This document shows positions 1 to 64,000 of a stretch of DNA of 64,000 nt, one piece after another (within the stretch, counting starts at the first letter, position 1; each line of letters starts with the position of its first letter). The stretch is taken from positions 2,232,001 to 2,296,000 of the forward strand of contig NC_089433.1 in the NCBI RefSeq assembly GCF_026210795.1. Reading direction: 5' to 3'. The notes below the pieces were generated by a model. The model was given only the letters and a program-made list of their open reading frames with translations. It did no database searches and was not told where the DNA came from. The stretch is from Rhizophagus irregularis. Lineage: Eukaryota. A program made the position numbers and the translations under genes.

Positions 1-3000
1 AATAATATGTTTTTTTTTACCTCAACTTCCAGAGTATATTGTGTTAAAGGATTTGTGGTAGTTGTAAGTTCGAAATTACGCATATTTTCAGGCTTAAGAA
101 CATATCCGCATCTACCATTAACGCTAAACATAGCTTGATTTATTTGCATACCGAGATCTGAATAAAAGTCCGTTAAAAAGTTTAATGATTATGAGATCTT
201 GAATAATTCTAAAAGAAATAGCAACCAACCAAATGTCTGCCAATTCAAAGCAACCAGTTGACTTCCAACCATCCATTGATGTTGTGGTTCATAATTTGAA
301 GAAGCTATACGATATCCTGATGGATAGATACGTGACAAATGTCGAGAATTATGTTGGATAAAAGACTGCTTATCTGTTTTGGTAAGTCGAGTTGCAACTC
401 TCTCAGAAAATGAAGACATGTGGTAAAACTTAGAATTTCCTTTGTTAACTATTATTACAGCAAATTTTTTTTTTGATTAGTATTCTAGCGAAATAATGTA
501 AATACAAAGTATTAAAAAATAAGTAATAACAATTCCTACGACTATTATCGAATCCTTTGAATTTGACAGCTGAACAATAAACTACTAAATCAGAGAGAGC
601 TTTGGCAACTTTTGATTTGCCCTTTTTATGTTTTTTATCTGCGTTATCTTAAAAAGATTAGATAAATTAATAATTTAATCGAATGTTTTAATATAACACG
701 ATTATATTACCTTTTGATTCAACATCTGATTCTGGATCTGTGGCAGATTCTGTGTCAGTAGCAGAATCAAAAAGATCTTCCGCTGTACCATGTGGAAGAT
801 TTTTTCCCTATAAAAATCGAGATTTAGATTCCTTGAAAAAATTGAAAATATTTTAAAAAAAAAAGATTGGCTTTAACTTACCTTTAATAAAATTTTATAC
901 ATCAAACTATCGGGGCTGGGCAGTTCTGATTCATCGTCCGAAAAAAATTTGGTAACAAGATGCTCGCCTAAAATCTCAGATAAAATTTTCGCCATGTGTT
1001 CTTGTTGTTCGATAGAGCAATGAACTTCAAGTGATAAAATTAACGGGTAAGGACTTGCTTTAAACGCATAAGTACGAATAGCAGAAATGGCATCTTGAAA
1101 TAAAATTTTCGAAGTCCTGTTTTTAGAAAAAAATTTTAATCTTCGTTATATATGAAAGGAAATTTATAATGGACATTTTATAACGAACCAAGTATGACCA
1201 TGTGTAACTATAGGTCCATCAGGCCCATCCCAACAATCGACTATTATTTTGAAATAGTAAAATTTTAATTAAAGAAGGATATTATAAAATTTTTATAGAT
1301 AGTAATAACTAATTGAACATACTTTCAACACATCGACACCCTCGTTGTAAAACACGGATATAACCTTCTATGGAAGATTCTCCTGTCAATTGATGACCGA
1401 GAAGATACCTAATTTAAAAATAATTTAGTTTAATTGGTCAAAAATGGTTAAATACACAGTCGATAAATATACTAACATACGTATTATGAGAAGAATCGAT
1501 AAAGTAATGACATAAAGGATGAGTCATATCCTGATAGAGTTTGGCATGATCTGAAGCAAAAACAGAATTATCGCTAGACATCAAAAAGCTATTAAATCCT
1601 TCCAAGCTCATTTCATTAAGGTCTTTATCACAGAATTTATAATAAAGGTTATCATAATCTTCCTTTAAATTACACTGTACAGAACTAAAATGGTAAGTCC
1701 AAAGCATCATTCATTTGTAGTTAAAGTAATTGTTCACATACCTTTTGTACAATCAATAGAAAATCTTTGAATTCTTGCAGAGTCAAGATATCTTTTTTAG
1801 TTTTTGCAAGAGACTCAAAAAGGTTATCTAATTCTGGTCGCTTCTTAATTATCTTTACAAATCGTTGAAAGTCGGTGAAATCAAGCCACCCATTATTTTG
1901 TGTATCGGCTTCCTATTAGATCAAAATCATTACGAATTTAATAAATATTATAAAAAGATGTACACGAAATATATATATATATGTGCATGTATTACTAACA
2001 CCGAATTTTGCTTTTAAAGATTGCCTTGACATATTTATGTTCAGTTGACGACATAATCTAGAAACTTCATCAAATACTAATTTTGAATCCCCATCTTTAT
2101 TAGCTTGTTTCCAATGCTGTTTCAGCCAAATGGACTGTCTTTTCCTTAAATGTCCTAATCCTCCTATCATATCTTTTCTATGTAGATATAATCTTTGCAG
2201 ATTATCTACCCATTTATTGAATAAATCAGCAGTCTCAGCAAGAAGATGAAGTGATTTATATTTTCCTGCTTCAACATAAATTATTGTAAACCATCGATCT
2301 TCAAATTCTTTGCCGATCTTTGCATGAATACGAATATTACGGATCGCCTCCCCAATTCGAAGTTCCTTGATATTTTCAATATTGACTATAAAAAGATGAT
2401 CTTATATAAGTAATTATGCAATTTAAAGTCTAATCAATATCAAGATGAAAATCGAAATACCTTTTCCAGATTTTTTCGAATCCCATAATATGCGACCTTG
2501 ATCAACGTCAATTCTAAATGTTCGTCGCTGCTTCTTTTTTGCTGATACTTTATAAAGTATGGTACCCCGCGCGATACATGGATCTACTAAGATATCATCA
2601 GGGGAATGAAACTCAACAGGCGAAGAAGAAACAGGTATACTTCTAGAAAGGATATGCGGTTTGATCTTATTTATCTCTTTTTTGGCAGGTTCATTATCAA
2701 TTGAAGTAATTATCTTGGTGCTAGTTATCTGAAGAGCATTATTATTAAATGTAGTATTAATGTTTGTAGACAGACTAGTGTTAACTTTACTACTATTTTT
2801 AACTTTTTCATCGGAAATTACTACGGACTTTCTATTCGAATCAGATGTAGTATTTTGTATAGATGAATTTCGATCATCTAACTCGCGATATGATGATTTA
2901 TCTAATGGGAAAGTATAAGCATGGTGTAGAGTTGAAGCGGAAGAGATCAACGGCTGTGTATTCATTGAAAAATCAATATCCGAATGGGATCTCGTTAAAT

Positions 3001-3571
3001 GTTGTGAATCCACAAAAGAATTTATTGTATCTTTACTTTGGATCATATCAGATGATGATGTATCAGCTGTCTTAGCAAAGTGATTAAAATTATTGATGGA
3101 GAGGTAGGTAAGGTTGAAAGAATCATCAGCATCTCCAGTTTCTGAATTGATAATTTTCGCTTTATTTTTCATCAAGTTGGTTACTTGACTAATATTTGAA
3201 ACAACTTCATTATCTACCCTATTATTTTGACCAATAGTATGTGAAAAATTACTTCTCAATGAAGGTTCTTTACTTCCGCTTACGTTTGAATCTATTCTCG
3301 CGTCTGCGTGGTGAAAATTATTCTCAAACGCGTCAAGTTTAACAGATTGGCTAATAGATTTATCTCTAACTAGCGACTTGTTAGATTGCTCCATTTTGTG
3401 TAAATGTTCCAAAGTGTCCTTTTCCGGTTTAAAAGAAATTTCAGGTGTCTCCAAGTCTTGTTTACCGCCGGGAAAATCTGATTTTATATTAATAACTTTG
3501 TTATTAGACTTTTGTTTTTTTGAACACTTTTTCCGTAAGACCGAAACGGCCAACACGGCACAAGCAAACAT
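1..3571 (-). CDS. PLC1: Phosphoinositide-specific phospholipase C (PH, EF-hand, X and Y catalytic boxes); multi-exon, 3' end runs off the window
   Basis: Exon translations [84 protein letters not shown] are PI-PLC X/Y box motifs. About 12 short GT-AG introns. Start codon uncertain (long low-complexity N-terminal exon). Confidence 0.93.
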
Positions 3572-4829
3572 GTTTCAAATGGGAAATATTGTGCATGAAT
3601 GAAAAAAATGGTAAGTAATATATTCAAAACTCGATCGGCTTGAAATAAGGTAAATGTTAAAAATTAACAGAATATGTGAAGAACTTGTTGATAAAATCAA
3701 ATCTGTGGCTATGTAATGAAAATACCGGCGATTTACCCGTTGAAACACCCATAGGTTTTGCACGAACAAAATTAACATTAACACCTACCGTAAACAAATA
3801 ATTGCACAATTTAAGTGTATCGAACCGATACAAAAAAGAGGAGAAATGAAAAACATTGAGGTATAAAATAATCAATGGTTAATAAAATAAAAATAATTAA
3901 TTGTTACTCAAAAAAATGCCATCCGTTGGGAAAATTATATATTTAGTCCACAAAGAGCTTTAGTGTTACGTGATGTTGTGTTGAGTTACAATCTCTATAT
4001 ATGACAGATAATCTGTCCTAAAGAAGAACCAGTTTCAAAATTTTTGATTATTGAGAATTATTAAAAAGGGTAATGTATCATATATAAAATAACTTATAAT
4101 TGTATGATTGTATTACAAAAAATTAATTTATGAAATGTGATAGTAAAAACATAAAAAAGACAATGTATTTATTTCTATTACTTTCCAAACGGGTTATTAT
4201 GAAAGGCAGTTCGGAGTTACTGACGATCAAATCATTGTATTTGATTCGTACAAGTTATTCAATTTAGTCTAGCGAGTTTAACTGGTAATTATTAAGATCG
4301 GCCATCAGAGTGCATGGCAAATTAAAAAAATATTTGGACGTTAAATAAAGGATAATCTGGGTATATATATAAAAAATAAGGTAAATAACCTTCGGCGCAT
4401 GAATAACTGCGGGTAAAATTTACCATTTTAATTCTTATTAAACCGGAAATTTTTTAAAAAAAAAAATTCCGATAATCGACTGAATAGTTAAACCTTTATT
4501 TATTAAAATAACAGAAATTTTACGCAGTAAAATTAGAAAAAGTGTGGAAATGGAAAATTTTGAAGCTCTGAAATATCACCCTCTTCGTTAGTCCGTTTTT
4601 TTTTGTTTTGATTGGATCTGAATCTGATAAAAATGAATAGAGACTTTCTAAAAACTTTTAATAATATATAAAAATAATTGAGAGAAAAAAAAGATTGTTA
4701 TCTCACATTAAAATTTGATGACTCAACATAATTTTAAAATTGTCTTACCTAATTCATTTAATGAAATAATTAAATGTATATTTGTTTCTTGCTGATAGAG
4801 CATCTATATAAAAAACAATTCATTAATTT

Positions 4830-5600
4830 GGAATTTGTTGGTTATGGGAGATTTTTGAATTTAAAAGTCTGCTAGTATAAACTTCTCAGATATATTTCAT
4901 TCCTTTCTGATTTATAAGTTCATTATCAGATACTCTATCATGATACTATTTTTTATTATTTGATATAATTCTAAAGCAGTCTTTCTATCTCCTGCTTTAG
5001 CCATTCAACAACTAATGAGAAATATCGTTATAAAGAATTTCTTCTAATAAAAATTCATTTTGCATATTGATATCTACGCAAAACTTTTAGAAGTCCAGTT
5101 AATAAATCGTAAATCTTGAATATATATTATTAAATTGTTAAAAAATTTCTTAAATATTCAGGTATGCAATATTTTAAAGCCTTAATATTATCCCAATACC
5201 GGATCTTAAGTCATTCCAATAAATAATGAAGATTAAATCTAATACAAATTATTAAAAGGGAAATTAATTACAAATAAAAATTGGATTAATATAGAGTAAA
5301 TTATTTTAATTACCTCATTTAAAAAATTTATACTTATATTAAGTATTATTTAACTTCTTTAATAACATTCTGTACCATCTTCGATTTTTAATATAATATA
5401 CCCTTCAGGTAAATCGGCTGAATAAATTTCACCAAACACCACTTTTGATAATAGAAGTAACATTTTTAAAAATTCCAAAAGGTATCCACTCTATTATGTT
5501 GTCATTTTTTTGTATTAAATTATCAATATTTTCATTTTCACTAGTCCAAATTTTAATTTTTCCATAAATCTTTTAACATTATAGGGTTGACATCAATACC
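4830..5600 (-). pseudogene. Heavily decayed tyrosine-kinase-like (TKL) kinase fragment
   Basis: Minus strand reads IWTSENENIDNLIQK..IIEWIPFGIFKNVTSII, then a frameshift, then FGEIYSA, and later FKNLP*PTN. These resemble the expanded glomeromycotan kinase family (WTSGN..ID..IQ / EWIPY). Many stops and frameshifts; boundaries approximate. Confidence 0.65.
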
Positions 5601-6683
5601 CTCCTGCGCATGGTTCATTTCATTCTCCATATATCTCATATGAATTTCTTTTTCTAAACCCATAAAAATTACTTCTTTGCTGTCTGTTCCGATTTAACTG
5701 AGGAAATTGTTACATGAGACAAAATAAAAAATAGGGTAAGCTATTTGAAATTATACCATGGTTATACACTAACTGCTAATACCAGTAAAAAAATTTTAAT
5801 TCCTTTTTATCAAATCAATGTGCACAAGTATAAATTATAAATTTTGAATTTTCTACACGTGAAATATAACCAATCAAATATCCCTCATTATAACGAATAA
5901 GCCAATTAAATTTTTTAAATTCTTCGCTAATCATGTAACGAATTTGAGGAGGGTTCGTTGTATCAAAAGCTGAAAATTGTCTAATTATTAAAATACTATG
6001 GTGATTTTTACATATTTTAGAAAATAAAAAACTAATTTTTTTTATTATTTTCACTTACTTCCCAGTTCCCATCTATATATACATATATTTTTTTTTTATA
6101 TAATTTTTTACTTTATATAAGCTTGTATATAATATCTATATCCATTAAAATTAAATATAGCTTTTAAACTTTATTATTATTTTATTACTCAAAATAATTA
6201 ATAAATATTTCCAATAAATCAATGGCTTAATACAATGCAATAATAATTTTATTATAAATTATTGAAAATTGCTAAATATCACCAGTAGTAACTATTACCA
6301 GTCTAAAAAATTTTAATTTATATTTTTATATATAATTTTATAAGAGAAAAAAGATTTTCTAAGTTTAAAAATGCAATATTTTGACTAAAATACTGATTTA
6401 AGCAACACATTTTTTTTAACTTTATTATATAAAAATAAGGTTTTCTTATATTAAAAAGGTTGTTATTTAAGCATTTTTTAAGAAAAACATAAAAATTTGA
6501 TTTTGTAAGTAAATTACTTAAAAAAAAATTCTTTTTATTAAAAATTTTCAAATTTTAATGTATTTAGAATAATCTAATAGTAATTATTTTACATATTTGT
6601 TATTTAAATTATCTAAATTTTTAATAAATAAATTTAATTCTAACTGAAATTATTAATTTTAATTAGAATTAAATGATAACAAT

Positions 6684-6849
6684 TAGGGTACTGCCAGATA
6701 TTACTTAATATTTTAGGAGGAGGAAAGGTAACTAAAGATCTTAGATTACATATAATATTATATAAGGAATTATATATATAACATATTTTACCTAGGGGGG
6801 TAAACTCTTATACTAAAGTGATATTAGGTAATATCTGACAGTGCTCTTA
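6684..6849. mobile_element. Decayed MITE, about 165 bp, TAGGG-type termini
   Basis: TAGGGTACTGCCAGATATTACTTAATAT ... ATATTAGGTAATATCTGACAGTGCTCTTA imperfect inverted repeat; no clean TSD. Confidence 0.6.
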
Positions 6850-7326
6850 TCAGTAGTAATAATTATTATTAGTAAACTTTAGCAATATCTTAAATTATTT
6901 ATATTATAAAATTATATATAAAAAGATATACACTTTTGCAATTTGATATATTTATATAAATAAAATCAATAAACTAATTTTTTTATCATTTTATTAGTTG
7001 TATAAAGCAGCTACTGAAAGAAATAAATTAAAAGATGTATTTGTTATATTTATAGATTTATATAAAACTGATTAATTAGTATTTATAAATGAATTTTTTA
7101 AAGATAAGTATACAACAATATCAAATACATTTGTATAGTTATTTTAAAGTAAAAATATAATTGCTATAGGACTGCTATAGATATTATAAAAGTAATTATA
7201 TAAAATAAAGATTTAAGAATTTGTTATTTTGCAAGTAGTAACTATATTATTTTATAAATTTTACTATGTTTAACATTTATATCTTTTATTATTATTATTA
7301 TTATATCCAAAAAGAATAGTGCTTCT

Positions 7327-7485
7327 TAGGGTAGTGATATTTATTACATAATATTTTAGGGGGTGGGAGGGTATTTGAAGATTATATAACATATAAGTGT
7401 AATGTAAGATTTTTCATATTATATGGGGGTGGGTGGATATAAGCTTATAGTGAATGAATATTACGTAATAAATGTCATCGCCCTT
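7327..7485. mobile_element. Decayed MITE, about 160 bp, related to 6684-6849
   Basis: TAGGGTAGTGATATTTATTACATAATATT ... AATATTACGTAATAAATGTCATCGCCCT inverted repeat; internal ATATTTTAGG-G-rich motif shared with 6684-6849. Confidence 0.6.
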
Positions 7486-7531
7486 ATTAAACCATATAAA
7501 AAATCATTTAAAAAAAAAAAAATATTGCTTC

Positions 7532-8307
7532 TTTTTTTTTTTTTTTAAAACTTTATTATAGATGCGATCATGTCATATTATAATCGTCTTACTTACATAT
7601 ATAAACTTACAAAATATAAGATAAACAAATACGTATAAGAATTAAACATTATGAAACAAGACTACTTTTCATAAAGAACAAGTCGACACGTATTTCAAAC
7701 GATCACATCATTGTTAAAAACCATGATGCGACCTTAAATTCAAAGGCGACTGTCATGATCTACCTAAAAATTTGCCCAATGACCACCACGATGGAATGCC
7801 AAATCATTCCATTTATTCCAATTACTTTCTAACATATTACAGCCAAGTCAACATTTTTAACACCCACTTCAGTGCGTTTACTATGTGACTTAGCTTTTTT
7901 ATCTTTAACGCTAATACCGCATCACTTTTCTTCCTTTATTTGTAACTCGTTCCTTGGTTCCCAAATAAGCACTTTGAATTCTAATAAAACTCTCCCAGTT
8001 ATTTGTTTCAGTACCTTATACAACAATTTTTCTTCAGTTATTTTATAGCACCTTAATAATTCTATTAACTGACAACTAACTTGATTTTTCATTAAAAATG
8101 TAAAATCATATAAGTGTCCAATATCCCACATACCAAGCTCATTAATTTTAACTTTTAATTCTTGTATATCTATATCATCTCTTGAATACTCCTGTATAAT
8201 TGTAGCTAAAAAATTTTTTAATCGTTTACACGTTATAAATAACGTGCATATATGATTCTTTCTTTATTAAAAAAGCTGTATGTACATACTATCGAATACA
8301 GAATGAT
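7532..8307 (-). mobile_element. 5'-truncated non-LTR retrotransposon (LINE) 3' end with poly(A) tail
   Basis: TSD AAAATATTGCTTC (7519-7531) / AAAATAATGCTTC (8308-8320). T15 tract at 7532-7546 preceded on the minus strand by AATAAA. Decayed ORF end FKVLIWEPRNELQIKEEK*CGI...GGHWANF* (stop 7764-7766) resembles LINE ORF2 C-termini as I recall them. Confidence 0.8.
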
Positions 8308-9790
8308 AAAATAATGCTTCTTATTTAAAGGAAAATCACAAAAATCAGACTTATGCTAAATAAATTGCATCTTATTTATTAGCAAATATACTCTATGAAT
8401 TATAACATTTATGTTTAAATATTATATTTAATAAATATAACTATTATATATAAATAAATTCTTTTCTAAATAAAAATAGTATTTTAGTTCTTAATAATAT
8501 TAAAATATATTATAATCAAAAACTTCTCAATTATTTAAACATTTTTAAAGTAAAAGTTAGAATTTTTACCACTAATTAAAACGGTCTATTTTGCAATTAT
8601 ACAATTATAAGTATATATTATCACATTGTTTTTGTACAAGTTTATTATTTTTGAATTTTTTTTTTGTAGTTTCGTGTTTTTTCAGGTTTTTTTTTAAATA
8701 TCATCTGTATGTGACGATCACATATCTTTTATTTTATAACACTTACCTATTATTGTATTAATGATATTAATGATAATCATATGATCTCTTAATTAACCAT
8801 ATGATGATCATTTTCATATGAGTTAATATACGTATTTGGTTTAATAATTTTGATGATAATCATGGCTTAGCTAAATATGAATTAACCACGTTATATTTAT
8901 GCAAAAATGCGGAGTTAAAAACATTTTTTTCCCATCGCTATTTTTTTATTGTTAAAATTTTTATTTTGGTTTCTAATTATAGCTGAAGAACAAGAATAAG
9001 TGCAAGAGCGAAAAGCGAAAGCAAGAGGATAACTTTGATACTTTTCCATGTGATTCCTTTTTAGAAGAATCAATTATTGATTATGATGATGAGGATTATG
9101 AGAAAAGTGACAGTGAAATAGTAGCAGAAATGGCTGAAATTCAAATTACTGAAACTGAAACTGAAATTTCTAACACTAGTTCCAAAGAATTGAGGAGTGC
9201 TCGAGTTTGGAAGCATTTTGAAAAACAGACAATTGAAGAGGAAAATGAAACAACTGAAACTTTTATTTTATGTAAAATTTGTGAAGGCCATTTCTCCGCA
9301 AAAAATTCTACCACAACTCTTGAACGTCATTTAAAATCAAAACATCCTAATGTATATAATAACTTAGAACAAGAAGAAACTAGGACAATACCTTGGACAG
9401 CTGAAACACATAAAGAGAAACATAAGCTTTTTGTCAATTGGATTATTACTGACCAACAACCATTTACAATTGTTGAGAATCAGAATTTTAAAAAATTTAT
9501 AGCATCTATTCAACCAAGGCATAAAATACCATCTCGACATACATTAAAAGATATGATAATGAATAAGTTCAAAAATGCACAGATTCAAATAAATAACTAC
9601 CTTCAACTCTCAACCTCTAAGATTTCATTAACAATGGACATTATCACGAAGTTAAACTAAGCATTTACCAACCATTTATTAAATGCTTTAAGAATATTTA
9701 ATTTAAGTGCTTATTAAACAAGTTTCAACGCAGCTTGTATTCGATAAGCATTATTTTTTTATTGCTAATTGATTAATAGAAATTAATATA

Positions 9791-10268
9791 CAGTCAGACC
9801 CCCATACAGTCACACCCTATACAGTCATACCTCTTTATAAGAACTCGATTTTGAGAAACGGTTTTAAATACTATCAAATTACCCCTTTATAATCACAATT
9901 TGACTATAATCACTATCACCGCATAATCCCAAACGGATATATCATTTCTATTAGTGATTAGACCTCTATTAGTCACATCATAATTTCGGCCAAAAAGCAA
10001 TTTCGCCCAGAATTACGAAACATATAATTTTTTCTTTCCTTTTTAGGAATTAATGTTACACGACATTCCAACACAAAATCGGCAAAAAAAAATTTTGTGG
10101 AACGGCTATCACCAAAAAAGGAAATATCCGTAGTGATCACATAATTTTATAAATTATAATTTACTAATTTCGGCCAAAATTAAGATATAGTACCTGTATA
10201 TAAGCACACCCCTATACAATCACTGATTTTATGGGAACCAATTAGGTGACTATATGGGGGTCTGACTG
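9791..10268. mobile_element. Tc1/mariner-pogo-type MITE, 478 bp
   Basis: 23-bp TIR CAGTCAGACCCCCATAYAGTCAC with 1 mismatch, flanked by TA on both sides. Confidence 0.9.
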
Positions 10269-10621
10269 TAATTAAATTACTTAAATTAATTATATAATAA
10301 ACACCATTTTAGTATTGATATTTTATTACGGCATAATTTATATTTTATTATTATATTTTATACATTTTTCTATTATATTACATATAATATATAGTATCTT
10401 TATATTATGACTAATTTACTTTTTCAGACCTTACTACTATTTAAATTAGAAATTTGCGAAATTCCATATATAATAGGATATTATATTCAGTAACAGCCAA
10501 AAAGAAACAAAATTAAATAATGCATTCTCTGGTTGTAGCAGAAAGTGCGGTATAAAAAAACTGAAGGCAGAACAGACCACCACAAGCCACAGATCATCAC
10601 TACATATAGAGACCAGGTCGT

Positions 10622-12410
10622 CTAAAAAAAAGAAAAATTGAAACGTTAATAAAAACGTTCCGCTAAAAGAAATATATTCAAAAAAAATTCTCCTTACCAA
10701 AATTCTACGCGTCCAAAGATCTGAGCGTCTAGAAAAAAGATAAATCAAAGCGTTAATAAAGCATTTCGTTAAAAAGAAATAAATCAAAGAAAAATTCTAA
10801 TACCAATTAAAATCTACGCATCCAATAATCTGATCGCCTAAAAAAAGAAGGATTGAAATGTCAGTGAGAACATTTTGCTAAAAGAAATAAATTCAAAAAA
10901 ATATTTTTGATTTTTCCTACCGATATTCCATACCAAAAGCCCGACCATCTAAATAAAAAAATTGAAACGTTAAAAACGCTTCATTCATTTCGTTTAAACA
11001 AATAATAAAGTAAAATAATAGCCCACCAAATCTAACATGTTCAGACCTGAAGAGCAAACTGACTAAAAAAAAGAAAGAAATGAATATGATTAGTAATCTT
11101 TGTTAAAAGAAATAAATTAAATATAAAAAAACTTACGAATTCGTGCCTAGGAAATTTTGAAGTTGACTAAAAAAAGAATAATAAATAAAGCGTTAATAAA
11201 CATTTTGTTAAAATAAATAAAAGAAAAAGTTACTTACCGAAATTTCACATCCAAAGAAGACTCGCCTAAAAAAAAATAAAAAAACGAAATTGTTAGATTA
11301 ACATTTCGTTATAATAAAAAAATTTAAGAAACAAAAATATATACCGTAATCCGCGTGTTCAAAGACTTAAAAAAAAAGAAGCTGTCTAAAAAAGAGAAAG
11401 AAAACGAAACATTAGTAAATGTTTCATTAAAGAATAATTAAAAAATAGCCCCTCTCCTACCAAATTCAAGTATTCAAAAATCCAAGCCGTCCAAACTCCA
11501 GAAACCAGAAAGATCCGCCTAAAAAAGAAAAAGAAACGAACTGTTAGTATGGTTCGTTAAAAACAAAAAAATTAGTAAAAAAAAATTAAGACTTACCGAA
11601 TTCCCAAGCCATCATCAATTTATTTTATTTTTAGTTAAGCTAAAAAAGAAAAAAAAGCGAATTGTTAATAACAGTTTGTTAAAGTAGTTAAATTAAGAAA
11701 AATAAAAAAAACGTACTTAAGACTCACGTATCAAAGAAACCAAGAGTCTAAGTGAAGTTGTCCCTAAAGAAAAAGAAAAGAAATGTTAGTGATATTCCCA
11801 AAATACACAATTCCAACTCCTTCAATTTACAACTTACCTTTCATCAAGTTTTCTAGCCGAAGTCTGAGTCCAGGTGTTGTCTCTATAGAAAAGAATGAAA
11901 TGAACATTAGCATTAGTAACATTCTTAAATAAAAGAAAAAGTTCCAGCTTCACACATCCCTTCCCATAAAGTTCTTTGCCGAAATCCAAGCTCAGGAAAA
12001 AGGAAGAAATAGTAAAGTTTCATAATGAAACTTACCATTATTGAGATTTAATATTACTGCCCGATATTTCAAAAAAAACCTACAAAAAAAAAATAGCAAA
12101 AGAAACGTTATTTAGCGTTTCTATTGAAAAAAAAGGAAAAAATGATAAGTTTCACTATGAAACTTACCATTACACTTTACAGAAATCCCGCGTCCAAAAA
12201 ATTATTTCTTGAACTTACACTGGTTTAACATTTTCTTTACCGGTTAGACTATTTTTTTGTAGGTTTCAGTTTTAACTAGTTTCGAAGTGGTTTTCTACAA
12301 AATAATAAAAATGAAGTAAACGAAATCTAATAAAAAAAACAAAATTAGAACCAAAGAAATGAAAAACGATAATAAAAAAAATCAATCAACTTACCAACCA
12401 GGAACATTCC
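10622..12410 (-). ncRNA. Putative multi-micro-exon, apparently non-coding transcription unit (at least 14 introns)
   Basis: Repeating minus-strand donor (GTAAG/GTAGG/GTAT), branch (YTRAY), polypyrimidine tract and TAG acceptor about every 105-135 bp. Transcription is not shown; the call is from splice signals only. Confidence 0.6.
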
Positions 12411-15400
12411 TAAAGAAAAAAATTGATTAACTTTTGTCATTTCACTTGAACATGAAAGGTTTTATAAAAATGTTTTTTTTTACAATTTCATTGAATTAGC
12501 TTTTAGCTTTTTAACATTTTATACGTGATAGTAAATTTTTCTAACGAATTTCTATATAAAAAAGATTATCAATTGATCAGATCGATAATCATAATTGATA
12601 CTGGAACTAAAAAAAAAAATAAAATTTTTTTAGTTTAAATAGACCAAATAGACCAAAATTGTATATATATAGTATATATATATATTGAATATGATAAATG
12701 TTAGAACTATATGTATATCATATGATATACTACAGCGAAATATCAAAACAGTTTTGCAGGTTTTGACAGTTTTGCAGTTTCGCATTTTATGATTTTACGA
12801 AACTAATTTTGGTAGTTTTGCATATATTACACTGCAAAACCCCTACATTTTTAGTTTAAAAAAAGAATTTTTGGTTTTTTTTATAGGTGATTTTAACTTT
12901 TAAACAGAAGGGGAAAGGATAAAAAAAAGGAAAGAACAAAGGAAAAAAATAAAGGAAATGGAAATGGAGAGAGTGAAAGGAAGGAAGAAAAATGGGAAAG
13001 TGAGAGAGAGGAAAGGAAAAATAGAAGAGTGAAAAAAGTGAAGCTTCGTTGAAAAAAAAATTTGTAAAAAAAAGATTAATCTATATCACGTGATACGCGT
13101 AATACTAATTTTGGGACATGATTTTTTTTTAACAAGTTTATATTATTACATCAAAGATAAGCCCCTAAGACTTAATATAAAAATAACAAAATCTAAATGT
13201 TTATATTCTATGTTTTTTTAATAATAAATTCAAATGTTTAATTGATATTTTTTTTTTCATAGCAATTAATAAGTATTAATTTAAAATATTTTTTAAGTGT
13301 TTTGTTAAAGTAGCAATTATGAAGTATTTAATAATTAATATTTAATTTGTAATTTATTACAATGATAAATAAATGCTTATTTTAAATACAAATAGATGTT
13401 CATGAAACATTAAGCATTCAGTAAATATAAAATTTAAGCATTTATTAAATAATTTGTGTTTGATGAATACAAGTCTAACATTTGATCAACTTCGTGATGA
13501 TGTGGTCTACAATTACCTCATTAGGAATTTTAGCAGTAACAATTCATTTTATAAAAGATGATTGGCAATTTGATCACTTTGTATTAGATGTATTGTATGT
13601 TCCTTCACCTCATACTGCTTCAGTAATTAAAGATTCAGTTGTTGAAATTATTTCAGAATTAAATATTGCAAATCGATTAATTGGAATTACCAGTGATAAT
13701 GAAGCAAAGATGTTAGCTGCAACTCGACAAATTAAAAAAACTCTTAATTTATCAGAATTTCGCCATTATCGCTGTGCAGCACATGTGTTGAATCTGGCTG
13801 TTGAGGCAGCACTTAATACAAGTATCGTTCCAAATTGTGTTAAAAAGTTACGTGCATTTATTAGTACAGTGAGAAATTCACCAAAGCAGATGGATAAGTT
13901 AAAGGAATATTTTCAAATTGAAAAAATTAAATTTAAAGCACCGCTTCCAGATTGTGCTACGAGATGGAACTATACTTTCTATATGATAGATCGAGCATTA
14001 GAAATTAAGCCTCTTTTGACTCATTTAATACCAAATTTTTCATCATTATCAAATAATTGGCCAAGTGAGGAAGAGTGGAATGTACTCACTATTCTAGCAG
14101 ATTTATTAGCTCCTTTTGCATCAGTAACAAAGGTGATATCTGCTTCTAATTACCCAACTATTGGTGAAGTTAAATTACTTTTTGAAGGTATTAGAGTTCA
14201 TTTAAATTATCCTCGAGGTGAAGATTTTATTTTACAAAACCAAATAGATGAAATGAAACATGTTTTTACAAATTATTTTGATGAAATAAATGAGGCATTA
14301 CATGTTCCAGCTTTTTTTGATCCTCGCTATAAAAAATTAGCATATAGTAATATGTCTCAAAATGATATTCTTGAACCAATTTGTAGAGCAATGGCCAATT
14401 ATGAAGAGTCAACTGATGATACTTCTATACCATATCAACCTATTCAGACTTCACAACGTCAGCTAATAAATTTATCTCCAACTGAAACACGAAATTTTTT
14501 TCGCAATTTGTTAATGCCAGATCAAACTCCACTGCCTATTTCAAATGAATTGGAATTTTATTTTAATTCCAATTCGCCAGGTGATGAAATAGTTCCTTTA
14601 GAATGGTGGAAAAACCATACTATGGAATACCCAATATTATCAAGAATGGCGCAAGATTACTTAGCAATAATGCCAACTTCTGTTCCTTGTGAACAGTTTT
14701 TTTCAATTGCAGGAAAACAATTTAGTCAAACATGTAACAGAATTGATGCTAGTACAGCACGAGCATGCTTATGCTTAAAGTCTTGATTAGAACAAAGGAA
14801 AATTGAATAAATATTAAAGACTTTTTATTTTATTCTTTTATGTAATTTTTACAATTTTCTTTTTATTCTTTTTAAAATCATGTGTATTTATTATTAAATT
14901 GATTATTAAAATTACAAAATTAACATTTATACAAAAACATGATTGCAAATAAATTATTAAATTTCAAAGTGAATTAAAATATTTTAAAAAAGCTGCTAAT
15001 GAAAAGAAATGAAAAAATATTATTAATAATAATTAGTGTCCATTTATAAAATGAAACCCATTCTTAAAAAAAGTGAAGTATTAAATTGAAAAATCCTCCT
15101 TTACACATAAACATAAATGAGTGAAATAAGTTAATGAAAATATGTCAAATTCGTTACTTTTGTTTCTTTTTTTAAGAGTTTTATATATAAAATGCTTGGA
15201 AGAAGGCTATCTTTTTTTTTGGATTTTTCAATAGGCGTGTAAGTGGGAAAAATGATTGTTTTGGTAATTTTGGCCGGCATTACGACATTAAGAAATTATA
15301 GTAAGAATTTGACAATCATGATGTAGATCAATTTATTTATCGTTTTGTGAGTTAGTTTTTATAAAGATCATCATTAGATTATTAGATTAATAACGTTATT

Positions 15401-15439
15401 ATTATAAAAATCACTTATATATATAAAGACTGATACAAA

Positions 15440-15852
15440 GACTGGGTCAGTCTCAGGACCGGTCCTACTGCGTCAAGTAAAAATGAAAGACCGCGGTCCG
15501 GTCCTACAAGTCCTACACTGGTAAAAAAATGATTTATCCTACACATATCTTACACATATTGGGTACTCAAAATGTAGAAAATCATACACAAATAATACAC
15601 ATATCATACACATATCGGGTACTAATATATATATCATACATATATCAGGTACCTGATAGGTATACTATATATATAAGTACCCGATATGTGTATGATATGT
15701 GTATTATTTGTGTATGATTTTCTACATTTTGAGTACCCGATATATGTAAGATATGTGTAGGATATGTGTAGGATAAACCATTTTTTTACCAATGCTTAGG
15801 ACTGACCGATGCAGGGAGGAAGTAGGACCGGTAGGACCGATGACCATCTTTA
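15440..15852 (+). mobile_element. Probable right end of the hAT element (GGACC/GGTCC subterminal repeats, terminus GACCATCTTTA)
   Basis: Clustered GGACCG/CGGTCC motifs downstream of the transposase; the reverse complement TAAAGATGGTC resembles TAGAGATG-type hAT TIRs. I did not find the matching left TIR. Confidence 0.55.
15516..15794. mobile_element. Fold-back MITE, 279 bp, CACTG terminus (CMC/CACTA-like)
   Basis: CACTGGTAAAAAAA ... TTTTTTTACCAATG; nearly the whole element is a palindrome centred on ATCAGGTACCTGAT. Confidence 0.85.
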
Positions 15853-15854
15853 CA

Positions 15855-16320
15855 TTGTTATCTTCTCCTTTTTATTTCCTTATTGTTATTCTCCTTCTTT
15901 TTTAATTTTTCCTCTTTCTTTTTGCCTTTTCATTAGTTTTCCTTTTTTATACCTTTTTTTTCGTTTCTTTTGTCTTCTTTTCCTTTTTGCCTTCTGATTT
16001 TTTTTTCCTTTCTTTTTTGCTTCTCTTTGTTTTTTCCTTTTTTTTTGTTCTTTTTGTTTTACTCCTTTCTTCATTATTATTTTTCTCACTTTTCACCTTT
16101 TCGTTATTATTTTTTTCTTTTCATTTTTCCATCATTTTTCCCTTTTTTTTATTTTCTTTCATTCTTTTCATTTCTTTTTACTTTTTTTTATCCTTTTCAA
16201 TCCATCTTTACATTTTTTGTTTTCTTTTCACCCTTTTCATTCTTTTTAATCATTTCTTTATTTTTTATGTTACTTTATTCCTTGCTTTATAATTTTTTTT
16301 ATTTAGATTTCTCATCTTAC
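15855..16320. repeat. T-rich low-complexity tract
   Basis: Almost purely T/C on the + strand; generates spurious F/L-rich and K-rich ORFs. Confidence 0.8.
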
Positions 16321-16398
16321 TGTTAAAAAATGAACATTTTTAATTAATAAAATATGTAAACTCTTAAATTAATAAATTGTTTTAAGGCGATTTCTATT

Positions 16399-19300
16399 TG
16401 TACACGTAGTGTGTGGACACGTATCACGTGACTTAATATATTTTATATCATGTGACTTTAAACTGCGATCAATTTTTATTATGTAAAATCAATTAACCAA
16501 TTACAATAAAATGCGCCTAAATAAATGCGCGCCTAAATAAATGCGCCTAAATGTTAATTAACATTTTGACATGTCTTCGCGTAATGCCCATACTGCTTAC
16601 ATTTACTGCACTTTTGACCTTTTGTATCATTTGTAAAGTCTTCTACAATATTTGAAGTATTGTTGTCTTCTATTACATTACTATTGCTAACATCTTTTAG
16701 AACCCATTTTTCTCTATTTAAAACTTTTCAATGCTTGATATTAGCCTTTTCGGTGGCCGACCCTTATGCTTAATAACAACGGGATTAATAACATCAGTAA
16801 AGTTTTCCGGTTCCAGTCCGCTCTTTACATCATAAATAAAGGCCTTGAAAATATTTAACAATTCTTGTTGCTTATCACTTTTAAGGGCACAGTCAATAGC
16901 CTTTTTCGATAATCCAGCCAATTCTGCGTACATAGCTTTAGGCGAGTTTACGGCTGGTTGGGATGGTTGAGAGCCGTGTGAATCAATCTGAATAGAAAAG
17001 AAATGTTGGAAAGTGATAGGATTTTTGAATGGTATGTTATCTTCCGATTGTATCTTATCACATACTGGGATAAAAGAATATTGTTGTAGGAGATCGTTCG
17101 GTTCAACATCAGGATTTATATACCATCGATTCGGAATCATACATATGTGGAAGGTGGCGAATCTAGAGTAGGTACCAACACAGAAAAAGTGCCGACATAC
17201 CAATCCCTTATTAATTAAAAGAAGATAAGTGCATAAATGCGTGCCTTCATTGAGTAGAATTACGTAATGTCTGATTCTCCGTATGCCGGTCGCTCGTACG
17301 TTCCATACTTCGAGGATTGCTTCCATCGGTATAGTTGAAACCAACGATCGCAAAAGGATTTGTCTTGTATCTTGCTCTTGTTCTCTGATTCTTATACTTA
17401 TTTCTTCATTATCGGTTTCTATCTATAATCGTAGGAAACGTAGAAATCGATCAAAAACAATGAGATTAGTAGATCCAAATTTTGTAACTTGCCCTTCGCA
17501 AGGTTATATCCTATCTCGAATAAATTTCGAAATGATTATCTACCTCCATCAAATGACGCCAATCCGTGATCTGACTAATATCATAACACACAGATTGATT
17601 CATTTGACTTCTTTATTTCCCGAGCATTGTTGGAGTTAAAAATTCTTTGATAATAACATCCACTTGATTGAAGAATCTGGTATTCAGCATCGGCATACCA
17701 ACCGTTGGTAAGGCATCTCGTTCAATTTCGAATTGCTCGAAATGTTCGTCATTCTTAACGTGATCATTAATACTAACCAACAGATTGCATAACGATGTAG
17801 AACGATCTACTTTGCCGTGCATATGACTATTTATAGATTCAATTCGCTGTGTGCTTTGAGCACTGGCGGTAAATCTGTTACGAATCCAAGGTACCGCCCA
17901 CGAATTCTTAGTACTATACAGGGTATCAGTCAAGTACTTAACCGCTACTGGATATTGTTTAACTAATTGTTTCCATCGAAGTTCGAATAATTCTTCGCAA
18001 AGAGAATTCCAACATACATAAAATTTACGATGGAATTCCTTGAACTGACTACCTAGATTTCCTTTAAGCTTTTTCCGAAGGTTCAGATCTATATGAAATA
18101 TGCACAGCAGGTGCAGAGCATTGGAATAATATCCTTGATCGAACGAACCAAAGAAGGATCGGAATCAGAAAAAATGACTCCCGGAGAAACACCCGTTTCG
18201 TTAAATATACTATCGAATATCCACCGATAAGTATCTAGTATTTCGTCCTCAATTATTGCGCACGCTACGATCCTGGTTTTGTAGTTATTATCGATTATGG
18301 TTACGATACAAAGGATCATTTGAAATCAGTTTGTGTTATAGGTGCTATCAACTATAACGACATCATTGTGCTTACTATATAACTCTCTTTGTGTAGGTGA
18401 CATCCATAAAAAAGAAATCAACCTCCTCGAGATTGGATCTAATCGAGTCTTTACAACCCAAAGCGGCTCCAAGTTCTTCCAGTCCATCAATCGTTGGAGC
18501 ATCTGAGGGGTATCCTCATCTCCCAGATTATGTTTTTGTCGAAACTGATAAACCGCGTTATACAATTTTTTTTTGTGAATAGGCTGATCTGGATAGTCAT
18601 GCCTTAATAGGGGATATATAGATACCGAATCCATTCGCCCTTTAATGACGTACTTCTCTATATCAGCCAACATTTCCTTTGTCAACTTCCGAAACTGCGG
18701 AGCTATTTTTTGAATTATCGGGATAAGCAGATGATTATGTTCGTTATTAAACGAGTTTACTTTTACAACTCCTGTTTTCGGATGAGTGACGTTAAGTTTC
18801 CAAGGGCATAGTATTTGTTGGGAATAAGCATTGCGTTGCTTTGTTGAATCCGATGTAGTTTGTGGATTATGAGACCCAGATTTTGCGCATTCGTAAGTGG
18901 CCCTTCGCATTACACCTTGAATAGTTTCACTTGTTCTGATCTTATAACTGAAACCCTCTTTTGACGCAAACCTATGTAACCAACTTTTGAAGTCTTCCCA
19001 GTCGGTAAAAGTAAGCTCAGAGGTTAATTCCAAAGAATCGGATGGCTCATCTGGTCTATCAGACTCATCTGTTTCGTCATCAATGAATGATTTCGGGTCC
19101 ATATCATTATCAACGAATGATTTTGGGTCTATTACATTATCAACAAATGAATTTGAGTTCGTTTCATTAAGCTGTTAGGCTGATTCTTTAATTAGATGAT
19201 TGATAACAAATAAGATAGAAGAAACATATACAACAAAGATAGAGAAAACATATATAACGAAGGAAAGAGGGAACATGTAACAGAAGATAGAGAAAACATA

Positions 19301-19590
19301 ACGATATACAACAGAAGAAAATTATGTAAGTTATATTGAAAGCGAAGCATCATATTGTTCACCATAACTAACATTTTCTTGTTCTGTTTTATTCATCTTG
19401 ATTATACCAAAAGGTTAGATAAAAAGCAAGAGAGAAGAACAATTGTAATTTTAACAATAGGACCTTATGACTATGACGTAAATAATTCCATCGTATGACG
19501 TAAATAAATGTATCGCTATTGGCGCAGCAGCTATATTTATCATGACGCGAACATATATCACGTGGTACATGTCTACACACTACGTGTACA
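16399..19590 (-). mobile_element. Mutator-like element (MULE), about 3.2 kb
   Basis: TIR TGTACACGTAGTGTGTGGACACGTATCACGTGA ... TCACGTGGTACATGTCTACACACTACGTGTACA flanking a FAR1/MULE transposase; TSD not clean. Confidence 0.9.
16554..19400 (-). pseudogene. MULE transposase pseudogene (FAR1 DNA-binding, MULE DDE, SWIM, C-terminal CCHC knuckle)
   Basis: FNNEHNH, DVVIVDSTYNTN*FQM, FSDSD, STQRIESIN, CTYLLLINKGLVCRHFF, HKGRP, CSKCKQYGHYAKTC; several in-frame stops and at least one frameshift. 5' end approximate. Confidence 0.9.
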
Positions 19591-19604
19591 TTTATAAATT
19601 TTCT

Positions 19605-20094
19605 ATTTAAAATATACTTAATTTAAAAATTGCAAAATACTTAAAATATATTTTTAATAGTATATCTAAAATATACTTAAAATTATCTTAAAACATATGT
19701 CTAATATATTTAATTTTTGCCCATATACTTAAAATATATTTAAATTATATTTGAATTAAAATTTAAGTATATTATAAGACTATTATAAGTATATTTTTTA
19801 TGTATTTAAAATATACTTAAAATATATTATAGAATATATTATAAGTATATTTTAAGTATGTAAAAAATATATTTATAATATACTTAAATTTTGATTTAAG
19901 TATAATTTAAGTATATTTTAAGTATTTTGGCAAAAATTAAATATATTAGAAATATATTTTAAGATAATTTTAAATACATTTTAAGTATATTATAAGTATT
20001 TCGCAATTTTTAAATTAAATATATTTTAAGTATAATTTAAATATATTTTAAAAAGTTTTTAATTATATTTTAAATATAAATACTTTTTATAGGG
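19605..20094. repeat. AT-rich fold-back palindrome, probably a truncated MITE
   Basis: Mirror arms TTTAAAAATTGCAAAATACTTA / TAAGTATTTCGCAATTTTTAAA with AATATACTTA subrepeats; one terminus TTTTTATAGGG. Confidence 0.65.
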
Positions 20095-20576
20095 TATACC
20101 TGTAAGCCTACGAACATCTCCAATCAGCCTAAACCTATTAGAAGGTAAACTATTGCTAAGACATTGCACTTGAGACTTTACCATCTATGAGGACCATCTG
20201 GCGTAGTAAACCTCCACAGTAAAGTTTACCACACCCTTAGTGGTATTGTAGAGTGACCACCAAGACAAGAGCTCACCTAGATGGTATGCAAGCAGTGACC
20301 ATCCAGACAGGACAATAGAAGGACACCGATGGCCGCCATAGGGAATAGAGGAGGGATCTGTGTGTCATTTCATTAAAATATGCCGCCGACCGGTATATAC
20401 TAATTCATCATGATGCAGTCCAGCCTACACTAATCCCTGTACCTTCACACTATTGGTAGTAGTATCTGCAGTAAAATTCTTTTAATTTTTGTTATCGGCA
20501 GAATCGAACCTGCGACCTCACCATACTCAGGCTTCACGAGGGGACTCACGGACTAACCAATGAGCCAAGGGTAATC
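20095..20576 (-). mobile_element. tRNA-derived SINE-like element
   Basis: Minus-strand A box TGGCTCATTGG (20557-20567) and B box GGTTCGATTC (20501-20510) within the T-arm hairpin GCAGG-TTCGAT-TCTGC. Acceptor and anticodon arms are degenerate; about 400 bp of GC-richer body follows. Confidence 0.7.
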
Positions 20577-20732
20577 AACCCATATAGAATTTTATTTTTA
20601 CTTTTATTTTTTATTTTTTTTTATTTTTTGTTATTTTTTCTTTTAAATCAACTTTTGAGTTAGATTTAGCACAATTATATTATATAGATAGAACTTACAG
20701 TAGGGGTTTAATCATCTACATTGGATTATGGA

Positions 20733-23362
20733 TAGTGTTTCGAATGGATCAAATCAGATCGGATTTGAGATGAATCCGATCTGATCCGAATTCAGATCAA
20801 AAAAAGTTGGATTTGATCCGATCTGAATTCAGATCAAAAATAATTGGATCCGATCCGATCTGAATCTGAAATGAGCTTGATTCGATTCGGTCTGAATCCA
20901 ATTCAGATAAAACTGATCCAGTCCGAATCCGATCCAAATCAGAAGTTAAAAAAACGTTTCACAACGTTTTTTAAAGATTTATTTAATAAAAACGTTGCGA
21001 AACATTTTTTATTTCAATTTAAACGAAAAAAAACCGTTGCAAAACGTGTTTTTAATGAATTTAATAAAAACTGTTTTGCAACAGTTTTTTAAATCATTTT
21101 AATATAAACCGTTGCGAAATGATTTATTTAACTAAAAAGAACTATTTTGCAACAGTTTTTTTAAATTGTTTTAGTATAAACTATTGCGAAACGGTTTATT
21201 TAATTAAAAAGAACCATTTCGCAATGGTTTTTTAAAATATTTTAATATAAACCGTTGCGAAATGGTTTATTTAATTAAAAAGAACCGTTTTGCAACGGTT
21301 TTTTTTAATGATTTTAATGTAAACTGTTGCGAAATGGTTTATTTAACTAAAAAACCGTTTTGCAACAGTTTATTTAACTAAAAAAACCGTTTTGCAACAG
21401 TTTATTTAACTAAAAAAACCGTTTTGCAACAGTTTATTTAACTAAAAAAACCGTTTTGCAACAGTTTATTTAACTAAAAAAACCGTTTTGCAACAGTTTA
21501 TTTAACTAAAAAAACTGTTTTGCAACAGTTTATTTAACTAAAAAAACTGTTTTGCAACAGTTTATTTAACTAAAAACACCATTTCGCAACGGTTTATTTA
21601 ACTAAAAACACCATTTCGCAACGGTTTATTTAACTAAAAACACCATTTCGCAACGGTTTATTTAACTAAAAACACCATTTCGCAACGGTTTATTTAACTA
21701 AAAACACCATTTCGCAACGGTTTATTTAACTAAAAAAACCATTTCGCAACGGTTTATTTAACTAAAAAAACCGTTTCGCAACGGTTTATTTAACTAAAAA
21801 AACCGTTTCGCAACGGTTTATTTAACTAAAAAAACCGTTTCGCAACGGTTTATTTAACTAAAAAAACCGTTTCGCAACGGTTTATTTAACTAAAAAAACC
21901 ATTTCGCAACGGTTTATTTAACTAAAAAAACCATTTCGCAACGGTTTATTTAACTAAAAAAACCATTTCGCAACGGTTTATTTAACTAAAAAAACCATTT
22001 CGCAACGGTTTTTTTAACGATTTTAATATAAACCATTATGAAACTGTTTATTTAACTAAAAAGAACCGTTTCGCAACAGTTCTTTTAATTGTTTCAATAT
22101 AAACCATTGTGAAATGGTTTATTTAATTAAAAAGAACCATTTCGCAACGGTTTTTTTAATTGTTTTAATATAAACCGTTGCAAAACGATTTATTTAACTA
22201 AAAAAACCATTTCGCAACGGTTTTTTAATTGTTTTAATATAAACCGTTGCGAAACGGTTTATTTAACTAAAAAGAACCGTTTTGCAACGGTTCTTTTTAT
22301 TGTTTCAATATAAACTGTTGCAAAACGGTTTATTTAACTAAAAAAACCATTTCACAACGGTTTATTTAACTAAAAAAACTGTTTCACAACAGTTTTTTTA
22401 ACGATTTTAATATAAACCATTGCAAAACGGTTTATTTAACTAAAAAAACCATTTCGCAACGGTTTTTTTAACGATTTTAATATAAACCGTTGCAAAATGG
22501 TTTATTTAACTAAAAAGAACCATTTTGCAACGGTTCTTTTAATTGTTTCAATATAAACCATTGCGAAATGGTTTATTTAACTAAAAAGAACCATTTCGCA
22601 ACGGTTCTTTTAATTGTTTCAATATAAACTGTTGCGAAACGGTTTATTTAACTAAAAAAACTATTTCACAACGGTTTTTTTAATGATTTTAATATAAACT
22701 ATTGCGAAACGGTTTATTTAACTAAAAAGAACCATTTTGCAACAGTTCTTTTAATTGTTTCAATATAAACCATTGCAAAATGGTTTATTTAATTAAAAAA
22801 AACCATTTTGCAACAGTTTTTTTAATTGTTTTAATATAAACCAGTGCGAAACGGTTTATTTAACTAAAAAGAACCATTGCGAAACGGTTTATTTAACTAA
22901 AAAGAACTATTGCGAAATGGTTTATTTAACTAAAAAGAACCGTTTCACAACGGTTCTTTTAATTGTTTTAATATAAACCGTTGCGAAACGGTTTATTTAA
23001 TTAAAAAGAACCATTTCACAACGGTTTTTTAAAATATTTTAATATAAACCGTTGCGAAATGGTTTATTTAATTAAAAATAACTGTTTCACAATGGTTTTT
23101 TATTGTCTTAATAAAAAACGTTGCGCAAAACGTTTTTTATTTTCTAAGATTCAGATCCGATCCGGATCCGATCCGAATCTGTTTGAATCTAATTCAATTC
23201 AATCCGATTTGAATGAATAACTGATCTGATTCGATTCGATCCAAAACGGATCAAATTTTTTTGATTCAGATCGAATCACGGATCATAAAAAAGCTGATCC
23301 GATCTGATCCGTTTCGGATCAGATCCGCGGATATGACGGATCAGATTTTTTTCGGAACACTA
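20733..23362. mobile_element. Non-autonomous hAT element, 2630 bp, filled with a minisatellite
   Basis: TIR TAGTGTTYCGAA; perfect 8-bp TSD ATTATGGA (20725-20732, 23363-23370); GATCC/GGATC pentamer subterminal repeats. Confidence 0.95.
20950..23140. repeat. Palindromic 32-bp minisatellite
   Basis: Unit CCGTTTCGCAACGGTTTATTTAACTAAAAAAA, period 32 (e.g. 21771 and 21803). About 20 head-to-tail copies at 21350-22010, with alternating-orientation units in the flanks. Confidence 0.95.
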
Positions 23363-24794
23363 ATTATGGAGATTATTAGTGTTTGGCTATTATCGTTATG
23401 CATTTGAACATCCGATAGTTTATACTATACCTGATGCTAACATTCAAACTTCTACATGTAAATGGAACCTCCTTAGTACCTCATTAGAAAAATCCAATAA
23501 GCGTACGGACTTTCTTAACTGCAGCTAATTGGTTTTGTTAATTAATGTTGTGTTCGTAAGATCCTACAACTTGGTTAGAGTGGAATGCACAACACTGGTT
23601 CTAGTCAAAAGTACCAAGAAGGGACGATCTGAATATTTGATTTTACTTACTTTACAGGAACTTATAATAATTTTTCTTTTTTGATTATGATGTAGTGGAT
23701 CCTATGATAACTTTGTGAAGAAAGAGAGATATTTACGCTAAGATAGGAAGTTTAAAGCTCTCCTTACTCTCTGAGCAAAAGTAATCACCTGACAGTGCAC
23801 ACGTAGGATTCTTTTATGCATTAGTAGTTAATGATATTAAATAGTTATTTTACTTATTTAGAGTTTTATACAATTGTAATTGGCTTTAATTTTATTATTT
23901 AATAAACTATCAAATACATTGTGGTTTAAAAAAAAAAAAAAATCTATTTTTTTTTAGCACCAAGTTTCCAAAAAAAAATAATTGTGACATATAAATCATG
24001 TGATAGGAGGAAAAAATTTTCCTTTCCTTCCTTTGTTAAAATTAGCAATACTTTAGTAATAAAATGCATTTTTAGTAATAACTTGGTTAATATTAATACT
24101 AAAAATACAATTTTATTACTATTAGATTTATTTTATTAAAACAAATTTAACTGATGAATCTAAATTCATTAAATTCAATTATTGAATTACTTAAAAATAG
24201 AGTATATAAGATAAGAAATTTTGAAGATATTCTTAAAATGTGTTAATTGTACTAATTTTTTAGTGTAATTTTACTATTTTAGTCAAATAAAATTGATTTT
24301 TTTATTAATTGAAAGTTGTTTAATAAGATTAAAACTATTTATATATTAATTTTTATAAATATAAATATTTATAAACAATGTCTTATTATTTTTCTGTTTA
24401 GAATATAATTACTTTGATTAAATGAAATCAACTTTTTATAGTTTAAATTTCGTCTAATAGTATACATGTGGCCTGATGTGGGATCCTTTATTAGATGACG
24501 AATGGTTCAGTAGTTAATAAATTAATATAGGTTTTATGTTGTATCATGTATATAATATTGATATACTACTTATTTTAATAATTTGTTGAATATGCTGCAG
24601 CAATTCAAAAAAAAAAATCAACTTTTTTTATTATAATTAATTCTCTATATAGTTACTTTCTTTAAAATTAAAAAAAATTAATATGATCATAAAAATACTA
24701 TATCTGATATAATATAACAGAATTCCACTTATTTATAATAAAAATTACTATAAAAAATTGGCTATTTACTAATAATTTTACCTTATTTTTTTCT

Positions 24795-24935
24795 TAAATT
24801 CTATTAGTTAATTAGTTAAAAAGGAAAAAAATCATAACAATATAATATAAAATTTTCTTTTATAGTAAGATTTGCAAAGAATTTTATATATGATTTTTAC
24901 TTTAGGTACAAGTGGAATCTTATCTTATAAGTAAG
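24795..24935 (+). repeat. Dispersed repeat family copy (others near 25430-25800 inverted, 40410-40575, 42905-43105)
   Basis: Shared CTATTRGTYAATTRRYYWAAAAGGAAAAAAATCATAA ... TTTTACTTTA ... ATCTTATAAGTAA blocks. Confidence 0.7.
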
Positions 24936-26405
24936 CAAATTCTAGTATAAGCCAAGAAGTTTTTTTAATAAACTTATTAATAACTTGAATCAATGTAAAT
25001 GTGCTTATAAGGAATATCTAAAGTAATTATAAAGAGTAGGATTAAAACTACTTGTATATTAATTTTTATAAGTGTAAGTATAATATAATACTTGTAAAAA
25101 ATATATAATAGTATTAACTTACAAATTTTTCTTTTTTTTATTTGCTAATTTTTTTTATTAATTAAATAGGACCTTAAATAATACTAATATATATATATAT
25201 TTTTTTTATTGCAGTACATTTGCAGTTTTATTAAAGTAAAAAGAATTAAAAGAATCTATATACAAAATAAAGTTTTAAAAATAGCTATTTTAATATGATT
25301 AAACTATAAATTACTTATTATACATATAGTATTCTATATATATATTGTTAAGTAATTATTTGATTTTATAGGTAGACTTTATTTAGAAATAGATTCTTAT
25401 CTTTAATATTTGGTGATCGCAAGCTAACTTCTACACGGGATTCTTAACGCTTACTTATAAAATAAGTCATCGAAGCTTAAGGTAAAATTTATAATTGTGA
25501 ATTTTTAAAAATCCTACTATATAGGTTCTTTACAATAAAAGGGGGGGAAACTGCTAAAAAAAAATTTTTTTAGTTAATATTAATTCTGAATAAATTATAA
25601 TATTTAGAGTGTTTTTAGTATATAAATATAAATTTAAATTTTTTTGGTAGTTTTCCCTTTTTCTATTGCAAAGAGCTTATATTACACCTAAAAAATTAAA
25701 TGTTACACTAATTTGTATAATTTTTTTCCTTTTTAAATCAATTAATCAATAAGATCACTAATAAAATTACTAGTAAATTTGAAATTTTTCCTGGAGACCT
25801 TTATTAAAAATAAACAGGGTCTTCACTATACTGCAAATAATAATACTAATATAACTTACAAATAAACTTTAAATATTAAATAAAAATATATTTTATGATA
25901 TAACTTTGTCAATATTAATGCTAGAAATATGAGTTTACTATTATTAAAATTCTCTCATCAAGACAAATCTAATGATATAACTCCTGTATAACCATTCATT
26001 TGAGAAGAAGTTTCTGGATTACTTGGATGGCTTATTAGGCATATGACTGCTATTTATGTCTGCTTGTTTTACCAAAATTTTATTAACATTAAATTATTAG
26101 TTGTATTAAAAATAAGGTATATAAGATAATAAAATTTTGAAAATATCCCTGTAATATGCAACTTTTAAAAAATTTTAATATAAATTCTAAGTAAAAGCAA
26201 ATTACAAAAAAACTCAAGAAAATAATAAATTAAAAAAATATATAGTTATAATTATAAAAAAGGAGTTTACATCAAACTTCATAGTTTTAAAAACCTGATG
26301 ATATTTTTAAAAATTGTAAGATATATATATAAAAACTCAAAAAAATAAAATAAGTTAAAATAAATATATATTTATTATTAGAAAAAAGAATTTACATTGT
26401 ATATA

Positions 26406-26592
26406 CAGTCAAATCTTTATATAACGATATGTTAGGATTCATAAGAAAAAATTTAAAAAATATCATTATATCAAATTATACCAATATTTATATGTCTTCA
26501 CATATAGTGGAAATGTAAAATTTTATCAGTATATCAAGTTTTTAATATAAATGTATCAGTATATCGAATATCAGTATATTAAGTTTTGACTG
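26406..26592. mobile_element. Tc1/mariner-type MITE, 187 bp
   Basis: TA-flanked TIR CAGTCAAATCTTTATATAACGATAT / CAGTCAAAACTTAATATACTGATAT. Confidence 0.8.
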
Positions 26593-27487
26593 TACATCAG
26601 ATTTCACTTTTTTTACATTTTTTCAATTTTGGTAAATATTAAAATTATGAAATCTGATTAGCATTTTGTAAAATTTATGCTATATATATAAAAAAGGTTA
26701 AAAAAGTATAATAAGCTAAAAAAGTCATATATTATTATTGTAAAAAAAAAGTTTAATAGGATTAAAAATAGTTTACTTATATATTGATTTTAATAAATTT
26801 TGAAATTTTTTTATAATTATATTATTCAAAATCCTTAAATATTGTTATTAAAAAGGATTTTCTTTTATAAATATTATAGTAAAATAGTTAAAACTTTTAC
26901 AGATATAATAAAAATTTTAAAAAGAACTTTGGAATATTTTATTTTTATATGTATAAATTACAAAAAATTGATGATACTTTTAGATAGTATAATACAAGTT
27001 CAAAAATTATTGAATATGCATAGTATACTAATTTTAATTAGCTAAAAATTTTATTTATTTTATTTAATAAAATAAACTAATAGCTTTAACAGTTAATATT
27101 TTTATAAATTTACATTAGAAATGCAAAATAATGTAAAATTTTATATTAATAATAGTGGTCTGATGATGGAAGTAATTTCTATTTGTAGATTATGTTAAAT
27201 ATTCTGGGTTAAAATTAGTCTTATACTTATAAATAAATTATATTTTAATATTTAAATTTGCAAATTTAACATAAACTGTAATTTTTATGTATCTATAAAT
27301 ATATTTATAATGCCAAATATCATTATAAAAATCGCAAACTTTATATGAAAATATTGATTAACTGTTAAATATTTTACTAAAATTATTTATAAGTGCAATA
27401 TATTATTATTATATATTAAATAAATATATGTAAAATATTTACACTATATGATGTGCATATATAAAGGTTAATAATAATATTTTTTAT

Positions 27488-27518
<31 letters not shown>

Positions 27519-28719
27519 ATAAATTTACCCTCCTCCCTTCTTGTTTGTATTTTTATATTTATTATATAACGTCTCAGTAAATAAACGGTTTAATAATAAA
27601 AGGATGGGGCTTAAAAAATTAAATACATTAAATACATCAGATGATCCTATTCATTTTACAAAACAATCCCCTTATATTTTATCCAATATTGGAAAAGCAA
27701 TAGAATGATCGTAATTTTTTTTATTAAACCATAGAAATATTATAATTGTGAATGATATTTTCTTAACAATTACAAATAGTTATTATGAAATCAGCACCTT
27801 AAAAAGGGTTTTTTTTTTCATATTTCCGTATTTTCCATGTTTGGAAACCTGTTTCATTGTCAATAATGTATTTGTCTATTTAACCGGATCTACCCATTAT
27901 TTTAAGAAGGAACCGTGAGAAATTTTTCTAAAACTGTGCATCTTACTACCGAAGTTCGGGCAACTATTATTCCGAGTATATATCAAGTGAAATTTGAAGG
28001 ATGACTTTCTGAGGTCGGTAAGGAAAATAATAAAATGGGTTTCGAGAAAATCATTTTTCAAAAAGTCGGTAACTTTATAATTATTACGAACTTGCAATTT
28101 TAATTTTAAAACTTGCTCGGATCTTTACAATGAATATTCATCATTGGCTAAAACTAGGCTAAAATCATGATTGACGAGTGATAGCGGGAAGTCACGGATC
28201 AATTGAATAGATTTGGTACTAAAGAGCGAGGACGAATCATATATTTATACATATTATCTAGTCCATTATAGAGCAAGCTTTTCAATATGCAGTAGTAGAA
28301 TATGATTTGAGGCTGACATTTTATGCGTGGCAACATTTCTCAGCCTAAAACAACAGGATGGTAAAACAGGAAATAATCAAGTGTAACATATGAATTTGTT
28401 TGTTATTACCTTTCTATACGAATATTGCATTGTAATCTTAGATATTGAATATATTATATAAATTTCTTTGGTTAAAAGGGCTAGAATTAATTCAACAATT
28501 CAATAATCACGCGCGTGACACTTCATCTGATGCGGCCCCATGATCATATATATATACTTTTTTTAAAGACATTTTCTATTCCTGGATATTATACATTTAA
28601 CTTCTAGATAATATAAAAAGGTTCTTTTATAAATAATCATCTATCATCTTACTATAAGTTTTATAAACAATAATTCTCTCATATTTTAGAATTAGATTCT
28701 TTGAACAAAACTATTGAAT

Positions 28720-30999
28720 ATGGTTTCTCCAGCGTCTGAGCCTGTAGAAATCAAACGTGGAAAAAAAGTCGGGTCTCCGAGCCGTAGTGAAGTTGGAAGC
28801 CGTCAAAATGCTATAAATCGTCTTGTGGCTTCTCCTCCGTTAGCTCAATCGTTCTCACAACTCTCAAAGTCCCAACCTCTTTCTAGCATATATAATACAC
28901 AGGATAACTTTCTAAGCACTTCAGGGAAATTTCCTGCTGCAAGTTCTTTTGGATCAAATCCAATTTTGGAAAATTCAACTTTAGATATTCCTCAACAAAA
29001 AAAAGCTGAAATTGTGAAAAAGCACCTTGTTACCGAAGCTGACAGTTCCGATGATAATCTAGCAGATAATCATGCTCTTCATTCTACCCCTTATAAATTA
29101 CCAGGAGGTGATGCAACTCATGAAGTTTACAAGTGGCATGCAGAAGTAGAAAATGCTCCTATGAAACGTACGCGTTCCCGTTCTTTATATTTACCACGAC
29201 CTATTGATCCGGAAACATCTAATATGAGAGAGCCAGGAGGTTTCCGTCGTCATCATGTTATAATGAAAGCAAGAAAAGCAGGAAAGGAGCCACCAAATAT
29301 GATTAGAAATTTCATTGATTTTTTGGCAATGTATGGTCATTTTGCTGGTGAAGATTTGTCTGATGATGAAGATGATGAAGAAGAAGAAGATGATGATGAT
29401 TATGTTGCTTTGGAATCTGCTCCTTTGCTTCCAAGGGAAAGGAATACTTCCGATGGCGCTGCCTCTCCTTCTAAAGCTGTATTTTTGCTTTTGAAATCTT
29501 TTGTCGGTACTGGCGTTATGTTCTTGCCAAAAGCGTAGGTTTTAATTTATTATGTAATAATTTGGTTTTTTATCTTAGCATCGTAATTATCGGATTTTCT
29601 AATTTTTTATTATATTGTCACCAGATTTTATAACGGAGGTATGGCCTTTTCTTCTATATTTTTGGTTTTTATAGCTCTGATATCTTTATGTTCTTTCCTG
29701 ATGCTGGTACGGACGCGAACACATTATCCATTCAGTTTTGGTGGTACGTAATAATTTAAATATATATTTGATAAATGTAGCTTAGTTATATGTTAACGTT
29801 TATATTGATTTTTAATAGACATTGGTAATGCTTTATATGGAAGTTGGATGAGATCTGCCGTGTTATTTTCTATTACTATTTCTCAGGTATTGAATTTGTA
29901 CTAGGGGTAACATTTAAGTAATAATTTGTTAACATATAATTTAACCACAGATTGGATTTGTATGTGCTTATATGATATTCGTCGCTGAAAATCTGAAATC
30001 GGTTGCGGAACAAGTTTTTGATATCCGAATAGACTTATATATATATATAATGTTACAAATATTAATTTACGTACCACTCGCAATGATTCGGCGCATATCG
30101 AAACTTTCTTTTACGGCATTGATCGCAGATGTTTTTATTATGTTTGGTCTTTTATACTTATATTATTTTGATATAAATCAATTGGTAAAAGAGGGAGTAA
30201 GTGATATCGCTGCATTTAATCCAGATGACTTTGCACTATTTATTGGTACGGCTGTGTTTACTTTCGAGGGAATTGGATTGGTCAGTATGTTGTGTCGACT
30301 TTTCTTTTAGTATTTATGTAATTGATTATTAATATAATGTTATATATTACTTAGATTATTCCCATTACTGAATCTATGAAAGAACCTGAGAAATTTCCTA
30401 AGGTGTTAACAGGAGTGATGATTTTTATTAGTGTTCTTTTCACATCAATTGGAGCTTTATCTTATGCTACGTTTGGCAGTAATATAAAAACAGTAGTGAT
30501 TATCAATCTACCAAGTGATGATCCACTTGTTCAGACCGTTCAGTTACTATATGCTTTAGCCATTCTATTATCAATTCCGCTTCAATTATTCCCGGCGATT
30601 AGAATTATGGAACAAGGTTTATTTGTAAAAAGTGGTAAAAACGACCTTTATGTTAAATGGCAAAAGAACATTTTCCGTATCTTAACGGTTATTGCATGTG
30701 CTTTAATTGCTTGGGGCGGTGCCAGTGATTTGGACAAATTTGTTTCATTGATAGGCTCGTTTGCATGGTGAGTAATGTTTCTGTAGTACTTAAAATCTTT
30801 CTATTAGTGACTTATATTTATAATTGTCGTTTTTATATTTTTTAGTGTACCATTATGTTTTATATATCCTCCTCTTTTCCATTATAAAGTGGCTCGTACT
30901 TTCGGTGCTAAAATGTTAGACATATTTGTATTAACGTTTGGTGTATTTTCTCTGTTTTATACCACTCATGTAACCATTCGCAAGTGGGGTGGTGAATAA
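28720..30999 (+). CDS. AVT3: Vacuolar amino-acid transporter, AAAP family (Avt3/Avt4-like); 6 exons
   Basis: GGDATHEVYKW, PGGFRRH, FIDFLAMYGHFAGEDL, acidic tract and ESAPLL, LLLKSFVGTGVMFLPKAF, FIGTAVFTFEGIGL, SIPLQLFPAIRIME. Avt3 versus Avt4 is not resolvable by eye. Confidence 0.92.
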
Positions 31000-31691
31000 G
31001 ATCTTTTGATTTAATTTTTGGCCTCAAGGTTTTCATTGCAAAATATTATACATTTCGTGTTTATGTTAGGCTGGGTAAAAAATTTTGAGCATGTTATATA
31101 TATAGATTAAGTAATTATTCGTAATAATCATTATATCTAGTAGTTAATGAATAATAAATTTATATTTAGAAGATAATTTTTTCCTTAATTATCTTGGTGG
31201 GGTTTTTTTTTTGATATATTATTTAAATAGAACCAACATAAATTGTTTTCTCTAATGAGTAACAAGTCTATCGTTTATAAAGCAATGAGTTTGCTATTTG
31301 AAATTTCAACAGAAGTACTTGCATCTAAGACTTCTTTTGATCTAAGTGATCTAAGACAACTTTTTAGTTTATTATACAACTGTAAAATGAATTAAAATAA
31401 ATTCATACATTGATTATAGCTTATAATATTTTTATTTTTTTTGATAATTGTATTTTATTTAAGGAAAAGATTGATTTATTGCAAAAAAAAGATTGGCTAT
31501 TCTTTTAAAACATTGCCTATTAACCCCTAAAATAAAGAAGGAATAAATAATACTACAAACTCTGTCCTTCAAAAAAAATTTATAAAACAAATTCGCTCAG
31601 CCCAATTATAGGAACATTCATTCTATAAAATACTTTTACTTCAATTCTTAAAAAATATCGGAGCGACCATGATTTCCATATACCAAAAGGT

Positions 31692-32286
31692 CTAGAAACC
31701 GTGAATCTTGATGATATTTTTGTCGATGCCGTTGTCCCCAAGAAAGTTTTGGACTTTGAGACGTTGGTCACCTTGAAGTTGGATTATTTGTCCAAGCTCC
31801 TCATCTTGCACAAGTGTACCATTACAAGCGAATTCCTATAAAAAATTAAACAAAAATTAATTTAATGCTAACAACATTATCTTATTTTTATCAATCCTGA
31901 CCTTTTTGAAAGCTTTTAACAATTTCTTTTGATCATATTCACTAGGTAAACCTTGAACAGTAGTCAAAGTCTTTCTTCCGTTTCTCTGTTGTATACGAAT
32001 ATCTTTTAATAACAAAGAAGTTAAGGAATAAAAGAATGTGTTTTCAAAGTAACTCTAAAATAGAGCTATTTATATATTTTGACCGGTCATCTGTAAATGA
32101 TGACCTTTTATTCTCCGACATAAAAAAGGATACGAATATACCCTTGGGGTTGTCCTGCTTCTTCTTCACCGGTATCAGCGAAAGGGTCTGTTGACCAAAA
32201 AAAAACGGATTAATAAAACAATAAAAATTTAATCGACAACTTTTTTGTATCATACCGTAAGTTTGAAGATTTTGGATCTCGGACAT
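31692..32286 (-). CDS. SUI1: Translation initiation factor eIF1; 4 exons
   Basis: Spliced MSEIQNLQTYDPFAD..GYIHIRIQQRNGRKTLTTVQG..KKEFACNGT..IIQLQGDQR..IKIHGF*. Confidence 0.97.
32003..32133 (-). other. U12-type (minor spliceosome) GT-AG intron in SUI1
   Basis: 5' splice site GTATCCTTT; branch TTCCTTAAC 17 nt before the 3' end; removal gives the conserved YIHIR. Confidence 0.9.
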
Positions 32287-33191
32287 AAAAAACTACGGTT
32301 AAAAACTTCGAAAAAAAAGTAATAGAAATTTGGGAAAAGCGAGTATAAAACTTTTTTTTATGCTATTTTATGAGCTTTCTTGTTGAATGAAGGTTTTTTT
32401 TGAAAGACGGATGGATTTAGTGAAGTGAACCAAACTATAAAGTATTTTTACAAATATTATATCTATGATTTTATTTCCAATTTTAGAATTATTACATAAC
32501 TGATTAATAACTAATCACGTGAGCAACATATTTCCTTTTCTGATTTTCTGATTCCTCTTAACTGCACATAGAAAATACAAAGTACCTACAATTTGATTGT
32601 GAATCGAAATACATATAAATCATCACCCGATAGTTGTGATAATCTTAACGGATAACCTGAAAGATTAAAAAATTTGCCAACTCTTAACAGAATGCGAATG
32701 TTATTTATAATGACTTGTTTAATTTCAAGATTTGCTTAATTTCTGTCACAGTTCAAACTTTTCAATATCATAATTTTATCCTTGTATTAGTTTTCCTTAT
32801 AATTTTGGAGAATACTTCTGACGCGCTACGCGATAGCTTAAAATTATTTATGTTAAACAAATGTCTGTATATAATTTATACATACATAGGCATCAGTTGC
32901 AGCATATTCAATTTGTGATTCCTTAAGATCATAAGCATTCCAATTACTCATGGTCACCTTTTTTGGTTTCGTTAATTCACGTTGAAACTAAAAGAATGCA
33001 AAAAATTGTTAAAAAATAACCAACACTTCAACCATTTTAGACAATGCAATATTTTTCGTGGAAGTCGAAGTAGACATGACTTGTACACATAAATTACTTA
33101 ATTCCGCAAGACTTCTGCTCTGAATTTCATTAATCTTTTAAAGTTTAATCCCATCTCCTCGTATATTACATCCAAATTTGACTACATTTTT

Positions 33192-33645
33192 TTTTTTATT
33201 TTATTTCTAGAAGAGGAGTGAACGTTATCTATTACATTAACAGCATGCGCATACTAAGTAACTACAGGGGCTATTCAGATAATTGGAACTACGTATCTCA
33301 TCCCACAAGGTAGACAAAGCAGTTATGTAGGACCCACCCTTCGAACTAAACTATGCTAGAAGTAAACTACGCTACTACTAGCACTAAGAACAAAATAAAA
33401 GGACAACCCTACAAAAAAAAATGAAGGACCCGTATTTTTCTTTCGACACAAAAGTCGCCACTTGTAAATACTGTAAGAAGTGGAATGATTCACACTATTC
33501 TAAATTGTTTAAATGTAGTTAAGATTAAAATAAAGTTAATAAAATACTACTACTATAAAAAAAAATATATTGGCTCTAGTTAATCCTATGGGTGTAATAA
33601 GTATTTGTCCCGACTGTAGAGCCAGAGGAAGGATCAGGCGGAACT
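33192..33645 (-). mobile_element. Short poly(A) retroposon (LINE 3' UTR fragment or SINE), about 455 bp
   Basis: Direct repeat TTTGACTACATTTTT at 33177-33191 and 33646-33660; minus-strand tail AAATAAAATAAAAAAAA; no ORF. Confidence 0.78.
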
Positions 33646-34944
33646 TTTGACTACATTTTTGTCTTCCAAAATACTTTTTAGAACAATTGGAAAAGTTGTC
33701 ATGTGATATATATGAAAAAGAAATATTGTAGATGAGTTACATAGTTGTATTAATGATATTTTGGATTGTTTTATTGTTTTGGAAATACTTGCCATTCACA
33801 ATCAAATCCAGATGTGTTAGATCTTTCATAATTTGGTGCAAGTTATAAATGTGTTTAATTAAAAAGATACAAAATAATTAAAAGCAATTTTAACTTGTTT
33901 TCATGTAACCACTCGTTTGCTTCAAGCGTATTTCAATGTACATGTTGCGTCATCCTTATATGATAAGATCGGTAATTTTCGGTCTTTATTTGAATACTTG
34001 AAAATTTAAAGCCGTGCGTAGAACTGAAGTATGCAGCATTTTCCATGGAAAACCGGTTTGATTCTCTGGTGGTTTGTTTAACAATGTCAGTTATAAACAA
34101 AAAAGAAAATATGTATTATCGGACAAAAATCATACCTGACCTTAAATGGTTTTTTTAATGAAAACTACTCGAATGGTTTGAAAAATTTTTAAATTGATAA
34201 TCATGTGATGATTGAAAAAAGATAATAAAAAAAAAATTCATTTATTAAGTTTATTATTTCATTATACAAATGTAAAATAACTGTCTTCAGTGCAATATCA
34301 AAGAAAAAGAAAGAAAGAAAGAAAAGTAATCAACCGCATCCGCAAGTTTTGCCATAAACATATTTCTCTTTTTTTTTAAAAAAAAATTCCAAGTTAAATA
34401 AAATTCAAAGAATAAAAATTTGCCAGAAATATAAAATTTACCTTCACGTTTATAAATTATTCCTGAAGAACTACGGCCACCGTTTCTTAAATTTTCGGCT
34501 GCTGACGGCTAATTTTATTAAATATTCACATTAAAGTTTCAATGATTAAACTTTTACATTAAAAGAATTTCTAATTAATACTTACTGAAAAACTATAAAA
34601 GAAGTTATAAATGAACAAGAATATAGACCAAAAATAATATTTAATAGATCTTTGGTCACTTACTGTTCCGTCTATTCAAAAAAAATAACAATTAGACTGG
34701 ATTGTTATAAAAAAGGTAAAATAATTGCAAAAAGAACCACACAGTGGTAAATTCGAAGCCTTTAGAATGCTTGCCTTTAGCAATATAATTTGTCATTTTT
34801 TTATTGTTCAAACAAATTTTAAAACTTGGGAAAAAGAGAAAAGACAAAAAATGGCCTATTAAAAGTTATTAAAACTGTGTAACGTCGTAAGATTGTACTA
34901 TTTAATCTAATCACATTACATTTTTCTTCCAGCATTCATAGTAG

Positions 34945-36135
34945 ATGATGGAACGAGCCCCTGTTTCAAAAAGTAATAATATAGCACTTCCAGTTGAAAT
35001 CTTTCAACATGCTCTTGCATTACTTCCATTAAAAGAAATATATTCATTCAAGCGAGTAAATAAGGAATGGTATAATTTATGTGACCATGCTATAGTCGAA
35101 CATATTACTTCCTCTGGCTCACAAGTCCATCTTCGGGCTGGTACATCGAAGAATCCAAAACTTTGTTATGACCTTGATTTCGCAAGTTATGATCCTTCAT
35201 CGAACATTTTCACATTCAAGCCCTCTCCTAATAGGAATGAACTAAAACCTACTTTTTGTTATTCAAAACATTTGCGAGAGATCAGAATATTGTTTGGAGA
35301 ATGGAGAGGTGTGAATACGACATTAAGCAAATATTCACCATCGGATCCAACATTTGGAATTCCGATAAAGAGAAATTCTGATCCACAGGCTCAAAAAGTG
35401 TTAAGACTTGCTAAATTAGAGTTTCATAAGCATTATATAGAGTCTGTACGAAAAGTATATCAATTAGATGATGAGCCTTCTTTAGAAGAAGGAACTGTTG
35501 TATCTTGTTTGGGAGATAAAGATATAGTATTAAAGTGTCATATAACTACTAGACTTTCTTGCAATATACCAGACGACCAGCAAAATTCCGAGAAAGATGA
35601 TGAATGTTCTCCGGAGGGTGTAGTTTATAGCTTAAGAATAGAGTTTGTTAAAGTTTGTGCTTCATGGTTAGTGTCCGGTACAACATCAAATTTTATTCCA
35701 GAAGAATCACGAAATCAAATATTTGCTTCTCGGTTTAATCTTTTAGACCAAATTCTTTCCGAACAAAATATTACAAAATATTACCGATATTCATCAAAAG
35801 TTCTTAAATGGATATTATCAGAATACGATAGAAATGATCAAAAAACAAGAGAAATGATTAAACATATATTAGATACCAAAGGAGATTTTTCAATAAGAAG
35901 TAAGTTTGAGGCAGCGTTAGAAGGAAAAAATGTGAAAAAGCAAAATATGTGGAAATATTCTTTAGTGGCTCGATTTCTTCGTGATCCTGAATCTTATGAT
36001 TCTCTTGAGGATGTCGTGAATAGGATTGTTCATACTGAACGCAAAGATATTTCCTTTGAATCTAATAATAATCATTCTTCTAGATTATTTCGTGGGTTAA
36101 AACCAATACTTCAAAAAATTAAAATTACTTCATGA
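34945..36135 (+). CDS. F-box-like domain protein, 396 aa
   Basis: N-terminal ALPVEIFQHALALLPLKEIYSFKRVNKEWYNL fits the F-box pattern; long uninterrupted ORF. Confidence 0.75.
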   Translation: MMERAPVSKSNNIALPVEIFQHALALLPLKEIYSFKRVNKEWYNLCDHAIVEHITSSGSQVHLRAGTSKNPKLCYDLDFASYDPSSNIFTFKPSPNRNELKPTFCYSKHLREIRILFGEWRGVNTTLSKYSPSDPTFGIPIKRNSDPQAQKVLRLAKLEFHKHYIESVRKVYQLDDEPSLEEGTVVSCLGDKDIVLKCHITTRLSCNIPDDQQNSEKDDECSPEGVVYSLRIEFVKVCASWLVSGTTSNFIPEESRNQIFASRFNLLDQILSEQNITKYYRYSSKVLKWILSEYDRNDQKTREMIKHILDTKGDFSIRSKFEAALEGKNVKKQNMWKYSLVARFLRDPESYDSLEDVVNRIVHTERKDISFESNNNHSSRLFRGLKPILQKIKITS

Positions 36136-36244
36136 TTATGTTATTCTTAACCTAGAAAATAGATAAATACGTTATGGGACTTTTTTCTAGATTATTTATT
36201 AAAATTTTTATGAAACATTAATAAACCTATAATTATATTATTAT

Positions 36245-36948
36245 TTATGAAGAAGTTGAAGTCGTATTTGTTACTACAGGTTCATTAGAAGCTACGGGTG
36301 ATGATTTTAATGACCGACGATAACTGCAATTTAAGAATCGTGTCAAAATTATTATACATAATATGTTATAAACCGTAATTTATATCATTTATATATACTA
36401 ACTTCCATATCCTGTACATTTGAGTTAACCCAGTTCCAGCCACAAACAAATTCACAGACAGCAAAGTATAATTTACGGGGATGATTTGTGTGGAATATCG
36501 TGACCAGATCAGCCCCGTTGCTGTAAGAGCTTTTTAATCAAAGAGAATTTTAATCAAAGAGAATAATAAATACCAAAGTTATTTGATTCTGAACTTCATT
36601 TAAAGTTATATAAATAAGGTAAACATACCAACATTTTGAGATACTGATAACGATTCTGGGGGACGTTTGAGATCACTTAAACCAGCGATAACTAATCCCT
36701 ATAATAATCATACAAGACAAAAAGTATATTAGCATCATTTGTAAAGGAATTTCTAACTTAATAAAAAGACAATTACCCATTTCATTACCGGTGCCCAAAA
36801 ATGAACAGTTTTTGGACCTTAAAAAAAAAGGTTATATAGTTAGTTCTATTTAACTTTTGTAAAATAATTCTTAACGAAAAAAAAAAATACCCGCAGGGTG
36901 ATTAATAAACTGTTGAAGTTTGGATGAGACTACCGTGTTCGCTGCCAT
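36245..36948 (-). CDS. MPC2: Mitochondrial pyruvate carrier subunit 2; 5 exons, absent from the ORF track
   Basis: Spliced MAANTVVSSKLQQFINHPAGPKTVHFWAPVMKWGLVIAGLSDLKRPPESLSVSQNVALTATGLIWSRYSTQIIPVNYTLLSVNLFVAGTGLTQMYRIWNY..*. Confidence 0.95.
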
Positions 36949-37113
36949 GGAATAGAAATTTTATATTGTTACGATTTAAAATTTTTTACTTAAAAAAAAA
37001 TGTGAATTTAATTAGCGCAATTCCATTATAAGTATTATAAGTGATTTTCACAAATGTAAATCAGATTGTCGATTTTTTATCATAACTTTTCTCCACCCGA
37101 ATTTCTTTGAAAG

Positions 37114-38546
37114 ATGGGAACAAGAACGTTACTTTTAACAACTGGTATGTTAATAAGTGGTGTTTGCAACACCATTCTTAACAAATACCAAGACATGACA
37201 TGCGTTGAAGACTGCGATGATCCAGATAATGCAAAATATTTTGAGCAGCCTGTATGGCAAACTTTTAATATGTTCTTTGGAGAAACTATGTGTTATGTAT
37301 TAGTTTATGCAATTTTGATCTGGGAATACCATCAAGCTAGAAAATATGCCCCTTTAGCTGTTGATGGCACCTTAACAGGTAATTCAGAAGAAAATATTGT
37401 CATTGAAGAGAATGAAAATGCTGACGTTAAAGTTGAAGAAGGAGAAGAATTGACTGGATGGCTCGTATATCTGTTTTGGTTGCCAACCTTGTGCGACATT
37501 TGCGGCACTACAGTATGTATTAAGTTTTTTATTTCAAAAAAGAATTCGTTTGGATGGGTTTAATTATTCAACAGAAGTCAACGAACGAAGCATCATTCTG
37601 TTTTAAAGATTTTCACACCGTTTTGAAATATATAATACATATTTTTAGCTTATGAATATTGGATTGATCTATACTACTGCCTCAGTTTATCAAATGCTTC
37701 GCGGAGCAGTTGTTTTATTTACTGGTAGTTTCTCTGTATTATTCCTTCGTCGCCGTCTCTATGCGTACCATTGGTTTTCTCTTTTTCTCGTAGTTTTGGG
37801 TGTCACAATAGTTGGCATGAGTAGTATTCTCTTTCCATCAGCCGAAGAAAAATCTGATCCGTTAATTGATACTTTGAATTCAAACAGTGCCCACACTAGC
37901 AATGGCGATCTAAAAGCTTCTATCGGAGTATTCTTTGTTATATTTGCTCAAATTTTTACGGCAAGTCAATTTGTTATCGAAGAGAAAATTATGGAAAGAT
38001 ATCATGTTAAACCTTTACGTGCGGTCGGACTTGAAGGAATATTTGGACTCTTAACAGTTGGAGTCGGTGCCATAATTTTACATTTTACAATAGGAATACA
38101 TCATCCTGGTGGATATTTCGATATTTCAACAGGCTGGAATCAGATACTCTCTTTTAGACAAATTTGGATTACAGGGATCGCTATAAGCTTCTCCATTGCA
38201 TTTTTCAATTTTTTTGGATTATCAGTCACCAGGACATTAAGCGCAACTTCTAGGTCTACTATTGATACTTCTCGTATTGTATTAGTCTGGGTAGTTTCAC
38301 TTTTTCTTGGTTGGGAAAGCTTCTCTTGGTTTCAAGTAACTGGTAAATATATTAAGTAATCACACAACTAATAAGTATTTTTATACTAATACTTAATTAT
38401 TATTTCTACACATAGGATTTGTTATTCTTGTACTTGGAACATTTATATTTAATAATGTTATAAGACCTCCACCTTTTTTCACCGTACCTTCACCAAGTGT
38501 ACAAGAAATTGAACCTTTATTATCCGAAGACCATGAACACATGTAA
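37114..38546 (+). CDS. SLC35F6-like DMT-superfamily transporter; 3 exons
   Basis: FEQPVWQTFNMFFGE, PTLCDICGTT-LMNIGL, ASVYQMLRGAVVLF, QFVIEEKI, SATSRSTIDTSR; C-terminal EIEPLL dileucine motif. Confidence 0.9.
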
Positions 38547-39572
38547 TGATTAGCTAGTTCAACTTAAAGTTTAGTAAAAGTTATCGCATTTTTATAATAT
38601 AATAAGGATTATAAATGGTATTCAATACCATAGTATTTTTTTACATGGCCTAATAGTGTTTTTAAAGATAGCAAAACATCTATAAATTATTTATATACAG
38701 TAACCTGCCAAAAATTACCTCAGATTATTTTTTTGGATGCTAAACTGCATTAATTCATACTTAGTAAAAGTACAATAGTCACAAAAATATTGAGTGTAAT
38801 TGTAGAGAGATGATTTAAAGCTCATTAGATTTACCATAATAAAATAGACCAAATGGTAATATTTAACTTCAATGTATAATTAGTACTCTTAATAGATCGA
38901 TCTGATCAGATTGGTAATACAGTACAACCTAATTAATCGTAAAAAAACCATTTTTTTGTAAATATCTCGTGATCTAGCAGTCCAATTTTAATTCAGCTTA
39001 ATATGATCTACAAAACAAAAAATCCAATCACTATGATCACGAGATAATATTTTTCAGATCAGATTACTAAAATCCTGAGCATTAATTAATTTCAAAAATT
39101 CAATATTTAAATACAAAATATTGTATATTCAATTATTCAAAAAAATTAAGTTGGTAAATAAATATAATCTACAAATTTATGTTAATCATACAGTATAATA
39201 TGTGATATCATGATATTAAGTAAATTTAGTTTAGTTTAGAATTTTATATTACTTTTGATTTTTACTTATATAGTTTTCTTGTAATAAAGCTTATTTAATA
39301 CTTTAAGAAATAAAAAATAAATATGTAAAATATCAAATTATTACATAATCTATTAATTATAGATAGAAAAATGGATTAAAGATTATTAAATTTGCTATGT
39401 ATAATGAAATGTATTGAATAGTAATATTTTTATATTTTTAATTTCAATAAATCAAAAGTTATTAGCATTTTTTAGTTTAGAAACTTTTGAAAATAATTAC
39501 TATATATTAAAACTAAAAATATAAAAAAGCCTACCACTTAATATACTTTATTATAGTGATTCTAATAAGTTT

Positions 39573-39658
39573 CACAAGTTAAAAAGTGAAAAATCAGGCA
39601 TCAATCAGTTACCAATTGGTGACTGATTGATGCCTGATTTTTCACTTTTTGACCTGTG
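39573..39658. repeat. 86-bp loopless palindrome (collapsed MITE, CACAG termini, TT flanks)
   Basis: 43-bp arms with 3 transition mismatches around CCAATTGG. Confidence 0.9.
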
Positions 39659-42349
39659 TTTTAAATTATTTCTTTATGATATAATCATTGAATAATGAAT
39701 TAATATATTTTAATATTTAAAAAAAGTTGGTAACTTTTAGCAGGTTATTGTATATATTTTTAAAATTTTTAATATAATTAATATAATTAAAGTTAAATTA
39801 TAAGATATTAACATTATTTTAATATTTATTTAGTGATTATAAAATTACAAAATAAAGTTTTAAATTTGTTATTAATACAAATTAAATAGTAATTTTATTT
39901 TTACCTGTAGCACATTTAAAGATAAAAATAATAAAAATAGTAAAACTATAATTATGTATATATAGGACTACATAAAATTCTAATTTATTAAGTACTAAAC
40001 TACTTGTTATTTCAAGATTAAGATCTTATATATAAATTATTAGATAGAAATTCTAAATAAAAGTTAAATTCTGTATAGAATAAATCTTTTTTAAAGATAA
40101 TTTTCTTATTTCAGTCTATGCCAGTAAGTATTTAAAAGATTAACTAAAACTGTAAAATGAAATTTAGATTAGAATAAAAAAATTCAGAGTAAAATTTTAT
40201 AAATTAAAAAGGGGAAAAAAATAAAATTCTAATAACAAGTAATCATTATAATATTCTATTCATCCTGTCTGTAGCTCTTTAAAATTACACAGATATTTAT
40301 TATCAGTATATAAGCCTTCTTAATAATAACTGAATTTCAGTTAAAACTAAAACTCTTCTTACTTATAATAAAAATCATTGTAGAAAATTAGCCCTTTACT
40401 AATAATTTTTATCTTAAATTCTATTGGTCAATTAGCTAAAAAGGAAAAAAATCATAACGATATAATATAAAATTTCTTTTTATAATAAGATATATATATA
40501 TATATATATTTGCAAAGAATTTTATATATAATTTTTACTTTAAACTAAATGACCTATCTTTAATAAGTAAGCGGAATTTTATGTAAAGTATCTTTTTTTA
40601 GAAATCTATAAATTTTAGAGAATTAAATTCCATATTAGTGACTTTGTTCAAATCAATCTAAAAGTTGTAATATGTAATTAATTTTGAGTATCCATGTTCT
40701 TAAATAATTTTGAAAGTCTTGCATTCTGTTAATGCAAGCAATAATTGGATAGAGTTTGCAATAAAATATAAAATTTCTGTTATTATAGATTTTAGTATAT
40801 CCATCAAGATCATTTAAAAGTTTTTGCATTTTTTGCATTACTTTAGATTTCAAGTTGCTGAAAACTATTTCACTAGTATTTTTTTAAGAAAAACAGTCTA
40901 TACTTCTTCATTAAATTGTCTTAGAGCTGTTTTGTTAAAATAATTTAAAGTTTAAAACAGTAAGAGTAATATACTTCTTCTGTAACTTTAATTTTATTGC
41001 AGCCACTTTATTCCATTTTTTAAGGTAATTTAGGATATCGATTTAGAACTATTTGAAAGAAATATTGTAAACTACTATTTTTTATTTTTTAAACATTATT
41101 TTTGAAAACAGATTCATAACAAGTCATAATAATAAAACTAGAACATGCAGTTGATGCTTTTACTTTTTAGTATTATTATCCTTAGACTTATTACCATTTT
41201 TTAGAATATTTTTCAAAGTAATATTCTTTTACTTATTACTTCCATTAGATATAAAAGAATTTAGCTTGCTATTATTACTACCTGCATTTCATAATACTAT
41301 TTTAACATAACTAATTTATTTATTCTTTTCTTTTAGGGTAAAAGGTTCAGCTTTTGCATCTAGAAGATTTATTTAATAGTAAATTCTGCACATTCTCTAA
41401 CTAAGGTTGCAGGCTAAACTCCATAATAAATGTGAAACTTGGTAAAACTATATTAAAAATTTAATAATAAATTGGTAAAACCTAATTATAAAAATTATAT
41501 GTAATGCCAGTAATGGTGAAACTATAATAAATTCTTATAAAAAAATTGTCAAAATTGAGGTTTAGATGTTTTGCCAAATTCAAAAACTAATTTAGCTCGC
41601 ATCTATATTTCTAATTGATATTCAGGTTTTTCAATAATTTCCATTCTCATCAATAATGATTTCTGTATAACCAGTTAATCATTGGCTGTATTTATTATTA
41701 TGTACTTATTATATGACTTTTATTATATTGTTTTATAAACCTTTAAATATGCAAAATTATTCAAAAAACTGTAAAAAAGGTTAAGGACTATCACCATATT
41801 GGTGAAATGCATTTCTGGCTGACTTTAGTTTAAACTAAGTTTTTTAAAATTATCTTTATATTTTAAAAATAGGTTCTTTAACTTATATTGTACATTAGAA
41901 TGGAAATTGTTAAAAACTTAAAGTTTCAGTTGCATTTTTTTGACAAAAAGCTTTTATAATAAAACTGAAAAGATCATATAACTCCTCACTTCTTTGTTAG
42001 CAACTGAAAAAATTAGTTTTCAAAAAATTCTTTCTGATTTATATAATTAGTGGTAAGAATTTTCCCATTATAATTAAATTTAAATCACAATAAAAATACA
42101 TTACAGTTATTATTTTAATTGACTTCTACAAGCAAATAATATAATAAATATATAGAATAATAGAGTATAAAAGGATTTTAAATATCTCTTAAATAACTTA
42201 AAAATAATATATAGTAAAATGCATTTTTAGTAATAACTCAATCAATATCAATATTAAAAATGCGATTTTATTAGGATCCATTAAAACCCCAAATATTACT
42301 AAAACAACTTAGATCCTGTATAATTAAAATTTCAAAATGTGATATCTTG

Positions 42350-42656
42350 TAGAGGTACGATTCGAGTTCTAAAAAACCATCTGAATTGAATTCGGATGCT
42401 TATTAGCACATCCGAATTCAATCCAGATCGTTAAACTAATCTTAATTTTGGCTGAAATTGTAATTTTGGGTGGAATTAAAGTTTCAATAATGAGAATTAG
42501 TTCTGCCTAAACTTTTAGTACTAGTCTAAGCTAACTATAATGCTGGTCAGAATTAAAATCGGATCAATCCATCAAAAATAATCAGATACAGATATTCAAT
42601 TTCAATTCAGATGAACGGATCAATCTGAATTGACTAGATTACAGATCATAACACTA
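42350..42656. mobile_element. Decayed hAT MITE, 307 bp
   Basis: Perfect 8-bp TSD ATATCTTG (42342-42349, 42657-42664); degenerate TIR TAGAGGTACGAT / TAGTGTTATGAT; GATC/TCCG-type subterminal repeats. Confidence 0.8.
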
Positions 42657-43580
42657 ATATCTTGGTTAATATTATATCTAAAAAGATGAATTATATATCA
42701 AAATGTTTATCTTGTTGAAATGAATTTAACAAGCCAAAGATTATTAAACTCCAATCACTGGATCTCAAGATAGAAAATTTGAAGCTAAAATCTATATATA
42801 ACTTTATACATTTGAAACAGAAATTAATTATAAGATTTATACAAATTCAAATCTGAGTTTTTTTAGTAATGTTCAGGATCCTGATCTGCTTACTTTTAAT
42901 AGAAGACTCCAGAAAAAATTTCAAATTTACTAGTAATTTTACCAGCAATCCTATTGGTTAATTGATCTAAAAAGGAAAAAAATCATAATAACTTAGTCTT
43001 TTTAGGTGTAATTTATCTATATATAGTAAGATCTTCAAAAATTCTCAATTATAAATTTTACTTTAGATTTTTGGTGACTTATCTTATAAGTAAACGAAAT
43101 CCTATTTTATTACTATTGAATTTATATTATTATATGAGCTGATTTGTCTACCTTTAATTAAAATATTGATTTTGTTACATTTTTATTATACAAAATACTA
43201 AAAAATTTTCATTTAATGTTATTATACTATAATTTGGTAAATATTTCTTCTAAATTAATATAATTCTTAGCACTTACTATATATGTTAAAAATTTGTATC
43301 TCAATTTTAAATGTAAATATCTCCAGATCCAATAATCCAATTGGCAAGCTCTTTTTTTGCTCATATAGTCCAGATCAAGGGCTTTCCAAAGAGCCTAAAT
43401 TTATAAAAAAATGGATTAGTAAATCTCAAGATATTTGCATTTAAGCATGTTAAAAAGTTTGTACCTCAACTTTAAATATAAATATCTCCAGATCTAATAA
43501 TTCAATCGGTGAGCTCTTTTTTCACCTATAAAGTCCAGAACAAGGACTTTTCAACAAGCCTAAAATTATAGAAAACAGAA

Positions 43581-44313
43581 TATATATGCTGCCTAAATTA
43601 TTTTGAGATGTCATAATTATAATTTGGAATGCTGTATTTCATTCAGTTTATATATAATTTACTATGTAAAGTGCTAAAATAATTTGGGATATCATAAGGA
43701 CCCAGAAATATATATATAGGGGTCAGATGGCAAAAAATTTTTTTACTATGAGCTGTACACAAAGACTTTTTATATGAGTAGTACGCATAATTGACATCTG
43801 ATATTGAAAATCCTGCAAAAATACACAAATAAAATTTCAGATATTAAGTTATTAATTATTTTATCATAGCTTCTCTATTATTTATAAAACCAAATACTAA
43901 TGTGAAAAAAAAGAATTTACCATTTTTCAATAATATTTTTCTAAAATTACACTTTTAACCATTAGAAATTTCTTTCAATTAATACTAAATATTACAATAC
44001 GGTTAATTAAATAAGTACATACAATAAAAATATTTTATATATAAGATTAGCCAAATTTAGGCCAAAAATATGCAAACTAATTTTTTACATATAAAAATTT
44101 TGATAAAAAATACGCAATCTTGATGATCTAACTATAGATGAAAAATTCTAAAATTGTACGCAAATCAAAACTTTACTCCGTCTAATTCCACTATGATGAT
44201 GACGCATCTGTGTACCCTACCCCTGTATATATATTTCTGGATCCTATGTCATAATTGAATTTGGAATTTTACTTATAATTACGGCAGCCCAAAATAATTT
44301 GGGTGGCATGTAT
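43581..44313. mobile_element. Outer MITE (TA-flanked, about 40-bp TIR) hosting a nested element
   Basis: TATATGCTGCCTAAATTATTTTGAGATGTCATAATTATAA versus the reverse complement of the right end, TACATGCCACCCAAATTATTTTGGGCTGCCGTAATTATAA. Confidence 0.65.
43697..44245. mobile_element. Nested MITE, 549 bp
   Basis: 27-bp TIR AGGAYCCAGAAATATATATAYAGGGGT; 8-bp TSD ATATCATA / ATGTCATA. Confidence 0.82.
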
Positions 44314-44362
44314 AAAACGGAATAGTGAATCTTGATATATTTGCATCTAAAGATGGTAATAG

Positions 44363-45287
44363 TAGAGCTCCGAATGGGTCAGGTCAGGTCAGGTCAGGTT
44401 AATTGATAAACCTGACCTGAAATTTTTTTTCAGGTCAGGTTATATCAGGTTGTCTGTTTGACCTGACCTGACCTGAAACCTGAAAAATTTTTATTAAAGT
44501 ATTGAAAAAAAATGGTACAAAACTTTTTTATTAAAATATTGAAAAAAAATATTGCAAAACGTTTTTTTTAATATAACATTATGAAAAAAATGTTTTCGCA
44601 ACGTTATTATTGAAATATCAAAAAAAAAACGTTACGAAATATTTTTTTAATATAATATTATGAAAAAACGTTTTCGCAATGTTTTTTCTCGAAATATTGC
44701 GATTCAACATTTTTATATTAAAATCATATAAAAAAGTGAATCCCAATACTGCAATTCACTTTTTTATATTGATTTTGTATAAAAAAAGTGAGTTGCGGTA
44801 TTGCGATTCACTTTTTTATATAGATTCTATATAAAAAAAGTGAGTTGCGGTATTGCGATTCACTTTTTTTATATAAAATCAATATAAAAAAGTGAATCGC
44901 AATATCGCAACTCACTTTTATTATATAAAATCAATATAAAAAAGTGAATCGCAATATCGCAACTCACTTTTATTATATAAAATCAATATAAAAAAGTGAA
45001 TCGCAATACCGCAACTCACTTTTTTTATATAGAATCTATATAAAAAAGTGAATCGCAATACTGCAACTCACTTTTATTATATAAAATCAATATAAAAAAG
45101 TGAATCGCAATACTGCAACTCACTTTTATTATATAGTAGAATCAATAGTTTCAGGTCAACAGGTCAATCAGGTCAGGTCAATCTTCATACCTGACCTGAA
45201 TTTTTTTTAAAAATCTCATACCTGACCTGAATTTCAGGTCAGGTCAGGTCAGGTTACCTGAATTTGGCTGACCTGTTCGGAGCTCTA
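44363..45287. mobile_element. Non-autonomous hAT-like element with an internal palindromic minisatellite
   Basis: 20-bp TIR TAGAGCTCCGAAYRGGTCAG; CAGGT pentamer subterminal repeats; internal units of about 52 bp AAAAAAGTGAATCGCAATAYYGCAACTCACTTTT; no TSD visible. Confidence 0.85.
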
Positions 45288-46625
45288 GTTCCTGATATAG
45301 TTTTTAATCTGCAAGAATTTAAAGGTAAATATAAGAGATATTTTACCTTTAACTTGAAAAAAAAAGGAACTGCTATTAAAAGAGAAATTAAGATAACAAC
45401 TTTAAAGTTTTGCAAAAAACTATTGACTAGATATAGTTAAATAAGAAACAAAAGGTAACCAAATAAGTTAATAAGATCTTGGATGGTATTGATAAACTAA
45501 TTGTTTTAGCTGAAATTAGATTGATACTTAGAAAGTTGAGAATAACTTAAAGTAGTTTAAAATAATGAATATAATTGGCTTAGCTTTAGGAATGTAATAA
45601 TAGTAGGGTGACTTTATTACTAACTGTTTTCTTTATTTTACTTTATTTTTTATAGTTCAATTAGCATTTTTGTGCAACTTATAGGATTTATTTACTAACA
45701 TCTAGCAGGTAGGATGTTTATTGTTTTTTAAAATAGTAATTTTATTTTAAAACAAATATTATATAATATTTTTTAATATTATTAAGATAATTAAATTTGC
45801 TATTAATAAAAATATTATAAAAAAATCTGAATTTAAAGAATTAATTTGTCCTTTACTTGAGAGCAAAAGGAGTACTGATATTTAAAGTGATTTATTTTTC
45901 AACTATAATTATAAATTTATTTTGTAGTACATTTTTTTACATAAAATATATTTTTACTGCTTTTAAAAAAGTAGTATTATTTTAATGTTTATTATTTATA
46001 CTATTATATGTAATTATTTTTATTACTATTCTGCAATAATCTAGTTTATTGAAATTATTGTAAAATATTTTCATTTTCTTAATTAATATTTGGCTTATTA
46101 ATTTAAAAATCTAAAAATTTTACTTATTGTATTGTTTTTGATTGAAGCCATTTGACAGGCTCGTAAGACTGTAAGACTCAAATTCAATGAATAAGCTAAA
46201 ATGTTCATGGATATGAAATAATCCTTTATTAGTTTGAAAAATAAAAAAATTAAAAAGAGCCCAAAAAGTTAATTCTTTCATCAGATCTTGGAATTTTATT
46301 TATTTTATGGATAGTACAATTGATCAACGAATATAAAAGGTTGACACAAAAGAACCGAAGCCCAATGACGCGGACCCTTACAGGTATTTATATAAAAAGA
46401 AACTATTTAAACCCCAACCAGGTCTAAATAGGAATGGTTTTTATGTTAGTGTAATATTATGCTAATCGCCAAATCCTACTTTCAATGTGCCTCTCACGTG
46501 AATTTTAATTAACTATACGTAATTGTTGATCAAGTTTTACTTATAAAACGAATAATTGAAACTTATTTCTGATTTTCTGTTGATTTTTAATCACGGCTTG
46601 TTTATTGCTATACGAGAATATAACC

Positions 46626-47147
46626 ATGAGTCAAATAAAAGATCGTGTTGAAGTAAATATCTATAATACGAAATTTTTAAAATAACTTGTACGAATATAA
46701 TAATTCAAACTTTCTTCTTTCTTCTTTTTAGAAACTTATTCAGACAAATCCTGTTATGATGTTTAGTAAAAGTTTTTGTCCATATTGTAAAAAAGCAAAA
46801 GCTACTTTGAAAGAACTTAACGTTGAACCTGGAATTTGCGAATTAGATGAAGATTGTAAGTGTTATGGGATTGTTATTATTTTGATACTTGTTATTAAAT
46901 ATTAAAATATGTATCATAGCCGAAGGAAGAGCTATTCAAGATTATCTTAAGGAGAAAACTAGCCAAAATACCGTACCAAACATTTTTATCAAGGGTCAAC
47001 ACGTTGGAGGTATCAAAATTTCTTTTATCTTCTGTAAAAAAAATAAATTTTACTTTAATAATGTTATTGGCTTTGATTTTAGGATGTGATGATCTTTTAG
47101 CTGCTAAAGACAATGGATCCCTTAGTAAAATGATTGCGGCTCTTTAA
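46626..47147 (+). CDS. GRX1: Dithiol glutaredoxin; 4 exons
   Basis: FSKSFCPYCKKAK, TVPNIFIKGQHVGGCDDL. Confidence 0.95.
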
Positions 47148-47354
47148 ATTATTTAAAACAATTTTTTTATCGTATAAATGATACGCATACAATCAAATAA
47201 ACAAATTAACGGTTTTTTTAAATAAAATTTGTTATAACAATTCTTAACAATTCTTTATGATATAATTAATAATTTGTCCAATAATATTGATGTGTTACGT
47301 TTATATCAAATTTTTTTTTTTTTTTTTTTTTTGAAACTGCTTTTAAGCAACATT

Positions 47355-47703
47355 ATGTCTGAAACTCCAATTGATATAGTTATTAGTGGTCTTCAGACAC
47401 AAATCTCTGAATTAAAAGAAATAATTTCTGGTAAACTAAATAACTAAATTAATTATAAATACGATATATCTCTCTTATTAATCTTTTCCCTATATAGGAT
47501 TAAATAATGATCAAAATACTTCTTCGACAGCACAAACGGCACAAACAGCACAAGTAAGATCTATAGAAAATGAACGCAATGCTTTACAAATTGAAAATTC
47601 TAAATTAAATTATCAGATTACTCATCTGTTGCGTGCTTTAAATAAAAAAGATAATGAAATCTCTTTGCTCAGAAAGGATCTTAATAAATCAGGGTTCAAA
47701 TGA
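47355..47703 (+). CDS. 93-aa coiled-coil protein; 2 exons, absent from the ORF track
   Basis: Exons 47355-47430 and 47498-47703 (GT-AG intron) give MSETPIDIVISGLQTQISELKEIISG..RSIENERNALQIENSKLNYQITHLLRALNKKDNEISLLRKDLNKSGFK*. Confidence 0.8.
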
Positions 47704-48115
47704 ATTCGCTCAATTTTTTTTACTTTAAACCTAAATGTTTTATTAATTTTTGTAATTTACCGTTCAAGTGTATTAAAATAATTTACTGAAGATTATAATA
47801 GAAACATATGATTGAAATGAATGTAATATGATAAGAATTTTCTTTTACATAATATAAGTACAAATTATTAGAATTATTTTTTTTTTTTCCTATCTAAAAT
47901 TAAATAAATCTATATAAGAATATAATAACGGAAAAAACTTGAATTATGAAAATTATCAAAAATGTCCGAAATCATTCATCAAATATTTTCTACAAAAAAC
48001 TTTTTTTTCATCCTTTCTGTCTGACCACCAAAAGTCCCTTTGGTCTGCTTGATATTGGTAGACAATATACCAATGAAATGCATCGCACTTATCATACTGT
48101 TACAATTATTTCTGA

Positions 48116-49851
48116 TTATTTTTTTCTAATGAAAAAATAGTATACTAATGCGGCTACTACTGCTAAGAGAACGATTGTAATAAAGAGGCAATACCATTTT
48201 TTCTAAATAAAAATAAGAATTAGCAAGCATTCAAAGATTTTAAATGTAAGTATATAATCAAACTTACTCTTCTTGCAGCTTTTGCACTCTCTAAAGCCTT
48301 CTCTACATGAACAACACCTTGCTCCATATTTGTTTGAACTTGAGTTGCATGTTCTTCGATTTGAGTTATTGTTGTATCTTGAGCTTCAACAAGAATTTGC
48401 ATTTCTTGGAAGAGATTTGCAAGTTCCTAAAATTTTAATTCGATAAGCAAAAAAGAAAAAAATATTCTCAATACTAGTTTAGAAAAATCTAACTTACTTC
48501 GATGGTTCTTTCAATCTTTTTGATATCATCGTGTCGTTTTTGTACTTCTTGTAAAGCATCTTTTGCTGCACCATACCTTGTAGAGTTCATGAGCTACCAA
48601 ATCATTAAAATAAGAGATTATTCTAAATTAAGTAAATAAATTATCATAGTGAAAAAATTTAATATAAAAACTAACCGATTGAGCGAAAATTTGTCCTCCA
48701 TCATCATTATCTAATGCTTCATCAATTTCTTCTTGTGAAGCGCTGGGTTTAACTATTATTAAATTAATTGTTAATTGGTATTTTCTAATTAACCATTGCT
48801 ATTTCAATTCACATATAATTCACTTATCAAATCTCGTATAACATACCAATTTTATATTGTCTTTCCATGCGATCTCTATATTTCTGACGATTTTGAAACT
48901 CAACTTTTTGATATTCTTGTAAGGTATCCATAAATTTTTGACGTAGATTAGCTGTCTAAAATACAAAGAAATTCATTTAAAACGCTATAAATATAAACTA
49001 AAGAAATAATATATATTATTTATTAAAATAACACCTGTGGTTTCCGAACTGTAAGATCCCCAGGATTTACTTTTAGATTTGAAACCTCTATTTTTTTGAT
49101 TCTATCTTTTACTTGGACAAGAAGTTGACGTGTTTCGGAAACAATTGAATCAAGCTGGCGTTTATTGGCTTCATCCTCATTAATTACGCCCAAGGAGCGT
49201 GAATGTAATTCATCAACACGGTTAATGTTGTCTTTTATTTGACGAATCACATCTGAAATTGACGAAACCTGAATAAGAAATAATTCAATAACGTTAGATA
49301 TTATTATAACAACCGAGAATTATAAAGTGATTTTGATATAAACACTGAATCTTTTAAAAAAGAAATCAACGGAATTCACCAAGTGTCAAGACACCTAGAA
49401 ACTCTGTGATTGACTTGTTCTCTTGCTATTGATTCTTCCTAATTGAATTTTTTAAATAAAGTACCTCCTGAAAAAACGCATTCAAATTTGATATATCGGA
49501 ATTGACTTGAGTCATTTCGATATTCTGTTGAGAATAACCAACATTTGGCTGATTATATTGTTGATTATAATTTTGTTGCTGTTGACCATAATTTGTATAC
49601 GCTGGTTGAGCTGGTTGACCATAACCTTGTTGCTGTCCGTATTGCTGTTCATATTGCTGTCCGTATTGTTGCCCGTATTGTTGCTGTTGACCATATGGTT
49701 GTTGTGGATACCCTCCTTGATTACCGTAATAACCCTGCCCCCCCTGTTAAATAATTAATAGTAAGTTCCGAGACCATTTATATAATATTATAGATGAGTA
49801 AATAAACAGACAAAAAGTTACCGCATAATCACCACCGTAACCTTTGCTCAT
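48116..49851 (-). CDS. SSO1: Plasma-membrane syntaxin (Qa-SNARE, Sso1/Psy1-like); multi-exon
   Basis: Habc region, YRDRMERQYKI, ALQEVQKRHDDIKKIERTIEELANLFQEMQILVEAQ, AKAAR-KKW and a C-terminal TM segment. Confidence 0.93.
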
Positions 49852-50231
49852 TTTAAATAAGAATAATACAAAAGTAAAAGGTTAAAGTCGGCTTATTACA
49901 AAGTTTCAAAGTCAGGAAAAAGGAAAGAAGATGAAAAGAGTGAGAATATATGTCAAGGAAATTAACAATATAACGAATAATAAATTAATAATTTGATCAA
50001 AATTATTTATCATTGTCTGACGTTACTCGTTATGCGACCAAATACAGTTACTCGATAGAGATTATGATTCTGGTTTATAATTTAATATACCTGCATAAAT
50101 TAAGGAGCGGGCGGAGTATTTTTATAAACAAGATGATCAACGATTTTCTATATTTGTAAAACGTGTTATATATACAAATTTATAAATAGGAAAAGAATAT
50201 TACACTTAGCCTCATTTATTTTCTTTTGATC

Positions 50232-51862
50232 ATGCTTTCCCGTATTTTGAAAAAAGCAATTGTGTTTGATGCATTTCCTAAGGTTGACGCTGATTGTCAA
50301 CATCGAAGTCCACAAGGTGGTCTTGTAACAATCATTGTATCAATATGTTTATGGTTTTTGATTGTTAGTGAATTTAGTGAGTACTGGTATCTTAACCAAA
50401 AATACGAATTCGTAGTAGATCAAAATATAAATCACAAATTACAGATTAATGTTGATATTACAGTAAATACTCCGTGCGATTGTAAGTTGTAAATATTTAT
50501 TTAATGTTGATTCAAGTACATTGCACAAACCTAATTTGAAATCGATATGATATGTTTGATAGATTTGACAGTAGATGTGATAGATGCAGCTGGAGAAGGG
50601 CTGCACATGACACACGAACTTCGAAAAATATCGGTATAAATATCTTGATTACGAATTGAAGTGGTTCATTATTTAAAATCTGCTAAATAAATTTTTTAGA
50701 CAACATTTGAAGTAAGATCCGCGCATCTATTAGGGTATCTCTATTTTTATTACTATGTTACTACTATATTATACATTTAGCTAACTAAATAATTTTCAAC
50801 GGCCAGCGATGATGATGATGATGATTCAAGATTAAATGTTAAACAAGTAGTTATGGCTGCTAACTCAAACACTGATTCATTTTCTCCGAATAATGATGTC
50901 ACTGGTAATTACTAAATTTATGTATATTTTATTCGATCCATCACTATTATATTATAAATAATTTTTTTTATCACTTAAACAGAAAATACGCAAACGGCAT
51001 GCAGGATTTTCGGAAATTTGGATGTCAACAAAGTCACAGGTAATTTACATATTACAGCACTTGGCCATGGATATGGCTACTATAATACTGCTGTTGAACG
51101 TAAGTAAATTAAATTTAAAAATTAGATTCTTTATCGAATTAATCAGATAGCTGATTTAATTTAATTATTTTTAAAGTATTGAATTTCACACATAGAATTG
51201 ATGAATTCTCGTTTGGAACTCATTATCCGCGTCTTGTAAATCCGCTCGATAATAGTGTAGAAATTGCCGAAGCTCGTATGTTCTTATTATATTTTAAATA
51301 GTCGTGACAAAGAACCTAAGTTAAAATTTTTTTTAATTTTAGACAAGGAAGCCTTTCTGTATTTTTTATCAATTGTGAGTTGATTTGAAATTTTTTATCA
51401 TAACTTATATTTTTCCATAATATCTTGGAATTTATTTATAATAATATGGGAATTTATTTGTATTATTATATTATTACTATTATTTATTTATTATTATTAT
51501 TATATTAGGTTCCAACGACATATATAGATAATAATAACCATGTCTTGTTAACTAATCAATATTCAGTAACGGATTATTCTCGCGTAATTGAAGGAAGAAC
51601 CGGTATCCCAGGTATAAAGATTTAGGTGAAATGTTTTCTGGAAATTATTTTGTTTCTAATTTCACATGTACAATTTAATTTAATAGGTATTTTCTTCAAA
51701 TATGATATTGAGCCAATTTCCGTACGAATCGCTGAAAATGGCGTGAGTTTTTTTACATTTTTGGTTAGATTAAGTGGACTCGTAGGTGGTATATGGGTAA
51801 CAGCTGGGTTTGCATTGAAAATCGTAAATCGTATTTGGTCATCATTGCAAAAGTATCTCTGA
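50232..51862 (+). CDS. ERV41: ER-Golgi vesicle protein Erv41/ERGIC2-like; multi-exon
   Basis: FDAFPKV, GGLVT, LQINVDITVNTPC, ACRIFGNLDVNKVTGNLHITA.GHGY, NFTHRIDEFSFG, PGIFFKYDIEPISV. Confidence 0.9.
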
Positions 51863-52032
51863 CAATAATGGATCTCAGAAATTATACAGAGAATAATACC
51901 TTAATTGTTCTAATCTGTTCTCTTTATTTGAGAATAATTTATCGTAATTTGTACATAAATAAATGTATCTTGTCTAGACTAATAAAGTTTAATGATATTC
52001 ATTATTACGAAAGGCTCTTCACAGAAGTTGGT

Positions 52033-52516
52033 TTAATCCGCTGAAGTTTTTAGCTAAGACATAAAAAGAAAAAATTGTTAGAAGTCTAAAAAAAAAAATA
52101 AATCACCTTAAATAATTACCCGTACTCCGTGCATTTTCTTAATATCATCTTGTAATAAATCATTAACTAGACGGTGTTGTTTGATCACAGAGAGTCCCTT
52201 AAATGCCTTTGAAGAAATTTCGATCGCGTACATTGATCCACACCCTCCTTATAATAAAAAAACATGAGTGAAATATAGAGCATAAAAAAATAATTATAAA
52301 TAATTCACCTGAAATATCTTCCACCTGTAACTTAGTGGGTTGAAATTTCGAATGCAATTTGTCATAAAGATATTTTTCTCCTTCAGTCAATTGAGAGCTA
52401 GAAGCATCATCATTGAAACATCGAATTATTCTTGTTTGAATATTTTGTGTTATTCGACGTTGGTTAAATTTTCTGAAGTTTCGTTGAAAAATCGTGCGTT
52501 TCAATATATTAGACAT
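52033..52516 (-). CDS. BOL3: Mitochondrial BolA3-type protein; 3 exons
   Basis: Basic presequence, then LTEGEKYLYDKL..LQVEDISGGCGSMYAIEISS..FKGLSVIKQHRLVN..MHGVRLKT. Confidence 0.92.
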
Positions 52517-52635
52517 TTTGTTGAAAGTTGGGACTGTAGATCATTTATTTATCGATTTAACATGCATGCCTTTCCACGTGCGCTTAGTGTAGATCGACCT
52601 TAACCTTCACCCGTTCTAACTGACGAGAAAAAGTC

Positions 52636-53754
52636 ATGGAAAATAAATTTGTTTCTTCAAAGGAATTAGAAGAAGCTAGACTTAAAAGACAGGAAGAATG
52701 GAAGAAAGCTTTTGAAAGGATAGGCGAAAGTTCTGTCACGTTGTTTTTTTTCGTAAAAAAAGTCGTGAAACCTTTACTGTTGAACTTACTAACTTTTAGG
52801 ATATTATTATATTAGAGCCTCCTCCTATTGAAGAGGAGTATGATCCTCGAACATTATATGAAAGACTACAAGAACAAAAATTAAAGAAGGAAGAAGCATT
52901 TCAGGAAATGACTAGATTTAGTATGTGATAATATATTTAATATTTGTTTATTTATGTGGACTTATCTTTGGGATAAAATTGAAACGATTAAACAATATTA
53001 GGTAATCTAATTCACAGATTGGATGAAGATGAAATAGAATTCTTAGCAACATTAGAAAGTGAAGAACGTGTTAAAGAATTGGAAAAAATGAAGAGAGATG
53101 AAGAAGAAGTTGAAAAATTTAGGCGGTTCGTATTTATATAGTATATCATTTCTTTGTTTTCCTCTTTTGTTAAAAAAAAAAATCTATCATTGTATATCTC
53201 AAAAAGATTCTTGGTATTCAATGATTAGAGCTGCGGCTGAAGCCGATAAGGCTGCAACTTCGAAGCTCATTATACATCATGAGCCCGTTCCATCATCGGT
53301 AAAAGTAAATACTTTAAAACACGACTCACAACGAATGATATTAGCGAATGCTGTGAAAAAAACCGTTAAACCAACACGTAAAAAATCATTACCAGTAACC
53401 ATTAAGCAAGGACCATCATCACCACAATCACCAACAATTGGGCAGGAACCATCATCACCTAATATCATGAAGGAACAAACATCTCCAATTATTAAACGAG
53501 AACCACATGATTCTGATGAACAAGGAAGAGAAAACAAGCGAATTAAAATTGAAAAATTTAATGATTCTTTATCATCAAAACAAAAAGAAATTTCCGAGAG
53601 CTCAAATGAAAATCAATCGCCGTCAAAATTGAATTTTTCCAAGTCCAAATATAATGAAAAAAGTGTTATTGAAGAGAATGAAACGACTAATAATAGTAAT
53701 CCTTTATCATCATTATTGGTGTATAATGACAATAGTAGCGATGAAGACGCTTAA
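52636..53754 (+). CDS. PSME3IP1/FAM192A/Fyv6-family nuclear protein; 4 exons
   Basis: KFVSSKELEEARLKRQEEW, YDPRTLYERLQEQK, LDEDEIEFL, C-terminal LSSLLVYNDNSSDED. Confidence 0.88.
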
Positions 53755-53945
53755 TAAAATAAAAGTTTGGTTTATTTAAAATGCCGGAGGTTTCACCCGG
53801 AACTTTTGTCGAATGTCACCAAATGACCGTATGACATTTTATGACGTTATAAGGCGCTAAACTTTAGCCCTTTTGATCTATTTAAAGAGCTTTTAAACTT
53901 TTCCTCCCCTCCCACTTCCTCCCCTCCCCTTAATTAAATTAAAAT

Positions 53946-54457
53946 ATGTCTAAATATTATCTTGGATATTTATATTTGTTGTGTATACTCGTTTTTATCT
54001 TGATAAAAACCTGTAATGCAACAGGTTAGTAAACTTTGATTTAAATTTTGTGAGGGATTTTTTTTTTATTAAATTAATAACAAATATGTAGACAATCAAT
54101 GCGTAATTTGTACGTTAAGTATTCCAACGTGCGATCCTCCTTGTAAAAATGGAAAATGTATCGTAACAAAGCAAGATTGTTACTCATGTTCAAAAGCATA
54201 TTGCCAATCTGACCGTAAATATTAATCCGACCGTAAATATTTTTCACTTTTTATTAATATTTATAAATATCTTACTTTAATTAAAAATAGAATGCATCAA
54301 GTGCTTTACCTATCCAATTTGCCCTAAATGTGCTAATGATGAAACATGTGTTATAGTAAAACCTGATTGTCATTCATGTGGATCCGCGGATTGCGTTAAA
54401 AAAGCAACTACTGCCGATTCCATCAATTCCTCAATTCCAACTAACTCTAACATCTAA
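53946..54457 (+). CDS. Small secreted cysteine-rich protein, 122 aa, with two 8-Cys Opy2-like repeats; absent from the ORF track
   Basis: Exons 53946-54024, 54092-54214, 54291-54457. Signal peptide MSKYYLGYLYLLCILVFILIKTCNA; repeats CVICTLSIPTCDPPCKNGKCIVTKQDCYSCSKAYC and CIKCFTYPICPKCANDETCVIVKPDCHSCGSADC. Confidence 0.88.
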
Positions 54458-55108
54458 TCCATCTACTTGTAAAGTAACTCAACATTAACATTTAATCAGC
54501 CAGATAAAATAGAAATTGACTTATAAGTCGCTAATCAAGTTATTTTTATGTAATGAAAATCCAAATGTTTTTTTTTTTATTTGAAAATTATTTACAAAGA
54601 AATAAAAAGTCAAAGTAATCAAGAAGCTAAAAAAATATAAAAGACAAATTGAAAAAACAAAGTTTCTCAAGGTGAATACTATTTAACGTACTGGCTAGTG
54701 ACTACTGACTATTAACTAAAAATAATAAACCTTTGCCATTTTTATAAATATATATACTTTTAATTGTGAATAAAAGTTCAAATAATAGATAAAAACCTAG
54801 GCAAGGAAAATGCTTGGGAGAAATGTTAAGAAAAAAGAAAGATGCAAAAAAAAAAAAATTTACAAGAAAATATGAATTGAATCGATACGAAAATAAGTAA
54901 TTTTTACAAGAAATTCGTTTTCCCCGTCATCCCCTTTTCTTAAATATTTACACTAATTATAAATAATATGAAAGTAAAAATCATCAATTTGAGAACTTTA
55001 AATAAAATACTTAAATATTTTATAAGATATTTAATAAAATAATTATTATTCATTTAATTCATTAATATAAAACAGATCTTTTTTTTCTTCATCAAGGCAC
55101 ATTATAAT

Positions 55109-57441
55109 TTAATATTTCAATGTTAACTGTACGTTTCCATCTTGTCCGATCTGAAATTCAACTTCCATGTCCGTTTCATCCTCAATTTGGTGAATAGAAT
55201 CATCATCAATACGGACGGTAAGATTACGTTTAGTGCACCTAATTACATTCGTGATCGGTTGACCTTGAAGATCAATTTTCTCCGAGAGTTTATCAGTAAG
55301 TTTTGCGATAAGATCTTGAACAGTGAGATGATTAAGATAAACAGCTTTATACACAGCTTCACCTGGCAGTTTGACGTAAATGCAAAGAACTATAAATAGA
55401 AATAAATTTTAATATTAATATTAACTTTATAATATAACATTAAATTATTGTTCAATTTTATACCTGCACGACGTTTCCTTAGATGTGGAATATAAGTGGG
55501 ATCGCAATCTAAAGGTTCCAAAAGATCGGATCCCATTGAAAATCTCTTTCGTTTGCCCAACTGAAGAGTCATTAGCTCACTTCCCTCTACATCTGGATCA
55601 AGATTATTTAAAGTCTCCGAGAGATTTAAAATTTCTTCATCATCCGACACGTTATTATTTCTCGTGCATTCATTAAATACAGTCACAGGATTTGGTGGAG
55701 CATACATCATTATCATTGGCGTTGTTTCTTGTGATTTAGCTTTTAATGTGATTAATAAATTTTAATTTAAATTCGTTAAATACCTTTAAAATTCAACGTT
55801 AAACAATAGTAAAATTTATACTATACCTCTCATCTTCTCGCACATTTTTTCTAAATGTTTTTGATCATCTTTATTTTTACGTTCGGCACCCTAATGAAAA
55901 ATAAGATAACCCGAATATTAGTTAATAATATGTTCAATTAATCGGATGAATTTATTAAAAATTGATTTTCATTAATTACTTTGTCCCTGAATAATTTGAT
56001 CTTAGCAAAGGATTTTTCAAGAGATGTACAGATTGCACCGCTATCACACTTTGTCTCGACATGAATTCTTAGTGGAATACCTTTAACCCCTTTTATTCGA
56101 GAAAAGTCTGTTGATAGGCAATTGAAACGTACAAAAATTTTTGCACCTTTCTTGCCATTCCATTGGAACTGTACACGATCAAAAATTTTTGTTTCCAAAT
56201 TGCTGATCCCAGTTGATGCAGCTTTATCTTTATAAATGATAAATATCACATTTATTTTCACATGATAAATATATAACATTGAATTTACCCAAATAACACT
56301 TACCAATATCAACAGCTCTGGCATTTTTAGGTGATGCTTGTTGTGTTAACCAGAACCCCCAATAAGTGGAAGCCATTTTACGATGAGCATCATCATGAAA
56401 CATTACTTTGATAACTGTCGTAAATTCGGCGTCGTACTTATCATGATCTTGCAATCCAATTGCATAATATTGACCTTTGTTAAGGTATGTTATAGGAGTT
56501 TCGTCAATGCGTTGAGCAGAAGCAGTAGGAGATTCGAGAAGTATTTCAAATCGCAAATTTCTAGCAAATAAAGATATCAGATCAACAATTATGAAGAATG
56601 GTACGTATAATAGTTGAGCATCATTACTTACGATGATTGATGAGGAGGAATACTCTCAGGCGGCGAGGGCATACTAACAGGAGTAACAGTACTACTATAA
56701 TTTGACGCTTCTTGATTTGGAGATTGCTGAGACTGTTGAGACTGTTGGGCTTGTTGGGCTTGTTCAGGATTATGATAAGTAGTACTTGGGGTGGTATTAG
56801 TTTGATGTTGAATATGATGTGTCATATGATATCCGTTGCCACCGTTGTTACCAAGTGGGGAATTAACTGGACTAAGATCTGGTTGTGTTGATGATCCAGA
56901 AACAGGACTCACGGGTGGAAGTGAAGTTGTTGGCATTAATTGACCATGTTGACTCATTAACTGAGGAGGTTGATGTGAATCATGAGACTTATAGGCAGTA
57001 TTAGACGGTGACGCCGGACTATTAAAAGAAAGAAAATTTTTTTATAAATATTCAGATCAGGAGTTTATTAATTAATGAAAACAAAAATGTACTAACTATG
57101 TTGTCGGAGAATAAGCATCTGGATGATATCTGATACTGAATAACAAACCAGAAAATGGTTAAAAATAATTCTTAGCCAAATAAACCTGCTTCATAAAAAC
57201 TCAAAATTGTCACAATTATTTATTATCTCGATTATGTGATATTTGAAATTGTGATATTGTCGAATTGGACAACGACTTGTTTGGTTACAAGCAACAAAAA
57301 AAAAGTAATAGAAAAAATATTATATATATACATATATACACATAAAACCACTTACGCATGGGGAGGATATCCTCCTGTCGGTCCGAAATGTGGGTTAAAA
57401 CCACCGTAATTTGAATGCATATGCGGTGATACTGGTAACAT
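55109..57441 (-). CDS. Grainyhead/CP2-family transcription factor; multi-exon
   Basis: FEILLESPTA..ETPITYLNKGQYY, RFNCLSTDFSRIKGVKGIPLRIHVET, KIKLFRDKGAERK, C-terminal YKAVYL..LTVQDL dimerisation region; P/Q/S-rich N-terminus. Confidence 0.93.
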
Positions 57442-60161
57442 TATGTGTCGTCTGTGAGATATTTTTCAAGCAAATTTAAATTTAGTCAAAAATAAATTTT
57501 TTTTTTTAAAAAAAAAATCAAACCCCGAAAAAAAAGAAAGATTCTGACCTACTATTTGGAATGCGTTACTATATTTTAAAAAAAATGCGAAGGAAATTTA
57601 TTAATTTTGAGGGAAAAAAAATTAAAAATCTAAATTCTTATAAAATTCATACAAACTCAAAATATTTGATATAACGTAAAAAATCGTAAAGTATAATTGA
57701 TCGTATCAGCGGGACACGTTAATAATCGTAAATTCAATTAATATCTTCAATAAATAATTCAGGCTGCAGCGTTAAAAAAATTTACGTTGTTCGTGAACAC
57801 GTTGCTAGTAGTATAAAAAAAGAATTCAATAACAAAATAGACACAATTATAACAAGTTAATAATAATATTATTAAAAGAATAAATTTTAAACAAGAATAA
57901 CCTTGGTAAGTTGAAAATTTTTTTAAAGGTCGGTGCGGAAGACAAAAAAAAAGAGCTAGGCGAACACGAGAAAGTGTTTCTACCTGATCGAAAAAAATAG
58001 CAGCCGGTAGTCAGCAAGAAAACAGGGCCCGCCTGTTTATAAAAAAAAATTCTACCAATCAAAATGCAATATATGCATAATAGTGAAACATTTTCTTCAA
58101 TAGAAAATAATATATATAATAATAGATAATATATAAATAATAAATTATATATAAATAAATAAATAAAATTTATGTATATCTAATATATATTTATATATTC
58201 TATTGTATTTTTTTTTTTATTGAAGAATGATAGAATGATATATATAGAGTTTATTTACATTATTATTTAGGATCGGAAGAGTATAAAAGCAAAGAGAAGT
58301 TTATTTTAAGGAAAGTGTTACCGAATTATTAATAAGTAAGTCATTTATGGGAAAATGAAAGATAGTAATAAAAAGAAAGCCTCAAATGCTAAATTTTATT
58401 TGAGTGTGGCGCATTTAAATAAATAAAAGAAATGTTTAAAATAAATATATAGTCGTTCGAGTCACTTTCCCATACTATTTATTTATTTTAAACTTGTTTA
58501 TATGAGTATAATTATAGTAATTATAGATTGTTATTGGGTTAGATATTTGAGATTATGCGGAAAACAGCCTTAAACTCGGAAGAAACGCGTCTGTATTCAT
58601 ATTAATGAAAATATTTATATATAAAATAGATAACGATCGCACATAAATAAACTGACGCAATTTATACTCCGTTTTTAATCTTAAACATATTTACGCGTAG
58701 GTTGATAAAAATTTGTGAAAGCATAATGAAATTACGAATTATGGGAACCTTGAAACCCAATTTTATCACTTTAAGTCGCGTGTAAAACCAATCACTGCTT
58801 TGATGTATTTTTAATACATCTTCATATGGTATAGACCATCCCTTCTTGAATTAAAAAATCACACACACAAGAAAATGGGGGAAGAAAAAAAGGGTCAATA
58901 CGCGGAAAAAACGGAAGAAAAAAATGAATTTTAATGAACATAAGTTTGGAAATATTTTTTTTTTTGTTGATTATGCTATAATGATCGACAGTCACAGTGA
59001 TCTTCCATCTGTAGACTTTCAATTGATTGTATAAATTGTACAGTAAAAAAAAAAATACCCTTGATATCTTATTTAAAAAAGCAGGGTCCATATACCAATT
59101 TATCCATGTCGTGTAACGATTTGCGGGAGGCTTATTCAAAAGAATCAAAAAAAAAAAAAAAAAAAGAAATTTCTTACGCATTTGACCTTCTTATATCCTT
59201 CTAAATTGACTCACACGAGAAAGAGAATTCGAGCAAAAAGAAGCCATCATTGTGGTTATTAAACTTTAAAAACAAAGAATTAGATTTTCACAAACTTCCT
59301 TGTTGAATACGCATATATCTTACTAATATCTTCAATAGCCACCTTCTAAGCCTCCTTTTCACACATAAATAATCGCTGCGGGCAACGTGGATTATTTTAT
59401 CTGGTTCTCCTTTTCCTAAACAATTTGCGTGAGTTTTATGTTTACGTGTGTAACTGATGTAACTGATGTAGTTCTCTTGACATCATCGTACCCAAATTTA
59501 CACATTAAATGCTGCGCCAGATCTAATGTTAACGTGGATGTTACACTACATTCTTTAATCAGAAATTTACCGTAAAAAAAAAAAAATTCTTTTTGGGGGC
59601 GATGCGGTTATCTCGGATGACTCGTATCATTTTGATCTATTCTAAACTTTATTATCTTTAGGAATTAAGTTACAGTAAACTCTAACAGACAATGGAATAT
59701 GGTATCATCATTACGTTAATATTATTATCTTTCATAAACAACGGCATGCAGCTGATCTCTTGTGTAAAGATTTAAGAATAAAAATATTTTTTTTTTACAT
59801 TCATATTTTTTACCGCTAATGCTATTACGTATCACTATAAAAGCCAAGAAAAACTTTAAATCCTTCTTTTATTCTTGTATTTGTGTGGAATCTTTATTTT
59901 GATATGAATGATTAACAAATAGTTTAAATAACCAAAACATTTAAAATAAACAAAAAAACATCCCCCCGTACTAATACCAAAATTTTACTTTCGAAACATT
60001 TTATATGTACTTTGAATTTTTCATTACATTGGAAAGAGTGCAAATATAAATACAAGTAGAATCTGTAGAATTTGTAGAATTTAAATTCTTTGATTCGACA
60101 AGGCTTACTGCGCCGAATGTTTTAATTTCACGTGACAAAATAAAAAAAAAAATTGTATAAT

Positions 60162-62151
60162 TCAACCAACGCCGTATATTTTTTCAACATATGTAACCCA
60201 ATGAACAATGACCTTTCTTACGTCTTCCCATCCATGCATCGCATTATTACTACCTAAATTCTGGGCCTTAACCTTGAACCATTCTCGATGTAAATTTCCA
60301 CATTTTTCACACTTTTCTATGTCCGCTTTAAATCTTGCCCCAAGTTCAATATGAATTAATCTTTCAGCACGATGAGTGTATTTACATTTAGCTACAGAAT
60401 TGAATTCTAACTGATTGTCAAAATTCACGGAATTCTCTCCTTCTCTATCGATCAAAAATTCTTGGGAAGAAAAGGATGAGAGTATCTCGACATTAGGGAA
60501 GTTTTCAATTAACTCGGGCGTGTAACCACATTGTTTAGCCCACTGGTAAAGACGTCTGTGAACATTTGTGGCACGACCAACTTTATAAAGTGTGTACTGA
60601 GAATTTTTCTCAGAATTAGGACCTAATTAATATAAATAATGAATAAAAATATTCTAAAAATTAATTTGCACTATATGACTATATGTATAATTTACCTTCG
60701 AGTAATTTATATGCGTATATGAAACCGGGTTCGTCTCTATCAGCAATTGGTTTCTCCATTTCTAATCTTAATAAACGTCTAGTGTCCGCCGAGAGATCAT
60801 GCTTAATCCAGTCTATTGAGAAAGAAATATTTGATAAATGTTCTAAAAATTAAAAAAATATCCAAATTTGATATTTACCTCCAAAACGAAGCCACGTTAA
60901 CCTTGCCCTCCCAGGAACAAAAACGGCTTTTTCTAACTCTTCTTCAGGTTCATCTCTTTTGTGTTTGTGACAAAATTCTTCTAAAGGTTTGATTTTACGA
61001 TTGCAAATTTTGCCATTTTTAATACGTCCCTGACACAGGTTGGATGGAGAAGACGTGCTAGAATAATCACCGGTTAAATCAGTTTGATCACGAGAACGTG
61101 TAGGCGTGATAGAACCGGGTGTTGTATTTTTTATTGACACACGTGATTCATATGATGTATTTATACACGACGAAAGAATTCGCGTTTTTGTTGGTGTTGG
61201 TGTTAAAGGTGGTTTTCTATCTGGCGTACTAGGAGATTGACAAGGTGATTTTGATGCTATTTTTTGTTCGGGATTGAGCATTCCAAACAAATAATCTAAC
61301 GGGCTTTTAGATTGGCTTGGTGAAATGGATAACAAAGGCGCCAAAACGAGCTCATTAGACGGTGTTATTAAGGTCGGCGTTTGAAACAATTCTTTATTTG
61401 TTGTTTCAAGGAAGCTATCATCAACACATGCAGGGCTTTCTATAGGAAAGCGATCTTGAGGTGGTAACTTATTAACATCCGTGTCAGTCTGCACCCATTT
61501 AGTTGAGGAAAGGATTCTTTTCTGGGTGAATTCTGCTCTATCTAAATCTGAACGGATAGACGGTGGTGTTTGCTCACGATTTTCGAAATTTGATTCAGAA
61601 GATATCGATACTTGTGTGGATTTTTTAGATATCTCTTCGGTTATTTGAACTTTTAATTTATTGAGGTTTATTGTGATCACGGTTGAACCCGTTTCACTAT
61701 TCTTAATTTTCGAATCATCCTGAGTCAATTGACCTTTCTTTGAACTATTTAACGATAAGGAGTTCATTTTATCTTCTATTTCACCTAGCTTTTCTCGGGT
61801 ATCTTTTGTTAAATCATTTGAAAGGTCTATAATATCAACTTCCGAATTAATTTCATTTTTAGGTAAATCGTTCTTTTTTGAAGCAGTTAATAACCCAAAT
61901 ATATTTTTTCCAGTACTTTGAACCTTATGTTGATGACAAAAATCATCAAGTACCATGCGCTTACAAGGTCGGCCCGTAGAGACCGATGTCCCTTTGCACA
62001 CTGTTGTACGAGGAGTAAGTGTCTTTTGTTTTTCGGAGATAATTGGTGTAGTTACATGAGATTGTGTGGAAATTCTTGGAGTTTTAGTTGATAATTCTTC
62101 AATAGTGGGTGCTTGTAAAGGAGGGGAATTTCTTCTGCTATAAGTTACCAT
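60162..62151 (-). CDS. T5orf172/Mug113 (GIY-YIG-like) domain protein with two C-C-C-H motifs; 3 exons
   Basis: GFIYAY, LYKVGRATNVHRRLYQWAKQC, HRAERLIHIEL, CEKCGNLHREWF; CKG..C..FCHQH and CQG..C..FCHKH. Confidence 0.85.
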
Positions 62152-62396
62152 TTTTATAAACTTTCCTATAAAAAGTCTGCAAAGATTAAATAAAAAATTT
62201 TTGCAAACCTAAGGTTCGTTTGTTTATTTTATCCTAATTTGTTTATTGTTACACAGTTACGCAATCGCGGTTAAGCGTATCACGTGAATTTAATTTTCTA
62301 CATCACTCGCGTTATTTAAATTTGATTGGACTTAACACAGCTTGACTTACAAATTTATTAACAAATCGATAAAATTCGATTACTAGATTACTCAGA

Positions 62397-64000
62397 TTAC
62401 TCTAATGTTGGAAATTCTTGATTCCCTCCTAATCCACTTATTCTTCCACTCGTCATATCCATTTCTCTACCGATCGGTCCTAATGCTGTTTTTCCAATTA
62501 AATCCATAGTTAAACTACTCAAAAAACAAGGAATAGATCCACGTTCTACGACCCAATATTTGATTAAGTTATCCAAACTCTTGATATATTCAGTATTTCC
62601 ACCATCAACAAGTTGCATGGTACCAAGATTATCCTCATCAGAGGTAAAAACTAATGAATGGTCATCCTGTTCTGAATACATAGAAGTTAATCGAACGCGA
62701 CCGTTTTCAAGAAATTCTACCTTATAACCAAGAAGGCTATAAACAGCTTCACGGTATTCTTGAGCTTTAGCTTTCCAAACCTATTAATAACGAAATATTA
62801 ATACATGATGCAGACTATCATTGATAATTTATATATTTTTAAACACCTCTTTAAGTCTTGTCATTCTCTTTTCCTTATCTGCAACCTGATCTATAAGTTG
62901 CTTATTCTCTTCTTCCAAATTTAAATAACTTTGAATTGGAAAGACTCTAATTGTTTCTTTCTCAGAATCATTATCTTCGGTTAATTCTAATGTAATGGTA
63001 GGATGATTTTCAAGAATTTGATACAATTCTTTAAGTTTAGTTTTTAAATCCTGGTTTTCTGTTGCCAATCCCTGCAATCTATTCTCGCGCAATGAAAATT
63101 CCTTGGAAGCAGGATTATCTTTCATCTCCAGCACCTTTTTTAAAATTTGTAAGGTTAGTGTTAAAATTGTGATAAAACATTTAATTTGCAAAATAAATCA
63201 TATAACTCAAATTATGGAACTTTCAATAACATACCCGAATTGTTTCCTTATTGTATTCACCTCTACCTACTGCCCTCTCAAGAATATCGATTTGATTATC
63301 TAATAACATTATTTTTTCCTTCAAAGATGCATTTTCGGTTTTGAGATCTTTTACAGCTGAGAAAAATAAATTTACGTTAGAAAATATAACACGATTCTTA
63401 AAACAAAGATAATTAGTAAAATAAGAAAATGTTCATACTTTCTTGTAAAATTTCATTCTGTTTAATTAATTCTGATGAATGTACTTTCAATTCAGTTTGT
63501 TCGTAAATATTTATTTGGTTTTGTAAAGATGCTATTTCATTTTGTAGATTTGCCTTTTCATTCTCTAGTTTAAGAATATCTGTATATAAAATAGTAAAAT
63601 TAATGAACATTCGTCAATGTATATAATACTATGTATATTAGTGATAAAAAAATTGCTTGCCTTGTGTTAGTTGTTCATTACGTTGCATTACCTCAAGCGA
63701 ATGGAGATTTAATTCTGAGAATTCCGGATACTCTTCATGTTTTGGTTGAATGTTAGTTGCCTTATTTTCACATTGTTCTAAAGCTTCTTTGTATTCTGCA
63801 AGCAATTTTTCCAAATTCTGGATTCTTTCGGTTTTTTGTGGTTCAAAGTTTGATTGTAGTTGTTTCTCTTCTTCGTCGTATGATCTCTAAAATAAATATG
63901 TTGGTACAATAGGTCATTCTAGAAAATATCACTCGTATTTTTTACTTACCAAAGAATTCATTAACATTTCAACCTCCTTTTGAAGAAGTCTTTTACTTCC
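62397..64000 (-). CDS. MAD1: Spindle checkpoint protein Mad1, 3' part (5' end beyond the window)
   Basis: Coiled coil, VLEMKDNP, EKRMTRLKE-VWKAKAQEYREAVYSLLGYKVEF, VRLTSMY, SIPCFLSSLTMDL. Confidence 0.92.

Follow-up and report, generated by a model that had tools for sequence, protein, structure and literature searches.

Introduction

snoRNA host genes (GAS5/UHG) and mirtrons are characterised by many short, poorly conserved exons, by the lack of an ORF and by introns that are better conserved than the exons. Schistosome micro-exon genes are built from symmetric exons whose lengths are multiples of three, and they produce secreted proteins that are varied by exon skipping. Introner-like elements of fungi are dispersed insertions into unrelated genes and form families of similar introns with hairpins.

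The closest described transposons are the Plavaka elements. PlavakaB elements of the CMCT clade have CATCA..TGATG termini and target duplications of 2-3 bp (PMC12730594), and Plavaka elements are prevalent in R. irregularis (PMC11075540). Some Plavaka elements also contain accessory genes with a predicted function in modifying chromatin or DNA, namely TET/JBP in basidiomycetes and PAG1-3 in red algae (PMC12730594; 10.1101/2025.02.11.637652). Transposon-derived lncRNAs have been described in Blumeria hordei (PMC10648671).

Comparison with the R. irregularis locus

The locus described here lies in a 64-kb stretch of R. irregularis DNA, called the window; the species is taken from a host F-box protein of the window, which clusters with proteins of R. 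irregularis and R. diaphanus. The locus comprises an array of introns borne by a transposon. Like snoRNA hosts and mirtrons, the array has short diverged exons, no ORF and introns more conserved than exons, but it has no Rfam family match and no Dicer-length hairpin, its introns are tandem paralogues, and it is carried by a transposon. It resembles the schistosome genes in its run of 28-58-nt exons and differs from them in its exon lengths and in having no ORF. Its similar hairpin introns recall introner-like elements; the array introns, however, stand in tandem, with none found elsewhere in the 64-kb window.

The carrier shares with PlavakaB (PMC12730594) the CATCA..TGATG-type termini, a 2-bp duplication and short terminal inverted repeats, and it occurs in the same host species, R. 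irregularis, in which Plavaka elements abound (PMC11075540). Unlike PlavakaB, it has no transposase, its left end reads TATCA, and its cargo is an apparently non-coding, spliced intron array instead of a TET/JBP or other protein gene. As with the Plavaka accessory genes, the array is a transcription unit added to a Plavaka element and might plausibly act against silencing, but those genes encode enzyme-domain proteins whereas the array has no protein signal. The lncRNAs of B. hordei are likewise non-coding transposon RNAs in a biotrophic fungus, and the array RNA lies antisense to an interrupted hAT gene; the abstract of that report mentions no paralogous-intron array, however, and the RNA of the window lies wholly in a nested element and has no sequence in common with the hAT gene (PMC10648671). 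No prior description of such an intron array was found in the full-text literature searched, to which most subscription papers do not belong, and curated TE libraries or supplements could contain the element. PMC8647823 and PMC11075540 were searched for terms on introns and splicing and mention neither, and the passages covered of PMC11952901 and 10.1101/2022.10.19.511543 held no relevant text.

We tentatively favour the reading that dense splicing is what the array RNA is selected for, and that it likely serves to counter silencing or to support expression.

The carrier element

The array lies in an insertion that interrupts a hAT transposase gene.

8983..9641, plus strand: 5' half of the hAT transposase with the BED finger (Pfam zf-BED; stretch given as 8983-9660), stopping at the D of an SLTMD motif
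9640..9641, plus strand: left copy of the AT target duplication (target ACATGT), from the hAT comparison
9642..13499, no strand assigned: non-autonomous PlavakaB-type DNA transposon of 3,858 bp, from termini, duplication, ORF lists and Pfam
9642..9653, plus strand: left terminal inverted repeat TATCACGAAGTT, whose first base departs from CATCA
9791..10268, no strand assigned: nested 478-bp MITE with TA duplication, from its inverted repeat and an empty-site joint 9788/10269 in run X15
13488..13499, minus strand: right terminal inverted repeat CATCACGAAGTT, from the sequence of the element end
13500..13501, plus strand: right copy of the AT target duplication, from the hAT comparison
13500..14786, plus strand: 3' half of the hAT transposase with the RNase-H fold and dimerisation domain (Pfam; domain stretch given as 13479-14786), beginning at M-W-S

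The 5' and 3' halves of the transposase are 69% and 85% identical, respectively, to the intact relative P0009. The D and W at the interruption are spaced by one residue in all 71 hAT relatives that match the motif pattern (112 relatives were screened), and from this spacing the inserted segment is 9642-13499 and the duplicated target AT. The duplication is 2 bp long, within the 2-3 bp of PlavakaB, a comparison based on one insertion. The right end matches the CATCA..TGATG type exactly and the left end in four of five bases, and 11 further bases of the ends form a perfect inverted repeat. The assignment to PlavakaB follows from the match of the duplication and of the CATCA-type ends. No internal ORF exceeds 116 aa and no Pfam match was found in the nine of 17 internal ORFs that were scanned, so the insert is taken as non-autonomous; it would be mobilised in trans by a Plavaka transposase partner. 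The nested MITE is presumably Tc1/mariner-like, judged by its ends.

Contigs from three RNA runs of three studies (X18, X19 and X20) and from one DNA-like run (X15), out of 24 runs listed, form the evidence on splicing given below. Those of X15 and X19 also bear on other copies of the element. Beyond 13503, one X15 contig carries a different flank at the right end of the element; this single flank, diverged array copies in X15 and X19 and two database gene models on separate contigs of strain DAOM 197198 may point to further loci, and no record joins the ends and the array elsewhere. Over 13166-13447 the summed contig depth of X15 is several-fold above that of the array, and both X15 and X19 have contigs that pass into other sequence at 13213, which suggests that this portion of the right end also occurs in other element families. 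The X15 joints at 10374/13049 and between array units were rejected as mis-pairings, their sides being mostly 21-27 letters long; no inverted repeat or duplication was seen at 10375/13048 when the joint was checked.

Other repeats occur in the window. A MITE-like 109-nt inverted repeat, 94% complementary, lies at 15535-15764 within a GC-richer repeat. At 44380-45275 a 52-nt unit that has inverted symmetry within it is repeated eight times in tandem, with TCAGG-type pentamer repeats on the flanks. The stretches 24000-26000 and 40300-43100 contain diverged, dispersed copies, in both orientations, of an AT-rich repeat.

The intron array and its RNA

The earlier note had drawn 14 minus-strand introns with GT..AG borders and a series of exon sizes. 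A sequence check found GT..AG at all 14 intervals and the same exon lengths, each at the place given. Strong minus-strand acceptors are concentrated here, with 18 of the 38 in the 64-kb window falling in the 10-14 kb bins. In the order of transcription, the features are as follows.

12895..13092, minus strand: putative promoter, with CACGTG at 13087, plus a leader rich in pyrimidines, both predicted from sequence with no RNA seen here
12395..12503, minus strand: most 5' exon seen in RNA (X20 record 20, X18 record 12), reading through the AG at 12410
12295..12394, minus strand: intron 14, with alternative acceptor 12327 (X18 record 12; X20 joint 12326/12395)
12080..12167, minus strand: intron 13, with its donor in a hairpin, a branch-point hairpin and alternative donor 12218; seen in RNA, with close homologues in L001, a soil metagenome contig
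11883..12035, minus strand: intron 12 as drawn, without RNA sighting; a diverged copy splices 11883-11964 (X19 record 16)
11519..11837, minus strand: introns 9-11 (11519-11596, 11640-11727, 11764-11837) with the 43- and 36-nt exons, from 'letters between' rows of X19, in diverged copies
10804..11489, minus strand: seven consecutive exons (34, 28, 36, 30, 28 and 41 nt and part of the 58-nt exon) with introns 3-8, in one poly(A) contig of 226 nt (X18 record 11)
10622..10803, minus strand: introns 1 (10622-10697, direct) and 2 (10729-10803, implied) flanking a 31-nt exon (X18 records 9 and 10)
10429..10621, minus strand: last exon as far as RNA reaches (X18 record 9, X19 record 13)

RNA cover ends at 12503, which says nothing about the start site. 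Two AATAAA motifs, at 10349 and 10327, could serve as poly(A) signals, and the donors at 12167 and 12035 sit in hairpins.

The three RNA runs contain a small portion of the words, as spliced RNA would. Their contigs support 12 of the 14 proposed introns; one more is implied, and one was not seen. Direct CT..AC joint rows are available for five (10622-10697, 10838-10920, 10949-11026, 11266-11344 and 11386-11460), contiguous record pieces give three more (11063-11136, 11167-11237 and 12295-12394), and 'letters between' rows, partly from diverged copies, give another four (11519-11596, 11640-11727, 11764-11837 and 12080-12167). The pieces of X18 record 11 fall exactly where seven consecutive exons predict, with 11063-11136 and 11167-11237 obtained by arithmetic. 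The implied intron, 10729-10803, corresponds to 30 unlisted letters of record 9, and record 10 enters it unspliced. Seven CT..AC joint rows stand among the joints listed, five at predicted introns and two at alternative sites (the 12218 donor and the 12327 acceptor); the DNA-like run X15 has no contig at any of the seven. The RNA contigs give neither strand nor level, their depth is about 2-7, and some pieces are unspliced.

Two details of the drawn layout did not hold. Intron 11883-12035 was not seen in the contigs of the runs examined, and X19 splices instead from about 11964, a donor that reads GG in the window copy. An acceptor had also been placed at 12410; X18 and X20 read through this AG, and the 15-nt exon is therefore not bounded there. 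Spliced contigs reach 226 nt and 259 nt and the junction-supported chain about 880 nt, above the 200 nt that define an lncRNA. X19 bears versions of the exons that have diverged, including, on our reading of the listed letters, one that carries a 1-nt indel, so several copies of the element appear to be expressed.

A layout of repeats and spacers, in which the exons would be antisense guides assembled combinatorially by skipping, had been proposed for the array. The alternative donors and the alternative acceptor in its 5' part would suit such a scheme, but no exon skipping is found among the joints listed: contigs take the exons consecutively and use alternative sites only in the 5' part. The exons are moreover paralogous to one another rather than foreign, and when each was searched against the 64 kb no meaningful match elsewhere in the window was obtained, the matches being short and of low complexity. 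The exons are decayed duplicates rather than captured spacers, and on the joints listed and the 64 kb searched we regard a guide array as highly improbable.

Paralogous introns, conserved splice signals and hairpins

The likeness of the introns was measured on 13 array introns (12295-12394 was left out and 11883-11964 substituted for 11883-12035) and on 21 host introns, these being candidates picked by pattern, without RNA proof, from which five doubtful ones of 26 had been dropped. Array pairs score 32.6 on average versus 22 for controls, and 29 of the 78 array pairs lie above the 99th percentile of 483 control pairs, in agreement with the earlier claim that the introns resemble one another. 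With single-base shuffles, 30 of 91 intron pairs exceed z 3 versus 7 of 78 exon pairs; the 483-pair comparison is the better control, because intron z-scores from such shuffles are inflated by T-runs. The paralogy of the introns also supports the proposal that an exon+intron unit was repeatedly duplicated. The TTTGGAYRCG-like core attributed to the exons is weak, with so few exon pairs above z 3; the exons share ancestry, exons 1 and 2 reaching z 10.6. No array-type intron was found elsewhere in the 64-kb window at E<3.

Splice signals are kept while exons diverge, as had been noted. All 14 introns retain GT..AG at a best-sibling identity of about 0.8, for which a rough neutral probability is 0.004, a figure inflated by ascertainment because the units were found through their splice sites; the introns are more alike than the exons. 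The pyrimidine fraction before the AG is 0.91 in the array versus 0.59 in the 21 host candidates. In about half of the array introns the branch point is enclosed in a short stem or covered by one. The hairpin is a modest feature: it reaches z<=-1.8 in 7 of 14 array introns versus 3 of 26 host candidates (z difference p=0.06), and stem length is 6.9 versus 4.9 (p=0.017).

In a further alternative the hairpin introns themselves would be the product, and the RNA would serve to release small RNAs from its introns, in the manner of a snoRNA host or of mirtrons, or as stable lariats. The better conservation of introns than of exons would agree with it, as would the branch-point stem: over 17 intron ends, 83.8% of 130 cells are paired, two-sided changes occur at six of eight pairs and none of 500 shuffles reaches this level, figures biased by a register chosen from one of the sequences themselves and by related aligned rows. 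RNAalifold, however, returned no consensus pairs on the same 17-end alignment. The Rfam scan of 9600-13600 gave only two matches, at E 1.6 and 2.7 and both outside introns, and so no known snoRNA family; the stems, of 4-11 bp, are local in most introns and do not join intron ends in the manner of mirtrons, no end-to-end hairpin of Dicer length being found; and several introns have no fold at all. The production of intron RNAs, one of the roles first suggested, thus has no positive support, and we consider it quite improbable. At 20950-23140, palindromic units of 32 and 71 nt stand in tandem arrays, and their hairpins look faintly like the branch-point stem, at E 3-4.7, which is not significant.

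The observed/expected CpG ratio is 1.37 in the array versus 0.38 and 0.53 in the hAT halves. This retention is not specific to the array, the values for a nearby MULE and for the whole window being 1.18 and 1.05, and C>T or G>A make up 38 of the 70 tallied X15 changes. The MULE-like transposase, at 16718-19174 on the minus strand, is broken into three ORFs, has a FAR1 domain and is not depleted in CpG.

Coding and structural potential of the exons

The joined exons have stops in every frame, and only four of the 13 exons have a length divisible by three, in line with the frame-inconsistent exons of the earlier description. In the 883-nt spliced chain the longest ATG ORF is 36 aa, versus a shuffle mean of 46 aa, and 69% of 300 shuffles reach 36 aa. 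The best ORF among 8,192 skipping isoforms is 145 aa, versus 96-140 aa in three shuffles. No stable fold was found in the spliced RNA, all 13 windows of 120 nt lying at z -0.7 to +1.7. With the ORF, isoform and fold tests near chance, the exons show no sign of protein or structured RNA. Seven of the 13 exons have the length 3n+1; as a possible remnant of coding, this excess is unconvincing at this sample size.

A decayed or small-peptide micro-exon gene is a further alternative. In its favour, five exons (11265-10804) keep a frame of 52 codons open, and this frame is found, at least partly, in all 11 database gene models over the array. These models differ in start codon, downstream frame and ending, and all of them leave out, wholly or almost wholly, exon 11345-11385, which is included in RNA and has an in-frame stop. 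The model P0007 has five matches among 1.84 billion representatives; its clusters comprise 11 sequences, all R. irregularis hypothetical proteins, of which two come from separate DAOM 197198 contigs. No relatives of P0007 were found among proteins of 208-2000 aa, no homologue outside the array family was found in the protein database clusters, and no Pfam family or ORF above chance was detected. Its Atlas structure model has a pLDDT of 0.43 and a best feature score of 0.83, and the structure matches were disregarded because of this low confidence. We read the 11 hypothetical proteins as forced models; against symmetric exons and an open frame as expected of a micro-exon protein gene, this origin is improbable. 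The transposon RNA is apparently non-coding, as judged from its letters.

Related sequences and a possible relict leader

One contig from a soil metagenome, L001, carries four to five introns of the array type, which reach 81% identity and are set between short non-coding exons that differ from those of the array, and the array design is thus not confined to the R. irregularis locus. A decayed, acidic, low-complexity stretch at 241-560 and an apparent small inverted-repeat insertion at about 580-870 both lie between its array-type introns. The metagenome pattern scan that gave L001 returned three loci in all, of which L002 and L003 are chance matches. Viral scans gave eight unrelated palindrome matches and no matches, respectively. 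The 21-nt palindrome that matches the donor hairpin lies in phage contigs (L004-L009 and L011), is mostly intergenic, with three loci in one 59.8-kb contig, and is operator-like and unrelated to the array.

The array may also be a remnant of the 5' leader, with its many introns, of a transposase or accessory gene that lost its coding part as the non-autonomous family arose; the introns would have boosted expression of the parent, and the RNA would be left over. Internal deletion is a common origin of non-autonomous elements. From a candidate promoter some 400 bp within one end, transcription would proceed into the element, as expected of a transposon gene, the acidic stretch of L001 is coding-like, and the window copy is decayed (GG donor, MITE). 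On the other side, the nine insert ORFs scanned hold no transposase remnant, at least 13 introns in one leader would be extreme, and several diverged copies are still spliced; the lack of a 208-2000 aa protein related to P0007 is a weak point here, a UTR being absent from proteins anyway. As the RNA would start at the position of a transposon gene and the window copy is decayed, we hold a relict leader, the main rival to selection for dense splicing, to be possible, though unlikely.

Dense splicing as the proposed selected trait

The element is a non-autonomous DNA transposon with a heavily spliced, apparently non-coding RNA, as the earlier note had supposed; its PlavakaB-type ends, the RNA contigs and the lack of any ORF beyond chance all agree. 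Dense splicing that evades or tunes silencing is the best reading we infer. The introns are paralogues, likely multiplied through tandem exon+intron duplication, and the array was likely retained for the act of splicing rather than for any product. Transcription would begin at the candidate promoter near 13090. Dense and efficient splicing would mark the transposon RNA as host-like, and this marking would shield the element from RNAi and methylation. Studies in other organisms are consistent with such effects: in Cryptococcus, introns raise RNA levels cumulatively (PMC3744415), and poorly spliced transposon RNAs trigger RNAi, which is recruited by stalled spliceosomes (PMC6232588), while in C. 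elegans nuclear RNAi is obstructed by introns (PMC5554785).

Some points speak against selection for dense splicing. Selection may have acted in the autonomous parent and not on the present RNA, the window copy being decayed by a dead donor (11964) and the MITE insertion. The hairpins over the branch point and over two donors could also slow splicing and so attract RNAi.

A bolder and doubtful form of the dense-splicing reading is that, in arbuscular mycorrhizal fungi, Plavaka elements are equipped with a non-coding 'splicing shield' dedicated to this end: optimised hairpin introns, multiplied in tandem, whose sole job is to be spliced, so that the RNA of the element is marked as self and escapes RNAi and DNA methylation. 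If true, this would be the RNA-processing counterpart of the protein anti-silencers in other Plavaka elements. Even as a relict leader, the array names a part of the unclassified repeats of R. irregularis, which make up about 30% of the genome (PMC11075540), and accounts for spurious 'hypothetical protein' models. If splicing is the selected trait, the family would offer a natural multi-copy test of whether transposons gain introns to pass a self/non-self RNA check, in which array-bearing and array-less copies in one genome could be compared for methylation and small RNAs.
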